Below are positions 1 to 57,661 of a stretch of 57,661 bases of DNA, one piece after another. Within the stretch, counting starts at the first letter, position 1, and every line of letters starts with the position of its first letter. The notes below the pieces were generated by a model. The model saw only the letters and a program-made list of their open reading frames with translations, ran no database searches and was not told where the DNA came from. This stretch comes from Actinomycetota bacterium (GTDB lineage Bacteria; Actinomycetota; Actinomycetes; S36-B12), in the NCBI GenBank assembly GCA_027729805.1, contig JAQCEO010000004.1, positions 1 to 57,661 of the forward strand, written 5' to 3'. Position numbers and translations under genes: made by a program.

Positions 1-843
1 TGGGATTGTCATAGCGGCACGTGGTCGCTGCAGGGTTTCTGCACGCAGCACCACATGGGTGCCACGTGAGGGGGTGATTACCACCTGGTCGTCAAAAGTC
101 TCGGCCCAAACTCCGGTAGCACTGATTACGTTTTTCGCGCGCACCTCGATTTGCTCATCGCCTTGGTTGACTACTCGGACCCCGGTGCCATCGGCCGATA
201 GGACTCGGTAACCGGTAAGAATTCGAGCGCCGTAGGCGGCTGCTGTTCGTGCTACGGCAACCACGAGGCGGGCATCATCTTCCAAAAGGCCATCCCAAGC
301 CAAGAGGCCACCCCGTAGGCGAGCACCGTCAATAGCCGGAACTAGCCTTCGGGTTTTCACTGGGCTGATGACCCGGGCCCCGGGCAAGACATGTCTACTG
401 ATTCGCGTTAGCGCTCGCAGCGCATCACCAGCGGCAAAGCCAGCACGCGTTAGCACCGCTGAGCCGAAGCTGGTGTCGTTCATGATGGGTATTACTTGGG
501 CGAGGGGTCGCACCAGATGCGGTGCGATTGTCCTCATCAAGTGGCCGCGTTCGACCGCACTTTCCCAAGCTACGTCAACTTGACCATTGGCCAAATACCG
601 CAGCCCCCCGTGCACCAACTTGCTGGACCACCTTGAGGTACCAAAGGCGAGATCCTGCGCTTCGAGGAGTAAAACGGAAAGTCCACGGGTGACGGCATCT
701 AGTGCTATTCCAACGCCGGTAATCCCGCCACCAATGATAATTATGTCAAAAACCGTTGTAGCTAGGGCGCTTTCGTCCTCGAGGCGGCGCTCTGGGGAAA
801 GGTCCGCCCGCCTATCACCTATCTGGAGAAAGTCCGTGCCCAT
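1..843 (-). CDS. glpD: FAD-dependent glycerol-3-phosphate dehydrogenase, N-terminal part (runs off window start)
   Basis: Manual translation of the minus frame from ATG 843: DIIIIGGGITGVGIALDAVTRGL...DLAFGTSRWSSKLVHGGLRYL...DDARLVVAVARTAA. Not in the ORF track because there is no stop inside the window. Confidence 0.9.
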   Translation of the reverse strand, partial: MGTDFLQIGDRRADLSPERRLEDESALATTVFDIIIIGGGITGVGIALDAVTRGLSVLLLEAQDLAFGTSRWSSKLVHGGLRYLANGQVDVAWESAVERGHLMRTIAPHLVRPLAQVIPIMNDTSFGSAVLTRAGFAAGDALRALTRISRHVLPGARVISPVKTRRLVPAIDGARLRGGLLAWDGLLEDDARLVVAVARTAAAYGARILTGYRVLSADGTGVRVVNQGDEQIEVRAKNVISATGVWAETFDDQVVITPSRGTHVVLRAETLQRPRAAMTIP

Positions 844-861
844 ATGTGTCAGGCTTTCACA

Positions 862-2520
862 GTGACCGTCAACCCCCATGCACCGACCCCGGACCTTATC
901 GATCGGTTCACCAGGTGGGGGCGCCCTGGCACTCCGGTGAGCCTCAGCGGTCCCGCCCAGCAATTCCTAGCGGCCAAAGTTGGGGTGGCAATCTCGACTT
1001 CAGGTGCGCCGGTGGCACCAATCTCGGTCCCGCCATCAAGACTCCCAAAGCCGGCTCTTGATGCGCTCAGCGCGGCTGTTGGCGTGCCGCAGGTGCTACT
1101 TGATCCCATGGCAAGGTTCATGCACAGCCGCGGGATGTCCTATATCGACATGCTGGAACGCCGAGCGGCTGACCTCACCAGTGTCCCTGATGCCGTGGTG
1201 CAGCCAGCAAACCATGACGAGGTATTGGCCGTACTTCAGGTCTGCTCGAAGTACCGGATTTGCGTGGTGCCTTATGGCGGGGGTACTTCGGTGGTCGGTG
1301 GTGTTACGCGCCCGGCAGACGTGATGGGGATCGTCATCAGCCTAGATCGACTTGGCGACCTCATCGCCCTCGATGAGGTCTCGGGTCTAGTTCGGGTGCA
1401 ACCTGGTATTACCGGACCGGTCCTTGAACGTTTATTGGGCGAGCGTGGGTTCACCCTAGGTCACCTACCTCAGTCATGGGAGCGGGCGACCATCGGTGGC
1501 TATGCCGCGACTCGATCGGCCGGGCAGGCATCAAGTGGCTACGGACGCATTGACGAAATGATTGAGTCGGTGACCCTCGCGACGCCAATCGGAACTTGGT
1601 CAGCCGGCCGGGTGCCGGCCAGCGCTGCCGGACCCAATCTGCTCCAGTTGGCACTTGGGAGCGAAGGGGCTTTCGGGGTCATCACCGAAATAACGCTAAG
1701 GGTGCGGCACACTCCGAAGGCGTGTCGCTATGAGGGCGCCATGGCGCCGTCGTTTGCGGCCGGAATTGCGGCCTGCCGTGAACTAGCTCAGTTGGGCTTA
1801 ACCGGGGCCGTACTGCGCCTTTCGGACGAGGCTGAGACGACCGCAACTCTTGCGATGTCAGGTCCGACCGGACTGAAGCGCAAATTATTCGACCGCTATT
1901 TATCCTTTCGTCAAGTTGGCGAAGGTGCGCTGCTGATTCTGGGCTGGGAGGAGCAGTCGGCGGTGCTGCTGGATGCGCGACGCGATGCTGCCTGGGCGGT
2001 GCTGAAGAAGTTTGGAGTGGTTTCGGTCGGTAAGGGAGTAGGTGCAGCCTGGAAGCACAGCCGCTACTTAGGCCCGTATCTGCGCGACACGTTGTTGGAT
2101 GGTGGTTATCTGGTCGAGACTTTCGAGACCGCCACATCATGGAATGCGCTGCCCAATCTTTATGAGGTTGCTCGGGCAGCAGCGCACCGGGTTTTAGCAT
2201 CGGATGGGCACGCCCCGTACGTAATGGCGCATATCTCCCATGTCTATGAGACTGGGGCATCAATCTACTTCACCGTAATCGATCGGGGTGGGCCCGAAGC
2301 GGTCGCGCGTTGGCGCGCGGCAAAGAAGTCCATTAGCGGGGCCTTGCAGCCGGCCGGGGGCACGATCACCCATCACCATGGCATCGGGCGCGATCATCAA
2401 CCCTGGTTGTTGGCAGAGATAGGCAGCATCGGCACCGAGTTGCTGCGAGCGGTGAAAGCCGAACTTGATCCGGCCCAGATCATGAACCCGGGGGTATTGC
2501 TGCGGGATGCAGATTCGTGA
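862..2520 (+). CDS. FAD-linked oxidase of the alkyl-dihydroxyacetone-phosphate synthase / VAO family
   Basis: PDAVVQP..HDEV, VPYGGGTSVVGGV, GHLPQSWERATIGGYAATRSAGQAS, C-terminal HHHGIG and NPGVL. ORF track starts at 844; GTG 862 preferred (CAGGCT -10 six nt upstream). Confidence 0.85.
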   Translation: MTVNPHAPTPDLIDRFTRWGRPGTPVSLSGPAQQFLAAKVGVAISTSGAPVAPISVPPSRLPKPALDALSAAVGVPQVLLDPMARFMHSRGMSYIDMLERRAADLTSVPDAVVQPANHDEVLAVLQVCSKYRICVVPYGGGTSVVGGVTRPADVMGIVISLDRLGDLIALDEVSGLVRVQPGITGPVLERLLGERGFTLGHLPQSWERATIGGYAATRSAGQASSGYGRIDEMIESVTLATPIGTWSAGRVPASAAGPNLLQLALGSEGAFGVITEITLRVRHTPKACRYEGAMAPSFAAGIAACRELAQLGLTGAVLRLSDEAETTATLAMSGPTGLKRKLFDRYLSFRQVGEGALLILGWEEQSAVLLDARRDAAWAVLKKFGVVSVGKGVGAAWKHSRYLGPYLRDTLLDGGYLVETFETATSWNALPNLYEVARAAAHRVLASDGHAPYVMAHISHVYETGASIYFTVIDRGGPEAVARWRAAKKSISGALQPAGGTITHHHGIGRDHQPWLLAEIGSIGTELLRAVKAELDPAQIMNPGVLLRDADS

Positions 2521-2539
2521 ATCCGCCGGCCGCTTTCCG

Positions 2540-3091
2540 TTAGCAATCGGGTGCTTCGGTGATGTCGGTCACCAATCGAACCTCGCGCAGAATTTTGTCA
2601 TCAGAGATGACTCGATCACGGTATGCCGAGTCTGGTCCCCAGCCACTTGAACTAAAAAATGTCCGGGTGATTTCATCAGTTAGCGGTAGCCATGTTACTA
2701 AGGTCGCGTTTCCGCTCGAGCGAACTTGTTCGACCGTCGCAGCAAGGAGCCTGGACCCGTGCCCCATGCGGGTGTAAGCCGGATCAACAACTAGGGCGAG
2801 CAGCTCCGCGGTGCCGCTGCTCACATCTGGGTCACCGCAGGCTCCGAAGGCCGCGTAGCCAACGAGCACATCGGCACCACTTGCGCCGTCCACCGCGACC
2901 ATGAGTCGGTGGCTTGCTGTCGGCGGGTTCAAAATTGCCGATGCCCAAGTCATGGCGAGTTCAACTGGATCTAGTGCGACCAGTTCGGCCGCGGGCAAGA
3001 TATCGGCGTAGTTGGCTCGCCATGAGCGCAGTTGTAACGCCGCAATATCGTCGACATCTGGGGTTCTGGCGGGTCGTACTCCGGTCGGCAC
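2540..3091 (-). CDS. GNAT family N-acetyltransferase
   Basis: Acetyl-CoA motif A LVVDPAYTRMGHGSRLL; N-terminal VRPARTPDVDDIAALQLRSW. GTG 3091 preferred over ORF start 3124. Confidence 0.8.
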   Translation of the reverse strand: MPTGVRPARTPDVDDIAALQLRSWRANYADILPAAELVALDPVELAMTWASAILNPPTASHRLMVAVDGASGADVLVGYAAFGACGDPDVSSGTAELLALVVDPAYTRMGHGSRLLAATVEQVRSSGNATLVTWLPLTDEITRTFFSSSGWGPDSAYRDRVISDDKILREVRLVTDITEAPDC

Positions 3092-3165
3092 CCGCCCATT
3101 GTGCCGCGCCACTCGCGCAGCCACATCTTGACCGCATCAGACCCACTGCCCGATAGGCTGGGCAG

Positions 3166-3891
3166 GTGGTTGAAATTCCCGGGCTAACTTTTCGCAGCGA
3201 TGTGACCGTTGAGTTAGTGCGTGCGGGTGCAAGTGATGCCGATGTGGTTTTCGCGGCCAGAGTATCAACCGCCGGTGAACAGTCTTTGGCAGATCTGCAG
3301 GCCGATCCGGCGGCCGCCAAGGGCCTGATCAGCTTCTTGATGCGTGAGCGGCACGGCAGCCCGTTTGAGCACAATTCCATGACCTTCTTCGTGCAGGCTC
3401 CGATATTCGTCTGGCGCGAGCACATGCGGCACCGCATCGCCAGTTACAACGAAGAGTCGGGGCGCTACCGCGAGTTGCAGCCGGTGTTCTATGTCCCAAA
3501 TCGTTTGCGCAATGTAGTGCAAGTTGGTAAGACCGGTGCCTACGAATTCCTGCCCGGTGATGATGCGCAGTACGAGCTGCTGGACTCCGCGATGCGCGAG
3601 TCTTGCGGTCAGGCCTATGTGGCTTATCAAGAGATGCTGGCCGCTGGCATCGCCCGCGAGGTCGCGCGTATGGTGCTTCCAGTTTCCATCTTTTCCAGTG
3701 CCTACGTGACCATGAACGCGCGGGCGCTGATGAACTTCATCTCCTTAAGGCGTAAAGACGAGGGCTCGCAGTATCCCTCGTATCCGCAGCGCGAAATCGA
3801 GATGGTGGCGGAGGAATATGAGGAGAAATGGGCCGAGTTGATGCCCCTTACCCACGCGGCGTTTGTTGCTGCAGGACGTGTCGCGCCTTGA
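3166..3891 (+). CDS. thyX: flavin-dependent thymidylate synthase
   Basis: HGSPFEH and RHRIASYNEESGRY (ThyX RHRx7S motif), AREVARMVLP. Confidence 0.97.
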   Translation: MVEIPGLTFRSDVTVELVRAGASDADVVFAARVSTAGEQSLADLQADPAAAKGLISFLMRERHGSPFEHNSMTFFVQAPIFVWREHMRHRIASYNEESGRYRELQPVFYVPNRLRNVVQVGKTGAYEFLPGDDAQYELLDSAMRESCGQAYVAYQEMLAAGIAREVARMVLPVSIFSSAYVTMNARALMNFISLRRKDEGSQYPSYPQREIEMVAEEYEEKWAELMPLTHAAFVAAGRVAP

Positions 3892-3906
3892 CGATAGCCT
3901 TAAGAC

Positions 3907-4818
3907 ATGCCCGGACCAAGTAGTTCCCGCCAGCCCTTCGGGGTCATGTTGACGGCGATGATCACCCCGATGCACGCCGACGGCAGCCTTGACCTAGTTG
4001 GGGCCCAGCGGCTGGCTTCGCACCTAGTCGATAATTTGGCTCACGATGGCCTGGTAATCAATGGCACGACCGGTGAAGCCTCGACCACCACCGATGCGGA
4101 GAATTTTGACCTGATCCGCTCTGTTGTTGAAGCCGTGGGTGATCGGGCGACGATAGTTGCCGGTGTGGGCACCAACGACACGGCCCATTCAGTGCAAAGC
4201 GCCAAGGGGGCACTGCGAGTGGGCGCCCATGGGGTTATGGCGGTCAGCCCTTACTACAACCGGCCACCGCAGGAAGGACTCGTCGCACATTTCAAGGCGG
4301 TTGCGGATGCAACGGACCTGCCACTAATCGTCTACGACATTCCCAAACGCACCGGGGTGGCAATCGAGACCGAAACTTTGGTCCGCATCGCCGAACACCC
4401 AAGGATTATTGCTTATAAGGACGCCAAGGGTGATCTTGATGCGAGCCAATGGGGGATGGCGCGCACTGACCTAGCTTGGTACTCCGGTGACGATATCTTG
4501 AACCTGCCGTTGCTGGCACTTGGTGCCGCGGGGATGATCTCGGTGGTGGGTCACCTTGTGGGTGATCGGCTCAAGGAGATGGCGAGCGCATACACCGCTG
4601 GTGATATCGCAACAGCGATTGAAATCAACAGGGGTTTGCTGCCGGTATACACGGGGGTATTTCGGGCCCAGGGCTTGATCTTGATAAAGGCCGCACTCGC
4701 CGAACTAGGTCTGCCGGCCGGCCCGGTGCGATTACCTTTGGTCAACGCGAGCAGGGAGCAGTTGGCGGTCCTACGCGCTGATCTTGCTGCTGGTCTGGTT
4801 AGCGGGTTCACCACATGA
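3907..4818 (+). CDS. dapA: 4-hydroxy-tetrahydrodipicolinate synthase
   Basis: GTTGEAST, SPYYNRP, YDIPKRTG, KDAKGD, YSGDD; thyX-dapA-rnj synteny. Confidence 0.97.
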   Translation: MPGPSSSRQPFGVMLTAMITPMHADGSLDLVGAQRLASHLVDNLAHDGLVINGTTGEASTTTDAENFDLIRSVVEAVGDRATIVAGVGTNDTAHSVQSAKGALRVGAHGVMAVSPYYNRPPQEGLVAHFKAVADATDLPLIVYDIPKRTGVAIETETLVRIAEHPRIIAYKDAKGDLDASQWGMARTDLAWYSGDDILNLPLLALGAAGMISVVGHLVGDRLKEMASAYTAGDIATAIEINRGLLPVYTGVFRAQGLILIKAALAELGLPAGPVRLPLVNASREQLAVLRADLAAGLVSGFTT

Positions 4819-6494
4819 GTCGAGGCGACCTACCAGCACCACCCGCGCTTCCAAGTGGTGGCCTGCGTATTTTCGCCCTCGGTGGGCTGGGCGAAATCGG
4901 CCGCAATATGACCGTTTTTGAATTCGACGGCCGGCTTTTAATAGTTGATTGCGGGGTGCTCTTTCCCGAGGAATCACAGCCCGGCGTGGATTTGATTCTG
5001 CCGGATTTTGGCCCAATTAAGGATCGACTTGCGGACATCGAGTGTGTGGTTCTAACCCATGGGCACGAGGATCACATCGGCGCGGTGCCCTATCTCCTGC
5101 GGTTGCGCGAGGATATTCCGCTGCTTGGCTCGCGGCTGACGTTGGCATTACTTGAGGCCAAGTTGAAGGAACATCGCATCAAGGCGGTAACACTTGATGT
5201 AAGGGAAGGCCAGCGCGAGAAATTGGGCCCATTTGCTCTTGAATTCTTGGCGGTCAACCACTCGATCCCAGATGCGCTAGCAGTGGCGATCACTACACCG
5301 GCCGGCGTCGTGCTGCATACCGGTGACTTCAAGATGGACCAAATCCCTCTAGATAAGCGAATAACGGATCTAAATGGTTTCGCGCGGCTTGGTGATGCTG
5401 GCGTTGACCTACTGCTGATTGATAGCACTAATGCTGAGGTTCCCGGGTTCGTGCCGAGTGAGCGTGACATCGTTCCGGTGCTCGATGCCGTATTTCTGCG
5501 GGCCGAAGGCCGCATCATCGTGGCCTCTTTTGCATCGCATATTCATCGGGTGCAGCAGGTAATAGACATGGCGGCCTTGCATGGGCGCAAGGTGGCATGG
5601 ATCGGAAGATCGATGATCCGCAATATGGACATTGCTCGAGATCTTGGTTATTTGAAAATCCCAGGTGGACTGTTGGTCGCGGTCGAAGATCTTGCTGATC
5701 TACCCGATGACGAGACGGTGCTGATCTGCACCGGATCACAGGGTGAGCCGATGGCGGTGCTATCTCGTATAGCCAATCGCGATCACCCGATCAGTGTCGG
5801 ACCAAGCGACACCATTGTGCTGGCTTCGTCACTGATCCCAGGCAATGAGAACGCGGTGTTTCGGGTTATCAACGGCTTGTCGAAACTCGGTGCGCACATC
5901 ATTCATAAAGGCAATGCTCTAGTTCACGTATCAGGTCACGCGGCAGCCGGTGAATTGCGCTATGTCTATAACATCGTAAAGCCTAGGCATGTGCTGCCGG
6001 TGCACGGCGAGTGGCGGCATATGCGCGCCAATGCTGAGATCGCCAAGGGTGTTGGCATTGCCGCCGATCGGATCTTGTTAGCTGATGATGGCGTGGTCGT
6101 TGATCTCGTTGACGGGCGCGCGTCGATCACCGGATATGTGCCAGTCGGCTTCGTCTTTGTGGACGGTTCCAGTGTCGGTGACGTCACCGAAACCTTGCTA
6201 AAAGACCGCCTAGTTCTGGGCGAGGAAGGCTTCATCTCGATCTTCGCAGCGGTCGACCTCATCGATTCAAAAGTTGTCGTCGGCCCGGAGATTCACGCGC
6301 GGGGCTTGGGTCTTGATGATGATGCGATGTCCCCGCTTCTCGAACAGGTGCGCGATGCCTTGGAGGAGTCACTTCGCCACGGCACGACCGACCCCCATGA
6401 GCTGCAGCAACTGGTACGGCGTCGGGTGGGCAAGTGGATTAGCGGAACCCATCGCCGGCGTCCGATGATCGTGCCGGTGATCGTCGAGGCGTAG
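4815..6494 (+). CDS. rnj: ribonuclease J
   Basis: LGGLGEIGRNM, THGHEDHIGA metallo-beta-lactamase motif, HTGDFK, GSQGEP, HVSGHA. Confidence 0.97.
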   Translation: MSRGDLPAPPALPSGGLRIFALGGLGEIGRNMTVFEFDGRLLIVDCGVLFPEESQPGVDLILPDFGPIKDRLADIECVVLTHGHEDHIGAVPYLLRLREDIPLLGSRLTLALLEAKLKEHRIKAVTLDVREGQREKLGPFALEFLAVNHSIPDALAVAITTPAGVVLHTGDFKMDQIPLDKRITDLNGFARLGDAGVDLLLIDSTNAEVPGFVPSERDIVPVLDAVFLRAEGRIIVASFASHIHRVQQVIDMAALHGRKVAWIGRSMIRNMDIARDLGYLKIPGGLLVAVEDLADLPDDETVLICTGSQGEPMAVLSRIANRDHPISVGPSDTIVLASSLIPGNENAVFRVINGLSKLGAHIIHKGNALVHVSGHAAAGELRYVYNIVKPRHVLPVHGEWRHMRANAEIAKGVGIAADRILLADDGVVVDLVDGRASITGYVPVGFVFVDGSSVGDVTETLLKDRLVLGEEGFISIFAAVDLIDSKVVVGPEIHARGLGLDDDAMSPLLEQVRDALEESLRHGTTDPHELQQLVRRRVGKWISGTHRRRPMIVPVIVEA

Positions 6495-6666
6495 CGACCC
6501 GCAGCACCCGAGCCCGCTCGTTCGGTCTTTTTGGCCATTTTTGATCGCCGGGCAGGTTTAACCGGGCCCGATCGCCGTAAATACGACAAAAAGGTCACCG
6601 CGACACGCACCAGTGGGGAGGGTGTGACTACCGGGACTGGTGGGTTTGGGTCGGTACGCTGCGAGG

Positions 6667-9207
6667 ATGGCTTCCCGCACGTCTGCTCCGGCGCGCTCGC
6701 GCACCGGGCGCGGATCTTCCCCCGCTAAAAAACGGCGAACCCACCGTGCCCCAGCGCCCAAAAGCGGGTCGGGGCCGGCAGCCCGTTTGATTTTTGCCAG
6801 CGGGCGGGCGGTCCGCGGTGGCTATTTGGCCGTGGCACATGGCATCGGCTTTGTCACTCGAAGTATCGGGTCTGGTGCCCGCGGTCTAGACCCGGCGCAG
6901 CGCCGAGATGGGCTGGCCCTATCTTTCATCGCCGCCGCCGCAATTTTACTGGCCGGTACCTGGTTTGGGGTTGCGGGATGGTTCGTGTCCTGGGCGGCCA
7001 TGTTGGCGCAGGCCCTATTCGGTGCGCTGGATTGGGTGTTACCGATCGTGCTGCTGGCCTTGGCCTGGCGCTACTTGCGGCACCCAGATAATGGAGCGAC
7101 GACCGGGCGCATGTTGATCGGGGGGGCAGCAGTGCTTGTCGCCCTAGTTGGCGGCTGGCACTTAATCGGTGGGGCGGCGACCCCAAGTGATGGCGCCGAG
7201 GCGATGAGTTCTGGCGGTGGGGTGATCGGCTGGGTGGCGACCGCACCCCTTGTTGCCGCGATCGGTCCAATCATCACGGGTCTTATTTACCTCCTGATCC
7301 TGATTTTTGGTGTCCTTGTTCTTACCGCGACCTCAATAAGTTCGGTACGCGCCAAACTTAGTGCTGGCTTTCGTGCGGTGGGCCGAATTGGCGCTATGGG
7401 CTCGGTATTTAAAAGGCGCAAACCCGCTCCGACGCTACCGGAGTTAGATTCGGACCAAGTCCTTGAGGAAATCGACGAAGACTTAGTCGAGGGCTTGGCT
7501 GATGGCTTTGCTGGAGATGAGCCAGTCACCACCCCGGTTGCCGAGGATGAGTTCCGGCCGGCGGCCGGCCTGATGGCCGGACTAGTTTCGACCAGCGCCA
7601 CCGTGCGCGCCGAGGTCGTAGCTGAGCCTGTTGACCATCCGGCCCGCCAGGAAACGGTCGCCCTTGCGCGTCCGGTGAATGCGGTATCGGCCAGTCGGGC
7701 GCCGCGGGTTGTTGAGCAGCTGCCGTTGGCGGGCAGTGTGGCTTATGTATTGCCGCCCGCGAACTTGTTGAAACCTGGCACCGAACATAAGACCGCTACC
7801 CGGGCAAATGATCAGGTCGTTTCGGCGTTGACCGAAGTGCTGGAGCAATTCGGCATTGATGCACAGGTGACCGGTTTCCTTCGTGGTCCCACCGTTACCC
7901 GCTATGAAATCGAGCTGGGTCCAAGTGTAAAGGTTGAGCGGGTCACGGCGCTGAGCAAGAACATCGCCTATGCGGTGGCCAGTGCCGACGTGCGGATCCT
8001 TAGCCCGATCCCGGGGAAGAAGGCAATCGGCATCGAGATCCCGAACTCAGACCGCGAGCTAGTTGCGCTGGCCGATGTCATACGCAGCAAAGCGTCGACC
8101 GGTGATCAGCATCCGATGGTGGGGGCGCTGGGTAAGGACGTCGAAGGTGGGTTCGTGGTCGCAAACTTGGCCAAAATGCCGCACCTCTTAGTTGCCGGCG
8201 CTACGGGGGCGGGTAAATCCAGCTGCATCAACGCCCTAGTTACCTCGATTCTCATGCGCGCAACTCCCGATGAAGTTCGCCTCATTCTGGTCGACCCAAA
8301 ACGGGTTGAGTTGAAGGCCTATGAGGGCGTGCCGCACTTGATAACACCGATCATTACCAACCCGAAAAAAGCCGCAGACGCGCTGCAGTGGGTTGTCAAA
8401 GAAATGGATCGCCGATACGATGATCTAGCCCATTACGGGTACCGCCATATCGACGATTTCAACAAAGCTGTAAAAAGTGGACGGGTGGAAGCACTCGCGG
8501 GCAGCGAACGCGTGTTGCACCCCTACCCATATCTACTGGTCGTCGTTGATGAGTTGGCCGATCTTATGATGGTGGCACCGCGAGATGTTGAAGATGCAAT
8601 CGTGCGGATCACCCAGTTGGCCCGCGCGGCCGGTATCCACCTGGTCCTCGCAACGCAGCGCCCGAGCGTCGATGTAGTGACCGGTTTGATCAAGGCAAAT
8701 GTCCCAAGCCGGCTGGCATTTGCCACTTCAAGCCTCACAGATAGTCGAGTCATCTTGGATCAACCTGGAGCCGAGAAACTTGTCGGCCAAGGCGACGGCT
8801 TGTTCCTACCCATGGGAGCGAATAAAAGCCAGCGTATTCAAGGCGCCTTTGTTTCGGAGAATGAAATCCGTGCAGTGGTGGCGCATTGCAAGGCGCAATC
8901 TGCGGCTGTCTACTTGGCTGAAGTGACCTCGGTAGCCAATGCTGGTGTCAAGGAAGTTGACGGTGATATCGGCAGCGACCTCGACGTGCTACTCCAAGCG
9001 GTTGAGTTGGTGGTGTCAACCCAGTTCGGATCGACGTCAATGCTGCAACGCAAGTTGCGGGTGGGGTTTGCTAAAGCCGGGCGGCTAATGGACTTGATGG
9101 AGTCACGTGGGGTGGTGGGGCCCAGCGAGGGCTCCAAAGCCCGGGAAGTACTGGTGAAACCAGATGAACTGCCGGAGATCTTGGCAATGCTCCGGGGCGA
9201 AAGCTAA
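6667..9207 (+). CDS. ftsK: DNA translocase FtsK
   Basis: N-terminal TM helices, Walker [10 protein letters not shown], Walker [21 protein letters not shown], gamma domain [24 protein letters not shown] 6667 preferred (TACGCT six nt upstream). Confidence 0.97.
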
Positions 9208-9320
9208 TCAGTAACGCCTAACTGATAACGCTCCGCACGTGCCCTAACTGGCGGAGAATGGGTCTAGCGCACCCGCCCTACCCGGGTTATGCTTCGGCAA
9301 CGATGTAGACCGGAGGTGCG

Positions 9321-9560
9321 ATGGGCGTTGGGGTAATCGTCAAGACGGCCCGGGAGGCAAAGGGCGTAAGCATCTCGGACTTAGCGGTCGCAACCAAGAT
9401 TCGCGAGTCGATGCTGTTGTCGCTGGAAGCAGATGATTTTGCTTGTTTCGGTGGGACCGTCTACGTACGGGGCCACTTGAAGGTAATTGCGGCCTATTTG
9501 GGCTTGGATCCGTTCGAATTGTCAAATGAATTTGCTGTGAAATACGCCGACTCGTTTTAA
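9321..9560 (+). CDS. RodZ-type helix-turn-helix protein, HTH domain only (79 aa)
   Basis: AREAKGVSISDLAVATKIRESMLLSLEADDF...YVRGHLKVIAAYLGLD matches the RodZ cytoplasmic HTH; position between ftsK and rimO; SD GGAGG upstream. Confidence 0.8.
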   Translation: MGVGVIVKTAREAKGVSISDLAVATKIRESMLLSLEADDFACFGGTVYVRGHLKVIAAYLGLDPFELSNEFAVKYADSF

Positions 9561-9748
9561 TCGACCGGATTCCTACGGGTCACCTGCTGATGTGTCCGTG
9601 TGTGCTGCTGTCTCATGGACAGACAGTGGTGCACAGCAGGAGTCTTCAGCAGATTGCTACACGAATTGCTACGTCCCCAGATCCTCCTGTCTCCTGGGTC
9701 GTGCAGTCGCTCATGTACTCCGGTTGTGGGTGAGCAACGGTGATGCTG

Positions 9749-10192
9749 CTACTGGATGAGGTCGTCGCTGGAGACGGTGAGTTCGGCAAGGACATCGGGT
9801 ATGGGCGTGACGCCGAGTCCCGGTCCCGAGGCGACGGTCATCATGCCGTCGGCGTCCATGACGAACGGCTCGGTCACGTCGCGGTTGAAGAATCGCGAGG
9901 ACGAGCTCGTGTCGCCGGGCAGGGTGAAGCCGGGCAGTGACGTCAGGGCGACGTTCGCCGCTCGGCCGATGCCGGTCTCGACCATTCCGTCGCACCCGAC
10001 AGGAATGCCACGCGCGACCGCAACGTCATGGATCGCCTTGGCACTGAGGTAGCCGCCCACCCGGCCGGCCTTGATGTTGACGATCTCGCAGGCGCCGTAG
10101 TCGATCAGGTTCTCGGCGGTGTCGGCTGAGAGCACCGACTCGTCAAGGCACACCGGCGTTTGCATTCGTTCGGCGAGCATCCTGTGACCCAA
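9749..10192 (-). pseudogene. menC: C-terminal fragment of o-succinylbenzoate synthase / N-acylamino acid racemase (enolase superfamily)
   Basis: GHRMLAERMQTPVCLDES, VNIKAGRVGG, GMVETGIGRAANVAL, LPGFTLPGDTSSSSRFF, GPGLGVTP. The N-terminal ~60% is absent and WCGG reads GCDG. Confidence 0.8.
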
Positions 10193-10274
10193 GGGGTGGG
10201 CGTAGGCCAGAGCCGTTCGTGTGCCATCCTCGTTAGCGCCACTGCACCCGCCATCGGAGGAACGATAGTTCGCT

Positions 10275-10790
10275 ATGACTCTGTCCACTGCCTTCCGCGC
10301 CTCTGGCATCGCTCTGCTCGCGGCAACTCTGGCAGCGTGCTCGGCATCGGATACGGCTTCGTCTGAGTCCCCTTTGCCGCAACCCACCGCCATCAGCATG
10401 ATCAACGGCGAGGTGCCGCCTGGGACGCCGACGAGCTTGGTCGAGGAAGTGACTTTGCTGACAGTGTCCGAGGATGGACGCGAAACCTTCATCTCCCGCA
10501 CCACTCGAGCACCCGGCACCCGAGCCCCTTTCCACTTCCATCCCAACGGCGGATCCACCTGCGTGGAGGCTGGCGAGATGACCCTGTACCTCGAGGGGGC
10601 AGAGCCGCTCACCGCCGGTCCTGGTGAGTGCTACTGGATGCCCGCCGGTCGCCCCATGACCGCATACAACAGCGGAAACGTCGATGTCGTCTCCATAGAA
10701 AGTTACAATTTTTCTGATGGCGAAAAAGTCTTCGACGCTGTCGAAGAGGTGCAACCCATTCCAGAGCATGGGGACCACGACGGATCCTGA
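10275..10790 (+). CDS. lipoprotein with cupin (double-stranded beta-helix) domain
   Basis: Signal peptide with lipobox LAAC; cupin motifs PGTRAPFHFHP...VEAGEMTL and GPGECYWMPAG; SD GGAGG upstream. Confidence 0.8.
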   Translation: MTLSTAFRASGIALLAATLAACSASDTASSESPLPQPTAISMINGEVPPGTPTSLVEEVTLLTVSEDGRETFISRTTRAPGTRAPFHFHPNGGSTCVEAGEMTLYLEGAEPLTAGPGECYWMPAGRPMTAYNSGNVDVVSIESYNFSDGEKVFDAVEEVQPIPEHGDHDGS

Positions 10791-10955
10791 GAGTCACCTC
10801 TTCGTCGCCCCGATCAGTGGGTTACGAAGCTCGTTGCGCGTCGATTCATTCCTTGGCATGGTGGCGAGGAACTTGAAGAGAATCGTTGGTATCAACGTAG
10901 GTGTCAAACAGCAGAGTCGGTTGCACCCTGATTCGTGATTTACCCAAAAAAATCG

Positions 10956-10983
10956 CGCGCCCGGAAGCACTCGAACCCTCAAC
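10956..10983 (-). pseudogene. tRNA 3'-end remnant (T-arm plus acceptor 3' strand)
   Basis: Minus strand GTT-GAGGG-TTCGAGT-GCTTC-CGGGCGC-G: canonical T-loop, T-stem with one mismatch, acceptor 3' strand and discriminator. Confidence 0.6.
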
Positions 10984-11054
10984 TGGCCGGGTTTAATCGA
11001 CCCGATCAACCACCGCTGACGACCAGCGCCACGGTACCTCCGTAGGCTGGGGCG

Positions 11055-12518
11055 ATGCCCCCGGCACCTGCCCGCACCGCACAAAGTGTCGCGCTAGTGA
11101 CATTGGGTTGTGCGCGCAATGAGGTCGACTCTGAGGAACTCGCTGGCCGGCTCACCGCCGCGGGTTGGACGGTCGTGGATGATCCGGCACTTGCCGATGC
11201 GGTCCTGGTGAATACCTGCGGATTTGTTGACGTCGCCAAGAAGGATTCGATTGACGCACTACTTGGTGTGGCAGCTCTGAAGAGTGAAATTGGTGGGCCT
11301 GGCGTGGTAGTGGCGGTGGGCTGTCTTTCGGAGCGGTACGGGCGTGAACTAGCTGCCGAACTACCTGAAGCTGACGCGGTATTGGGCTTTGATGATTATC
11401 CTGATATTGCCGAGCGGCTAAAAGCGATCGTGGCCGGTGATCGACCGCAGGCCCATCAACCAAAGGACCGGCGCACACTGCTGCCAATTTCACCGGTCGA
11501 TCGCCCAGCGGTTGCTGCCGCGATCCCAGGCCATGGCGAAAATGCGCCGGTAGCTGCGCCCGGGTGGCAGCCACCGATTCTGCGCCGCCGCCTTGACAGC
11601 AGCCCGGTGGCTCCGGTGAAACTGGCATCGGGTTGTGACCGCAGGTGCACCTTTTGTGCGATCCCGACATTTCGTGGGTCATATATTTCGCGGCCCGCCG
11701 CTGACATCATTGCCGAAATCAAGTGGCTCGTTGATCAAGGGGTGCAGGAAGTCATCTTGGTAAGTGAGAATTCGACCTCATACGGTAAGGATCTCGGCGA
11801 CCTTCGACTAATGGAGGGGCTGCTGCCGGCAATCGGCAACGAAACTTCGTTGGGGCGATTGCAGGTTGCATATTTGCAGCCGGCAGAGGTTCGCCCTGGG
11901 CTAATCGAGGCAATGGCCAATACCCCCGTGGTCGCACCGTATTTCGATTTGTCCTTCCAACATGCCAGTAGTTCGCTACTGCGGCGGATGCGCCGCTTTG
12001 GCGGTAGCGAGGACTTTCTGTCACTCATCGAGCGGATAAGGGAGCTAAGCCCAGAAGCCGGTATCAGAAGCAATGTCATAGTTGGTTTTCCGGGTGAGAC
12101 CCAAGCCGAGTTCGACGAATTAGTTGACTTTTTAAACAGGGCGCGGCTAGATGCCGTAGGGGTATTTGGCTATAGCGATGAGGAGGGCACCGAGGCGGCA
12201 ACCTTCGAAGGCAAATTGTCTAGCGAAGTAATTTCGGGCCGAGTCGAATTGATTTCCGCGATAGCCGAAGAAGTCATGGCCCAGCGTGCCGAGGATCGAA
12301 TTGGCACCACTGTGCAGGTCTTGGTCGAGGCCATTGAGATTGCGGACGATGGCGAGCCGACCGGGCGGGTAACCGGCCGCGCTGGGCATCAAGGACCCGA
12401 TGATGGTGCCACCATGATTGACGTCACAAGTGGCGACAACGTAATTCAAATCGGTGACTTCGTTGATGCCAATGTGGTCGATACCGAAGGGGTCGATTTA
12501 CTGGCGGAGCCGGTATGA
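11055..12518 (+). CDS. rimO: ribosomal protein S12 methylthiotransferase
   Basis: [21 protein letters not shown], radical [21 protein letters not shown]-terminal TRAM-like region. Confidence 0.95.
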
Positions 12519-13138
12519 GGCCGGCGAAGCCGGATGCGGCGGGTGATCCAGTCACCGGAACTTCCGCAGCAAATATCGCAAATTTTTTTACGGTGCTACG
12601 CATTGCCTGTGTTCCACTAATGGTGTTCCTGCTATTTGCTCGGGGTGGTCATGACGTCGAAATGCGTTGGTGGGCGGCCGTAGTCTTCGTCTTTGCGGCA
12701 TTAACGGATCTATTGGATGGTGCAATTGCGCGTCGCAAAGGCTTGGTCACCAACTTCGGGAAAATCGCGGACCCAATTGCCGATAAGGCACTTATTGGTG
12801 CGGCCTTGATTTCACTTTCCATCCTTGGTGATCTGGCTTGGTGGGTGACCATTGTGATTTTAGTCCGTGAGTTGGGCGTAACCGCGTTGCGCTTTTGGGT
12901 AATTGAGCATGGGGTGATCCCGGTGAGTCGGGGCGGCAAGGCTAAGACCGTTGCTCAGGGAGTGGCAATCACGATGTACATCACACAGTTTCCGGATCTA
13001 CTTTGGTGGCCGACCGCCAGCATGCTCCTGATGGCCTTTGCCGTCATCCTTACCTTGGTTACCGGTGTTGACTACGTCGTACGCGCCATGCGACTACGTG
13101 GTGCGGCAAAAGTGCAATCAATTAGCGAGACAACATGA
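12515..13138 (+). CDS. pgsA: CDP-diacylglycerol--glycerol-3-phosphate 3-phosphatidyltransferase
   Basis: [31 protein letters not shown]-alcohol phosphotransferase motif; GKAKT. Confidence 0.93.
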
Positions 13139-13611
13139 CGACGGCAGCGGCCGTAGTAGCAGCCTGCATCAGCCAGGGCGTCACGCTGGCCACCGCTGAG
13201 TCACTAACCGCGGGACTAGTTGCCGCACAGCTAGCTGAGGTACCCGGTTGCTCGGCCATGCTGCGAGGTGGGGTGGTTGCCTACGCAACCGAGGTAAAGG
13301 CGCAGGTCTTGGGTTTGGACCCGATGTTATTGGAGCAGGTGGTTAGTGAACCGGTGGCGGTAGCGCTCGCGCGCGCGGTGACCGGAGTCCTTGGCAGTGA
13401 CATCGGGGTCGGCACCACCGGGGTGGCCGGCCCGGACTGGCTGGCTGGCGAGCCACCAGGAACAGTGTGGATTGCGGTGTTTGATGCCCGGACAAAACAC
13501 TCACTCGCCGAAAAATTGATGCTGCCCGGGGGTCGGGCCGCGGTTCGGGAGGGGGCCGTGCAGGCCAGTTTTGACCTGGTACTTCGACTATTGACACCTG
13601 CTGGGGAATAG
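13135..13611 (+). CDS. cinA: CinA C-terminal domain protein (PncC-like NMN amidohydrolase)
   Basis: AESLTAGLV, GGVVAYA..VK, TTGVAGP, GTVWIAV. Confidence 0.9.
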   Translation: MTTAAAVVAACISQGVTLATAESLTAGLVAAQLAEVPGCSAMLRGGVVAYATEVKAQVLGLDPMLLEQVVSEPVAVALARAVTGVLGSDIGVGTTGVAGPDWLAGEPPGTVWIAVFDARTKHSLAEKLMLPGGRAAVREGAVQASFDLVLRLLTPAGE

Positions 13612-13698
13612 GACCCGGAGGCGGCCGGTTAAAGTAGGGGCAGGGGGAAGTGGCCGATCTGGTGGATCCGGGTTAGCATTTGCTAAAGGGAGGTCAAG

Positions 13699-13974
13699 AT
13701 GATCGTGCTTCGGCAGGTAGTCGGTGACGAACTTCGTCGTCGCCGGCAGGATCAAGGTCGCACCCTTCGTGATGTTTCGGCCGCAGCGGCGGTCTCACTT
13801 GGTTACCTTTCTGAAGTTGAGCGTGGCCAAAAGGAAGCATCGAGTGAGTTACTCGCGGCAATTTGTGGCGCCCTTGATGTGCCGCTTTCGGCGGTACTCT
13901 CCTCGGTCAGTTCGAATATGGCTGAAGCTGAGACCGGTGACTTTGTACCCCGAGTTTCAGCACTGGTTATCTAA
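13699..13974 (+). CDS. clgR: ClgR-like XRE family transcriptional regulator
   Basis: [47 protein letters not shown]; position after cinA. Confidence 0.85.
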
Positions 13975-13980
13975 CTTTCG

Positions 13981-14172
13981 GTGAGCCTGGCGGATTTCTG
14001 GGAGCGGATGGACTTCGTGTTGGGGCCCGTCTACTCGCGGTCGTGGGCCAATGATTTCGTCCTTACCGGTATTGGGCTCACGGTTGTTCAAGCAATTGCC
14101 GCCGGGGTCGAAACCCGGGAGATCTGGCGGGCGGTCTGCGCGGCTACTGAGGTACCGAGCGCTTTGATCTAG
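13981..14172 (+). CDS. DUF3046 domain protein
   Basis: FWERM..VLG..Y..SWA.D.VL..IG.TV.QA..AG...REIWRAVC; conserved position upstream of recA. Confidence 0.85.
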   Translation: MSLADFWERMDFVLGPVYSRSWANDFVLTGIGLTVVQAIAAGVETREIWRAVCAATEVPSALI

Positions 14173-14182
14173 GGTCGATCCC

Positions 14183-14887
14183 ATGCGGCTGCGGCGCGAG
14201 GCTCCAAAGAATCTCTCGTATGTCACGGTAGTGACCTACGGCCGCACGGGCAGTACGGCAATTCAAGCGAGCCTTAATGCCTTGCCGGGCGTCTTGGTGC
14301 GCGGTGAAAATTACGCGGCAATGCGCGGGCTGGGCACCTATCTGCAGTCGATCGCAGAAGTTGCCGACCGCCACCACGCCGGTAAGCCGACCCACCCTTG
14401 GTACGGATCGGCGAACCTAGATCCGAATGCGTTGTTGGCAGATATTCGGCGCCATGTCCTTGAGCATGTGCTGCGGCCTAAGGCCGATACCTGCTGGATT
14501 GGGTTCAAGGAGGTGCGCTATGAGCCAGGGCATTTTGCTGCCTATGACGAACTCTTGCAGCATTTGGTTTTCCTAGGACGACTATTTCCTGGTTTGCGGT
14601 ACTTGATGAATGTTCGTGCGCCAGCCGATGCAGCGCGCAGTGGCTGGTGGCCGGATAACCCTGATGCCCTCGAGGTACTAACAACCACTCGCGCATGGCT
14701 ACTGGAGTCGGTCACAGATCTCAATGACTTCTTTGGATCACATCGGGCGTCAGGTGTGGCTTATGAGGAATGGTCTACGGACCCGCAGGTTTTGATCAAT
14801 GCTTATGCTGGCCTAGGTTTGCCCCGGGCTGATCAGGCGGTCCGAGCGGCGCTAGCCGAACGTCTTGAGCATGGTTCGCACCAGTGA
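14183..14887 (+). CDS. PAPS-dependent sulfotransferase family protein
   Basis: 5'-PSB loop TYGRTGSTAIQ..LNALPGVLVRGEN, GFKEVR, 3'-PB-like NVRAPADAARS. Confidence 0.75.
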   Translation: MRLRREAPKNLSYVTVVTYGRTGSTAIQASLNALPGVLVRGENYAAMRGLGTYLQSIAEVADRHHAGKPTHPWYGSANLDPNALLADIRRHVLEHVLRPKADTCWIGFKEVRYEPGHFAAYDELLQHLVFLGRLFPGLRYLMNVRAPADAARSGWWPDNPDALEVLTTTRAWLLESVTDLNDFFGSHRASGVAYEEWSTDPQVLINAYAGLGLPRADQAVRAALAERLEHGSHQ

Positions 14888-14903
14888 TGACCACACTAAT
14901 TTG

Positions 14904-16175
14904 ATGGCGACACAAATTGCCCTTTCGGTTGCTGCCGTCGCCGCTGTGCAAAAGCGCACCATCTGGGTGCTGTCGTCGGCGCAGGTATTAAGTGGCATTG
15001 CAATCGCTGGCGCGGTGCCTGTCGGCGCACTAATAGCCGCTTCAATTGCTGGGTCAGATGCCGCTGCTGGGTTGGCTCAAACATTTGGCATTGTGGGCTC
15101 AGCGCTAATTGCGTTGCCACTGGCCCAAATTGCCTTGAGTCGGGGCCGGCGGGTGGCGTTAAGCACCGGCTTCGGTATCGGTGCGGTGGGCGCAGTGATA
15201 ATTATTTATGGTGCGGTGCTGCGTAATCTGGCGCTGGTCTACCTGGGTTGCACCGTCTTTGGCGCAGCGTCGGCCGCCGGGTATCAAGCCCGCTATACGG
15301 CAATTGATCTGGCCCCAGCAGATCACCGTGCGCGCGCCCTTTCTTGGGTGGTGTGGGCGGGTACCATCGGGGCGGTACTTGGGCCAAATCTGTTGAATTT
15401 TTCCGGCTCGATCGGGATGTCACTTGGCCTACCGCAACTATCCGGGCCCTATATTGTCTCCGCAATCACCTTGGTTGCGGCTACCGTCGTTCTCTTTTTG
15501 TTTTTGCGGCCAGATCCCTATCTACTGGCTACCGCCAATCGCGCCGCCGAATCGGGTGTAGCCCCGCGCCCTAAGTTGCGTGACGCTCTAGGGCACGTGC
15601 GCGGGCGCCCCCGGGCCATCTTGGGCATCGCCGCGGTGGCGATCGGGCATGTGGTGATGGTGATGGTGATGGTGATGACGCCGATCCAGATGGCCCATGT
15701 TGATGTGTCCTTGCAAATCATTGGGCTGGTAATCAGCGTGCACGTGGCCGGCATGTATGCGTTTTCCCCGTTGGTTGGGTGGGGTGTCGACCGGCTGGGT
15801 CGAATTCAGGTCATAGTAATTGGGATTGGTATTTTGACCGCCGCCTGCATCACCGCCGGTTTGGCCCCGGGCGATAACACCTGGCAGCTGGGTATCGGCT
15901 TGTTCTTGCTGGGGTTGGGCTGGTCCTGCACACTGATTGCTGGGTCAACCATGCTGACCGATGAAGTGGCCGCGGCTGACCGGCCGGCGGTGCAGGGGCT
16001 ATCGGATCTGGTCATGAATGTCGCCGGCGGGGTTGGTGGTGCCAGCGCGGGGGTGATCGTGCTCCTCGCCTCGTATTCGGCCCTATGCGGGGCTTCGCTG
16101 GTGCCCCTAATCGGCCTCGGGGTGCTCGTTGCGCTCCCGGCGTGTCGTCGCCATTCGAACACCCGTTCGATATAG
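14904..16175 (+). CDS. MFS transporter
   Basis: About 12 hydrophobic helices, GRRVAL and DRLGR loop motifs, QARYTAIDLA; start uncertain (14865-14904). Confidence 0.9.
   Translation: MATQIALSVAAVAAVQKRTIWVLSSAQVLSGIAIAGAVPVGALIAASIAGSDAAAGLAQTFGIVGSALIALPLAQIALSRGRRVALSTGFGIGAVGAVIIIYGAVLRNLALVYLGCTVFGAASAAGYQARYTAIDLAPADHRARALSWVVWAGTIGAVLGPNLLNFSGSIGMSLGLPQLSGPYIVSAITLVAATVVLFLFLRPDPYLLATANRAAESGVAPRPKLRDALGHVRGRPRAILGIAAVAIGHVVMVMVMVMTPIQMAHVDVSLQIIGLVISVHVAGMYAFSPLVGWGVDRLGRIQVIVIGIGILTAACITAGLAPGDNTWQLGIGLFLLGLGWSCTLIAGSTMLTDEVAAADRPAVQGLSDLVMNVAGGVGGASAGVIVLLASYSALCGASLVPLIGLGVLVALPACRRHSNTRSI
16155..16170. promoter_or_regulatory. actinobacterial LexA (SOS) box upstream of recA
   Basis: TCGAACACCCGTTCGA matches TCGAAC-N4-GTTCGA perfectly. 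Confidence 0.85.
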
Positions 16176-16245
16176 ATTCCTGTCACGAGATCAGGTGGGT
16201 TTGTATCCACACCGGCTAGTTCGGTGGTGGCTGCCAGCCCGCCGG

Positions 16246-16267
16246 TGTCAGAGGGTCGGCTTAGCTT
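16246..16267 (+). promoter_or_regulatory. RecA-NDp (PafBC-type, LexA-independent) promoter motif for recA
   Basis: TGTCAG-N10-TAGCTT matches the TGTCRG-N10-TAnnnT motif. Confidence 0.65.
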
Positions 16268-16313
16268 TCGTACTGCAACGAACATGACCACCGACAGATA
16301 GGGAGAACCACCC

Positions 16314-17429
16314 ATGGCCAGTACCGCCGGTGACCGTGAGAAGGCCCTGGAGGCCGCTCTCGCCCAAATCGAACGGCAATTCGGCAAAGGCTCCGTGATG
16401 CGATTGGGTGAGGAGGGTCGAATCCCGATCGATGTGATCCCGACCGGCTCGATCGCCCTAGACGTGGCCCTTGGTATTGGCGGGCTGCCGCGCGGTCGCA
16501 TCGTGGAGATCTACGGCCCCGAATCATCAGGTAAGACCACCTTGGCCTTACACGCCATCGCCAATGTGCAGGCTGCCGGTGGACTAGCCGCCTTCATCGA
16601 CGCCGAGCACGCCCTTGATCCCGATTACGCCTCACGGTTGGGCATTGACCTCGACAGTTTGTATGTCTCCCAGCCCGATACCGGGGAGCAGGCCCTTGAG
16701 ATTACCGACACTTTGGTGCGATCGGGCGCCCTTGACCTCATCGTGATCGACTCCGTCGCCGCGTTGGTCCCACGCGCCGAAATCGAAGGTGAAATGGGTG
16801 ATAGCCACGTTGGCTTGCAAGCGCGCTTGATGAGTCAGGCGCTGCGCAAGATGGCCGGTGCCCTGAGCAATACGAACACGACCTGTATTTTCATCAATCA
16901 GTTGCGCGAGAAGATCGGCGTGATGTTCGGCTCACCGGAAACCACGACCGGCGGAAAAGCCTTGAAGTTTTATTCGTCGGTGCGCCTTGACGTACGGCGA
17001 ATCGAAACCCTTAAGGGTGGAACCGAGGCGGTGGGTAACCGGACTCGAGTCAAGGTTGTAAAGAACAAGGTTGCTCCACCCTTTAAGCAGGCCGAGTTTG
17101 ACATCTTGTACGGCGAGGGCATCTCGCGCGAGGGTTCACTTATTGATGTTGGAGTTGACCAAGGGATAGTAAAAAAGTCTGGTGCTTGGTTCACCTATGA
17201 GGCCGATCAGTTGGGTCAGGGTAAAGAGAATGCGCGGACTTTCTTGAAGGACAATCCAGATTTGGCTAATGAAATTGAAAAGCGGATCAAGGAGCAGATG
17301 GGCATCGGTGCTAAACTCGATGCCCCTGCCGACCTACCGGTAGTGGCGTTGTCGGAGGCATCAAGTGCCCCCGAGGTGGCGACAAAGCGCACGGGTAAAT
17401 CCACTGTGAACCCAATTGATATGGAATAG
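16314..17429 (+). CDS. recA: recombinase RecA, no intein
   Basis: [47 protein letters not shown]. Confidence 0.99.
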
Positions 17430-17436
17430 CGAGCCG

Positions 17437-17925
17437 ATGGAGCAGGAGCTTTCGGCGCAAGAGTTAGCGCAGGAGGCGCGAACCATCGTGCTGCGAAAAC
17501 TGAATTATGGGGCACGTACCCGATCCGAGTTAGCCGGTAATCTAGTGGCTGCCCAGATACCGGACTCGGTAGCTGCGAAGGTTCTTGATCACTATGTCGC
17601 GGTGGGTCTAATCGATGATGCGGTACTTGCTGAGTCATGGGTGACGACGCGCCAGCGCACCAAGGGCAGTACTCGGTGGGTGCTTAGGCGTGAGCTACGT
17701 GCGAAGGGGGTAAGTGACCTCGACGCCGAGGCGGCCCTAGCACTTGTTACCGACGATGACGAATTCCAGCGGGCAAAGTTACTAATCGCCACGAAATTGC
17801 GGGCCACCGAGCACTTAGCCCAGGCGGTCCGAACCCGGCGCCTAATGGGGCTGCTAATCCGCCGGGGCTACCAACCTAAATTGGCGAGTTCGGTGATCTC
17901 CGAGGCGCTGGGGGATTGCGACTAA
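17437..17925 (+). CDS. recX: regulatory protein RecX
   Basis: RTRSEL, GLIDDAVLAESWV, LRRELRAKGV, RRLMGLLIRRGY; directly after recA. Confidence 0.92.
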   Translation: MEQELSAQELAQEARTIVLRKLNYGARTRSELAGNLVAAQIPDSVAAKVLDHYVAVGLIDDAVLAESWVTTRQRTKGSTRWVLRRELRAKGVSDLDAEAALALVTDDDEFQRAKLLIATKLRATEHLAQAVRTRRLMGLLIRRGYQPKLASSVISEALGDCD

Positions 17926-18007
17926 AGTCACAGAATTTCGATTTGCGGACCCGGCGAATTTCGGGCTTAATTTAGTCTTTCTGGTAATCAACGTGAGGTG
18001 TGTTCGC

Positions 18008-20356
18008 TTGCCTGGCCTTTCAAGATGGGCGATTCGTCGGCCGGTTGTTGCCCTTATTGCCTGGGTACTTGCCCTCGGAGGAATTGTTGGGCTGGGGAGC
18101 CAGCTCGGGGGCGCGCTAAATGACTCATTCGCCCTCCCGGAAACTGAATCCACGGTGGCCCAAGAGTTGTTGAGCACCGGTGGTGAAGATGCCGCCAGTG
18201 CTGGCGCGGGTGCGCGGGTGGTTTGGTCACCAGCCACCGGGTCGGCTGTTACTGCGGGGGTACTCAATGAGATAACTCCGTTACTGCAGGAACTAGCGGG
18301 CCTAGCCAGCGTCAGCTGCCTAACCATGCCTACCGGTGCCAGCCTTGGGGTGGATTGCCCGGCCGCACCAGGTGGTATGGATCCGGAGCAACTACAGCAA
18401 TTACCGGTGGAGCGGCAGCAGCTTATTGCCGATGCGGGCAAGGCGTTTGCGGCCGCATCGGCGGCAGTCAGCCAAGATGGGCGCGTTGCCTATTCGAATG
18501 TGACTTTTAAGGATGGACTGGTCTCGGCCAGTGACGGTGCTGCTTTCTTGGCAGCGGTTAAGAGTGCCAATTCCGACTCCTTGCAAGTCGGTGCCAATGG
18601 GCAGGCCCTTGAGTGGGCGGCCCAGGAGCCACCAAAGAGTGAGGCCATCGGCATCGGGGTGGCCATCATTATTTTGCTGATCGCCTTTGGCTCGGTCATC
18701 GCGGCTGGGATGCCAATCTTTGTTGCGGTGGTTGGGCTTGCAATGGGTCAGATGGCGGTACTGCTTATTGCGAACTTCTTGGACGTGGCAACTTTTGCGC
18801 CCACCTTGGCGGCAATGATCGGTCTCGGGGTCGGTATCGACTACGCACTTTTCGTAATGAACCGATTCCGGCAGGCGGTGCTGGCCGGTCGTCAGCCAAA
18901 GGCCGCGGCACGGGAGTCGGTGGAGACTGCAGGTCGAGCTGTGCTCTTTGCCGGTGGCACCGTGATAATCGCGCTTCTTGGATTGTTTGTGCTCCGGATC
19001 AATTTCTTTAACGGCCTGGCGGTCGCAGCAGCATTGACGGTCCTGATGGTGATGCTTTCGGCCCTTTGGATGCTGCCAGCGCTTCTTAGTTTGCTCGGAA
19101 CCAAGGCACTTGGAATCCGGTTGCCGTGGGGTAAGAAACCCGGCAAGGCGCACCCCGAGGGTAAGCGCTGGACGCACTACGGCCATAGCCTGCAGCGTCG
19201 TCCGTGGTTGACCACTATCGGAGCAGTAGTTGTCATTGTGGTTTTGGCGATCCCGGTTTTGAGTTTGCGCCAAGGATTTGCCGATGACTCCGGTAAACCG
19301 GCGGGCAGTAGTTCGCGTATTGCCTACGACCTAATGTCAAGTGGCTTCGGCCCGGGGGTAAATGGCCCGTTCTTCGCGGCAGTGAAACTCCCAGCGGCAA
19401 ATGATGTCGCGGCATACACCACGGTTGTTGCTGGGCTGGGCGCCGCTGATGGCGTGGCGTCCACCTTACCCACCCCGGAAATGATCCCGCTCATCGCGAT
19501 GAACCCGGATGCATTTGGGTCAGATGGCACGGTAGCAACCGTCATGATCACCCCGACCTCGGCGCCGCAGGACGCCGCCACTACCGAACTACTTGATCGA
19601 CTTCGGGCCGAGGTAAATCCAGAACTGGAGGCCAAGACGGGAGCCCAGATCTATATCGGTGGCACCCAGGCGATTACCTCGGATTTCACCACCGTGTTAA
19701 CCGATGCGCTGCCCATCTTCTTGCTGGTTGTAGTTGGCCTGGGCTTCTTGGCCTTGGTTTTATTGTTCCATTCACTGGTGGTTCCACTTACCGCAGCCGT
19801 AACCAGCCTGATGAGCTTTGCAGCCGCAATGGGCATCACGGTGGCCGTGTTCCAATGGGGCTGGTTGGCGGGGCCACTTGGTATTAGTGGTACCGGCCCG
19901 ATCATGCCTTTCTTGCCCATCATGGTGTTCGCGATCTTGTTCGGCCTGTCCATGGATTACCAAGTGTTCTTGGTTACGCGAATGCAAGAGGAGTGGGTGC
20001 GAACCGGTGACAACGCGGCATCGGTTCGGCGCGGCCTTGCGGGTTCAGGTCGGGTGGTCATGATCGCCGCAGCAATCATGGCAAGTGTCTTCTTGGCCTT
20101 CGTACCAACACCGGATTCAACTATTAAGTTGTTCGGTATTGCCCTGTCCGCCGCGGTGCTCATTGATGCGTTCTTGGTGCGGCTGGTACTGGTGCCTTCC
20201 CTGATGTCGATACTTGGTAGCGCCAACTGGTGGCTACCTCGGTGGTTGGATCGGATTTTGCCACGCGTGCAAATTGAGCCCGGGGCTGATGAGATCCAAG
20301 ATGATGACGATGAACTACCCCGGGAGCCTTCGCCCCGAGAGGCAGTATCCGTTTAA
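18008..20356 (+). CDS. MmpL/MMPL family RND-type membrane transporter
   Basis: GLGVGIDYALF, AGRAVLFAGGTV, GFGPG.NGP, FGLSMDYQVFLVTRMQE, ANWWLPRWLDRILP; TTG 18008 follows SD GAGGTG. Confidence 0.92.
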   Translation: MPGLSRWAIRRPVVALIAWVLALGGIVGLGSQLGGALNDSFALPETESTVAQELLSTGGEDAASAGAGARVVWSPATGSAVTAGVLNEITPLLQELAGLASVSCLTMPTGASLGVDCPAAPGGMDPEQLQQLPVERQQLIADAGKAFAAASAAVSQDGRVAYSNVTFKDGLVSASDGAAFLAAVKSANSDSLQVGANGQALEWAAQEPPKSEAIGIGVAIIILLIAFGSVIAAGMPIFVAVVGLAMGQMAVLLIANFLDVATFAPTLAAMIGLGVGIDYALFVMNRFRQAVLAGRQPKAAARESVETAGRAVLFAGGTVIIALLGLFVLRINFFNGLAVAAALTVLMVMLSALWMLPALLSLLGTKALGIRLPWGKKPGKAHPEGKRWTHYGHSLQRRPWLTTIGAVVVIVVLAIPVLSLRQGFADDSGKPAGSSSRIAYDLMSSGFGPGVNGPFFAAVKLPAANDVAAYTTVVAGLGAADGVASTLPTPEMIPLIAMNPDAFGSDGTVATVMITPTSAPQDAATTELLDRLRAEVNPELEAKTGAQIYIGGTQAITSDFTTVLTDALPIFLLVVVGLGFLALVLLFHSLVVPLTAAVTSLMSFAAAMGITVAVFQWGWLAGPLGISGTGPIMPFLPIMVFAILFGLSMDYQVFLVTRMQEEWVRTGDNAASVRRGLAGSGRVVMIAAAIMASVFLAFVPTPDSTIKLFGIALSAAVLIDAFLVRLVLVPSLMSILGSANWWLPRWLDRILPRVQIEPGADEIQDDDDELPREPSPREAVSV

Positions 20357-20639
20357 TGGGCCAGTAGCCGAAGTAACTACCTGTATTCGTCGACGCGCTG
20401 CGGGCTGGAACGTAGCAGGTGCCGCCGGCAGTAGCCTGCCAGACGCCATAGACAGCGTGAAGTTGAAACCCACTATTGCTGTCGAATTTTGGATCATCTC
20501 CGCGGTGTGCTCACCGGGCCAAGTGGCCAGGGGGCAAGGGAGCATCCGCCATTCCGCTTTTGGCCGCGCCATTGGCTTCGTGAGGTGAGAGGCGGCTATC
20601 TGCGGGACTATCCCCCCTCACTCCTTAGACTCAGGGACC

Positions 20640-22088
20640 GTGACGACCTCCTCTCCGGCGCTGGCTCCGCGGACCTATCAGGTACGTACCTACGGCTGCC
20701 AGATGAACGTGCACGACTCAGAGAGGCTCGCCGGGCTACTGGAGTCCGCTGGCTACCTTCCGGTCACTGATGGCGAGGTGGCTGACGTTGTTGTCTTCAA
20801 TACCTGCGCCGTGCGCGAGAACGCTGACAATCGCCTGTACGGAAACTTAAGTCATCTGGTGCCGGTTAAGGATGCCAATCCCAGAATGCAGATCGCAGTC
20901 GGCGGCTGCCTGGCGCAAAAGGATCAGGGCGAGATTCTCCGCAAAGCCCCTTGGGTGGATGTGGTCTTCGGCACCCACAACATCGGTTCGCTGCCGCTGC
21001 TGCTGGAGCGAGCCCGCATTCAAGGCGAAGCACAACTTGAAATCAAGGAAGCCCTAGAAGTCTTTCCATCGAGTCTGCCGACAAAACGCGACGCGGCCTA
21101 CGCGGCCTATGTCTCCATCAGCGTTGGGTGTAACAACACCTGCACATTTTGTATTGTGCCCGCGCTGCGCGGCACCGAGAAGGACCGAAGAGCCGGTGAC
21201 ATTCTTGCCGAAATTGGCATGCTGGTCGATCAAGGGGTTTTGGAGATCACGCTACTTGGCCAAAATGTAAATGCTTACGGAGTTGAATTTGGCGACCGCA
21301 GGGCTTTCGGGAAACTGTTGCGCGCCTGCGGTGAAATCCCGGGCCTGGAGCGGGTACGGTTCATCAGTCCACATCCACGTGACTTCACCGATGATGTAAT
21401 CGACGCGATGGCCGAGACTGCAAATGTCATGCCGCAGTTGCACATGCCCTTGCAATCTGGTTCGGATTCGATTTTGCAAGCAATGCGGCGCTCTTATCGC
21501 CAGGAGCGTTATTTAGGGATAATTGAAAAGGTGCGCAAGGTCATGCCCGAGGCGGCGATTACCACCGACATAATCGTTGGCTTCCCCGGTGAAACCGAGG
21601 AAGATTTCGAGCAGACAGTGCACGTGGTTCGGGAGGCGAAGTTTGCTGGTGCCTACACCTTCTTGTATTCGCAGCGACCAGGCACACCCGCGGCCGCAAT
21701 GCCGGGCCAAATCCCGCACGAGGTGATGCAGGATCGGTACCTGCGTTTGGTCGATGTTGCCAACGATATTGCTTGGGCCGAAAACAAGCGCCTCATTGGG
21801 CGAACCGTTGACGTTCTGGTGGCAGGTGGTGAGGGTCGAAAGGATGTTAAAACCGAACGAGTCTCAGGGCGCGCCCCCGATAACCGCCTAGTGCATGTGG
21901 CTCAAGCTTCGGAGTTTGGTGTCCCTCGACCCGGTGACATTGTCACCGCGGAGGTGACCTACGCCGCACCCCATCATCTAGTTGCCGACCGAGTTATCGC
22001 GGTGCGGCGAACGCGGGCCGGTGATTTGGGTGAGCAGCCGGTGGATAACTCCGTTTTGTTGGGATTGCCCGCACTGCGTCCAGTGTGA
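20640..22088 (+). CDS. miaB: tRNA-2-methylthio-N6-dimethylallyladenosine synthase
   Basis: [47 protein letters not shown] domain. Confidence 0.97.
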
Positions 22089-22095
22089 GTCATAA

Positions 22096-23004
22096 ATGAA
22101 CGTGCTAGCGATCGTTGGCCCAACTGCGGTCGGGAAAAGCGCGTTGGCGGTTGCCGTGGCGAAAAGCTGCCGGGGTGAGATCATCAACATTGACTCGATG
22201 CAAATCTATGTTGGTATGAACATCGGGACTGCTACACCGAACCTGATCGAGCGTGCTGGAGTTACGCACCACCTAGTTGACATTTGGCCACCGGACCACG
22301 AGCTGGCCGTCGCGGAATACCAACAGGTGGCACGGTTTGCAATCGATGATGTCATATCTCGCGGCGCTCAACCGATAGTTGTTGGAGGTTCCGGTTTATA
22401 TGTCATGGGGGTCTTGGACGATTTGCAGTTCCCTGGCACCGATCCAATAGTTCGTGCAAACCTGGAGGCAGAACTGCAATCGGCTGGACCCGCTGTGTTG
22501 CATGCGCGCCTAGCAGGTGTCGACCCGGTGGCCGCGGCAGCGATCCTGCCGACTAACGGTAGGCGAATTGTGCGGGCCCTTGAAGTAATTGAATTAACGG
22601 GTGAACCCTTTACTGCGACATTGCCACCACCGGTCTCAATTTATCCCACGGTCCGAGTGGGGCTGGAGATCGCACGTGAGGTCCTCGACCAACGAATTGC
22701 CGATCGAGTCGAGCAAATGTGGGCGGCGGGATTTGTTGACGAGGTGCGCGAACTTGCGGAGTCGGGGTTGGCGAATTGGCGCACCGCATCAAGGGCGCTG
22801 GGATACCTTCAAGTGCTGTCTTATTTAGTTGGGCAGTGCACTGAGTCAGAAGCTAAGCGGGCGACAATTGATGCAACAATAAAATTTGCCCGGCGACAGC
22901 AGCGCTGGTTTCGCCGGGACCAGCGAATTCACTGGATCGATTACGACACTTCAGATGCCGAAGCACGAGTCTTGGCACTCTTGGGGTCCGAAACTTTGAC
23001 GTAG
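22096..23004 (+). CDS. miaA: tRNA dimethylallyltransferase
   Basis: GPTAVGKS, DSMQIY..MNIGTA, VGGSGLY, RRIVRALEV, FARRQQRWFR. Confidence 0.96.
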   Translation: MNVLAIVGPTAVGKSALAVAVAKSCRGEIINIDSMQIYVGMNIGTATPNLIERAGVTHHLVDIWPPDHELAVAEYQQVARFAIDDVISRGAQPIVVGGSGLYVMGVLDDLQFPGTDPIVRANLEAELQSAGPAVLHARLAGVDPVAAAAILPTNGRRIVRALEVIELTGEPFTATLPPPVSIYPTVRVGLEIAREVLDQRIADRVEQMWAAGFVDEVRELAESGLANWRTASRALGYLQVLSYLVGQCTESEAKRATIDATIKFARRQQRWFRRDQRIHWIDYDTSDAEARVLALLGSETLT

Positions 23005-23747
23005 TACTCGGTCCCGAGCAGCAGGGTAGCCAGTGGTCCCGGTACTCGGGTAAGTACCGCGAGGGTGCGCACGGTCCCATCAGCGCCAGCTTGGGATGCA
23101 TGCGCCCGCAACGCCTGGCGCTTCGCGCCCATAAAAGGGCGAATATCGACCCGATGCGTGATTTCCGCCCTAGGGGTCCAGGCATGGTCGAATTCACCGT
23201 CAGGCCAGTCACTTGGGGTCAGGTGCAATTTGGCGGCTAGCCGCACCACCTTGGCGATGGGCTCGCGCGGCAAGGTCGCCTCGAATAACTGTGGGGGGCG
23301 CTGAGCTAATACCGCGGCGGCCCGGGTGGCCCGGTGCACCTGCAGGTGGTCGGGGTGCCCATATCCCCCCGCGGGGTCGTAGCCGATCAGGATGTCGGCA
23401 CTTTCCTCGTCCAAGATGGTAGCGATCCTCTTCGCGATGGTGAACCGGTCAAGGTGGGCGAAACCCTCGGCATTTTCACCGTTTAGGCCAGAATCTGGGT
23501 AGTCCAAGGCCACGACTCGGTGCACACCTAGGGCATCGGCGGCGGCGGCCAACTCCGCGCGCCGGCGTAGGCCAAGGCCAGTGGCTAGGTGCGAAGAGGT
23601 GAGGCCGGCTTCGCCATTGGTCGCCACGATCAGGACGACCCGCTGCCCTGCGGCTACGGCTTTGGCCATGGTGCCGGCGGTGAGCAGGGACTCATCATCT
23701 GGGTGCGCATGCACGAAGACCAAAGTGTGCGGCGGGTGGGACATCAT
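22941..23747 (-). CDS. PIG-L / LmbE family zinc-dependent deacetylase (MshB/Mca-like)
   Basis: VHAHPDDES, ATNGEAG, RRAEL..AA, YPDSG, GGYGHPDH, HASQ; start ATG 23747 or 23744. Confidence 0.9.
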   Translation of the reverse strand: MMSHPPHTLVFVHAHPDDESLLTAGTMAKAVAAGQRVVLIVATNGEAGLTSSHLATGLGLRRRAELAAAADALGVHRVVALDYPDSGLNGENAEGFAHLDRFTIAKRIATILDEESADILIGYDPAGGYGHPDHLQVHRATRAAAVLAQRPPQLFEATLPREPIAKVVRLAAKLHLTPSDWPDGEFDHAWTPRAEITHRVDIRPFMGAKRQALRAHASQAGADGTVRTLAVLTRVPGPLATLLLGTEYYVKVSDPKSAKTRASASEVS

Positions 23748-23777
23748 GATGGGGACATTGTGCCGTACGGTCCAAGA

Positions 23778-24914
23778 GTGAGAATTGCGCATGTCAGTGA
23801 CTGCTACCTGCCCCGGACGGGCGGTATTGAGTCGCAGGTGCGGGCCTTGGCCCGGGCCCAGGCCGGCGCCGGGGATCAAGTGCGGGTCATTACCGCGACC
23901 CCTGGGCACCAAGGGGTGCCGACGCGGTCGCAAATCCTGGACGGGGAGGAGATCGATGGCATTTACGTGCACCGGGTGGCGATGCGACTGCCATTTGACC
24001 TGCCGATTCACTTACGTACTCGGGCCCATGTCGGCGACCTGCTAACCGCGAATGCTGTAGATGTGGTCCATGTGCACACTGGCGTGATTTCGCCATTTGC
24101 CTGGGGGGCATTACGGGCCACCCACGAACTGTCAATCCCTACCCTGATCACGGTACACAGCATGTGGGGCCCACTGGCGCGCCCCGCGTTCCGGGCTACC
24201 TATGAAATCGGCCGGCTATCGCGTTGGGGGATGCAGGTTTCGGCGGTTAGTCGTAATGCAGCCGACCTGATTGCTGCCACGGTCCCAGATGTTGGCGAGG
24301 TACTCGTAGTGCCCAACGGCATAGACCCAAGTCAGTGGCAAGTTGAGCGCCCCCCGCGCGATGACAGTGAACTCAAAGTGGTGACAGTCATGCGATTAGC
24401 GCCACGCAAGCGGATAATTGCGTTACTTAGAGTGATAGATCAAGCAAGGCGCAGTGATCGACGAATTTCCCTCACGGTAATTGGCGATGGCCCGGTTCGC
24501 TCAAGGGCAGAGAAGTTCACGCGAGATCATGGGCTATCTGGTGCCGTCACATTCACCGGCCGCCTGGATGCCGGTGATATAAAAATTGTGTTTGCCAACA
24601 GTGATGTTTTTATTCAGCCATCAATCAAGGAGTCGTTTGGCCTAGCGGCTTTGGAGGCTAGGAGTGCCGGACTACCCGTGGTGGCCCGCGCCGGCACCGG
24701 CACCACGGAGTTCATCACCGATGGTAAGGAGGGTCTAATAGCTGCAGATGATGCTGGGCTGACTACGGCGCTCATTCGCCTGGCCCGCGACCGCGAGCTG
24801 CTCGGTGCACTAGTTGCACATAATTTGGCCACCCCGCCAGCCCAGACTTGGCCGGCGGTACTCGAGCAGGTGCGGCTCGGGTATTTAGCGGCTGCCGTGC
24901 GAAATGGCAACTAG
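23778..24914 (+). CDS. GT4 family glycosyltransferase
   Basis: IAHVSDCYLPRTGGIE, VPNGID, IGDGP, ESFGLAALEARSAGLPVV (Ex7E); GTG 23778 with TACGGT six nt upstream. Confidence 0.9.
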   Translation: MRIAHVSDCYLPRTGGIESQVRALARAQAGAGDQVRVITATPGHQGVPTRSQILDGEEIDGIYVHRVAMRLPFDLPIHLRTRAHVGDLLTANAVDVVHVHTGVISPFAWGALRATHELSIPTLITVHSMWGPLARPAFRATYEIGRLSRWGMQVSAVSRNAADLIAATVPDVGEVLVVPNGIDPSQWQVERPPRDDSELKVVTVMRLAPRKRIIALLRVIDQARRSDRRISLTVIGDGPVRSRAEKFTRDHGLSGAVTFTGRLDAGDIKIVFANSDVFIQPSIKESFGLAALEARSAGLPVVARAGTGTTEFITDGKEGLIAADDAGLTTALIRLARDRELLGALVAHNLATPPAQTWPAVLEQVRLGYLAAAVRNGN

Positions 24915-24923
24915 ACTGAGCCA

Positions 24924-25787
24924 ATGGCTCCGCTAAACGAAGTTAAATTCATCAAGGGCCATGGCACGGGCAATGACTTTTTGATCATCCCCGATATTGA
25001 TGGGCTACTTGATCTAACCGCAGAGCAGGTGCGTTTCCTGTGTGATCGACGCAAAGGCATCGGCGCAGATGGCGTCCTGCGCGTCGTACGTACCAAGCAC
25101 TTGCCGGAGTTCATCGACCAAAGCGCCGGGGCGGAGTTCTTCATGGATTACCGAAATGCCGACGGCAGTTTGGCCGAGATGTGTGGCAACGGTGCCCGGG
25201 TGTTTGTCCGCTATCTCGATGCAACCGGCCTCATCACCGATAGTGAAGTAAATATCGCGACACGCGGTGGCCTGTTTCCGGTGACTATGAACTCCGACTT
25301 AAGCGTCACCATCGACATGGGGCGGGCATCATCTAGGGCTGCTACTGGGGTGCTGGCCGTAACCGTTGAGGCACGTACCTGGCCTTTTGTGCCGGTCCTA
25401 GTGCCAAATCCACACGCCGTCGTTTTCGTTGATGCACTCGCAGATGCCGGTGCGCTGCTAGTTGCCCCTGAGGTAACCCCGGGCAGCACCTTCCCCGATG
25501 GGGTAAATGTGGAGTTCGTGGTGGAGGTGGCGGCTGGTCACGTAGCGATGCGCGTATTCGAGCGCGGGGTGGGTGAAACTCAAAGCTGCGGCACCGGTGC
25601 CTGCGCGGTGGCCTGGGTTAATGCCCGGCGCGCTGGGGAGCCGGTGCTCCCGCTCACCACGACCGTTGATGTGTCCGGCGGCACGGTCTATGTAACCGAA
25701 ACCGCCGAAGGACACCTGTTATTGACCGGGCCGGCCGACCTAGTTGCCCGCGGGACGGCCTTGTTGCCTCAAGGGCGCTGTGGATGA
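24924..25787 (+). CDS. dapF: diaminopimelate epimerase
   Basis: KGHGTGNDF, GIGADG, NADGSLAEMCGNG, PNPH, NVEF, ERGVGETQSCGTG. Confidence 0.96.
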   Translation: MAPLNEVKFIKGHGTGNDFLIIPDIDGLLDLTAEQVRFLCDRRKGIGADGVLRVVRTKHLPEFIDQSAGAEFFMDYRNADGSLAEMCGNGARVFVRYLDATGLITDSEVNIATRGGLFPVTMNSDLSVTIDMGRASSRAATGVLAVTVEARTWPFVPVLVPNPHAVVFVDALADAGALLVAPEVTPGSTFPDGVNVEFVVEVAAGHVAMRVFERGVGETQSCGTGACAVAWVNARRAGEPVLPLTTTVDVSGGTVYVTETAEGHLLLTGPADLVARGTALLPQGRCG

Positions 25788-25829
25788 CCATTTGGGGGAT
25801 GGCCCCACCCATGGCACCCTTAGCAGTAC

Positions 25830-27236
25830 ATGAATCCCGATGACGCCTTCACCTACGCCGATGACTCGGCGATGGCTGGACTTGAACTTGCTGAGCGTCA
25901 TGCGCTGCGCCGGGTCGCCGGGCTCTCAACTGAACTCCAGGACGTCACCGAAGTTGAGTACCGGCAGGTGCGGCTGGAGCGCGTGGTGCTCGCCGGTGTT
26001 TGGACATCAGGTACGGTGCGGGCAGCCGACCGGAGTTTGGCTGAACTGGCGCTGTTGGCGAAGACGGCCGGGTCGGTGGTGCTGGAGGGCGTCATTCAAC
26101 GGCGCGATACCCCGGACCCTGCAACTTACCTCGGCTCCGGTAAAGCAGGCGAGCTCCGCGAGATAGTCATTGCTTACGAGGCTGACACCGTAATTTTCGA
26201 TGGTGAGTTAACACCTGGGCAACTGCGAAAGCTCGAAGAAATCGTGAAAGTCAAGGTGGTCGATCGCACCTGGTTGATTCTTGACATCTTTGCCCAACAT
26301 GCGCGCAGCCGGGAAGGCAAAGCACAGGTGAGCTTGGCGCAGATGCAATATCTATTGCCAAGGCTGCGTGGGTGGGGTGAGTCGCTGTCACGCCAAGCCG
26401 GGGGGCGTGCCGGTGGAGCCACCGGAGGTGTTGGCACCCGGGGGCCGGGCGAGACCAAGATCGAGACCGATCGACGCCGAATCCGAATGCAAATGACGAA
26501 ACTTCGGCGGGAACTCAAACAGATGGAGAAATCCCGAATCACCCAGCGAGCAGCACGGCATCGTGCAGGTATCCCCGCGGTGGCGATTGCCGGGTACACG
26601 AACTCCGGTAAGTCCAGCCTGCTGAATCGAATAACCGGCGCAGGCGTGTTGGTGGAGAACGCGCTATTTGCTACCCTTGATCCAACAGTTCGCAAGACAC
26701 GCACGCCGGCGGGTCGCGCTTACACCCTCGCTGACACCGTTGGATTCGTCAGACATCTTCCCCATCAACTTATTGAAGCTTTTCGGTCCACTCTCGAGGA
26801 AGTTAAGGACGCTGATCTAATTTTGCACATTGTCGATGGCTCCGATGATGCACCGCTTGAGCAGATAAGTGCGGTCCGTGAAGTACTAAACGAAATTGGC
26901 GCCGGGAACGTCCGGGAGCTGATTGTGATAAATAAGGCCGATATTGCAGACCCAGAGCAGGTGACGCAGCTGCTGCGAGTCGAACCACATGCATTGGTGG
27001 TTTCAGCGGAGACCGGCGAGGGTATTGACGCCCTGCTCTTGGCGATCGAAGCGGATCTACCAAGTCGGCTGCGCGATATCGATGTTGTTGTGCCATACCA
27101 ACGCGGTGACCTTATTTCTAGGGCACATTCCCAGGGTGATGTGCTAACTATCGAATATATTGAGGCTGGGACCCATCTCACCGCCCGAGTCCCGGAGCAA
27201 CTGGCGACCGACTTGCTGCAGGCAGCGGATGAGTGA
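25830..27236 (+). CDS. hflX: GTPase HflX
   Basis: GYTNSGKSS, LFATLDPT, DTVGF, NKAD, SAETG. Confidence 0.97.
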   Translation: MNPDDAFTYADDSAMAGLELAERHALRRVAGLSTELQDVTEVEYRQVRLERVVLAGVWTSGTVRAADRSLAELALLAKTAGSVVLEGVIQRRDTPDPATYLGSGKAGELREIVIAYEADTVIFDGELTPGQLRKLEEIVKVKVVDRTWLILDIFAQHARSREGKAQVSLAQMQYLLPRLRGWGESLSRQAGGRAGGATGGVGTRGPGETKIETDRRRIRMQMTKLRRELKQMEKSRITQRAARHRAGIPAVAIAGYTNSGKSSLLNRITGAGVLVENALFATLDPTVRKTRTPAGRAYTLADTVGFVRHLPHQLIEAFRSTLEEVKDADLILHIVDGSDDAPLEQISAVREVLNEIGAGNVRELIVINKADIADPEQVTQLLRVEPHALVVSAETGEGIDALLLAIEADLPSRLRDIDVVVPYQRGDLISRAHSQGDVLTIEYIEAGTHLTARVPEQLATDLLQAADE

Positions 27237-29202
27237 AAGCCCAACAATCGATGACGCGTTAGACCTAGTCATTGAATCCATCAACGGTGATAGCCGACAG
27301 GGCCAGCATTTAATGGCCAATGCGGTTGGTGGATCATTCGCGGGTGCCGGCCACCTGATCGTGCAGGCTGGCACCGGCACGGGGAAGTCGATGGGTTACC
27401 TGGTCCCAGCCGCCCTCTACGCCACTTCACGTCACCAGGCCATCGTGGTTGCCACGGCTACCCTGGCACTGCAAAAGCAGTTAATTGACAACGATCTGCC
27501 GTTACTGGCCAGTGCCCTAGAGCCATTATTGGAGCGTCCGGTCACCTACGCGGTACTAAAAGGCCGTAATAACTACGTTTGCTTGCAAAAGCTCCACGGT
27601 GCGATACCCGAGGACGAAAGTGCTGCCCTATTTAGCGCCCCAAAGAGTGCACTCGGGAAGCAGGTGGTGGCAGTTCGGGCCTGGGCGGAGCTAACGAGTA
27701 CCGGTGATCGCGATGAGTATCCAGATGAGATCGATCCGCGCGTTTGGCGTAGTTTGTCGGTGGGCCGACGCGAGTGCATCGGTGAGACAAAGTGCAGTTT
27801 CGGCCAGGAGTGTTTCACCGCCAAACGCCGCCTGATTGCCCAGGAGGCGGACATTGTCGTGACCAATCACGCAATGTTGGCGATTGACGCCCTTGAAGGT
27901 ATCCCGGTGCTGCCGGAGCATGCCGGGGTGGTGATCGACGAAGGTCATGAACTTGTTGACCGGGCAACGGCAGCCGTTACCGGTGAGTTGTCGGTTGCCA
28001 TGGTGGAGAAAGCGGGTTCGCGCAGCCGAAAACTACTTGACCCAAAAAGTATCGAACTCTTGCAGCGGGCGGCCGATGACCTCGATGACGCACTAAGGTT
28101 CACCGCGGCTGATTTAAGCGGGCCTACCCGTTTAGATCCACTCGGTCGAGAGTTGGTACTTGCGCTGACGCTAATCCGCGATGCTTGCGCCACCGCGATT
28201 ACCGCACTAAATGTCGATAAGGACAAAGACTCCGATGTGCTAGCTGCCAAACAGCATGCTCGGGGCGCACTGGAGGATGTGCATGATGTCGCGGGGAGCC
28301 TACTGACCGCGGGGGCTCGAGATGTGGTCTGGATTGATCCCGGCGAGAATCGGGCCGCGGTGTTGAAGATGGCACCGCTGTCGGTTGCTGGACTTTTACG
28401 CGAAGCGCTCTTTAGTAGAACTCCAGTTGTGATGACAAGTGCAACTTTAACCGTGGGCGGTGCCTTTGATGCCTTGGTGATGTCGCTCGGGTTAGCTGAT
28501 CAAATTGTCACTACGATGGATGTCGGTTCGCCATTTGATCACGCGGCGCAGGGGATCTTGTACGTTGCTGCGGATCTACCGGCTCCCGGGCGCGATGGTA
28601 TTGCGATGGAGGCTCTAGACGAACTGGCAGAACTGATCGAGGCGGCCGGGGGTCGAACCCTGGCCCTGTTTTCAAGTTGGCGTGGGGTTGAGCGCGCCGC
28701 AGACTTCCTGCGCGTGCGGCTTGATACCTTGGCTACCCCGCTGCTGGTGCAACGCAAAGGTGATGCGGTTGGTTCGTTGGTACAAAAGTTTGCCGCCGAC
28801 CCGGCCACGGTGCTGCTTGGCACGGTTTCGCTATGGCAAGGGGTTGATGTACCTGGGGACTCGTGTATTTGTGTAATTATTGATCGAATTCCGTTCCCCC
28901 GTCCCGATGACCCCCTCATGGCCGCTCGGCAACGTGCAGTGGATGACGCTGGTGGTTCGGGGTTTAGGTCGATAGCTGTCCCTAAAGCCGGCCTGCTGCT
29001 GGCCCAGGGCGCGGGTCGACTTATTCGCGGTATGGAGGACAAGGGAGTGGTCGCGGTACTTGATTCGCGGCTGGCCACTGCCGGGTACGCACAGGCACTA
29101 CGCGCGAGTTTGCCGCCTTTTTGGTACACCACAGATCGCGCCAAAGTGGTTGGGGCTTTGGAGCGCTTGCGCGATGAGGCGCCGGGCCGAAGTTTGCCCT
29201 AG
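27229..29202 (+). CDS. dinG: DinG/YoaA family ATP-dependent helicase
   Basis: QAGTGTGKS, LKGRNNYVC, Fe-S cysteines, DEGH, SATL, LFSS, WQGVDV, QGAGRLIR. Confidence 0.93.
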   Translation: MSESPTIDDALDLVIESINGDSRQGQHLMANAVGGSFAGAGHLIVQAGTGTGKSMGYLVPAALYATSRHQAIVVATATLALQKQLIDNDLPLLASALEPLLERPVTYAVLKGRNNYVCLQKLHGAIPEDESAALFSAPKSALGKQVVAVRAWAELTSTGDRDEYPDEIDPRVWRSLSVGRRECIGETKCSFGQECFTAKRRLIAQEADIVVTNHAMLAIDALEGIPVLPEHAGVVIDEGHELVDRATAAVTGELSVAMVEKAGSRSRKLLDPKSIELLQRAADDLDDALRFTAADLSGPTRLDPLGRELVLALTLIRDACATAITALNVDKDKDSDVLAAKQHARGALEDVHDVAGSLLTAGARDVVWIDPGENRAAVLKMAPLSVAGLLREALFSRTPVVMTSATLTVGGAFDALVMSLGLADQIVTTMDVGSPFDHAAQGILYVAADLPAPGRDGIAMEALDELAELIEAAGGRTLALFSSWRGVERAADFLRVRLDTLATPLLVQRKGDAVGSLVQKFAADPATVLLGTVSLWQGVDVPGDSCICVIIDRIPFPRPDDPLMAARQRAVDDAGGSGFRSIAVPKAGLLLAQGAGRLIRGMEDKGVVAVLDSRLATAGYAQALRASLPPFWYTTDRAKVVGALERLRDEAPGRSLP

Positions 29203-29469
29203 TCGGCGCTAGGTGAACAAGACGCGTTTGCTTGTTGACACCTCAATTTGGGTTAACTACTTAGATGACCACCAGATCGGGGCTTTGGGATTCCTGCTAG
29301 ATGGTATTCCGGGATCGACGATCGACCCCGATGTCGATTCCTGGTGATCTGGATTTCGAGATCATCGCCAGTGTCGCGCCGTGAAGGCGAGAACGTTGGG
29401 CAGTTTAGGTACTTTGCGAAATCACGTATCATTGACCCTAGTTACTGCGTTGCTTCGTATATGCAGCAA

Positions 29470-30165
29470 CTACAACCGGCGTAACACTGAAACGACTTTG
29501 CCCATTACGGTGGCTTCATCCCCAAGAATCGGCTCATATGCCGGATTATGCGGCATCAACCAAATATGACCGTCGCGTCGTTTGAAAGTCTTAATGGTGG
29601 CCTCATCATCTAGCAGTGCCGCCACGATATCTCCGGCCTCAGCCGTGGGCTGCTGCCGAACGACAACCCAATCCCCATCGCAGATGGCGGCGTCGATCAT
29701 CGAGTCGCCGACGACCTTGAGTAAGAAAAGCTCACCTTCACCAACAAGGTCACGTGGCAGTGGGAAGACGGTTTCGACTTCTTGTTCGGCCAAAATTGGG
29801 CCACCGGCCGCGATGCGGCCAAGTACGGGCACATAGGCCAAGCCAGGTTCGGGTAGCGGCTTTTCGACTAACCGGAGGCGAGTCGGGATAAGGGCTTGGG
29901 CTGGATTCGTGGGCTCGGCAACCACCAAGGCCCGCGGCCGGTTTGGGTCGCGGCGTAAGTAGCCGAGTTTTTCCAAGGTACCAAGTTGATGCGCCACACT
30001 GCTCGGCGAGGTCAAACCGACACCTTCGCCGATCTCGCGGACGCTGGGGGGATAGCCCTGGCGCTCAACGGTCTCGCGAATGACCTCGAGGATGGCCCGC
30101 TGCCGCTGGGTCAGGCCGGACTCATCGGGTGGGCCATCAGGAAGTTCACTCACACCAGTGGCCAC
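29470..30165 (-). CDS. lexA: SOS repressor LexA
   Basis: [10 protein letters not shown] winged HTH, IAAGGP cleavage site, GDSM, EATIK. Confidence 0.97.
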
Positions 30166-30277
30166 GGGGGCTCCAATCGCTTAGTGGGGCTAAATCGGCC
30201 AAAATCCGCGGAATTCGGGCGATTGTCAGACCCCAGGTTCAAGGTAGGACCGAACCTAGCGAAAATTTCCAAAGAAT

Positions 30278-30362
30278 TCAAACATATGTTCGAATGTCGG
30301 CTGGACGTGTCGGGCGGTTCGTGCTAGAAATCGTACATGTGTTCGATCGTACACCCGTTCGA
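30278..30362. promoter_or_regulatory. three LexA boxes in the lexA / lysM divergent promoter region
   Basis: TCAAACATATGTTCGA (30278-30293), TCGTACATGTGTTCGA (30331-30346), TCGTACACCCGTTCGA (30347-30362). Confidence 0.8.
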
Positions 30363-30418
30363 TAGGGCATAGTCAACTAAAACCGGCTCACCTAGGCCAG
30401 TATTGAAAGGACCACCCC

Positions 30419-30835
30419 ATGTCAATCGCAGCGCCTTTCCCAGCGCCTTTCCCAGCGCCCTTCCCAGCGCCCTTCCCAGCAAACCAGCGACACCGATCCA
30501 CGGCCAACGCCAGGCGGCCAGCAAACCGGCCCCTGCGGCTGACGATCCGGGGGCGGGTACTACTTCTGGTTGCCACGATTTTGGTCCTGTTCACCCTGGT
30601 AGTGGCTGCCGGTGGGTTCACGGCCGAAGCCACCGGTGAGGTACCCGGGCCGGGTGCAGGTCCGGTGGCCGCGGTGGTGGTCGTCCAAAAAGGTGAGTCC
30701 TTGTGGTCGATCGCGCAGCAGGTGGCGCCGGGGCATGATCCCCGGGAGATCGTGAGCCGAATCCGCGACCTAAATGGCCTAGCAGATGCCTTGGTCATTC
30801 CGGGCCAATCCCTAGTGGTTCCGGTCGTCAACTAA
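30419..30835 (+). CDS. membrane-anchored LysM protein (ChiZ/YneA-like SOS division inhibitor)
   Basis: LTIRGR plus TM helix, LysM VVQKGESLWSIA...IRDLNGL...IPGQSLVVP; divergent from lexA. Confidence 0.85.
   Translation: MSIAAPFPAPFPAPFPAPFPANQRHRSTANARRPANRPLRLTIRGRVLLLVATILVLFTLVVAAGGFTAEATGEVPGPGAGPVAAVVVVQKGESLWSIAQQVAPGHDPREIVSRIRDLNGLADALVIPGQSLVVPVVN
30429..30480 (+). repeat. 12-bp coding tandem repeat, 4.3 copies (APFP x4)
   Basis: CAGCGCCTTTCC x2, CAGCGCCCTTCC x2, then CAGC. Confidence 0.95.
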
Positions 30836-30891
30836 CTGCCGCAGGACTAACATCAAGTGTCTAAGGTGTTTGCAACCCCGACGGAGTGCCC

Positions 30892-31707
30892 ATGTCTGCA
30901 GTTGGCCGGTATCGGGTTGAGCGGGTTGCCGGTGGGGTGCGCACTCAGGTTGCCGATGAGGTAGCTGTCGAAGAGCCACTTGAGATTCGCATTGCAGGCT
31001 GCCCACCCTGGTTGACCATGCGCACCCCCGGGGATGACATTGATCTGGCACTGGGCTGGTTGGTTAGTGAAGGTGCGATCACCACCGCGGATGAGGTCCT
31101 TAGCGCCCAAGAGCGCAGTGGCGGCGAGGGCCTAGATCGGGCCACCTCGGTCGAGGTCACCTTGCGGCCAGGAATCGAAGCACCGCTGGCCCGAGCTTAT
31201 GCCGCGAGTAGTAGTTGTGGGGTTTGCGGTTCGGATACCAATCTTGATGTTTTGAGTAGGTGCACCTGGCCACTTAATGACGTGACAACTACTGTCGACG
31301 CGGCAACGCTCCTAGGCTTTCCGGAGCAATTACGTGCGGCTCAGCGCGGATTCGGTCGGACCGGTGGGCTGCATGCGGCCGCCCTATTTGTTGCTAGCAC
31401 CGGCGAGCGACTGCATGTGCGCGAGGATGTGGGCCGCCACAATGCGGTGGACAAAGTCATCGGTTGGGCCCTGCGGGCGGGCCGGTTACCGGGGTTTGAC
31501 TTGGTACTTCAGGTAAGTAGCCGGGCCTCCTTCGAGCTGGTGCAAAAGGCCGCGACCGCCGGTATTCCGATTTTGTCCTCAGTATCTGCACCCACCTCGA
31601 TGGCAATTGAATTGGCGCGGGCGACCAACCTAACTTTGGCCTGTTTTGTCAGGGGTACCACATTTAATCTCTACTCTGGGTCAGCTCGCATTGCCGGAGC
31701 GCCATGA
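30892..31707 (+). CDS. fdhD: formate dehydrogenase accessory sulfurtransferase
   Basis: VAVEEPLEIR, MRTPG, SSCGVCG, TGGLHAA, REDVGRHNAVDK, SAPTS. Confidence 0.93.
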   Translation: MSAVGRYRVERVAGGVRTQVADEVAVEEPLEIRIAGCPPWLTMRTPGDDIDLALGWLVSEGAITTADEVLSAQERSGGEGLDRATSVEVTLRPGIEAPLARAYAASSSCGVCGSDTNLDVLSRCTWPLNDVTTTVDAATLLGFPEQLRAAQRGFGRTGGLHAAALFVASTGERLHVREDVGRHNAVDKVIGWALRAGRLPGFDLVLQVSSRASFELVQKAATAGIPILSSVSAPTSMAIELARATNLTLACFVRGTTFNLYSGSARIAGAP

Positions 31708-32267
31708 CCGATGCGGGCGCCACCGAGGTTGCATATGTAATCTTGACGGGCGGACGCAGTAGTCGACTCGGGACGGACAAAGCCAAGGCGCAGGTCAACA
31801 AAGTTGCACTGCTCGATCGACTTCTTGATTCGTTCCCAAAGGCGCCCATTGTTATTGGCCCGGAAGTCCAAGGGGGCCCAGCGGCCGCAATCAATGCGGC
31901 ACTTGGTGTCATCATGTCGCCATGGGTGGCGGTGGTGGCGGTTGACATGCCGTTTGCACCACCGGTTATTGCGTATTTAGCGCAACTCACCGACGGGGTG
32001 AAAGCTGACGGTTTCATTCCCATTGACCTTATTGGCAAAGAGCAGTGGCTTTGCGGCATTTACCAGACCGCAGCGCTTAGGACTGCGATGGCGGTTTTTG
32101 GCTCGGTCGTCGATGCGCCTTTACATCAAGTCTTGGGGTCCTTGAATCTTCAGCGGGTGCGATTACCCGATGAACTTGCCAAGTTGCTCATTGATATTGA
32201 TACGCCGGCCGATCTACAGCGCGCTGAGTTTTTGGACCAAGAAGCCCAGAGTCACTGGACCAAGTAG
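31704..32267 (+). CDS. mobA: molybdenum cofactor guanylyltransferase-like NTP transferase
   Basis: ILTGGRSSRLGTDKA, GGPAAAI, AVDMPF, DIDTPADL. Confidence 0.85.
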   Translation: MTDAGATEVAYVILTGGRSSRLGTDKAKAQVNKVALLDRLLDSFPKAPIVIGPEVQGGPAAAINAALGVIMSPWVAVVAVDMPFAPPVIAYLAQLTDGVKADGFIPIDLIGKEQWLCGIYQTAALRTAMAVFGSVVDAPLHQVLGSLNLQRVRLPDELAKLLIDIDTPADLQRAEFLDQEAQSHWTK

Positions 32268-32280
32268 AAGGAGTGAGCAG

Positions 32281-32541
32281 ATGAGCAATACCCAAGAGTG
32301 GGTCGACGCAGTGAGCCGTGAACTTGGGCTCAAAACGCCGGTCGATGTCGAGGCACTACTTGATCTAGCGAGGGTTGCCGCACATCAAATTGAACGGCCC
32401 GCAGCCCCGCTGACCACTTACCTGGTGGGTTATGCCGTGGGGCAGGGGATGGATCCGCAGGTCGCCACCGCCCAAATCACCCAATTGGCGAGCAATTGGG
32501 CTCCCGACGGGCCCGAGTCGGTGGGGCCTGCCCAAAACTAG
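32281..32541 (+). CDS. DUF6457-like small protein (typically associated with MobA)
   Basis: EWVDAVSRELGL...LLDLARVAAHQIERPAAPLTTYLVGYAVG; SD AAGGAG. Confidence 0.75.
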   Translation: MSNTQEWVDAVSRELGLKTPVDVEALLDLARVAAHQIERPAAPLTTYLVGYAVGQGMDPQVATAQITQLASNWAPDGPESVGPAQN

Positions 32542-32599
32542 CCACGACGCGCCGAGGCCGGCGCCTTGCGTTCGGCTGGAATCCCCGATACCTTCAGGA

Positions 32600-32647
32600 C
32601 CGCAAGATGTAGTAGTTGCAGCCCGGTGGATCCTCCACAGGTTGTGG
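32600..32647. promoter_or_regulatory. tandem NrdR boxes upstream of nrdR-nrdJ
   Basis: CCGCAAGATGTAGTAG (32600-32615) and CCTCCACAGGTTGTGG (32632-32647) fit acaCwAtATaTwGtg; starts are 32 bp apart. Confidence 0.65.
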
Positions 32648-32766
32648 TTACGGCTCCACAGGGTATCCACAGGACGTCCCCAAGATCGGTCCCGCGGGTA
32701 GGAGAAATCTCCGACAAGGTGTGACGCAAGTGAAGTAAGGGCCGAAAGGGAGGGGAGGTACACAAG

Positions 32767-33273
32767 GTGCGATGTCCATTTTGCAAGGAAGATGACTCCC
32801 GGGTGGTGGACTCCCGGACAACCGATGATGGCGCGGCAATTCGGCGCCGTCGTGAGTGTTCCTCCTGCGGCCGGCGGTTTACTACCGCGGAGAACACGAT
32901 GTTGCTCGTGGCTAAGCGGTCCGGCGTCCAAGAGCCATTTAGTCGTGCCAAGGTGATCGGCGGGGTGCGCAAGGCGTGCCAAGGACGCCCGGTCAGCGAG
33001 GATGATCTAGGCAGGTTGGCGCAGCGCGTAGAAGATTCGGTCCGCGCGGCCGGTATCGCCGAAATCCCCGCAATGGAAGTTGGTCTGGCGATTCTTGGCC
33101 CACTTCGTGAACTCGACGAGGTGGCCTACTTGCGTTTTGCGTCCGTGTACCGCTCATTTGACAACCTCGAGGATTTTGAGGCTGAGATCGCACTCTTGCG
33201 CGCCGAGGGTGAACCACTTGGCCAGGAACCAACCATTTCGACAGCCACCAAAAAATCTTCCCAGTCCAGTTAA
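32767..33273 (+). CDS. nrdR: transcriptional repressor NrdR
   Basis: MRCPFC...[24 protein letters not shown] cone, AYLRFASVY. Confidence 0.97.
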
Positions 33274-33294
33274 CCGCGCGACGCGAAAGGCACC

Positions 33295-36159
33295 ATGATG
33301 ACGATCACCACCAGCACAGGCACCGGCTTCATTCACAACACTTTACAAAAGCCGGGTCTAGTGATGGAGCGCGTTTACACCACCGAGGGCCTGCACCCCT
33401 ACGACGCGATTACCTGGGAACGACGCGATGTGGTGCAGAACAACTGGAAGACCGGCGAAGTGGTGTTTGAGCAGCGCGGGGTTGAGTTCCCTGATTTTTG
33501 GAGCGTTAACGCATCAACAATCGTCACTACCAAGTACTTCCGCGGTTCGGTTGGTACCGAACAGCGCGAGTGGAGCCTTAAGCAACTCATTGACCGAGTG
33601 GTGCTGACTTACACCAAAGCTGGTAAGGAGCACGGGTATTTTCGCAACGACAAGGATGCCGAGATTTTCGAGCATGAGTTGACACACATGTTGGTAAACC
33701 AGGTGTTTAGTTTCAATTCTCCGGTTTGGTTCAACGTCGGCACCGTGTCCCCGCAGCAGGTCAGTGCCTGCTTCATCCTCAGTGTCGATGATCGCATGGA
33801 GTCGATCTTGAACTGGTACCGCGAAGAAGGCATGATCTTCAAGGGCGGTTCGGGGGCCGGTCTGAATCTGTCCCGCATTCGCTCGAGTAAAGAGCTGCTT
33901 AAATCATCGGGTGGTACGGCATCTGGGCCGGTGTCTTTCATGCGCGGCGCTGATGCGTCAGCTGGCACCATCAAATCCGGTGGTGCAACACGTCGAGCCG
34001 CCAAAATGGTGGTCCTTGATGTGGACCACCCAGATATCGAGGAATTCATCGAGACCAAGGTCCGCGAAGAGGACAAAATCCGAGTCCTCCGCGACGCCGG
34101 CTACGACATGGATCTGGGCGGCAAGGATATCTCCAGCGTTCAGTACCAAAACGCCAACAACTCGGTGCGCGTTTCTGACATGTTCATGCGGGCGGTTGAA
34201 AATGGTGAGCCCTTCGGCTTGACCGCTCGCACCGATGGTCATGTGGTCGAAACTGTTGACGCCAAGACCTTGTTCCGCACGATGACCGAGGCCGCTTGGG
34301 CTTGCGCCGACCCTGGTATCCAGTACGACGACACGATCAATGATTGGCACACCAATCCCGAGACTGGGCGAATCAATGCATCGAATCCGTGCTCGGAGTA
34401 CATGAGCCTCGATAACTCTTCCTGCAACCTAGCGAGCCTTAACCTGTTGACCTTCCTCAAGGAGGACGACACCTTCGATGCTGAGTGTTTTGTCAAGGCA
34501 GTAGAAATCATCATCACCGCGATGGATATCTCAATCTCCTTCGCCGACTTCCCAACTGAGCCGATTGGCGATACCACCCGCAAGTACCGGCAATTGGGTA
34601 TTGGCTACGCGAACCTTGGGGCGCTGCTGATGGCGACCGGATTGCCATATGACTCAGATGGTGGTCGCGCGTTGGCGGCAGCTATCACCTCGGTCATGAC
34701 TGGTACCGCCTACAAGCGCAGTGCGGAACTAGCCGGCATCGTTGGTCCGTATGAAGGTTACGCCCGCAATGAGACCGGTCACAAGCGGGTGATGCGTAAG
34801 CACGCGTCGGCCAATGACAATGTCCGCGGGGTGACAACCCTGGATACCTCGATCATGAAGGTCGCGCACCGGGAGTGGGAGCAAGGGCTGAAAATCGGCG
34901 AAAAGAACGGCTGGCGCAATGCACAGGCTTCGGTGTTAGCGCCAACCGGAACCATCGGGTTCATGATGGACTGCGATACCACCGGGGTCGAGCCTGACTT
35001 CTCGCTGGTGAAGTTCAAGAAGTTGGTGGGCGGTGGCTCGATGCAGATCGTCAACCAGACGATCCCGCGCGCACTGCGCCGACTCGGCTATACCGAGGAG
35101 ACTATTGAAGCCATCGTTGAGTTCATCTCGGAAAATGGCCACGTGATTGATGCACCAGGGTTAAAGACCGAGCATTACCCGGTTTTTGACACCGCCATGG
35201 GGGTGCGCTCGATCACCCCGATGGGCCACGTACGCATGATGGCGGCGGTTCAGCCGTTCATCTCGGGTGCTATTTCCAAGACCGTCAATATGCCGCAGTC
35301 GGCTACGGTGGAAGAAGTCGAGGAGATCTATTTCCAAGGCTGGAAGTACGGCATAAAGGCACTGGCTATCTACCGTGATAACTGCAAGGTTGGCCAGCCG
35401 TTATCTGATGGCAAGTCCGCGAAAGTTGACGAAATTATCGATGGCACGGCCGAGGCGATCGCGCAGCTGGTTGGCCAGCCAACGCGCCGGCGGTTGCCGA
35501 AGTCGCGCCCGAGTTTGACCACGAGTTTCCAGGTGGCGGGCGCGGAGGGCTATATGACCGCTGGCAGTTACCCCGATGACGGCCTCGGGGAGGTTTTCCT
35601 CAAACTCGGCAAGCAAGGGTCAACCCTTGCCGGGGTGATGGATGCGTTCTCGATTGCGATCAGCATCGCGTTGCAGTACGGCGTGCCACTGGAGGCTTTT
35701 GTCAGCAAATTCGTGAATATGCGCTTTGAGCCGGCCGGCATGACAGATGACCCCGATATCCGGATATCGCAGTCGATCATGGACTACATCTTCAGGCGGC
35801 TGGCCCTGGATTACCTGCCCTATGAAAAGCGGGCGGCGCTAGGAATTCACAGCGCCGATGAGCGGGCAGCCACGGTTGGGGCTAACTACGCCCAGTACGC
35901 ACCGGCGGCTTCGGCTGATCTTGATGTCGATATCGCTGACGCCTCCGATACGGCAGAGGTGGCTACGGGGGCTGCGAAGGTAGCAGGTTCCGACCCGGTC
36001 AAGGTCACGAGCAAGGCGCGCTCAAGTGCTGAACTCCTCGAGGAGATCACCGGGACCGCGTCGGATGCACCGCTATGCATGACCTGCGGCATCAAGATGC
36101 GCCCGGCGGGCAGCTGCTATGTCTGCGAAGGGTGCGGCAGCACTTCTGGTTGCAGTTGA
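33295..36159 (+). CDS. nrdJ: class II adenosylcobalamin-dependent ribonucleotide reductase, no intein
   Basis: FNSPVWFN, QVSACF, SNPCSEY, CNLASLN, APTGTI, GAISKTVN, YRDNCK, C-terminal CMTCG..CYVCEGCG. Confidence 0.96.
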   Translation: MMTITTSTGTGFIHNTLQKPGLVMERVYTTEGLHPYDAITWERRDVVQNNWKTGEVVFEQRGVEFPDFWSVNASTIVTTKYFRGSVGTEQREWSLKQLIDRVVLTYTKAGKEHGYFRNDKDAEIFEHELTHMLVNQVFSFNSPVWFNVGTVSPQQVSACFILSVDDRMESILNWYREEGMIFKGGSGAGLNLSRIRSSKELLKSSGGTASGPVSFMRGADASAGTIKSGGATRRAAKMVVLDVDHPDIEEFIETKVREEDKIRVLRDAGYDMDLGGKDISSVQYQNANNSVRVSDMFMRAVENGEPFGLTARTDGHVVETVDAKTLFRTMTEAAWACADPGIQYDDTINDWHTNPETGRINASNPCSEYMSLDNSSCNLASLNLLTFLKEDDTFDAECFVKAVEIIITAMDISISFADFPTEPIGDTTRKYRQLGIGYANLGALLMATGLPYDSDGGRALAAAITSVMTGTAYKRSAELAGIVGPYEGYARNETGHKRVMRKHASANDNVRGVTTLDTSIMKVAHREWEQGLKIGEKNGWRNAQASVLAPTGTIGFMMDCDTTGVEPDFSLVKFKKLVGGGSMQIVNQTIPRALRRLGYTEETIEAIVEFISENGHVIDAPGLKTEHYPVFDTAMGVRSITPMGHVRMMAAVQPFISGAISKTVNMPQSATVEEVEEIYFQGWKYGIKALAIYRDNCKVGQPLSDGKSAKVDEIIDGTAEAIAQLVGQPTRRRLPKSRPSLTTSFQVAGAEGYMTAGSYPDDGLGEVFLKLGKQGSTLAGVMDAFSIAISIALQYGVPLEAFVSKFVNMRFEPAGMTDDPDIRISQSIMDYIFRRLALDYLPYEKRAALGIHSADERAATVGANYAQYAPAASADLDVDIADASDTAEVATGAAKVAGSDPVKVTSKARSSAELLEEITGTASDAPLCMTCGIKMRPAGSCYVCEGCGSTSGCS

Positions 36160-36232
36160 TCAGAGGTCAATGCATTGAAGGCTGAACCTTGCTAGTGTCC
36201 TTGATGCCGTCATTCTAGGGAGAAGAAATTTC

Positions 36233-36613
36233 ATGGACCTCGGAGAATCAATCTGGACTTTACTTGTCATATTCCTAATGATCATGTTTTTTATGATCTT
36301 CTTCATGGTGGTGCTGGATCTGTTCAGCGACCATGAAGAAAGCGGCGGGGCCAAGGCGGTGTGGATCGTCTTCTTGATCTTGTTCCCGCCGATCACCGTG
36401 CTGATCTATGTCATTGTGCGAGGCAACGGAATGGCAAGGCGTCGCCAGAAGCAAGTTGAACAAGTACAAAGTGAACAGAAGGCCTATATCCAGTCAATGG
36501 CTGGCAATTCCTCGCCTGCAGACCAAATCGCCTCCGCAAAGGCGCTCTTGGATGCGGGTACCATCTCGCAGCAGGACTTTGATGCACTCAAGGCCAAGGC
36601 ACTAGCGTCCTAA
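36233..36613 (+). CDS. small membrane protein, PLDc_N-like N-terminus plus SHOCT C-terminus
   Basis: DLFSDHEESGGAKAVWIVFLILFP, C-terminal ADQIASAKALLDAGTISQQDFDALKAKAL. Confidence 0.8.
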   Translation: MDLGESIWTLLVIFLMIMFFMIFFMVVLDLFSDHEESGGAKAVWIVFLILFPPITVLIYVIVRGNGMARRRQKQVEQVQSEQKAYIQSMAGNSSPADQIASAKALLDAGTISQQDFDALKAKALAS

Positions 36614-36679
36614 GGACCAAGTGACCGGACACTTGGGCGGCCGAATACCCACCGCCCCAGTTGCCGGCCGCCAAAGTCC

Positions 36680-37657
36680 ATGAAGCCAACGCCGAAAATT
36701 GATCCGCAAGTGCGCTGGGCGGCACTTAGGTTGCTACCGACGATTGGACTGTTAAAGCCGCTGCCGGTTGGCGACTGGCGCGGTCGGCGCGAGCGCTCAA
36801 CTGCCCTGGAAGCCTCGTTGGCGGCAATCACGCAAAAGCACGCACCCGCACCGACTGACGTGGAGATCACCCAATTGCATTGCCCGCGGCCCGACGGCAG
36901 CCAGATACCGCTTCGGCTTTATCGCCGGCGGGGGAGCCGGTCGGCTGCACTCATTGTGTATGTCCATGGCGGTGGAATGATTATGGGCACGGTGGCCGCT
37001 TATGACTCGGTGTGTTCGAAATATGCGGTATTTGCAGATATCGCAGTGCTTTCAGTTGATTATCGATTAGCACCTGAATACCCGTTTCCGGCCGCCGTAG
37101 ATGATGTCAGTTCGACACTAGCGTGGGCGCGAAGTAGTGCAACTGAGCTGCTGATTGACCCGGATCGAATTGGCATCGCCGGTGACAGCGCGGGCGGTGG
37201 TATTGCGGCCGGTGTCATGTTGAAGTCGCGCGACGAGGGTTTTGACCTAACCGGGGCAATGCTCATCTACCCAATGCTTGATGATCGCACGAGGACGTCG
37301 CCGGTAGCGGGCCCTAAGCTCACCGGCCCATTTGTCTACTGGACCTACAACGACAACATCACCGGTTGGCAGTGTCTACTCGGTAGCCCGGCCCCCGGGG
37401 CGGTTTCCCCGTATGCGGCGCCAGCGCGGGCAACTGATCTTGGTGGGTTACCACCGGTGTATATCGAAGTGGGTGATCTCGATATTTTCTACGCGGAGGA
37501 TGGTGATTTTGCGGAGCGTATTAGTTCGGCCGGCGGTGATGTCCAATTGCATCTTCGCCCTGGGTGCCCCCACGGCTACGAAGTGGTGGCGCCGAAATCA
37601 AGGGTCGCGCAACTGGCTATGCAGCAGCGCTATGCGTACTTACGATCCCTCAATTAA
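36680..37657 (+). CDS. HSL-family alpha/beta hydrolase (esterase/lipase)
   Basis: HGGG, VDYRLAPE, GDSAGG, YPMLDDR, GDLD, HGY. Confidence 0.9.
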   Translation: MKPTPKIDPQVRWAALRLLPTIGLLKPLPVGDWRGRRERSTALEASLAAITQKHAPAPTDVEITQLHCPRPDGSQIPLRLYRRRGSRSAALIVYVHGGGMIMGTVAAYDSVCSKYAVFADIAVLSVDYRLAPEYPFPAAVDDVSSTLAWARSSATELLIDPDRIGIAGDSAGGGIAAGVMLKSRDEGFDLTGAMLIYPMLDDRTRTSPVAGPKLTGPFVYWTYNDNITGWQCLLGSPAPGAVSPYAAPARATDLGGLPPVYIEVGDLDIFYAEDGDFAERISSAGGDVQLHLRPGCPHGYEVVAPKSRVAQLAMQQRYAYLRSLN

Positions 37658-37665
37658 CCCCTTGC

Positions 37666-37685
37666 AGCCCGCGGAGCGGGCTTTC
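37666..37685 (+). terminator. probable intrinsic terminator
   Basis: AGCCCGC-GGA-GCGGGCT hairpin followed by a short T run, just after the hydrolase stop. Confidence 0.45.
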
Positions 37686-37818
37686 GGTCACCACCACAAT
37701 TTGGTGCTATTTGGCAAAATGGCTTTTATTTCTAGGACAGAGACCTGCAAGAACACGGTGCTGTCGCGTATGGTGAAGGCACTCGGGGCCTATTTGCGGC
37801 CGCCGGCGGGTCAAGGGA

Positions 37819-38355
37819 GTGATCATGGTCATCAGCGCAGTGATCAAGGCGCGAGCATTTATACCGGTGGCGCTTGCGGGAGCCATGGTGCTTGCGGGGT
37901 GCTCATCGGAGCCGGGGCCCGTCCCGATATCAAGTTTATCCTCTGCCTTGGCCGCTCCCAGCGAAGATTCGGCCGTAACCTTTGATGCGCAAGCAACTTG
38001 CGAAACTTATTTCCAGTTGGATTTATTGCGCAGCACGGTAGCAGTCGGGGTCAAGGACGTAGGCAAGAAGGAGCGCAGAGCGTTGCTGGTTGAGTATCAG
38101 CAGCTACTGTCAGATTTGGTGGGTACCGCAGGTGACGCGGTGAACTCTGGTGAACTACCGCAGCAGGTGCTCACTAATGCCGAGAAGATGCAAAGGATCC
38201 TCGATAAATTTGGCAAGCGGGATGGTATCGACTCCCTATCGAAGAGGCAAAAAAAGCTCCTAACATTGCAGGCCAATCGCGTAGAGGCACGATGCGCTAC
38301 CGCCGGGTACGCGCTGCCTCAGGAAAATATCGACGCGCGGGAGTTGATTCCTTAG
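37819..38355 (+). CDS. putative lipoprotein, unknown function
   Basis: Signal peptide with lipobox VLAGC, Ser/Pro linker, helical domain with two Cys; start uncertain. Confidence 0.65.
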   Translation: MIMVISAVIKARAFIPVALAGAMVLAGCSSEPGPVPISSLSSALAAPSEDSAVTFDAQATCETYFQLDLLRSTVAVGVKDVGKKERRALLVEYQQLLSDLVGTAGDAVNSGELPQQVLTNAEKMQRILDKFGKRDGIDSLSKRQKKLLTLQANRVEARCATAGYALPQENIDARELIP

Positions 38356-38358
38356 CCC

Positions 38359-39396
38359 ATGTCGGGTACCTATCTTCCAGACCCGCAGCGCTATGACGGT
38401 CGGATGCCTTACCGGTGCGCGGGTTTTAGTGGGCTGCGGTTGCCTGCAATCTCACTTGGGTTTTGGCACAACTTTGGTGACGATAAACCTAGGCAGTCAC
38501 AGCGCGAAATAATGCACCGGGCATTTGATCTGGGGATCACGCATTTTGACTTAGCCAACAACTATGGCCCGCCCGCCGGTTCCGCCGAGTTGAATATTGG
38601 GCAGATTTTGCGGGATGACTTTGCCGGACTACGTGATGAATTGGTAATTTCGAGTAAGGCGGGTTGGGATATGTGGCCCGGTCCATACGGCGATCTTGGG
38701 TCACGAAAGCACCTGCTGGCCAGCCTCGATCAGAGCCTTGAGCGTCTGGGGCTGGAATACGTCGATATTTTCTATCACCACCGGCCAGATGCCGATACAC
38801 CGCTGAAAGAATCAATGGGTGCCCTGCACACCGCGGTGCAGCAAGGCAAAGCGCTTTATGTCGGCATCTCCTCCTATTCGCCATCTCGCACTTTGGCGGC
38901 TGCACGCATACTTGCGGATCTGGGCACCCCAATGCTGATCCATCAGCCCTCGTACTCGATGTTCAACAGGTGGCTGGAAGGTGGACTACTTGATGTACTG
39001 CAAGAAGTTGGGGCCGGCTGTATTACTTTTAGCCCCCTGGCACAGGGGCTACTAACCGATAGATACTTAGATGGTGTGCCATCGGATTCACGGGCGGCGC
39101 AGGGCAAAAGCCTATTTGACTTCCATCTTCGCGATGAGAACATCAACCGGGTTCGAGCTTTAGCAGATATTGCGGCGCGACGCGGCCAATCTTTAGCACA
39201 ACTCGCCGTCGCCTGGACACTGCGCGATGAACGAGTAACAACAACCCTGCTGGGGGCAAGCAGCGGGCGGCAACTTGAGGAGACCGCGAGCGCAGTCACG
39301 AATCTGGTATTCACCGAGGCTGAGCTAGCCGAGATCGATCAGTACGCGATTGACGCTGATATCAATTTGTGGGGAGCACAATCCCTGATCCCGTAG
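38359..39396 (+). CDS. aldo/keto reductase, YghZ/MgrA (L-glyceraldehyde 3-phosphate reductase) type
   Basis: LPAISLGFWHNFG, HFDLANNYGPP.GSAE, SSKAGWDMWPGPYG, YHHRPD, SPLAQGLLT. Confidence 0.9.
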   Translation: MSGTYLPDPQRYDGRMPYRCAGFSGLRLPAISLGFWHNFGDDKPRQSQREIMHRAFDLGITHFDLANNYGPPAGSAELNIGQILRDDFAGLRDELVISSKAGWDMWPGPYGDLGSRKHLLASLDQSLERLGLEYVDIFYHHRPDADTPLKESMGALHTAVQQGKALYVGISSYSPSRTLAAARILADLGTPMLIHQPSYSMFNRWLEGGLLDVLQEVGAGCITFSPLAQGLLTDRYLDGVPSDSRAAQGKSLFDFHLRDENINRVRALADIAARRGQSLAQLAVAWTLRDERVTTTLLGASSGRQLEETASAVTNLVFTEAELAEIDQYAIDADINLWGAQSLIP

Positions 39397-39492
39397 CATG
39401 ACATGGCCGGTCAAATCTGCTGGAGGGCATCTGTGATTTCACAGTTCGTAGTTAGTGAAGCCGAAAGGTCCTTGCGAATCTCGCGGTTTCCG

Positions 39493-40656
39493 ATGGGCGC
39501 GAAGATCACACTGGCTGATATGGCGGATGCGGGCCGAGAGCATGTGCTCGATGAGTTGCGCGCGCAGGAACCGGTCACTTGGTTTCCGGAGCTTGGCGGC
39601 TGGTTAATCACAAGCCGTGACGGCGCGCGTGAGCTGTTGCTGCCGAAGTCGGGGGCAACGGTCGAAGCCGAGCAGAACATGGTGCGAGCCGCACTGGGCA
39701 CGATGATGTTGACGGTGGATGCGCCGGCACATGATCGTCTGCGCGCTCCTTTTGAGCGTCCCTTTCGGGCCCGCGAGGCAGAGCGGACTTTTGGTGGCTT
39801 CATTGGTGAGCAGGCGGACCGACTCATTGACCAATTTGCGGGAGCCGGGGTGGCAGAGCTGCATTCGGTATTCGCTGCCGAGTTCGCAGTCGCAGTCGCG
39901 GGATACGTGATCGGACTGCCGCTCGGTGAAAGTGCGCAAATTGACGCTTACTACGCGGATTTTGCGGCAGCCATGGTCTATGACGGTGATCCCGAGCCGG
40001 TGCTACGGGCCGAGCGGGCACGTGTTCAGCTCAATAAATTGTTACTCGCGGGCCTAAATGCGCATCGGGAATCGGGGGAGGCGTCGTTGACAAACGAGGT
40101 ACTTGCGGATCCAGGCAATGAGCTGACCGACGACGAAGTCGTCGCGCAACTTCGGGTAGTGATGTTCGGGGCGGTTGAAACTATTCAAGCCTCGGTGTTG
40201 TCAACCTTACTGCTTCTCCTCACCCACCCAGATTCCATGGAACAGTGTCTAGCCAACCCGACTTTGATCCCCGGTGCGGTGGATGAGGCGATCCGACTAA
40301 TTCCACCAGTCGCCTTCATCGAGCGATGGATCGACAAGGAGTTGACCATCGGCAGCGTGAGTATCGGGGCGGGTGAATTCGTAGGGATCTCGGTTATCGC
40401 CGCCAATAGAGATCCTGAGGTATTTGCCGACCCGTTGACCTTCGATATCCATCGGGCCAATGCGCGGCACGGATTGGGGTTCTCGGCGGGCGAGCATCAT
40501 TGCCTAGGTGTCCACCTGGCCAGGACTCAAACGGTGATCGCGGTTGCAAAACTCCTGAGCCGGCTACCGGATCTGACCCTGGTCAGCGTAATAGAGCCAT
40601 CTGGTTTTGCGTTTCGTCGCCCGGGGTCGCTTGAGATTTCTTGGCGGGCCTGTTAG
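39493..40656 (+). CDS. cytochrome P450
   Basis: DAPAHDRLR, ExxR DEAIR, AANRDPEVF, heme motif FSAGEHHCLG; start uncertain (39403-39493). Confidence 0.92.
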   Translation: MGAKITLADMADAGREHVLDELRAQEPVTWFPELGGWLITSRDGARELLLPKSGATVEAEQNMVRAALGTMMLTVDAPAHDRLRAPFERPFRAREAERTFGGFIGEQADRLIDQFAGAGVAELHSVFAAEFAVAVAGYVIGLPLGESAQIDAYYADFAAAMVYDGDPEPVLRAERARVQLNKLLLAGLNAHRESGEASLTNEVLADPGNELTDDEVVAQLRVVMFGAVETIQASVLSTLLLLLTHPDSMEQCLANPTLIPGAVDEAIRLIPPVAFIERWIDKELTIGSVSIGAGEFVGISVIAANRDPEVFADPLTFDIHRANARHGLGFSAGEHHCLGVHLARTQTVIAVAKLLSRLPDLTLVSVIEPSGFAFRRPGSLEISWRAC

Positions 40657-40661
40657 CAAAG

Positions 40662-41486
40662 TTACATGAACTCGTCGGGATTTGGCCCGGTGCGGTGTCC
40701 ATTTTCCAGTGAACCAATCGCCACCATGTCTTCCGGTGTCAGCTCGAAGTCAAAAACGTCGATGTTTTGTCGGATACGATCTGGGGTAACGGACTTTGGT
40801 AAGACGACATTGCCCAACTGCAAATGCCAGCGGATCATTATCTGAGCCGTGCTCTTGGCGTGCTTTGCCGCTATTTTGCTAAGTAGCGGGTTGCTAATCA
40901 ATTCACCTGATGCGAGCGGGCTCCAAGCTTCGACCAAAATTCCAAGGTCTGCGGTAACGGCTCGTAGAGGGCCTTGCGGTAACCACGGGTGTAACTCAAT
41001 TTGGTCGACAACCGGCACCACGCCAGTCTCGGCGATGATGCTGGATAAATACTGCTCATGAAAGTTAGATACTCCAATTGAGCGGGCCCGACCCTGTTCA
41101 TGCAAGGTCATCACGGCCCGCCAAGTTTGCAGGTAATCGCCGGTGGCGGGCGCGGGCCAATGCACGAGATAGAGGTCGACCTCGCTAACACCAAGCAGGC
41201 GGACGCTCTTATCGAAGGCCCGAAGGGTCTGGTCGTAGCCGTGTTCGGTGTTCCAGACTTTCGTGGTCAAGAAGATTTCATCACGCGCGAGCCCAGAGCG
41301 GGCAATTGCCTCACCAACACCACGCTCATTTTCATAGACCGCGGCGGTGTCGACGTGGCGGTAACCGGCTTCGAACGCGGTGAGGGTGGCATCGACCACC
41401 ACGTCATCTGGTACCTGCCAAACCCCAAACCCGATCTGCGGAATCAGTCGACCGTCATTCATGGGCAATCTGGACATTGTCTGCAT
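40662..41486 (-). CDS. aldo/keto reductase, 2,5-diketo-D-gluconate reductase type
   Basis: IPQIGFGVWQ, GYRHVDTAAVYENE, TTKVWN, LVHWP, IGVSNF, VLPKSVTPDRI. Confidence 0.92.
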   Translation of the reverse strand: MQTMSRLPMNDGRLIPQIGFGVWQVPDDVVVDATLTAFEAGYRHVDTAAVYENERGVGEAIARSGLARDEIFLTTKVWNTEHGYDQTLRAFDKSVRLLGVSEVDLYLVHWPAPATGDYLQTWRAVMTLHEQGRARSIGVSNFHEQYLSSIIAETGVVPVVDQIELHPWLPQGPLRAVTADLGILVEAWSPLASGELISNPLLSKIAAKHAKSTAQIMIRWHLQLGNVVLPKSVTPDRIRQNIDVFDFELTPEDMVAIGSLENGHRTGPNPDEFM

Positions 41487-41790
41487 TGGAGTGCTCCGAG
41501 ACGTCAGGGTAAAACGAGTTACCTAAGGATAGCCACCGAGCAGGAGGAGGGCCACCGAAAACAACTGCCCCAGCCCAAGGGCGGTCTGGGGTCAGTGACG
41601 GGGCTTAGAAACCCCGACAGCACCTCGCCCAGTGACGCACCTTTTGCGGACCTGGCCCAGATCACCTGGGTTCGGTCAAAAAGAGTACGACGCTGTGTCA
41701 CGAAAGGCGAGCGACCAGCATCTGATGTTTGTAGGATATGGGGCAGAGGGGGTTTTAAAGGTGGCCCCTTGCTGCTTTCGGGTGCGAGCC

Positions 41791-42210
41791 ATGGAGAGTG
41801 TTGTGCGAATTCTTGGACTATTGGTTGTTGGGGTGTCTGGGCTGGCAGTTGCCCTTTCGATGTCAGGTGTCGCGAGTGCGGCGGATGACGTCACTTTGGT
41901 GAAGTCGATCCCGGAGTCCGGTGCCCGGACCGTCAAGGTGCCAGCTGGCAACAACGTACGTTTTAAGATCCCATCCAATGCCACCACGGGCTACTCCTAC
42001 ACCGTCACCACCTTGACGAACACCGCACAAGCCGCGGTGTCGGATGCCAAGTACGTGGCACCGAGTGAGGCTAGCCCGGGTAAGGGAGGTAACACGGTGG
42101 TACAAGTCATTCCGATGCACTCGGGGATAACGGTAATCAAATTCACCAATGTCGCTCCGGGCGGCGCTACCGCGGGCACTAGTCGCGTGCGCCTGCTGTT
42201 TATGAACTAG
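41791..42210 (+). CDS. secreted chagasin-like protease inhibitor (I42 family)
   Basis: Signal peptide (..ASA/ADD), SNATTGYSY resembling the NPTTGY loop, YVAP...PGKGG, beta-rich C-terminus; start 41791 or 41803. Confidence 0.7.
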   Translation: MESVVRILGLLVVGVSGLAVALSMSGVASAADDVTLVKSIPESGARTVKVPAGNNVRFKIPSNATTGYSYTVTTLTNTAQAAVSDAKYVAPSEASPGKGGNTVVQVIPMHSGITVIKFTNVAPGGATAGTSRVRLLFMN

Positions 42211-42212
42211 AA

Positions 42213-44939
42213 ATGGCGGATACCCGGTACGTTTTCGACTTCACCGAAGGGGGTCGTGAGCAAAAGGACCTCCTCGGCGGCAAGGGGGCAAACCTCGCAG
42301 AGATGACCCGCCTTGGGCTGCCGGTGCCACCTGGTTTCACGATCACGACCGATGCCTGCCGGTGGTTCCTGCGACACGGGCAGGAGCCGGTTAATCTGCG
42401 GGTTCAGGTAACAGCTGCGCTGCGCCGATTGGAGGATCAACTAAATCGCCGTCTTGGAGATTTACACGACCCGCTCTTAGTGTCCGTACGATCTGGTTCA
42501 GTGTTTTCGATGCCGGGGATGATGGACACGATCTTGAATGTGGGCCTAAACGACGCCTCGTTAAAAGGTCTTGTTGATATTACGGGTGATTCTCGGTTCG
42601 CTTGGGATTCCTACCGTCGGTTGATATCGATGTTCGGGCGAACTGTTATGGGGGTTGAGCCGGCGCTATTTGCTAATGAACTCGAAGGTGCAGTGTCGGC
42701 CGCTGGGGTGCCGAATGAAAGTGCCCTTGACGATGTTGACCTGCAACGCTTGGTTGAGCGCTACAAAGAGATTATCCGCGAGCAAACGGGCCGGGAGTTT
42801 CCGCAGCACCCGCGCGAGCAGTTAGATCGGGCAGTGCACGCGGTTTTCGAGTCATGGAATGGCGATCGCGCAAAGTTGTACCGTCGTCGTGAGCGAATCC
42901 CCAACGATCTTGGGACTGCGGTGAATATCTGCACCATGGTGTTTGGCAACCAGGGCGAGGACTCAGGCACCGGCGTTGCATTCACGCGTGATCCGGCCAC
43001 TGGTGCTGCGGGACACTACGGGGACTACCTACCAAATGCTCAAGGCGAAGATGTAGTCGCGGGGATTCGCAACACGTTGACATTGGCTGATCTTGCTATT
43101 CAAAACCATGAGGTCGCCGAACAGTTGGCGTTTACAATGCGCCGCCTTGAGACCCATTATCGAGACCTATGCGATATCGAGTTCACTGTTGAACGCGGAA
43201 AACTTTGGATGCTTCAAACGCGGGTGGGCAAACGAACCGCGGGCGCAGCCTTTCGGATTGCCTGTGAATTCCTAGACGAAGGTCTAATAACCGAGGATGA
43301 GGCACTGGCTCGAGTCAGCGGCTCTCAGCTTTCGCAGTTACTGGTGCCCCAACTCACCTTGGGTATTGATCGAACGCTCATTACCAAGGCGATCGCAGCA
43401 TCACCTGGTGCGGCGGTCGGGCAGGTGGTGTTTGATCCAGCCCGGGCGGTGGCATTGACGGAGGCGGGCCAGTCAGTGGTACTCGTAAGGCGAGAGACCA
43501 ACCCAGATGATTTCGCAGGGATGGTAGCCGCTGTCGGGATCTTGACAAGTCGCGGTGGGAAGACCAGTCATGCGGCCGTGGTGGCGCGGGGGATGGGCAA
43601 GCCGGCGGTCTGCGGCGCCGATGCCCTAATAGTCAATGAGGTGGAAGGTATTGCGACCGTCACATCCGAAGACGGCACGATGTGGACCATCCGGGCAGGT
43701 GACTTCATTTCATTGGATGGGGCATCCGGTGAGGTATTCCTTGGCGAGTTGCCGGTGTCCTCCTCGCCGGTGGTCCGCTACCTGCTCGACGGAATCGACT
43801 CCGTGCTGCCGTCGCTAAATGCAGATGACGCGGCGGTAGTTAGCTGTGTTGATCGCCTCCTAAAATATGCAGACCAGGTCCGAAAGCTAAGGGTGCGCGC
43901 GAACGCTGACACCCCGGAGGATGCGGTGCGGGCCAGGCTGCTCGGAGCCGAAGGTATCGGCCTATGCCGGACCGAGCATATGTTTCTTGGTGAGCGCCGT
44001 GAGTTGATTGAGCGCGTAATCCTAGCCGAGACAACTACTGAACGCGAGGAAGCACTTGCCGCATTGATGCCGTTGCAACGTAAAGACTACATTGAGATTT
44101 TGGCGGCAATGGATGGGTTGCCCGTGACCGTGCGCCTGCTGGACCCACCGCTTCACGAGTTTTTGACGGACCGCGCAGAATTGATGGTTCGCGTCGCGCT
44201 GGCGCAGGAGCGCGGGGAGGACCACAGCGCTGATGATCGGATGTTGGCCGCGGTTAACCGACTCCATGAGTCGAACCCGATGCTCGGATTGCGCGGTGTT
44301 CGGTTGGGGCTGGTTATCCCCGGGCTGTACGCCCTGCAGGTGCGGGCCTTAGCCGAGGCGACTATCGCCCGCTTGGAAGCCGGCGGCCGTCCAAATGCTG
44401 AAATAATGGTGCCGCTTGTTGGCTCAGCACGCGAGTTGACTCTCATCCGCGAGGAGATCGAGCAAGTACTCGCTGAAGTCAGTGCCGAATCGGGCCGGTC
44501 CCTAAGGATGCCGATCGGCACGATGATCGAACTACCGCGGGCCGCCCTCACCGCCCATCGAATAGCAGAAGTTGCTGACTTCTTCTCCTTTGGCACCAAT
44601 GACCTAACCCAGACCACATGGGGGTTCAGCCGCGATGACGTGGAAGCAGCATTTTTCGCGGCTTATCTGGAAAAGGGTGTGCTGACAATCTCACCATTTG
44701 AGACCCTTGACGCCGATGGTGTTGGTCGCCTGGTCGACATCGCGGTTCGCGAAGGCCGGCAGGCGCGACCAGATCTCAAGCTTGGGATTTGTGGTGAACA
44801 CGGTGGTGACCCGGAGTCAATCCACTTCTTTAACGAGGCTGGACTCGATTATGTATCCGCAAGTCCATTTCGGGTTCCGGTGGCGCGCCTTGAGTCAGGG
44901 CGAGCGGTTATCTCTGGTCTAGCTAGTGATTCGCGTTAG
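42213..44939 (+). CDS. ppdK: pyruvate, phosphate dikinase
   Basis: LLGGKGANLAEM, SVRSG, NAQGEDVVAG, phospho-His GGKTSHAAVVAR, GLCRTEHMF, FSFGTNDLTQ, GICGEHGG. Confidence 0.98.
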   Translation: MADTRYVFDFTEGGREQKDLLGGKGANLAEMTRLGLPVPPGFTITTDACRWFLRHGQEPVNLRVQVTAALRRLEDQLNRRLGDLHDPLLVSVRSGSVFSMPGMMDTILNVGLNDASLKGLVDITGDSRFAWDSYRRLISMFGRTVMGVEPALFANELEGAVSAAGVPNESALDDVDLQRLVERYKEIIREQTGREFPQHPREQLDRAVHAVFESWNGDRAKLYRRRERIPNDLGTAVNICTMVFGNQGEDSGTGVAFTRDPATGAAGHYGDYLPNAQGEDVVAGIRNTLTLADLAIQNHEVAEQLAFTMRRLETHYRDLCDIEFTVERGKLWMLQTRVGKRTAGAAFRIACEFLDEGLITEDEALARVSGSQLSQLLVPQLTLGIDRTLITKAIAASPGAAVGQVVFDPARAVALTEAGQSVVLVRRETNPDDFAGMVAAVGILTSRGGKTSHAAVVARGMGKPAVCGADALIVNEVEGIATVTSEDGTMWTIRAGDFISLDGASGEVFLGELPVSSSPVVRYLLDGIDSVLPSLNADDAAVVSCVDRLLKYADQVRKLRVRANADTPEDAVRARLLGAEGIGLCRTEHMFLGERRELIERVILAETTTEREEALAALMPLQRKDYIEILAAMDGLPVTVRLLDPPLHEFLTDRAELMVRVALAQERGEDHSADDRMLAAVNRLHESNPMLGLRGVRLGLVIPGLYALQVRALAEATIARLEAGGRPNAEIMVPLVGSARELTLIREEIEQVLAEVSAESGRSLRMPIGTMIELPRAALTAHRIAEVADFFSFGTNDLTQTTWGFSRDDVEAAFFAAYLEKGVLTISPFETLDADGVGRLVDIAVREGRQARPDLKLGICGEHGGDPESIHFFNEAGLDYVSASPFRVPVARLESGRAVISGLASDSR

Positions 44940-45921
44940 TGCTGAAGTAAATAGATTGCCATATTGGCGCGCCGGCCCTTAGCGTCCGGCCATCGGCGAA
45001 GTCGACGTGATCTGCGGGCAAATTAGCGGCGAAGGCCGCGAAGGTGACCCCTGCATTAGATGTTTTGGGGTCGGTGAGCACGACATCGCGCGATAAAGTT
45101 GAACGAAGATCGCCATCGGCTGCTAGCGCCTGCTGCAAGGTCTCAAGGCGGCGCAGTGAGGACCTAGTCGCGTTCGATGGGTTGTCCAGCAGGTGGTTAG
45201 TGTGCGCGCACTCTTTGACCCCGGTGTCAGTGCTTAGTTGGACCCGGCCCGGCCCACACTCCCAAGTGGCGATGCCATCGGGGGCCGACACCGTGTACGC
45301 CTGACCGGCCGCGTGTGGCACACCGGTCAAAAACTTCTCGGCCTCGGTAAGTGTGGCCAAGGTGAGCAGGTGGCGGGTAATGAACGCGACTGCCAAACCT
45401 TGGCTATCGGCCTGGAATTGCTCAAGGGCATTGACCCCGACCCCCAGGCCGCCGGCACCTGCTCCACAAAGTCCGATCATTCCCGGATAAGTCATCACCA
45501 GTGCGGTCGGCGTGGCGTCCGATTGCACCCGAAGCACCATAAGGCGACCGGCAGTCCATATTGGCAAGTCCATAGTCTGACCAATAAAACCATCGAGGCC
45601 ACGAGCCGCCACCGAGCAACCTAAACCGCCGGTGAAACTCCACACTTCGTCCAGGAATGTCAGGAGCATGATGTCTTCGAGTTCGACATTGGCTCCGGCT
45701 GCCACCCCGATGACCTCATCCCAAAGATCAGGCGTGTAGTCGCGCGCGGTGGCGGCCAAATCGCTTCGCAGCAACCGATCGGTAACCGAGGGAACATCGA
45801 CCCCGTTTTGGGTAAGGTGCTGACTTAGGGCAGTTACGCCCTCAACGATTTGCGCAGCGCGAGCTTGACCATGGGTGAAGCCGCGAGTACCGCCATTCCC
45901 GGTTACTGTCAGGATGTCCAA
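44923..45921 (-). CDS. peptidase C45 family Ntn hydrolase / acyltransferase
   Basis: RGFTHG, DEVIGVAAGA, autoproteolysis site G101-C102, GQTMD, GVNAL, AHTNH. Confidence 0.8.
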   Translation of the reverse strand: MDILTVTGNGGTRGFTHGQARAAQIVEGVTALSQHLTQNGVDVPSVTDRLLRSDLAATARDYTPDLWDEVIGVAAGANVELEDIMLLTFLDEVWSFTGGLGCSVAARGLDGFIGQTMDLPIWTAGRLMVLRVQSDATPTALVMTYPGMIGLCGAGAGGLGVGVNALEQFQADSQGLAVAFITRHLLTLATLTEAEKFLTGVPHAAGQAYTVSAPDGIATWECGPGRVQLSTDTGVKECAHTNHLLDNPSNATRSSLRRLETLQQALAADGDLRSTLSRDVVLTDPKTSNAGVTFAAFAANLPADHVDFADGRTLRAGAPIWQSIYFSTNANH

Positions 45922-45929
45922 GGTTTTTG

Positions 45930-46727
45930 CTACTTCTTTCGTTTGATCGCAATAGTGATGACCGGGATGACGATGATGGCACCGATGATGATGAAGGGTA
46001 CCAAGAACCCGGCGCTGGTGATCAGGAAGGCAATTAGCGCAAGAAATGCTGACCAGCCGTTCTGTAACCCGGCTAAGAACCCCGGTGCGGTACTCGACGT
46101 CAATTCAGTGATGGGCGAAATTGACACGGTCAGGGTCGACATGGCCACCTGTTGGCCTAGGTAGGTGCGCTGCGCGGTCAAGGAGTCAAGTTCGCCCTGC
46201 CGGCTGGCCAGTTCGGACTCAACAGCGACGAGATCGGCAACACTTGCCGCCTGTTCCTGTATAACTTTGAGCCGATCAATTGAAGTTTGCAACACCTGGA
46301 TGCGGGCATCAAGATCAACGACCTGGGTGGTGACGTCTTGTGCGTTGATGCTCACCGAGATGACCGTACCGAGCTGGCTAAGGTCAGTGACGAAGGCATC
46401 CAAGGTAGCCGAAGGTACGCGAATGACGATATTTGCGTAAGTCGAAGTGCCATCCGAATTGACACTTTGCGAATCGATCGCGCCGGAACTGGCGGCGGTC
46501 GCTGCAATTAGATTTGCGGTCGCCTCGGCAACATCTACCACCCGAATATCAACATAAGCGGTGCGGATGATTTGGGGTCCACTTATCGTGGTGGGGTCCT
46601 GTTTGGTTTCACCCACCGCGGCTTCCGGGGCCATCGCCTCGGAGGCACCTGGGCTACCTGAACCACACCCGGCCAGCAGTAGACCAACTCCCAGAAGCAA
46701 AAGTGCCAATACTGACTTTCGTATCAT
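45930..46727 (-). CDS. DUF4349 domain lipoprotein
   Basis: Lipobox LLAGC, IIRTA, IRVPS, DVTTQVVDLDARI, VESEL..RQGELDSL, C-terminal TM helix. Confidence 0.85.
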   Translation of the reverse strand: MIRKSVLALLLLGVGLLLAGCGSGSPGASEAMAPEAAVGETKQDPTTISGPQIIRTAYVDIRVVDVAEATANLIAATAASSGAIDSQSVNSDGTSTYANIVIRVPSATLDAFVTDLSQLGTVISVSINAQDVTTQVVDLDARIQVLQTSIDRLKVIQEQAASVADLVAVESELASRQGELDSLTAQRTYLGQQVAMSTLTVSISPITELTSSTAPGFLAGLQNGWSAFLALIAFLITSAGFLVPFIIIGAIIVIPVITIAIKRKK

Positions 46728-47034
46728 CTCGGCCTTCCCCTGGTGGGATCTGCAGATACGACGCGGGCTCCTGCCCTTTGGTTCCATCACGCTACCGTGA
46801 AACTGCGTTGACTTGGGGTGGTTCGGCACCTGCCACGCGACTTGCCGTAATCAGCAGCCCGCCTCAGGATCTATCGCACTCAAATCCGCAAAGCCGTCCG
46901 CGCCCAAAACCAAGTCATGGACCTCACACCCAGTCTCGGCTTTGGTTGCAGTTATTAATTTGCGAAGTACTGCCGCCGATACTAGTTCGTCCTGTCGTCA
47001 CTTTAGGTTGGCGACCAAAGAGGGTGTCGAGGCA

Positions 47035-48123
47035 TCAAGTTGGTTTTGGGGGACCGGTGGCCGGTAGGTACGGGTGCTCTGGATCGCGGTTAGTTAAGTA
47101 CTTAGCTACTCCGTAGATAGCACCTGCGATGGGTACCGCAATCAGCGCTCCAACTATGCCAAGTGCGATGCTGCCGGCGGCAATGGCGAACACGATCGCA
47201 AGGGGATGCAGGTTCACCGCTTTACCCATAACAAGTGGTTGCAGAACGTCTCCGTCAAAGGAGCCAACGATCACCGTGAGCAAGATGACGAGCAGCGCAA
47301 CAATTGGTCCGCGTTCAGCCAGGGCCACAAGGGCAGCGAAGAAGGTTGCAATTGGTGCCCCAATCACCGGGATGAATGCGCCAAAGAACACCACGGCTGC
47401 CAAGGCCGGCGCAAGTGGTACTTGAAGTATTAGCAACCCGATGAAGACGAGAACGGCATCGCAAAGGGCCACGATCACGATGCCTCGGGTATAACCGGCG
47501 ATGGAATCCCAGGCGATCCGACCCGAGGTATCGATGTGTGTCTGGGCCTTCTTTGGGATCCAGGAAATAATCCAGCCCCAGATCTTTTCTGGTGAGAGCA
47601 GGAAGAACAGTACGCCGAAAATGAAGACCGAACCGGCAATAATCAAAGTCCCGATCGAACCTAGGGCGGATAGTGCCCCGGTGAGTACGCCCTTGGCTAC
47701 CGTGGTACCAAAGGACTCAGCCTGCTCGAGTAGGTTCGTGATCTGAGTATCGTTGAATTGTAGCGGGCCGGTCTTTAGCCAGTCTTCGATACCTCTGAAG
47801 CCACTTTGAATGGCGCTTACGAGTCTTGGGCCCTCACTGATCGACGAGGTAATGACAATCGACATGATCGCGAGGATGGCGGCACCGATTGCGATTAGGG
47901 CCAGCACCATCGCGATGGGTTTAGGTAAGAATTTATGGAATAAATTCATCACCGGCATTGTCCAAGCGGTTACCAGCATGGCAAAGAAGAGTGCAAACAC
48001 CACCGGGAAGATGCGGCCCATGATCGTCGCCAAGACCGCGAGGCCGGCGAGGATGATCAAAACCCGCCAGATGATGCCAGCCGTCGACTTTAGGGTGTCG
48101 GGGATGCCATCGGTGGTGGGCAA
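47035..48123 (-). CDS. AI-2E family transporter
   Basis: Multi-TM; FIPVIGA, VLQPLVMGKAVNLHP, GIVGALIAVP. Confidence 0.9.
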   Translation of the reverse strand: MPTTDGIPDTLKSTAGIIWRVLIILAGLAVLATIMGRIFPVVFALFFAMLVTAWTMPVMNLFHKFLPKPIAMVLALIAIGAAILAIMSIVITSSISEGPRLVSAIQSGFRGIEDWLKTGPLQFNDTQITNLLEQAESFGTTVAKGVLTGALSALGSIGTLIIAGSVFIFGVLFFLLSPEKIWGWIISWIPKKAQTHIDTSGRIAWDSIAGYTRGIVIVALCDAVLVFIGLLILQVPLAPALAAVVFFGAFIPVIGAPIATFFAALVALAERGPIVALLVILLTVIVGSFDGDVLQPLVMGKAVNLHPLAIVFAIAAGSIALGIVGALIAVPIAGAIYGVAKYLTNRDPEHPYLPATGPPKPT

Positions 48124-48150
48124 GTGCTCCCCCTTGGTATGCCTTTCAAG

Positions 48151-48786
48151 TTAATCGATGCGGACCATGCCACCTAGTGTGCTGAACCATATCGCGATTA
48201 CCCCCTGCTCGTCGGCATCTAGCCACTCAACCGCCACTTCATCCAAGGGGTTGTCTGCGGGTCCGCCAAGCCAGGTCTCGATGGTGATGGGGTCGCCGGC
48301 CAGTTCGATCTTGCCGATTGAGACCGGGCCACCGGCCGCGGACGGATGATCGGTAGCGGTGCAGTCCCACTGCACGAAGTAGGGCAGTTGGGGGTCTTCC
48401 ATTAAGTCCAAAATGCCGATTTGGCGCCACCGGAGTTGGTGCCCGTCTGGTCGCACCCGGTAGCCGGGGCCGGCTTCGCGCCCTAGGCGCTGCTCAATTG
48501 GTGCGATGTCATCAACCGCGACCGCCCAGCCCAGCCAGCCACCGCCAGCATCGGCCCGCCGTTGCACTGCGCGACCAAATGGGGCCTTGGTGGCGGCTGG
48601 ATGATCCAGCGCGGAAACTACCTCTACGTAGGTACCGCCGGCCAACGGGAGGATGAAGTTACGGGTGCCAAATGAGGGGTGCCGGCCGCCGTCGACGAAG
48701 GTCGCGCCTAGGTCAGATCCGATGCGTTGCACCACATCCGCTAGCTCACTTGAGTTACAGGCATAGGAGACGTGGTCCAAGTGCAT
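48151..48786 (-). CDS. VOC / glyoxalase-like family protein
   Basis: LDHVSY, GGRHPSFGTRN, YVEVV, RPDGHQLRW, PYFVQW. Confidence 0.88.
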   Translation of the reverse strand: MHLDHVSYACNSSELADVVQRIGSDLGATFVDGGRHPSFGTRNFILPLAGGTYVEVVSALDHPAATKAPFGRAVQRRADAGGGWLGWAVAVDDIAPIEQRLGREAGPGYRVRPDGHQLRWRQIGILDLMEDPQLPYFVQWDCTATDHPSAAGGPVSIGKIELAGDPITIETWLGGPADNPLDEVAVEWLDADEQGVIAIWFSTLGGMVRID

Positions 48787-48860
48787 ACTCGAATCTTGCC
48801 CAATGCCTTTTAGGGCCCAACATGCACCCCCCCCTTCGGTAAATGTGGCAGGCTGCGCGC

Positions 48861-49964
48861 ATGCCCGAAGATCCCTCTGCCCCAGCGGCGCCGGCCGCGC
48901 AACTCGATAAGAAGAAGTCCATCATCCTTGGCATTATCGGGTTGGCTTTTATAATTTTGATCTTCTGGAAGGTTATTCCGGAGATCGGTAGTTACTCCGA
49001 AGCTTGGGACGCACTGCAGTCGATGGGTGCCATCTCGATGGCTCTCATCATCGCCAGCGTTGTTATCTATTTAGTCTTTTACGGGTTTCCATTCATGGCT
49101 GCTGCGCCAGGACTTAAATACTTGCGTTCCGAGCAGCTAAACCAAGCCGCCTTCGCGATAAGTAACGGAGTACCAGGGGGCGGGGCCGTTGGCCTTGCGG
49201 TGCAGTACGGGATGCTCACGTCCTTCGGCATCACCGCAACCGCATCGACGGCAGCCATCACCGCGGTGGGCTTGTGGAGTTCATTCGTCACTCTTGGGTT
49301 TCCGATCCTCGGGGTTGGCGCATTGGTGCTTGCCGGTCAAAATGGGGGCGGGTATGTGCTAACGGCGCTCATTGGGTTGGGCGTTTTGGTTGCGGTAATC
49401 GTCATTTTTGTGCTGGTAATGCGTTCGGAAGACTTAGCCACCAAGGTGGGTAAGTGGGGTAACTCGATAATCAAGCCATTTGCTGGCCGCATCAAAGCCC
49501 TGCAGGGACTAGATCTGGTGGCCCCGGTCACCAAGTTTCGCTCCAGCATGTACGAGTTACTCAAAAGGCGTTGGCTGGCCCTCACCATTTCCCAAGTGGC
49601 GGTTTCGGTGACACAGTTCCTAATCCTCTTTTTCGCCCTACGCGGCGTTGAGGGTTGGGATACCGCCGGTACCTCGATTTTGGTGGCCTTTGCCGCTTTC
49701 GCGATCAGCCAACTGGGCATGATGATCCCGATTACGCCAGGTGGTCTGGGCACCGTTGATGCGGCGATGATCGCTTTGATGACTAACTTTGGGGTAGCGA
49801 CCGGCGCGGCCACCGCCGCGGATCTGGTTTGGCGTGCCGCCTCCTTCGTACCGCAGATCATCCTCGGAATTGTCGCGCTGCTGCTTTGGTACCGCAAAGC
49901 GGGCGAGAGGTTCGCTACGACCAAAGTAGAACCGAGTAAGGGTGCACCAACGAAGTCCGCTTAA
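48861..49964 (+). CDS. lysylphosphatidylglycerol synthase TM-domain (UPF0104/flippase-like) membrane protein
   Basis: Multi-TM; ISNGVPGGGAVG, IPITPGGLGTVD, LVWRAASF; ATG 48861 with CAGGCT six nt upstream. Confidence 0.8.
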   Translation: MPEDPSAPAAPAAQLDKKKSIILGIIGLAFIILIFWKVIPEIGSYSEAWDALQSMGAISMALIIASVVIYLVFYGFPFMAAAPGLKYLRSEQLNQAAFAISNGVPGGGAVGLAVQYGMLTSFGITATASTAAITAVGLWSSFVTLGFPILGVGALVLAGQNGGGYVLTALIGLGVLVAVIVIFVLVMRSEDLATKVGKWGNSIIKPFAGRIKALQGLDLVAPVTKFRSSMYELLKRRWLALTISQVAVSVTQFLILFFALRGVEGWDTAGTSILVAFAAFAISQLGMMIPITPGGLGTVDAAMIALMTNFGVATGAATAADLVWRAASFVPQIILGIVALLLWYRKAGERFATTKVEPSKGAPTKSA

Positions 49965-50031
49965 TGGCCAAAACATTGGCGCGAAATGAACCATCGGCGT
50001 GTCGGTGTGTGAGTGGGTCTAGGCCATCTCC

Positions 50032-50092
50032 TAGGCTTGGTGTCGTCCGGTCGTCGCGGGAGGGGAAGCCTTCGACGGCCGGGCTTTTCTTT
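50032..50092 (+). ncRNA. candidate ~50-nt hairpin sRNA or terminator/attenuator with G-rich loop
   Basis: TAGGCT -10 (50032-50037), 12-bp stem 50045-50056/50073-50084, loop CGGGAGGGGAAGCCTT, then TTTTCTTT. Confidence 0.4.
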
Positions 50093-50129
50093 GGCGGACA
50101 GGCAAGGAGCTAGTTGGGGTGTGCGCTAG

Positions 50130-50909
50130 ATGATCGCGCGGCAGGCTAAGCCGTGGCGCAGTTACGTAGCCCTCGGGGACAGCTTCACCGAAGGCCTGGT
50201 CGATGACATTGGCCCAGACGGCCGTTATGTGGGCTGGGCGGACCGGGTGGCGCAGGTATTGGCTTTACGGGTCCCAGATTTCCGTTATGCGAACCTAGCC
50301 ATCCGCGGCCGGCTTGCCCAACAGGTCAGTGTTGAGCAGGTGCCGCTGGCGATTGCCATGCGCCCCGATCTGGTGTCCTTTGCGGTAGGTGTCAATGACG
50401 CACTCCGTCGAAGTTACGACCTGCATCGCACCGCGACGGCGGTGGAAAACGGGGTGCGGGCACTGCGGGCCAGCGGCGCTGATGTGCTGCTTTACGCCTT
50501 CGGGGATCCGGGCCGTCGGTCCATGCTACTGGGGCGCATTTCGGGCCGGCTGGCCGATTACAACAGTGCCATGCGGGAGATCGCAGCGATTTATGACTGC
50601 TATCTGGTCAATTTTTGGGGGGTGGCGGCATTTGATCAAGGGGAATACTGGGGTGCCGACCGGCTACACCTGTCACCGCTGGGCCATGAATTAGCCGCCC
50701 AGTGCGCTTTGCAGGCCCTCGGGATGGGTGATGCCGGTTGGCGAACCCCGGCACCGATTACCCCTGCCGCACCAATAACTCGGGCCCTAGGCCACCTGCA
50801 TTGGGTCCAAGGGCATTTGACGCCGTGGGTGACTAGGCGACTTCGCGGTGCCTCCTCAGGGGACGGCATCGTCGCCAAACGGCCAAATCTTGCCCGACTT
50901 GACCCGTAG
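50130..50909 (+). CDS. SGNH/GDSL hydrolase
   Basis: Block I LGDSFTEG, NLAIRG, GVND, Block V DRLHLSPLGH. Confidence 0.92.
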   Translation: MIARQAKPWRSYVALGDSFTEGLVDDIGPDGRYVGWADRVAQVLALRVPDFRYANLAIRGRLAQQVSVEQVPLAIAMRPDLVSFAVGVNDALRRSYDLHRTATAVENGVRALRASGADVLLYAFGDPGRRSMLLGRISGRLADYNSAMREIAAIYDCYLVNFWGVAAFDQGEYWGADRLHLSPLGHELAAQCALQALGMGDAGWRTPAPITPAAPITRALGHLHWVQGHLTPWVTRRLRGASSGDGIVAKRPNLARLDP

Positions 50910-51018
50910 TCCGCGGACCACACCCGGGTATCCACAAGCGGTCAACTGGCCGGCCGCCAATCCCCAACCTTGATTTTGCAACTGGCCTGGGAAGCACTTA
51001 GCGCGCACGGTAGGGCCT

Positions 51019-52140
51019 ATGACAACTAACTCAATTAACCGCATCGCGCCGGACTCAGCCCTTAGCCTGCGCTGCCCAGATGCCGTTATCGCGGCTATTC
51101 CATATCTGCTGGGCTTTCAGCCGAGCGAAAGCCTCGTCATCGTCTGGCTGAGCAAGAACCAGGTGCTCTTGACTTTGCGGGTTGACTTGCCGCCCGAGGC
51201 ATCCTCCGGTGACCACATGGAGCTATCGCAGACCCTCGCTGGCGCAGCCACGAATACAGCGGCTGATGCGATAATCATTTGCGTCTTCACCGCTGCCACC
51301 AGCGATGGACAGTTGCCAAACACATCACTCATTACAAAGTTGATGGTGGACTTCTACCGGCTGGGCGTGGGGGTTCGTGATGCATTGCTCGTCCGACACC
51401 GTGCCGAGATTGGTAGCGCCGGCGCTGGGGGATCCGATGAATGCGTGCGTTGGTGGAGCTATTTAGGTGACGATGAAGGTGACGCAACCCCCGGTCGCGT
51501 CCTCGATGAGCAAGTGTCTTTGTATGTTCGGTCAAGATTTGCACTCGAGGGGATAGCGGCGCTGCCAGGTCGAGTTGATTTAGAACACTCACTTGATCCG
51601 GATACGGGTCGCGGTCCGCGGGTTGATTCGCTGATCACGGAAATCACCAAAGACTTGACAAAGTCACTTGATGACTTCAAGCGGGCCGGTTCGAAGGCGG
51701 TGTCAGGGGCCCTTGAGCGTTGGCGTAGGGAAAGCATCGACGCCCTCGTGGCGTTGGTGGTGGAACCCGAAGGTCGTGAGCTCAGTGATCGGCAGGTCGC
51801 GCAAATTGTCCACTCATTAGGTGATATTCGGGTGCGTGACACGTTGCTGTGGCATCTGGTGCGATGCGCCGATCGACATGCACCATTTGAGGTTTTGGTC
51901 ACGGCACTGCGGGGGGCGCCGGCCGGCCGGGTGGCGCCGATCGCCACCTGCACGTCCATTTGTGCGTGGCTATTGGGCGATGGTGCCCGGGCGCTGGTTG
52001 CCCTGGATCGAGCTCAGGTGGACGACGGGGAGTACTCCTTGGCGCACCTAGTGGCACGGGGTTTGGCGGCCGGGTTGCCGCCGGCATTTTGGACAGCGGC
52101 CATGGCCGAGGTCACCGAGGAGCAGTGCCGAATTGGGTAA
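51019..52140 (+). CDS. DUF4192 domain protein
   Basis: IAAIPYLLGFQPSESLV, LTLRVDL, DIRVRD, AWLLGDGARA..AL, YSLAHL. Confidence 0.88.
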   Translation: MTTNSINRIAPDSALSLRCPDAVIAAIPYLLGFQPSESLVIVWLSKNQVLLTLRVDLPPEASSGDHMELSQTLAGAATNTAADAIIICVFTAATSDGQLPNTSLITKLMVDFYRLGVGVRDALLVRHRAEIGSAGAGGSDECVRWWSYLGDDEGDATPGRVLDEQVSLYVRSRFALEGIAALPGRVDLEHSLDPDTGRGPRVDSLITEITKDLTKSLDDFKRAGSKAVSGALERWRRESIDALVALVVEPEGRELSDRQVAQIVHSLGDIRVRDTLLWHLVRCADRHAPFEVLVTALRGAPAGRVAPIATCTSICAWLLGDGARALVALDRAQVDDGEYSLAHLVARGLAAGLPPAFWTAAMAEVTEEQCRIG

Positions 52141-52185
52141 TCGAATCGCGCGGCCGGTCACAATGGGCGCGGATAATGAATTGGA

Positions 52186-52562
52186 CTAGAACAGTGTCAA
52201 ATAATTCTCGATCTCCCAGTCGCTAACTTTGGCATGGTAGGCCCGGAACTCAGCTTCCTTGATCTTAATGAAGTAGTCCACATAGTCACTCCCATCACGG
52301 CCCGGGCCGAAGGCCGCGCGCAGGACCTGATCCTTAGCAAGTTCATCGGTAGCATGTAGCAGGGTAGGTGGCATAGTCTCAATATTGGCGGCCCGGATTT
52401 GGTCGGGGGTCAGGGTGTAGAGGTTGTCGGTGTTTGGTTCGCCCGGGTCGAGGGAACGGTCGATCCCATCAAGACCTGATGCCAGTAGGGCCGTAAGTGC
52501 GAGGTAGGGGTTAGCCGCACCATCGCAGGCCCGATGCTCAACCCGCCCACCTTCGGGGACGC
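52186..52562 (-). pseudogene. 3' fragment of a glutamine synthetase-like ligase (GlnT/GmaS type)
   Basis: VPEGGRVEHRACDGAANPYLALTALLASGLDGI...PPTLLHA..EL...YHAKVSDWEIENYL; upstream catalytic domain absent. Confidence 0.8.
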
Positions 52563-52774
52563 TCAGCAAATTGTGTTCGGTGGACTTAGCCGATAGAACA
52601 ACGCCGAATGCTTCTGCCTTTCGGACAGCAATTGCCGCAGTGACCACCGACATTATCCGTGATGACGAAGCGGGAACACGTTCTTATCTCCTGCACTGCG
52701 AAAGATCTTCAGGGTCCTATTTATTTGATGCTTTGCTTGATGCTGGCCGGGAGTTCGGCTGCCAGCCGCAATAG
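52562..52774 (+). pseudogene. 3' fragment of a sarcosine oxidase gamma / GcvT-like protein
   Basis: LSKLCSVDLA...AFRTAIA..TTDIIRDD...SYLLHCERSSGSYLFDALLDAGREFG; no N-terminus or SD. Confidence 0.65.
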
Positions 52775-52957
52775 TGGCTGGTTCATTTTTGGGTTTTAGG
52801 GTCTTTTGCAGTAAGTCCACCCCATCAGCAGGCGTAGGCGGCAAACTCGCCCCAGGCCACTCTCTGCTGCCACCGAAAGCCAGAATTTCCCAGGGGAAGT
52901 GCCGATCCGGTGGTGGGGGGGTTGTCACTTTGGCTGGACCTTGCTACAGTCCATCTA

Positions 52958-53060
52958 GGTCAAGAGTGCCAGCGTTAAGTCCCGGCTAGCTGGTCGACAA
53001 CCCTCCAACCGCGGTGGGGTGCCCCGGAGAAGACCAGGCCCTTTTGGGCAAGCGCGGGTC
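52958..53060 (+). ncRNA. SAM-IV riboswitch
   Basis: GGTCAAGAGTGCCAGCGTTAAGTCCCGGCTAGCTGGTCGACAACCCTCCAACCGCGGTGGGGTGCCCCGG..GACCAGG..GCAAGCGCGG matches the SAM-IV consensus; upstream of metY-metX; TACAGT -10 at 52945-52950. Confidence 0.92.
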
Positions 53061-53102
53061 TTGCAGCAGGCAAGGCCCCACGAGTGTGATTGAGGTCCCC
53101 TG

Positions 53103-53132
53103 ATGTGTTGTTGTCGAATGACCAGCCGCTGA
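53103..53132 (+). CDS. candidate tri-cysteine leader peptide MCCCRMTSR
   Basis: ATG TGT TGT TGT CGA ATG ACC AGC CGC TGA, with GAGGT at 53092-53096 six nt upstream. Confidence 0.4.
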   Translation: MCCCRMTSR

Positions 53133-53247
53133 GTCCTGCGCCATCTGGCGCCGTCTTGGCAATCCTGAAGCAGTACCCGCCGAGCGCGGTCACTAATCAT
53201 GTTCGCATACCAAAAATCAAATATCAGTCAACTTTGAGAGGAATCCC

Positions 53248-54564
<1,317 letters not shown>

Positions 54565-54568
54565 TTTT

Positions 54569-55777
54569 GTGAATTTACCAACAGCGTACGGCCCGCTTTC
54601 GTACGAGGGTCTGATTCCAGCCAGCGCCGCCTGGCGGGAATCAGACCCTGTTGGTGATCGTTTGTTCTGTGATATCGGTGAGTTCACGACCCAGTCCGGT
54701 TTTAGCTTTCCCCAGGTTCGGGTGGCATATGAGACTTGGGGACAACTTAATTCGTCCGGGTCAAATGCGATCTACATCTGCCATGCCCTAACGGGTGATT
54801 CCCACGTCACGGGGCCGGCCGGCCCGGGCCACCTGACCGCCGGCTGGTGGGCTTCCCTTGTCGGACCAGGCCGTGCCTTTGACACCGATGAGTGGTTTGT
54901 GGTCTGCGCAAATGTGTTGGGCGGCTGCCAAGGCACCACCGGGCCGGCGGCCACGGCGCCCGATGGCCGGCCGTGGGGCAGTCGCTTCCCGGTGCTAACT
55001 GTCGGCGACATGGTGGAAGTCGAGTTGCGGTTAACCGATGCCCTCGGCATTGAGTCCTGGGCGTTGATACTCGGGCCGTCCTTGGGCGGGATGCGGGTTT
55101 TGGAGTGGCTGGTAGCGCACCCCACCCGAGTGCGCAGTGGCCTAGTGTTCGGCACCACCGCAGCAGTCTCGGCAGATCAAATAGCGACGCACTTCACGCA
55201 ATTGGCGGCGATATATGCCGATCCGGCGTTCAACGGAGGCGACTATTACGACGCCCCGGCGGGACGGGGCCCACATGTTGGCATGGGTATTGCCCGTGCT
55301 ATCGCGCATCTAACATATCGCAGTCCCGCCGAGCTCGACGAAAGATTTGGCCGACAAATCCAAGGGGCTGATCCGCATGACATTACTGGGCAAAGCGTTG
55401 GGCAGCCTCTGGCACCGTATGCAATAACTTCTTATCTTGATCACCATGCTGAAAAACTGGCTCGACGTTTTGATGCCAACACCTACATCACCTTGACTAA
55501 CGCCATGAGCTTATTTGATGTAGGGCGAGGCCGAGGTGGGGTTGAAGAAGCGATTAGTCAAATCGCGGCACCGTTGACCGTGGTGGCCATCGACTCGGAC
55601 CGGCTCTTCCCCAATCACCAGCAGCAACAATTGGTGGATCTAGCCCCCGGGGCCGACAAGTTGCAAACGGTGCACTCCCTGCACGGGCACGACGGGTTCC
55701 TGATCGAAGACGAGCAGGTCGCATATTTCATCGAACAAGCGGTCCAGCGTGCGCGTTCGGAATCAAGTAGGGAATGA
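54569..55777 (+). CDS. metX: homoserine O-acetyltransferase
   Basis: CHALTGDSH, NVLGGCQGTTGP, nucleophile GPSLGGM, RFDANTY, DSDRLF, HGHDGFL. Confidence 0.93.
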   Translation: MNLPTAYGPLSYEGLIPASAAWRESDPVGDRLFCDIGEFTTQSGFSFPQVRVAYETWGQLNSSGSNAIYICHALTGDSHVTGPAGPGHLTAGWWASLVGPGRAFDTDEWFVVCANVLGGCQGTTGPAATAPDGRPWGSRFPVLTVGDMVEVELRLTDALGIESWALILGPSLGGMRVLEWLVAHPTRVRSGLVFGTTAAVSADQIATHFTQLAAIYADPAFNGGDYYDAPAGRGPHVGMGIARAIAHLTYRSPAELDERFGRQIQGADPHDITGQSVGQPLAPYAITSYLDHHAEKLARRFDANTYITLTNAMSLFDVGRGRGGVEEAISQIAAPLTVVAIDSDRLFPNHQQQQLVDLAPGADKLQTVHSLHGHDGFLIEDEQVAYFIEQAVQRARSESSRE

Positions 55778-55784
55778 TGGAGGG

Positions 55785-56561
55785 GTGGGCCTACTTGATG
55801 GTTACGACCTGTCGGTTAACCTTTCGAGTGAGGTGGGGGCCCGCCGGCTAGCGGCAGCGCAGCGCCGGTTGCTTTATTTACGACTGGTTGACGGCGGTAT
55901 TTTTGACGGCTCGGGCATCCTGGGCCCACCCCTGTGCGTGGTATTTGAGGGCTGGGATGCCTCTGGTAAGGGCGGGGCTATCACCCGCCTGGTAGCACCG
56001 ATTGATCCAAGGCATGTCCGGGTAATCTCAATCGCCGCCCCCACCTTCGACGAGAAGCGGCACCACTTCCTGTCCCGTTTTTGGCCGCATCTACCCGGCT
56101 GGGGCGGCATGACCATTTTGGACCGCAGTTGGTATGGCCGGGTGCTTGTTGAGCGGGTTGAGGGGTTTGCTACGGAAGAGCAGTGGCGCCGGGCCTACGA
56201 CGAGATCAAAGGTTTCGAGCGGACATTGACCGACGAAGGCATGGTCTTGGTAAAGATCTGGATGCACATTTCAAGCGATGAGCAACTGAAGCGGTTTAAG
56301 TCGCGGGGAAAGGACCCACTCAAGCGCTGGAAACTCACCCCAGATGACTGGCGCAACCGCGAGCAGCGACCCGCCTACGAACTGGCCGTGACCGAGATGT
56401 TGGAACGCACGGACGCCTCCAATGCCCCGTGGACCGTGGTGGAGGCCGATAACAAAATCTATGCCCGGGTCAAGGTGTTGGAGACGGTGAATGCAGCCCT
56501 AGAGCGCGGACTTGTGGAGGCTGGAATCGCCATCACGGAGTCGGACGAAAAACTGGAATAG
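55785..56561 (+). CDS. ppk2: polyphosphate kinase 2 family protein
   Basis: EGWDASGKGGAI, HFLSRF, DRSWYGRVLVERVEG, KIWMHIS, RWKLTPDD; GTG 55785 after SD GGAGGG. Confidence 0.92.
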   Translation: MGLLDGYDLSVNLSSEVGARRLAAAQRRLLYLRLVDGGIFDGSGILGPPLCVVFEGWDASGKGGAITRLVAPIDPRHVRVISIAAPTFDEKRHHFLSRFWPHLPGWGGMTILDRSWYGRVLVERVEGFATEEQWRRAYDEIKGFERTLTDEGMVLVKIWMHISSDEQLKRFKSRGKDPLKRWKLTPDDWRNREQRPAYELAVTEMLERTDASNAPWTVVEADNKIYARVKVLETVNAALERGLVEAGIAITESDEKLE

Positions 56562-56625
56562 TAGTTATCCACAGGGCGATCAGTTGCAATGTGACGTGGA
56601 CTGGCTGCGGACGTAACGTGTCGGT

Positions 56626-57450
56626 ATGCACCGGTCCCTTCGCGGTTTCACCGCAGTAACTTTGGCTCTTGCGGTGCTTGCCGCAAATCCTGGCGGCGCC
56701 CAGGCAGCGCGGGGCGAGTTACCGAGTGTCGATATTTGGGTGGAGGATGCATCCGACAGGTTTGTCGGAACCGGGGGCCTGGTGCTTCCAGCGAGCGTGG
56801 CCACTGATACTCGCCGGGAAGTTGCCGAATGCACTGATTGCCGGTGGCGGTTGCGAGAGCCCTGCGCGGGGGTATTCGCCCCTGGCTGCATCATCATTTT
56901 ACATGCCTGCGCTGGGATAGATGAGCAGTTGCTGCGGGCCTGGCTTTCGCACGATGGCGGGGCGACGTGGCAAAACCGTGGCCTAATTTGTATATCAGAG
57001 GGTGGCCCGGTGACGGTGGCAGCAACGGGGGTGGCAATCCAGGATAATTTTGAACGCATTATGCCCCGGGGCCGTATCACTTTTCAGCCCGGGCGCGGAG
57101 TGCTGCCTTATCTACCGGTGATTTTCCACTCCGGCCAACCTCAGTCCGTGCCGCCCACCACGTATCAGGTGGCCGGGCAGGAGGTTGTGCTCTCGCCAAC
57201 CCCTAGGTGGGGGTGGGATTTCGGTGATGGCACCGGGCTTGCTACCCATCTTGCCGGCAGTGCGTATCCGGACCGCACGGTCGCGCACAGTTATGCGCGC
57301 GGCGGCCGCTTTGAGGTAGTGGTGACCACAATTTGGTCTGCCACCTTCACCGTTGCCGGCCTTGGGCCCTTTCCAATTCAGGCGCCGGTAACCCAAACCG
57401 AGACCACAGTGGTTCAAGTTGGGCAAGCCCGGGGCGTGCTGATCCCCTGA
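56626..57450 (+). CDS. secreted Cys-containing protein with C-terminal PKD-like beta domain
   Basis: Signal peptide (..AQA), CxxC plus further Cys, WGWDFGDG...YP...VAHSYARGGRFEVVVTTIWSATFTV. Confidence 0.7.
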   Translation: MHRSLRGFTAVTLALAVLAANPGGAQAARGELPSVDIWVEDASDRFVGTGGLVLPASVATDTRREVAECTDCRWRLREPCAGVFAPGCIIILHACAGIDEQLLRAWLSHDGGATWQNRGLICISEGGPVTVAATGVAIQDNFERIMPRGRITFQPGRGVLPYLPVIFHSGQPQSVPPTTYQVAGQEVVLSPTPRWGWDFGDGTGLATHLAGSAYPDRTVAHSYARGGRFEVVVTTIWSATFTVAGLGPFPIQAPVTQTETTVVQVGQARGVLIP

Positions 57451-57575
57451 CCGGCCCCCGCTGGACTGGACCCGATCGCCGCTGGCACAATGGGAGAGTT
57501 CACGCCCGTCCGAGCCATCTGGCTTGACACGGGCTCTTGTCGTGGGGAAGCGGGAGAAAGGCACTAGTCACAACA

Positions 57576-57661
57576 ATGGCATCGAAGAAGATTGCACCGA
57601 AGAAGGTTGCACCGAAGAAGGTTGCACCGAAGAAGGTTGCACCGAAGAAGGTTGCACCGAA
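57576..57661 (+). CDS. N-terminus of a basic protein with KKVAP repeats (truncated by window end)
   Basis: ATG 57576: MASKKIAPKKVAPKKVAPKKVAPKKVAPK... Confidence 0.7.
   Translation, partial: MASKKIAPKKVAPKKVAPKKVAPKKVAP
57584..57661 (+). repeat. 15-bp tandem repeat, at least 5 copies
   Basis: GAAGAAGATTGCACC followed by four exact GAAGAAGGTTGCACC copies; continues off the window. Confidence 0.97.

Follow-up and report, generated by a model that had tools for sequence, protein, structure and literature searches.

A strain-specific 1,422-bp insert with tRNA-Arg(UCU)-like ends, probably placed by a trans-supplied integrase at a non-tRNA site of an uncultured actinobacterium

Between an HTH_25 gene and rimO, the DNA studied here carries a 1,422-bp insertion that is strain-specific and lies at a non-tRNA site. 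The insertion is polymorphic, its junctions are exact to the base, its two ends when joined continue as one tRNA-like sequence, its cargo is a foreign mosaic, and the insert holds no recombinase. The explanation that we regard as probable is that a decayed, CIME-like circle with an attP of tRNA-Arg(UCU) type was inserted at a pseudo-attB through a tyrosine integrase that acted in trans.

Results

Gene neighbourhood of the insert

The window, that is, the whole 57,661-nt stretch analysed here (GCA_027729805.1 JAQCEO010000004.1:1-57661, contig C7), belongs to a metagenome-assembled genome of 2.03 Mb, which comprises 92 contigs, has 58.6% G+C and is 96% complete. Its source is an uncultured aquatic actinobacterium. 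A locus search based on rimO found the closest relatives among lake and estuary MAGs, and aquatic and estuary metagenome runs hold the window sequence. The local gene order is ftsK, HTH_25, the island region, rimO, pgsA and cinA, with the following features around the insert.

6640-9207: ftsK, first gene of the local order
9321-9560, plus strand: HTH_25 gene, left flank, 79 aa (ORF list; Pfam PF13413, E 8e-19; collinear in same-genus relatives)
9562-10983, unstranded: the real insert, 1,422 bp (empty-allele joints in metagenomes X3, X4 and X5, as a variant in X1 and X2; spanning contig in X1)
11055-12518, plus strand: rimO-type radical-SAM methylthiotransferase gene, right flank (Pfam UPF0004, Radical_SAM and TRAM)

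The 79-aa HTH_25 protein consists of a RodZ-like N-terminal domain only. Its TAA stop codon (9558-9560) was left untouched by the insertion, which sits 1 base past this stop and 71 bp ahead of rimO, the first base of which is 11055. The HTH gene and rimO are adjacent in every same-genus species, so that these relatives represent the empty site.

Filled and empty alleles define the borders to the base

In near-identical strains from five public metagenomes (X1-X5), position 9561 is joined straight to 10984, and the empty allele reads ...CGTTTTAAT|TGGCCGGGTTTAATCGACCCGATCAACCACCGCTGACG. Contigs from the estuary runs X3, X4 and X5 carry this empty joint, and X1 and X2 contain the same joint as a strain variant, minor or major. 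The joint skips 1,422 bp, with no letters between the two sides and no letters shared by them, as against the 1,436-bp spacing of the 15-bp repeats described below. The filled form was recovered as a single 1,588-nt X1 contig (9471-11058), which covers the insert completely and shows 0 differences. When runs were searched with the insert only, it was found solely in samples X1 and X2, and neither this search nor the X1 and X2 contigs gave an alternative context or a circle joint of the insert. The insert was confined to one strain, being missing from every same-genus species and from the other near-identical strains, co-occurring ones included.

In the empty allele, 29 nt separate the stop codon from a conserved ACCGCT motif. 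The same spacing was found in two other species of the genus (G002 and G008), and because of this agreement the empty form was taken as ancestral. The empty contigs of X1 and X2 carry linked SNPs at 9501, 9502, 9509 and 11028.

The 15-bp repeats are not the recombination borders

An earlier note on this DNA, made from the sequence alone, had described a relic island of about 1.45 kb bordered by 15-bp direct repeats and inserted at the stop of what it took for rodZ, here the HTH_25 gene. The two 15-mers are indeed present, TTTAATCGACCGGAT at 9556-9570 and TTTAATCGACCCGAT at 10992-11006, and they are 14/15 identical, the left one overlapping the stop codon. As element borders they are contradicted by the empty-allele joint at 9561|10984 and the resulting length of 1,422 bp.

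9556-9570, unstranded: left 15-bp repeat, a hybrid in which TTTAAT (9556-9561) comes from the host and CGACCGGAT (9562-9570) from the insert
10984-11006, unstranded: host pseudo-attB, wholly present in the empty allele, which includes the right 15-bp repeat (10992-11006)

The right 15-mer and the 8 bases that precede it, TGGCCGGG, belong to the host and also occur in the empty allele, and this 15-mer sits 8 bp from the junction. Since the right copy is pure host and the left copy consists of 6 host and 9 insert bases, the pair is no duplication made by the insertion, and the repeats lose the role of a duplicated crossover core that had been assigned to them. A comparison with relatives had been expected to yield an empty site bearing a single repeat. 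The near-identical strains are empty and retain the right 15-mer, as expected, with borders that differ from the expected ones. Clusters of 15-mers with <=1 mismatch within 2 kb numbered 12 in the window versus about 5 in Markov shuffles, and the 14/15 repeat pair alone is not beyond chance. The host has a second look-alike, ATCGGGTCGATTAA, next to the first; the hybrid attR resembles it, and the apparent 15-bp "repeat" results from this resemblance. A direct repeat around an island can thus mislead, and here it reflects the likeness of attP and host site.

The joined insert ends form a degenerate attP of tRNA-Arg(UCU) type

Both ends of the insert resemble parts of a tRNA-Arg(TCT) gene on the minus strand, and a short repeat lies in the left arm.

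9562-9581, minus strand: attP half, GACCCGTAGGAATCCGGTCG, equal to tRNA-Arg(TCT) positions 26-45 (alignment to family tRNA-Arg(TCT); BLAST across the circle junction)
10945-10983, minus strand: other attP half, tRNA-Arg(TCT) positions 46-72 (10983->10957, GTTGAGGGTTCGAGTGCTTCCGGGCGC, 24/27), then the discriminator and a T7 run
9653-9672, unstranded: two exact copies of ATTGCTAC, 12 nt apart (repeat search)

The left half holds the stems of the anticodon arm and positions 44-45, with a non-tRNA loop TAGGAAT. Positions 39-45 match the family tRNA-Arg(TCT) at 7/7, and the two anticodon-stem strands at 9/10. The right half contains a terminator-like site on the minus strand. When the insert ends are joined as a circle, the minus strand reads GACCCGTAGGAATCCGGTCG|GTTGAGGGTTCGAGTGCTTCCGGGCGCGC, or over a longer stretch GACCCGTAGGAATCCGGTCG|GTTGAGGGTTCGAGTGCTTCCGGGCGCGCGATTTTTTT, and a typical tRNA-Arg(TCT) from other genera of the same family reads ...AACCGGTTTCTACCCGGTCGGTTGGGGGTTCGAGTCCCTCCGGGCGC. 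Across the joint, positions 39-49 are identical to the tRNA-Arg(TCT) of genera g3, g6 and g27, and BLAST alignments to seven family genomes begin at position 39 and pass over the circle junction. By alignment, the break in attP is between tRNA positions 45 and 46, and not in the anticodon loop, where such elements often cross over according to the earlier note.

That note had also described a tRNA 3' half beside the right repeat. The tRNA-like sequence is real and lies on the minus strand, with only 10957-10983 (tRNA positions 46-72) inside the insert, TGGCCGGG being host DNA; in agreement with the note, no displaced tRNA fragment lies beyond the element. The match that it had sought in the host and related tRNA sets was found as well: among the 48 tRNAs of the own genome the tRNA-like 3' half is best matched by tRNA-Arg(TCT) (30/36), and the best matches in relatives are likewise tRNA-Arg(TCT) genes. 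The host genus has CCTGT in the anticodon-arm stem and the element has CCGGT, which places the element closer to the tRNA of another genus than to that of the host.

The non-tRNA loop TAGGAAT and a G53:G61 mismatch in the T stem indicate a degenerate attP and no working half-gene. Integration of this attP into a real tRNA gene would probably damage the T stem through the G53:G61 mismatch, and for this reason the element may long have been a non-functional relic. The exact 21-mer of the variant T arm, GGGTTCGAGTGCTTCCGGGCG, had 0 matches in the genome contig collection, and its single metagenome-contig match was rejected as chance, since it falls within a coding region with no tRNA. A related element with the same arms or T-arm variant was found neither in 390 genomes of the order nor in the phage and plasmid collections nor in the genome and metagenome contig collections.

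Besides the two exact copies of ATTGCTAC, a third copy matching at 7/8, ATTCCTAC, lies at 9569-9576 and is the attP loop itself. On the minus strand, the left arm thus shows GTAG[G/C]AAT three times, the attP loop among them, and these copies may be arm-type protein-binding sites.

tRNA-Arg(UCU) is an integrase target in this lineage

tRNA-Arg(UCU) is a real integrase target in this lineage. [quoted passage not shown] Partial 3' tRNA copies, the scars of islands, were found in G010, G192 and G002, with identity from position 39 (36 or 39 in G002). The identity boundary of these scars at 38|39 lies 7 nt from the junction seen in the insert, and this distance suggests a 7-bp overlap at tRNA positions 39-45.

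The same target is occupied in the own genome. On contig C25, a 7-kb island comes after the true tRNA-Arg(TCT) gene and ends in an exact 38-nt copy of the tRNA 3' part. The integrase of this island is preserved as its C-terminal third only, with the HxxR arginine replaced, and past the distal tRNA copy there is a second integrase remnant, which has an in-frame stop. The C25 copies are truncated, and the 96%-complete genome contains no intact cognate integrase. The C25 island and the C7 insert had the same depth, about 9-10 versus 13-15 in the flanks in X1 and about 6-7 versus 25-28 in X2. Their equal depth, lower than that of the flanks in both samples, places the two in the same strain. In X3 and X5 the strains have other DNA after tRNA-Arg(TCT), which marks this site as a strain-variable hotspot.

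The host site resembles attP weakly and completes a tRNA-shaped fold

At the joint, the sequence of attP is AATCCGGTCG|GTTGA and that of the host site AACCCGGCCA|ATTAA, with agreement at 10/15 positions and only transitions among the mismatches (nominal p ~1e-3, for a stretch chosen after the fact). Compared with the tRNA, the host site matches, by hand count, at 9/14 of positions 32-45 and at about 12/25 over positions 30-54, the latter a poor match. Positions 39-45 read CCGGCCA, the host version, at attL and CCGGTCG, the element version, at attR. The pseudo-attB contains a perfect 5-7-5 hairpin at 10988-11004 (CGGGT TTAATCG ACCCG). The anticodon loop is the cut site of many tRNA-targeting integrases; the junction here lies outside both the loop of the host hairpin and the tRNA anticodon loop.

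11007-11029, minus strand: host DNA upstream of rimO, which together with 10956-11006 completes a degenerate cloverleaf across attL

This cloverleaf has an acceptor stem paired at 6/7, a D stem of 4 bp and an anticodon stem of 5 bp. It was called by ARAGORN at -ps80 only, and 189 of 578,538 genome positions (0.03%) equal it. Its defects include a G at position 33 in place of U33, a missing nucleotide 26, G:G at 53:61 and a 7-nt variable loop. At default settings ARAGORN found no tRNA gene in the window, and Rfam/Infernal at E<=10 gave neither a tRNA match nor any other credible RNA family. The features of a functional tRNA (a canonical cloverleaf, U33, G53:C61 and detection by standard tools) are absent from the site. 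The filled allele differs from all empty alleles at 11028, which is position 2 of the pseudo-acceptor stem, and this SNP changes a G:U pair to G:C. The cloverleaf is probably the product of chance and of the sequence preference of the integrase.

The cargo is a mosaic of a foreign gene fragment and an unrelated gene

Two protein-coding parts were found within the insert.

9749-10198, minus strand: menC-like 3' fragment of the enolase superfamily, C-terminal ~145 aa (Pfam MR_MLE_C, profile positions 83-218 only)
10275-10790, plus strand: cupin lipoprotein gene, 171 aa, with a LAAC lipobox (Pfam Cupin_2)

Judged from its sequence, the menC-like fragment is a pseudogene of foreign origin. It has 87% nucleotide identity to genes of other genera of the family (G255, G109 and G260; genera g27 and g20), and the host's own menC-like copy (on C36) compares with it at 55% aa and 71% nt. 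The compositional check proposed earlier pointed the same way, with a GC3 of 0.85 in the fragment versus 0.56-0.66 in host genes. The cupin gene has a frame that looks intact and is the sole apparently intact gene of the insert. Its homologues have <=66% identity and lie in unrelated, ordinary chromosomal contexts, with no tRNA or integrase beside the closest ones (L033-L036), and the genome has no second copy.

When the whole insert was compared with 390 genomes of the order, relatives were found for the menC-like and cupin parts only. The phage collection gave no match, and matches in the plasmid collection covered only the menC part. For the two non-coding arms (9562-9748 and 10791-10983), no relatives were found in any of the collections searched. 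By Pfam domains the insert has no recombinase, with no PF00589 match anywhere on C7, and tblastn with a tRNA-Arg-linked integrase gave matches on C25 and C53 only.

Discussion

Integrase-dependent insertion and its alternatives

At the circle stage, the insert would have borne an attP made of a degenerate tRNA anticodon arm and 3' half. Recombination of this attP with a weakly similar site 1 base past the HTH_25 stop would then have been the work of a tyrosine integrase supplied in trans. The overlap region was probably positions 39-45, with the break at 45|46, and the host version at attL and element version at attR would be expected from a mismatched overlap resolved by replication. The action of an integrase, the 7-bp overlap, the supply in trans and the prior decay of the element are all parts of this sequence of events that we infer. 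Several results weigh against it: the insert has no integrase and the genome no intact cognate one, no circular form appeared, the collections searched gave no related element, the pseudo-attB matches the true site poorly, the junction falls outside both loops, and the T stem of attP has the G53:G61 mismatch. The earlier note had also proposed a tRNA-type attP at a secondary, non-tRNA site, in an element with no integrase, and this part of it agrees with our results: the joined ends rebuild attP and the window has no tRNA gene. Its further proposal that the element then lost its integrase found no support, since a gene fragment and an unrelated gene already make up the mosaic interior and no form other than that of 1,422 bp was seen. 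The insert was probably a remnant already when it moved, and more likely entered as a decayed mini-circle.

Another route, which we consider unlikely, is that an att-bounded circle or a unit of a tandem array was linearised within its tRNA-like core and taken up at a break in the chromosome, through end joining or illegitimate recombination and with no site-specific integrase at work there. Such a capture fits the zero shared bases at either junction, the weak similarity of the host site to a true attB and the lack of a cognate integrase. However, the insertion is base-exact, with nothing lost or added in the host; attP and host agree at 10/15 with transition mismatches only at the joint; and the break falls exactly 7 nt from the recurrent 38|39 boundary of the other tRNA-Arg(TCT) scars. 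The polarity could also be reversed, with the filled allele being the older one within the species and the empty allele the product of precise integrase-mediated excision, from an element still or recently excisable. Filled and empty forms occur together in the same two samples, and precise excision would restore exactly the observed empty sequence. The linked SNPs nevertheless assign the empty contigs of X1 and X2 to another lineage and not to fresh excisants, all other species of the genus are empty with an identical 29-nt spacer, and no circle joint was found. We therefore hold this reversal to be distinctly improbable.

It is very improbable, in our estimate, that a former minus-strand tRNA gene between the HTH gene and rimO was the true target and has since decayed, leaving the attL cloverleaf as its remnant. 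The 5' part from the host does pair with the 3' part from the insert as a cloverleaf, which only 0.03% of genome positions equal and which ARAGORN calls at -ps80. But the empty allele has no 3' half, and the HTH coding sequence begins 1 nt past the junction and leaves no room for a displaced one. At this position no tRNA occurs in relatives, the spacer of which has neither the hairpin nor the acceptor match. The failure of Infernal to match a tRNA at E<=10, the missing U33 and nucleotide 26 and the 7-nt variable loop also speak against a former gene. An assembly chimera might be suspected in a MAG of 92 contigs, yet the Logan assembly, made independently, contains both junctions in two samples without any difference, and a 15-bp repeat matching at 14/15 is too short to mislead an assembler, so that we give this possibility practically no weight.

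Two other kinds of mobile DNA were considered and rejected. Against an IS or transposon, the insert has no domain of a transposase, its ends CGACCGGATT... and ...CCCTCAAC do not form inverted repeats, and no bases are duplicated relative to the empty allele. An integron cassette was considered as the junction reads |GTTGAGG; the insert lacks an attC, however, its cut does not fall at G|TT, and its ends derive from a tRNA.

Relation to known elements

[quoted passage not shown] Like these islands, the insert has an attP composed of a tRNA 3' part and a terminator-like T run, such that integration would rebuild the gene, and tRNA-Arg(UCU) is an occupied target both in this genome and in relatives. 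Unlike them, its tRNA copy is degenerate (non-tRNA loop, G53:G61) and its target is no tRNA gene, and its crossover at 39-45/46 is in neither the anticodon nor the T loop.

Off-target integration by a tRNA-specific integrase is a known phenomenon, studied mostly in laboratory strains, and the present insert would be a well-documented case of it. ICEBs1 of Bacillus subtilis uses secondary sites that differ from its 17-bp attB at 2-12 positions (PMC3715440), and at such sites replication leaves the two ends with different overlap sequences (Menard & Grossman 2013, PMC3715440). The insert is similar in that an element that would depend on a tRNA-gene-specific tyrosine integrase lies at a non-tRNA look-alike site, and in that the crossover sequences at its ends differ, CCGGCCA at attL and CCGGTCG at attR. 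In contrast, ICEBs1 is autonomous, measures 20 kb and encodes its own integrase, whereas the insert is 1.4 kb long and has none. The ICEBs1 crossover lies in the 7-bp spacer of a 5-7-5 inverted repeat, whereas here it is outside both the hairpin and the anticodon loop. The ICEBs1 events were obtained by laboratory selection without attB, whereas the present one is a polymorphism found in a natural population of an uncultured actinobacterium.

CIMEs are cis-mobilizable elements, that is, decayed remnants of ICEs or IMEs that keep their att sites (Guedon et al. 2017, PMC5704250). The insert resembles them in lacking genes for integration and transfer, in keeping both att halves at its ends and in its decayed cargo. 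It would also share their reliance on the integrase of another element of the same specificity for movement, to which the island with a truncated integrase at tRNA-Arg(TCT) of the same strain lends indirect support. As with CIMEs, tandem accretion at a tRNA gene is seen in this genome, on C25. It differs in its position, since CIMEs are described at the primary site beside the mobilising element, whereas the insert stands alone at a secondary site.

Significance

The filled and empty alleles occur side by side in a natural, uncultured population with base-exact junctions, and they allowed the crossover to be placed at tRNA 45|46, with an overlap probably at 39-45, without experiment. If the integrase-dependent reading is right, even a 1.4-kb element without an integrase can reach a new site. 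It is conceivable, though we see only a slim chance of it, that the host site is more than a chance look-alike, tRNA-shaped transcripts being favoured by integrases or by selection after integration, or that integrase-less mini-circles of ~1.4 kb are a regular mobile currency. In the former case, for which the rare cloverleaf and the G:U to G:C change at 11028 are the basis, integrases of this family, or selection acting later, would prefer sites where a tRNA-shaped transcript is restored; in the latter, such mini-circles would be a regular, cassette-like currency of tRNA-Arg(UCU) islands in these aquatic actinobacteria. For annotation, the insert provides one possibly functional gene, the cupin lipoprotein gene, directly upstream of rimO.

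The attL joint and the neighbouring spacer

At attL, where the tRNA-like 3' half of the insert joins the host DNA upstream of rimO, the chimeric sequence on the minus strand of window 10956-11029 folded as a degenerate cloverleaf, which ARAGORN named 'tRNA-Asn(att)' only at -ps80. Among genome positions, 0.03% were at least as cloverleaf-compatible as the host 5' part. Comparison of the alleles showed that window 11028 is G in the filled allele, which carries the insert, versus A in every empty allele from the public metagenome runs X1-X5. This base is position 2 of the attL pseudo-acceptor stem, which therefore contains a C:G pair in the filled allele; in the empty alleles the corresponding pair would be U:G.

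Upstream of the insert, every public contig had 12 additional bases (GATCAGCTAGCC) after window 9250 and differed from the window by four SNPs at 9209-9241. This also applied to contigs from the run in which the window is best represented. The window's spacer between ftsK and the HTH_25 gene is therefore a variant that those assemblies did not recover.

The cupin gene of the insert

The cupin gene (window 10275-10790) is the only gene brought in by the insert that looks intact. It encodes a lipoprotein signal peptide with the lipobox LAAC, has no paralogue in the genome, and reads towards rimO, with no plus-strand terminator predicted 3' of it.

Other probable integrative elements, tRNA copies and repeats

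At the true tRNA-Arg(TCT) gene of the same genome, a strain-variable island of ~7 kb was observed on contig C25 (C25:12487-19785; positions 1488-8786 of locus L022), delimited by an exact copy, 38 nt long, of the 3' part of this tRNA. Two large ORFs of the island had no Pfam match. The remnants found there were:

C25 15823-16152, truncated integrase, inside the island
Family-A DNA polymerase fragment, inside the island
Amine-oxidase fragment, inside the island
C25 12487-12588, second integrase remnant carrying an in-frame stop, beyond the distal tRNA copy

The position of this second integrase remnant suggests decayed elements arrayed in tandem.

On contig C42 of this genome, a tyrosine integrase gene (C42:25253-25954, 407 aa) directly adjoins tRNA-Thr(CGT) and probably represents another integrative element, possibly an intact one. 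The relative G009 has, besides its native copy, a second tRNA-Arg(TCT)-like gene (G009:C264:2910-2981, 89% identical), which is possibly element-borne.

Short tandem arrays were also present in the window:

30429-30476 (near 30.4 kb), 12-nt period
57583-57661 (the window's end), 15-nt period

Follow-up and report, generated by a model that had tools for sequence, protein, structure and literature searches.

A SAM-IV riboswitch as candidate regulator of a leader ORF with Cys and CGA-AUG codons upstream of metY-metX in Actinomycetes

In the usual depiction, a riboswitch acts directly on the Shine-Dalgarno sequence (SD) of a gene or on a terminator. The window considered here, the whole stretch of 57,661 nucleotides of actinobacterial DNA that was analyzed, contains a SAM-IV riboswitch separated by 187 nt from the start codon of metY (ATG at 53248), a distance that had been reported previously and is borne out in the sequence. 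This raises the question of what the riboswitch regulates across such a gap, and what the intervening leader contributes to the regulation. The earlier note had placed the aptamer and a short upstream ORF (uORF) with three cysteine codons in series before metY-metX, and our comparisons support this arrangement as one conserved unit. Our literature search turned up no report of a SAM-IV aptamer combined with a Cys-codon uORF. The features of the locus are collected in Table 1.

Table 1. Features of the metY-metX locus in window coordinates
Feature	Coordinates	Strand	Basis or remark
Promoter-like site, TTGTCA-17 nt spacer-TG-TACAGT	52922..52950	+	Sequence match
SAM-IV riboswitch aptamer	52958..53060	+	RF00634, 95.3 bits, model positions 1-116 (full length)
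PK-2 strand, 3' tail CGCGG	53053..53057	+	Complement of P3 loop CCGCG (53009-53013)
Stem P6, GGGUCUUGC (53056-64), loop AGCAG, GCAAGGCCC (53070-78)	53056..53078	+	Covariation
Anti-SD GGCCCC	53074..53079	+	3' part of P6; able to pair with the uORF SD
uORF SD, GAGGUC	53092..53097	+	5 nt 5' of AUG; invariant in the genus
uORF MCCCRMTSR*, ATG TGT TGT TGT CGA ATG ACC AGC CGC TGA (TGT x3 53106-53114; CGA 53115-53117; ATG 53118-53120; TGA 53130-53132)	53103..53132	+	In-frame conservation across families
Two-tier hairpin, basal GCUGAG (53128-33, including the stop codon) / CUUGGC (53155-60)	53128..53160	+	
Inner hairpin, GCGCC (53138-42) / GGCGC (53147-51), loop AUCU	53138..53151	+	Sequence
Untranslated spacer, C > G, sequence poorly conserved	53161..53235	+	Candidate Rho loading region
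Second small hairpin, CCGC-N5-GCGG	53177..53189	+	Sequence
metY SD GAGAGGAA and start ATG (53248)	53236..53250	+	Genus-conserved
metY, O-acetylhomoserine/O-acetylserine sulfhydrylase	53248..54564	+	NF005872, 802.5 bits, cut-off 703
metX, homoserine O-acetyltransferase (listed ORF)	54533..55777	+	NF047917, 480.7 bits, match from residue 41

The riboswitch and the genes it precedes

The aptamer matches the covariance model of RF00634 with a score far over the gathering score of 38 (E 5.4e-17), which confirms the identity assigned to it previously. It is the only copy of SAM-IV in the 2.03-Mb genome, and an Rfam scan of the leader recovered no family besides SAM-IV. In the genus of the window organism the P3 stem contains an A.C mismatch, with CGACAAC in place of CGGCAAC. 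As in its relatives, the SAM-IV element is upstream of methionine/SAM genes, namely metY-metX in the window, and membership in the family predicts that the aptamer binds SAM and represses. The promoter-like site is the sole match of its kind in the region 52650-53300, where 0.3 matches are expected from shuffled sequences, and the transcript is predicted to start about 6-8 nt 3' of it, on the first aptamer base. In window coordinates, a relative's metatranscriptome contig starts at about 52971-52976.

As the listed metX ORF overlaps metY by 32 nt, the true start of metX is probably later than the listed one. The genome lacks CysE and has a 459-aa CBS-like gene, and hence the homocysteine made by MetY may also supply cysteine in this organism. 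When further poly-Cys leader ORFs were sought in the genome, the metY leader alone stood out.

The expression platform and the leader ORF

In the cryo-EM structure of SAM-IV, the PK-2 pseudoknot joins the P3 loop to the 3' end that follows P5 (PMC6890682), and PK-2 in the window is assigned by sequence complementarity plus this published topology. The last two G residues of the PK-2 tail (53056-53057) are common to PK-2 and to the following stem, P6, and are the only two bases that are shared. Over 36 distinct leaders, 95% of the cells of P6 are paired, as against 31-60% in slid controls, and 20 cells show changes on both sides, a number that none of 500 shuffles matched. The helix between the anti-SD and the uORF SD is likewise paired in 90% of cells versus 28-50% when slid, with three pairs changed on both sides. 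These patterns argue that P6 is an anti-anti-SD : anti-SD helix, which keeps the anti-SD off the SD. In constrained folding, removal of the PK-2 tail from P6 lowers the accessibility of the SD in 35 of the 36 leaders (mean 0.61 to 0.43), and the modelled effect in the window's own sequence is small (0.48 to 0.45). Relatives that lack the uORF have an identical P6/anti-SD/SD arrangement immediately 5' of metY or metK, suggesting that the SAM-IV platform masks the SD of the uORF just as it masks that of metY or metK in those relatives. The action of the platform on the uORF SD had been overlooked in the earlier note.

The tri-cysteine uORF and its SD are present as previously claimed. The uORF is situated behind the aptamer, about 145 nt past the predicted transcript start, and ends 115 nt before metY; its SD, GAGGTC, is found at the same position in nearly all uORF-bearing leaders. 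The stretch running from the SD through the CGA codon is invariant in 11 species of the genus, and the remaining leader is about 65% identical; positions 53090-53117 are almost invariant, and 53106-53117 are invariant in all 11. At the level of the order, the uORF is present in 28/28 SAM-IV/metY leaders of at least 124 nt, with 2-4 Cys codons in 27 of them, and is missing in 13 leaders of at most 113 nt and in 7 metK leaders. One of these 13 (G022, 108 nt) contains only a short SD-led ORF, MHGHRP, which has neither Cys nor CGA-AUG. Among 111 unselected SAM-IV loci, the hexamer CGAATG occurs at +45 to +58 in 26 cases, all of them in frame within an SD-led ORF, though all such counts overstate independence because the compared sequences are phylogenetically related. 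These ORFs precede metY, with the exception of one in a Streptomyces-like leader, which precedes a class-V aminotransferase-like gene. Changes in the length of the uORF are by whole triplets (MCCCRM, MRCCCRM, MCCCCRM, MSCCRM, MCCCRRRM), the first Cys positions alternate between TGT and TGC, and a comparison of actinomycete metY leaders for conserved Cys codons with such synonymy was positive.

The codon content of the uORFs is equally distinctive. Cysteine makes up 21-28% of their codons versus 0.85% genome-wide, the ratio of TGT to TGC is 30:4 as against 4:15 in metY (p 1.6e-6), and CGA accounts for 15/35 of their Arg codons versus 73/879 (8%) (p 1e-7). Taken together, these observations point to the uORF as a selected and conserved coding unit, consisting of a run of UGU, the rarer Cys codon, followed by the rare pair CGA-AUG, and its frame, SD and codons predict that it is translated. 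Three metatranscriptomes contain contigs of relatives, one of which spans the aptamer, the uORF and metY; the other data found are DNA metagenomes. In the supplements of M. tuberculosis Ribo-seq studies, we sought support at Rv3340/metC and found no mention of it.

Short ORFs are common in long leaders, and the uORF could in principle be one more of these, such as the GTG mini-ORF MIEVP (53086-53103) or the 48-codon ORF in the -1 frame, which runs from GTG 53105 to TGA 53251 and overlaps the metY AUG as AUGA. The comparative conservation statistics contradict this for the uORF, leaving chance with hardly any credibility. The earlier caution that the TGT run could be fortuitous is not borne out either, given the rarity of the 18-mer ATGTGTTGTTGTCGAATG (one occurrence in the window, with 0.05 expected even when 3 mismatches are allowed), the invariance within the genus and the recurrence across several families. 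The two other ORFs fare differently. The GTG mini-ORF, which had been described as coupled to the uORF via TGATG, does exist in the window, but relatives lack its start codon, with TGG in its place in the other members of the genus and also in the metatranscriptome contigs of a relative, and we regard it as a chance ORF. The -1 frame ORF, a candidate for translational coupling, is treated as a coincidence because its frame is seldom open in relatives: it reaches the start of metY unbroken in only about 11/55 leaders and, within the genus, in the window alone. Pattern matches in Alphaproteobacteria (MRCCRMSRG etc.) were discarded as false positives, since they fall in a different frame within a conserved coding region resembling acyl-CoA (glutaryl-CoA) dehydrogenase.

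Beyond the order, the in-frame CGA-AUG core is found in four further families. It is present in 12/12 leaders of a Streptomyces-like genus as GTG AGC AAG CGA ATG CGN TAG, where the last Arg codon varies synonymously and the CGA before ATG never does. CGA-AUG occurs with no Cys in MNHHRMRR, MFPTSRMR and MSKRMR and with a single Cys in MTCRMPF and MSCQRM. Conversely, uORFs that lack CGAATG may keep a CC or CCC run, as in MRCCPLTRSH, MKICCCTRTVS, MCCCCSC and MLCCSS, and Mycobacterium-like leaders encode MCMCR, MRKCR and ...VCRC. This distribution suggests that CGA-AUG is the most widely conserved core of the uORF, with the Cys run being an addition typical of the order of the window organism. In 3/11 members of the window genus the codon after CGA is CTG, ATT or ATC rather than ATG, which weakens a strict role in sensing Met in this genus.

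The breadth of the CGA-AUG core, far more widespread than the Cys run, together with a bias that is to TGT and not to Cys codons in general, could also be understood if translation of the gated uORF is needed for metY and the UGU run, being U/G-rich, little structured and slow to decode, serves only to hold the initiation region open or to time the ribosome. Sensing would then be confined to SAM and perhaps, via CGA-AUG, Met. We consider this a serious but minority possibility, as 2-4 Cys codons are retained in many lineages while the flanking residues change, and TGC substitutes for TGT at the first positions. Moreover, Cys persists as CC or CCC in the uORFs devoid of CGAATG, and in the Mycobacterium-like leaders; any other A/U-rich codons could do the timing, and Cys-codon leader ORFs are an established type of sensor.

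Some of the nucleotide conservation could reside at the RNA level, because UGUUGUCGA also complements the P3 strand of the aptamer (UCGACAAC). Taken to its conclusion, the conserved block would be an RNA element in which GUUGUCGA acts as an anti-aptamer strand against the 5' strand of P3 (UCGACAAC or CGGCAAC), with the open frame as a by-product. In the window the complement is perfect over 8 nt (53110-53117 with 52994-53001), the GUUGCCG of another leader (G023) perfectly matches CGGCAAC, and TGTTGTCGAATG is kept at the nucleotide level, third codon positions included. However, the P3 strand is invariant while families that retain the uORF have lost the supposed partner (CACCACCGAAUG, CUGUCAGCGAAUG, AGCAAGCGAAUG), and the uORF always retains its start codon, its stop, its frame and its distance from the SD. 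The whole-codon length changes, the synonymous variation of the last Arg codon, and the fact that the SD itself is the target of a covarying anti-SD helix also speak for a translated element, and we judge the RNA-level reading improbable. Still less probable is that the product of the uORF is itself a functional Cys-rich small peptide (e.g. for metal binding or redox) merely co-regulated with metY. While its N-terminus M-C-C-C-R-M is conserved, the product is only 6-13 residues long, its C-terminal half is variable and its Cys count ranges from 0 to 4 among lineages. Furthermore, a peptide function would not require the observed conservation of third positions in the rare codons, and the ORF is always within a riboswitch leader.

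From the leader ORF to metY

The stop codon of the uORF is part of the basal stem of a two-tier hairpin. Its six basal pairs are paired in 65/66 cells across 11 species, one pair being C-G in 6 and G-C in 5, and analogous stems in other families also incorporate the stop codon. The Streptomyces-like hairpin begins at the stop codon, 11 nt past the C of CGA, which is the position of the leading edge of a ribosome whose P site holds CGA in these leaders. The folding energy of the stop-codon stem and hairpins is no better than that of shuffled GC-rich sequence, the z-score of the window duplex being +1.2. The inner hairpin had been described as GCGCCA-TC-TGGCGC; it is present, but a 2-nt loop is sterically impossible, and hence it is re-read as 5 bp with a 4-nt loop. 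At the site of the second small hairpin, other members of the genus have hairpins of other sequence (CCGCC/GGTGG, CCCGC/GCGGG). The geometry of the leader bears on the timing-only role of the UGU run discussed above and favors it to some extent: a ribosome halted at the first Cys codons would be short of the stop-codon stem.

A scan of 53061-53247 for intrinsic terminators found no terminator-like site, the tails of the hairpins being CGUCUUGG and UCACUAAU. In Streptomyces-like relatives, a hairpin plus U/C-rich tails are present. The spacer has more C than G in 54/55 leaders (mean C 0.40, G 0.25), and for 53133-53236, which includes the two-tier hairpin, the skew of +0.19 lies at the 91st percentile of 484 upstream regions from the same genome.

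Two translational outputs were considered and are not favored. Sequestration of the metY ribosome-binding site (RBS) is one; its modelled accessibility is about 0.5 in every state (0.47 for free RNA, 0.50 when a ribosome is stalled and 0.47 when one is at the stop codon), and the prediction for the window is 0.55 in all three. The other is pairing of GAGTCCT (53131-53137), at the uORF stop, with AGGAATC (53240-53246) in the metY SD region, which the earlier note had put forward. The pairing at 6/7 positions is possible, but conservation is lacking and the modelling shows no effect: 6/11 genus members have TGACCAATTCG or TGACCAGTTCG at this site with the metY SD unchanged, and constrained folding gives a metY RBS accessibility independent of the pairing. 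Because this accessibility hardly shifts, the argument for the output step comes down to base composition and analogy, by which Rho is most likely the route from the position of the ribosome to metY.

Proposed mechanism, precedents and implications

We favor, with modest confidence, a composite leader in which the target of the SAM-IV riboswitch is a leader peptide and not a gene, and the position of the ribosome on slow codons sets read-through into metY-metX. With SAM bound, PK-2 would capture the tail and weaken P6, and the anti-SD would then cover the SD of the uORF. Ribosomes would not enter, the stop-codon hairpin would form, and transcription would stop short of metY-metX, most likely through Rho acting on the C-rich spacer. 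At low SAM the uORF would be open to ribosomes, whose dwell on the slow UGU-UGU-UGU-CGA-AUG patch would be set by the charging of tRNA-Cys and tRNA-Met. When held with CGA in the P site, a ribosome would extend as far as the 5' side of the stop-codon stem and keep this stem open, allowing read-through into metY-metX. From gated entry and charging-dependent dwell it follows that the leader would read the supply of SAM, Met and Cys together, and one leader probably reads SAM plus sulfur amino-acid supply. We infer that the uORF senses Cys-tRNA, with either sign: a stall at the first Cys codons might instead miss the stem and block new initiation, in which case expression could fall.

The elements of this composite leader have separate precedents. 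The Salmonella mgtA leader combines a Mg2+ riboswitch, a uORF with proline codons (mgtL) and Rho termination. It is thus similar in joining a ligand-sensing RNA to uORF codons that report an amino acid, and in its output by premature termination, which is proposed for the window. It differs in its unrelated sequence, ligand, amino acid and phylum, and its uORF is inside the sensing structure, whereas that of the window is behind the aptamer with initiation being the riboswitch output. A review mentions mgtL (PMC12360218). In M. tuberculosis, the pe20 Mbox with rv1805A is a riboswitch-controlled uORF with Rho-dependent termination (PMC12810186), and a B12 riboswitch is reported to act on a uORF before ppe2, also with Rho-dependent termination (PMC11260477). 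Both resemble the window in having an SD/anti-SD/anti-anti-SD platform on a small conserved uORF with genes downstream, the anti-SD in our case being supported by covariation and constrained folding, and in having a long untranslated spacer compatible with Rho. In the window, however, the ligand is SAM, the uORF is far shorter, the conserved content is in codons and not in the peptide, and the role of Rho is a candidate one drawn from the C-rich spacer in 54/55 leaders.

With other SAM-IV elements (RF00634, PMC6890682) the window shares the full-length aptamer and a platform common to the metY/metK leaders of relatives, and differs in that the masked SD belongs to a 9-codon ORF 145 nt before metY, as it does in many relatives. 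The polycysteine short-ORF attenuators of mycobacteria sit in front of cys genes, are leaderless and lack a riboswitch (Canestrari et al. 2020, bioRxiv 10.1101/834739), and Cys leader peptides were noted by Seliverstov et al. 2005 (PMC1262725). The comparison with these attenuators made previously is sound as an analogy but does not extend to membership in the same family, given that they are leaderless and have no riboswitch. Common to both are consecutive Cys codons (3 TGT here, 2-4 in relatives) in a tiny ORF at actinobacterial sulfur genes, with no intrinsic terminator and with Rho or translational attenuation suspected. Theirs is at the 5' end of the transcript, whereas the window ORF is SD-led, behind an aptamer and before metY-metX, and has its Cys run fused to CGA-AUG. 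The trpL/hisL/pheL attenuators and uORFC-8-2, a Cys-codon motif before cysS in Rhodobacterales (PMC8632094), similarly display a regulatory codon run in a short leader ORF near hairpins (UGU x3 and CGA-AUG in the window). In contrast to them, the window has no U-tract terminator, no clear 2:3 antiterminator was found in it, and ribosome entry is predicted to be gated by a ligand.

More tentatively, and with greater doubt than confidence, we propose that the SAM-IV riboswitches of Actinomycetes commonly control a ribosome-borne sensor. This would be an ORF of 6-13 codons with a CGA-AUG core, in which CGA, read by inosine wobble in the P site, would slow the acceptance of Met-tRNA. In the order of the window organism a preceding UGU run would add Cys charging, and the paused ribosome would keep the stop-codon stem open and block Rho or hairpin termination. 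If this is true, a single Met codon after CGA reports methionine charging, and one leader computes three sulfur signals, SAM via RNA and Met and Cys via the ribosome.

A whole clade of SAM-IV switches thus appears to pass its decision to a tiny leader ORF, whose codon content (rare UGU and CGA-AUG) looks suited to reading the charging of sulfur amino acids. If true, this would amount to a naturally occurring RNA gate with several inputs at the point where sulfide enters homocysteine, and a compact case for codon-pair-based methionine sensing. The unusual length of the "empty" leaders that follow many SAM-IV aptamers would also be accounted for, and the emerging connection of riboswitch, uORF and Rho would no longer be confined to M. 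tuberculosis. The finding is relevant to annotation, because such ORFs are never called. It further bears on the sulfur physiology of abundant freshwater actinobacteria, given that in the window genome, with no CysE, cysteine may derive from the homocysteine made by MetY.

Layout of the metY locus

The source genome of the window (its contig C7) is an actinobacterial MAG of 2.03 Mb and 96% completeness, in which a whole-genome search recovers a single SAM-IV copy, the one 187 nt upstream of metY. The aptamer, the 187-nt leader, the Shine-Dalgarno (SD) sequence, the ORF with three Cys codons (hereafter uORF), the hairpin and the metY-metX pair described in the earlier note are all present in the sequence. 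One metatranscriptome contig from a relative (1005 nt, spanning 52976-53972) runs across the leader into metY and, as the sample may contain DNA, no more than suggests that the two are co-transcribed.

Features of the metY leader and its surroundings (window positions)
Feature	Position	Strand	Detail
GS-like ORF, 155 aa	52186-52653	-	TIGR03105 positions 318-434 of 435
Terminator-like hairpin and T-run	52761-52792	+	GCCAGCCGCAATAGTGGCTGGT TCATTTTTGG
Promoter-like site	52922-52950	+	sequence match
SAM-IV aptamer, full length	52958-53060	+	RF00634, 95.3 bits (gathering score 38)
P3 strand	52994-53001		complementary to uORF segment
PK-2 strands	53009-13; 53053-57		CCGCG; CGCGG
P6 strands	53056-64; 53070-78		GGGUCUUGC; GCAAGGCCC
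uORF SD	53092-97	+	GAGGTC
uORF	53103-53132	+	ATG TGT TGT TGT CGA ATG ACC AGC CGC TGA
48-codon -1 frame ORF	53105-53251	+	not conserved
uORF segment facing P3	53110-53117		GUUGUCGA
Stop-codon stem	53128-33; 53155-60		GCUGAG; CUUGGC
Hairpin	53138-51	+	GCGCC-AUCU-GGCGC
metY	53248-54564	+	NF005872, 802 bits
metY/metX overlap	54533-54564		32 nt
PPK2-family ORF	55749-56561		overlap with metX 55749-55777, 29 nt

The 155-aa ORF lies a short way upstream of the metY promoter; its glutamine synthetase match is confined to the C-terminal ~120 residues, and it could be a truncated or frameshifted GS-like gene. The terminator-like hairpin lies between it and the promoter. On the other side, metX in its listed form overlaps the end of metY, with its family match beginning only at residue 41, and is itself overlapped at its end by the PPK2-family ORF; the start sites of both are probably further downstream than listed.

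Conservation of the leader ORF

The comparison drew SAM-IV loci from the same order (61 genomes) and from the class (301 genomes); the DNA behind 131 of these loci was read. Of the 41 SAM-IV/metY leaders from the order, the 28 whose spacer measures 124 nt or more all contain an SD-led ORF that begins 33-43 nt 3' of the aptamer. In 27 of these leaders the ORF has 2-4 Cys codons, with TGC in place of TGT at the first Cys positions in relatives; the Cys-codon conservation with TGT/TGC synonymy that the earlier note proposed to look for is seen. The uORF is absent from all 13 metY leaders of at most 113 nt and from all seven metK leaders; one of the 13 (G022, 108 nt) has just a short SD-led MHGHRP without Cys or CGA-AUG. 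The encoded peptides include MCCCRMTSR, MRCCCRMKRG, MCCCCRMTRR, MSCCRMTRR, MCCCRRRMPSR, MLCCRMCHPTGV, MRCCPLTRSH, MKICCCTRTVS, MCCCCSC and others; their length differences are whole codons without exception, and the residues flanking the Cys run vary.

Across 11 species of the genus, the segment from SD to CGA (53090-53117) hardly varies and 53106-53117 does not vary at all, with the remaining leader ~65% identical; likewise, metatranscriptome contigs of a ~88%-identical relative show no substitution in 53088-53130 and substitutions on either side. Of the uORF codons, 21-28% are Cys, versus 0.85% in long ORFs of the window's genome; the TGT:TGC ratio is 30:4 in unselected uORFs versus 4:15 in the adjacent metY genes (TGT 28% genome-wide), and CGA accounts for 15/35 Arg codons in the uORFs versus 73/879. 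The 28/28 recurrence, the invariant block in the genus and this codon bias contradict the caveat that the TGT run might be due to chance. Within the window, the 18-mer from the ATG to the second ATG occurs once, with 0.05 matches expected even at three mismatches, and a genome-wide scan revealed no other poly-Cys leader ORF that stands out.

The GTG mini-ORF, which had been proposed to be coupled to the uORF, is a chance ORF by comparison with the genus and the metatranscriptome contigs. Similarly, the 48-codon ORF, which starts at GTG within AUGUG and whose UGA overlaps the metY AUG (AUGA), is open in the genus only in the window, and its layout is probably a coincidence. Exact alphaproteobacterial matches to GAGGTC..ATG..TGYTGYCGAATG ('MRCCRMSRG'; L053, L061, L062, L078, L085, L095, L121, L122 and other loci) fall, in another frame, within a conserved acyl-CoA (glutaryl-CoA) dehydrogenase-like CDS, and are false positives for any pattern-based uORF census. 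A genus-specific aptamer variant, CGACAAC, puts an A.C mismatch (cmscan 'v') at the base of P3 and makes the P3 strand a perfect 8-nt complement of a segment of the uORF, a candidate anti-aptamer pairing.

The hexamer CGAATG occurs 45-58 nt 3' of the aptamer in 26 of 111 unselected SAM-IV loci, in every case in frame within an SD-led ORF of 6-13 codons. In a Streptomyces-like genus of the class-level sample, all 12 SAM-IV leaders (L172, L227-L237) carry GTG AGC AAG CGA ATG CGN TAG with S/N and K/Q variants (MSKRMR, MNQRMR or MSQRMR); synonymous CGA, CGC and CGT all occur as the last Arg codon, the CGA before ATG is constant, a GC hairpin with a U/C-rich tail begins at the stop codon, and the downstream gene is class-V aminotransferase-like, not metY. 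SAM-IV/metY leaders of a Mycobacterium-like genus (L176, L184, L238-L246) are mixed: four place the riboswitch platform (P6/anti-SD/SD, described below) directly on metY, and others have tiny ORFs (MCMCR*, MCMCP*, MRKCR*) or 16-codon ORFs ending in ...VCRC* or ...VCRR*. Since CGA-AUG ORFs with one or no Cys occur in other families (MSCQRMPRR in f17, MTCRMPF in f53, MNHHRMRR in f47, MFPTSRMR), the Cys run elaborates on a more widespread SAM-IV-linked leader ORF and is typical of the window's order. In the window's genus the Met codon can be replaced: three of 11 species carry CTG, ATT or ATC there.

Riboswitch platform and the region behind the uORF

Directly 3' of the aptamer lies the expression-platform stem P6, whose pairing is 95% across 36 distinct leaders, with both-side changes in 20 cells (variants GGGCCUCGC/GUGAGGCCC, GGGACCG/CGGUCCC, GGACCCCU/AGGGGUCC and GGGUCGUGC/GCACGGCCC); this level is never reached in 500 shuffles, and slid controls give 31-60%. 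Its 3' strand, GGCCCC (GACCCC in most relatives), is the complement of the uORF SD GAGGUC, and this anti-SD:SD helix is 90% paired versus 28-50% in slid controls and covaries (GAGCUCC with GGAGUUC; GGCCC with GGGCC or GGGCU). In the cryo-EM structure, the SAM-IV pseudoknot PK-2 is formed by the P3 loop and the 3' tail after P5 (PMC6890682); in the window the last two G of this tail are P6 bases 1-2. With the tail reserved for PK-2, 35 of the 36 leaders have a lower predicted SD accessibility (mean down from 0.61 to 0.43); the drop is small in the window itself (0.48 to 0.45). As relatives without the uORF have the same arrangement directly before metY or metK, the uORF occupies the usual place of the regulated gene. 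Riboswitch gating of the uORF is reasonably supported. SAM represses met genes, so the SAM-bound state should be the one in which the SD is masked; if metY is to be repressed too, uORF translation must favour metY expression.

At the end of the uORF, a stem that includes the stop codon encloses the inner hairpin. Its six basal pairs are kept in 65 of 66 cells in the genus, one pair being C-G in six of the species and G-C in the other five, and a G.U at the stop codon becomes A-U in the species with a UAA stop. Many other lineages have predicted stems taking in the stop codon, of up to 13 bp; in a folding comparison such stems are no more stable than shuffled sequence. The model in which a pause at CGA-AUG would let the front of the ribosome hold this stem open fits, because a ribosome whose P site holds CGA reaches ~12-15 nt further, to the start of the stem in the window (+13) or of the hairpin in Streptomyces-like leaders (+11). 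A ribosome stalled at the first Cys codons would stop short of the stem and also block further initiation, so that a Cys effect could have either sign. That the Cys and CGA-AUG codons act as sensors is plausible.

The pairing proposed between the uORF stop region and the metY SD lacks conservation in the genus and has no effect in modelling. The spacer between uORF and metY is poorly conserved, with more C than G in 54 of 55 leaders (mean 0.40 vs 0.25); for the C-over-G excess between stop codon and metY SD (53133-53236), the window leader ranks at the 91st percentile among 484 upstream regions from the same genome. No U-tract terminator was found after the uORF in the window leader. This C-rich composition, the lack of a terminator and mycobacterial precedents point to Rho, making termination via Rho a plausible output. 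The precedents are M. tuberculosis riboswitch-gated uORFs (PMC12810186 and PMC11260477), and an older Rho proposal concerns Cys leader peptides (Seliverstov 2005; PMC1262725).

Sulfur physiology and relation to known systems

The genome carries a 459-aa CBS-like gene, a 346-aa CysK/M-like gene and one PAPS-reductase family gene (loci given with this inventory: C19:7435-8331, C12:3031-3897, C76:3889-4572), and no serine acetyltransferase (CysE) is recognisable in the 96%-complete assembly (best match 21 bits). Cysteine may derive from homocysteine or O-phosphoserine; MetY-derived homocysteine may thus supply cysteine as well as methionine, in which case a Cys input at metY would make sense.

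The components are known singly: SAM-IV riboswitches, riboswitch-gated uORFs with Rho, Cys-codon leader ORFs, and the mgtA/mgtL type of combination, an earlier case of a riboswitch and amino-acid codons in one leader. Cys-codon ORFs include, besides the leader peptides of Seliverstov 2005, the uORFC-8-2 motif before cysS (PMC8632094) and the mycobacterial ORFs of Canestrari 2020 (bioRxiv 10.1101/834739); the latter are leaderless, without a riboswitch and upstream of cys genes, whereas the window's ORF is SD-led, behind SAM-IV and before metY. The M. tuberculosis systems share the riboswitch-gated uORF, but Rho is part of them and only inferred here. In agreement with the earlier note, which knew of no description of the arrangement, full-text literature searches pairing SAM-IV with uORF, leader peptide or metY yielded no account of the combination. 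The SAM-IV, uORF and metY leader is a real, conserved regulatory unit; what is new is the combination of known parts in one metY leader, and the CGA-AUG observation extends further within Actinomycetes.
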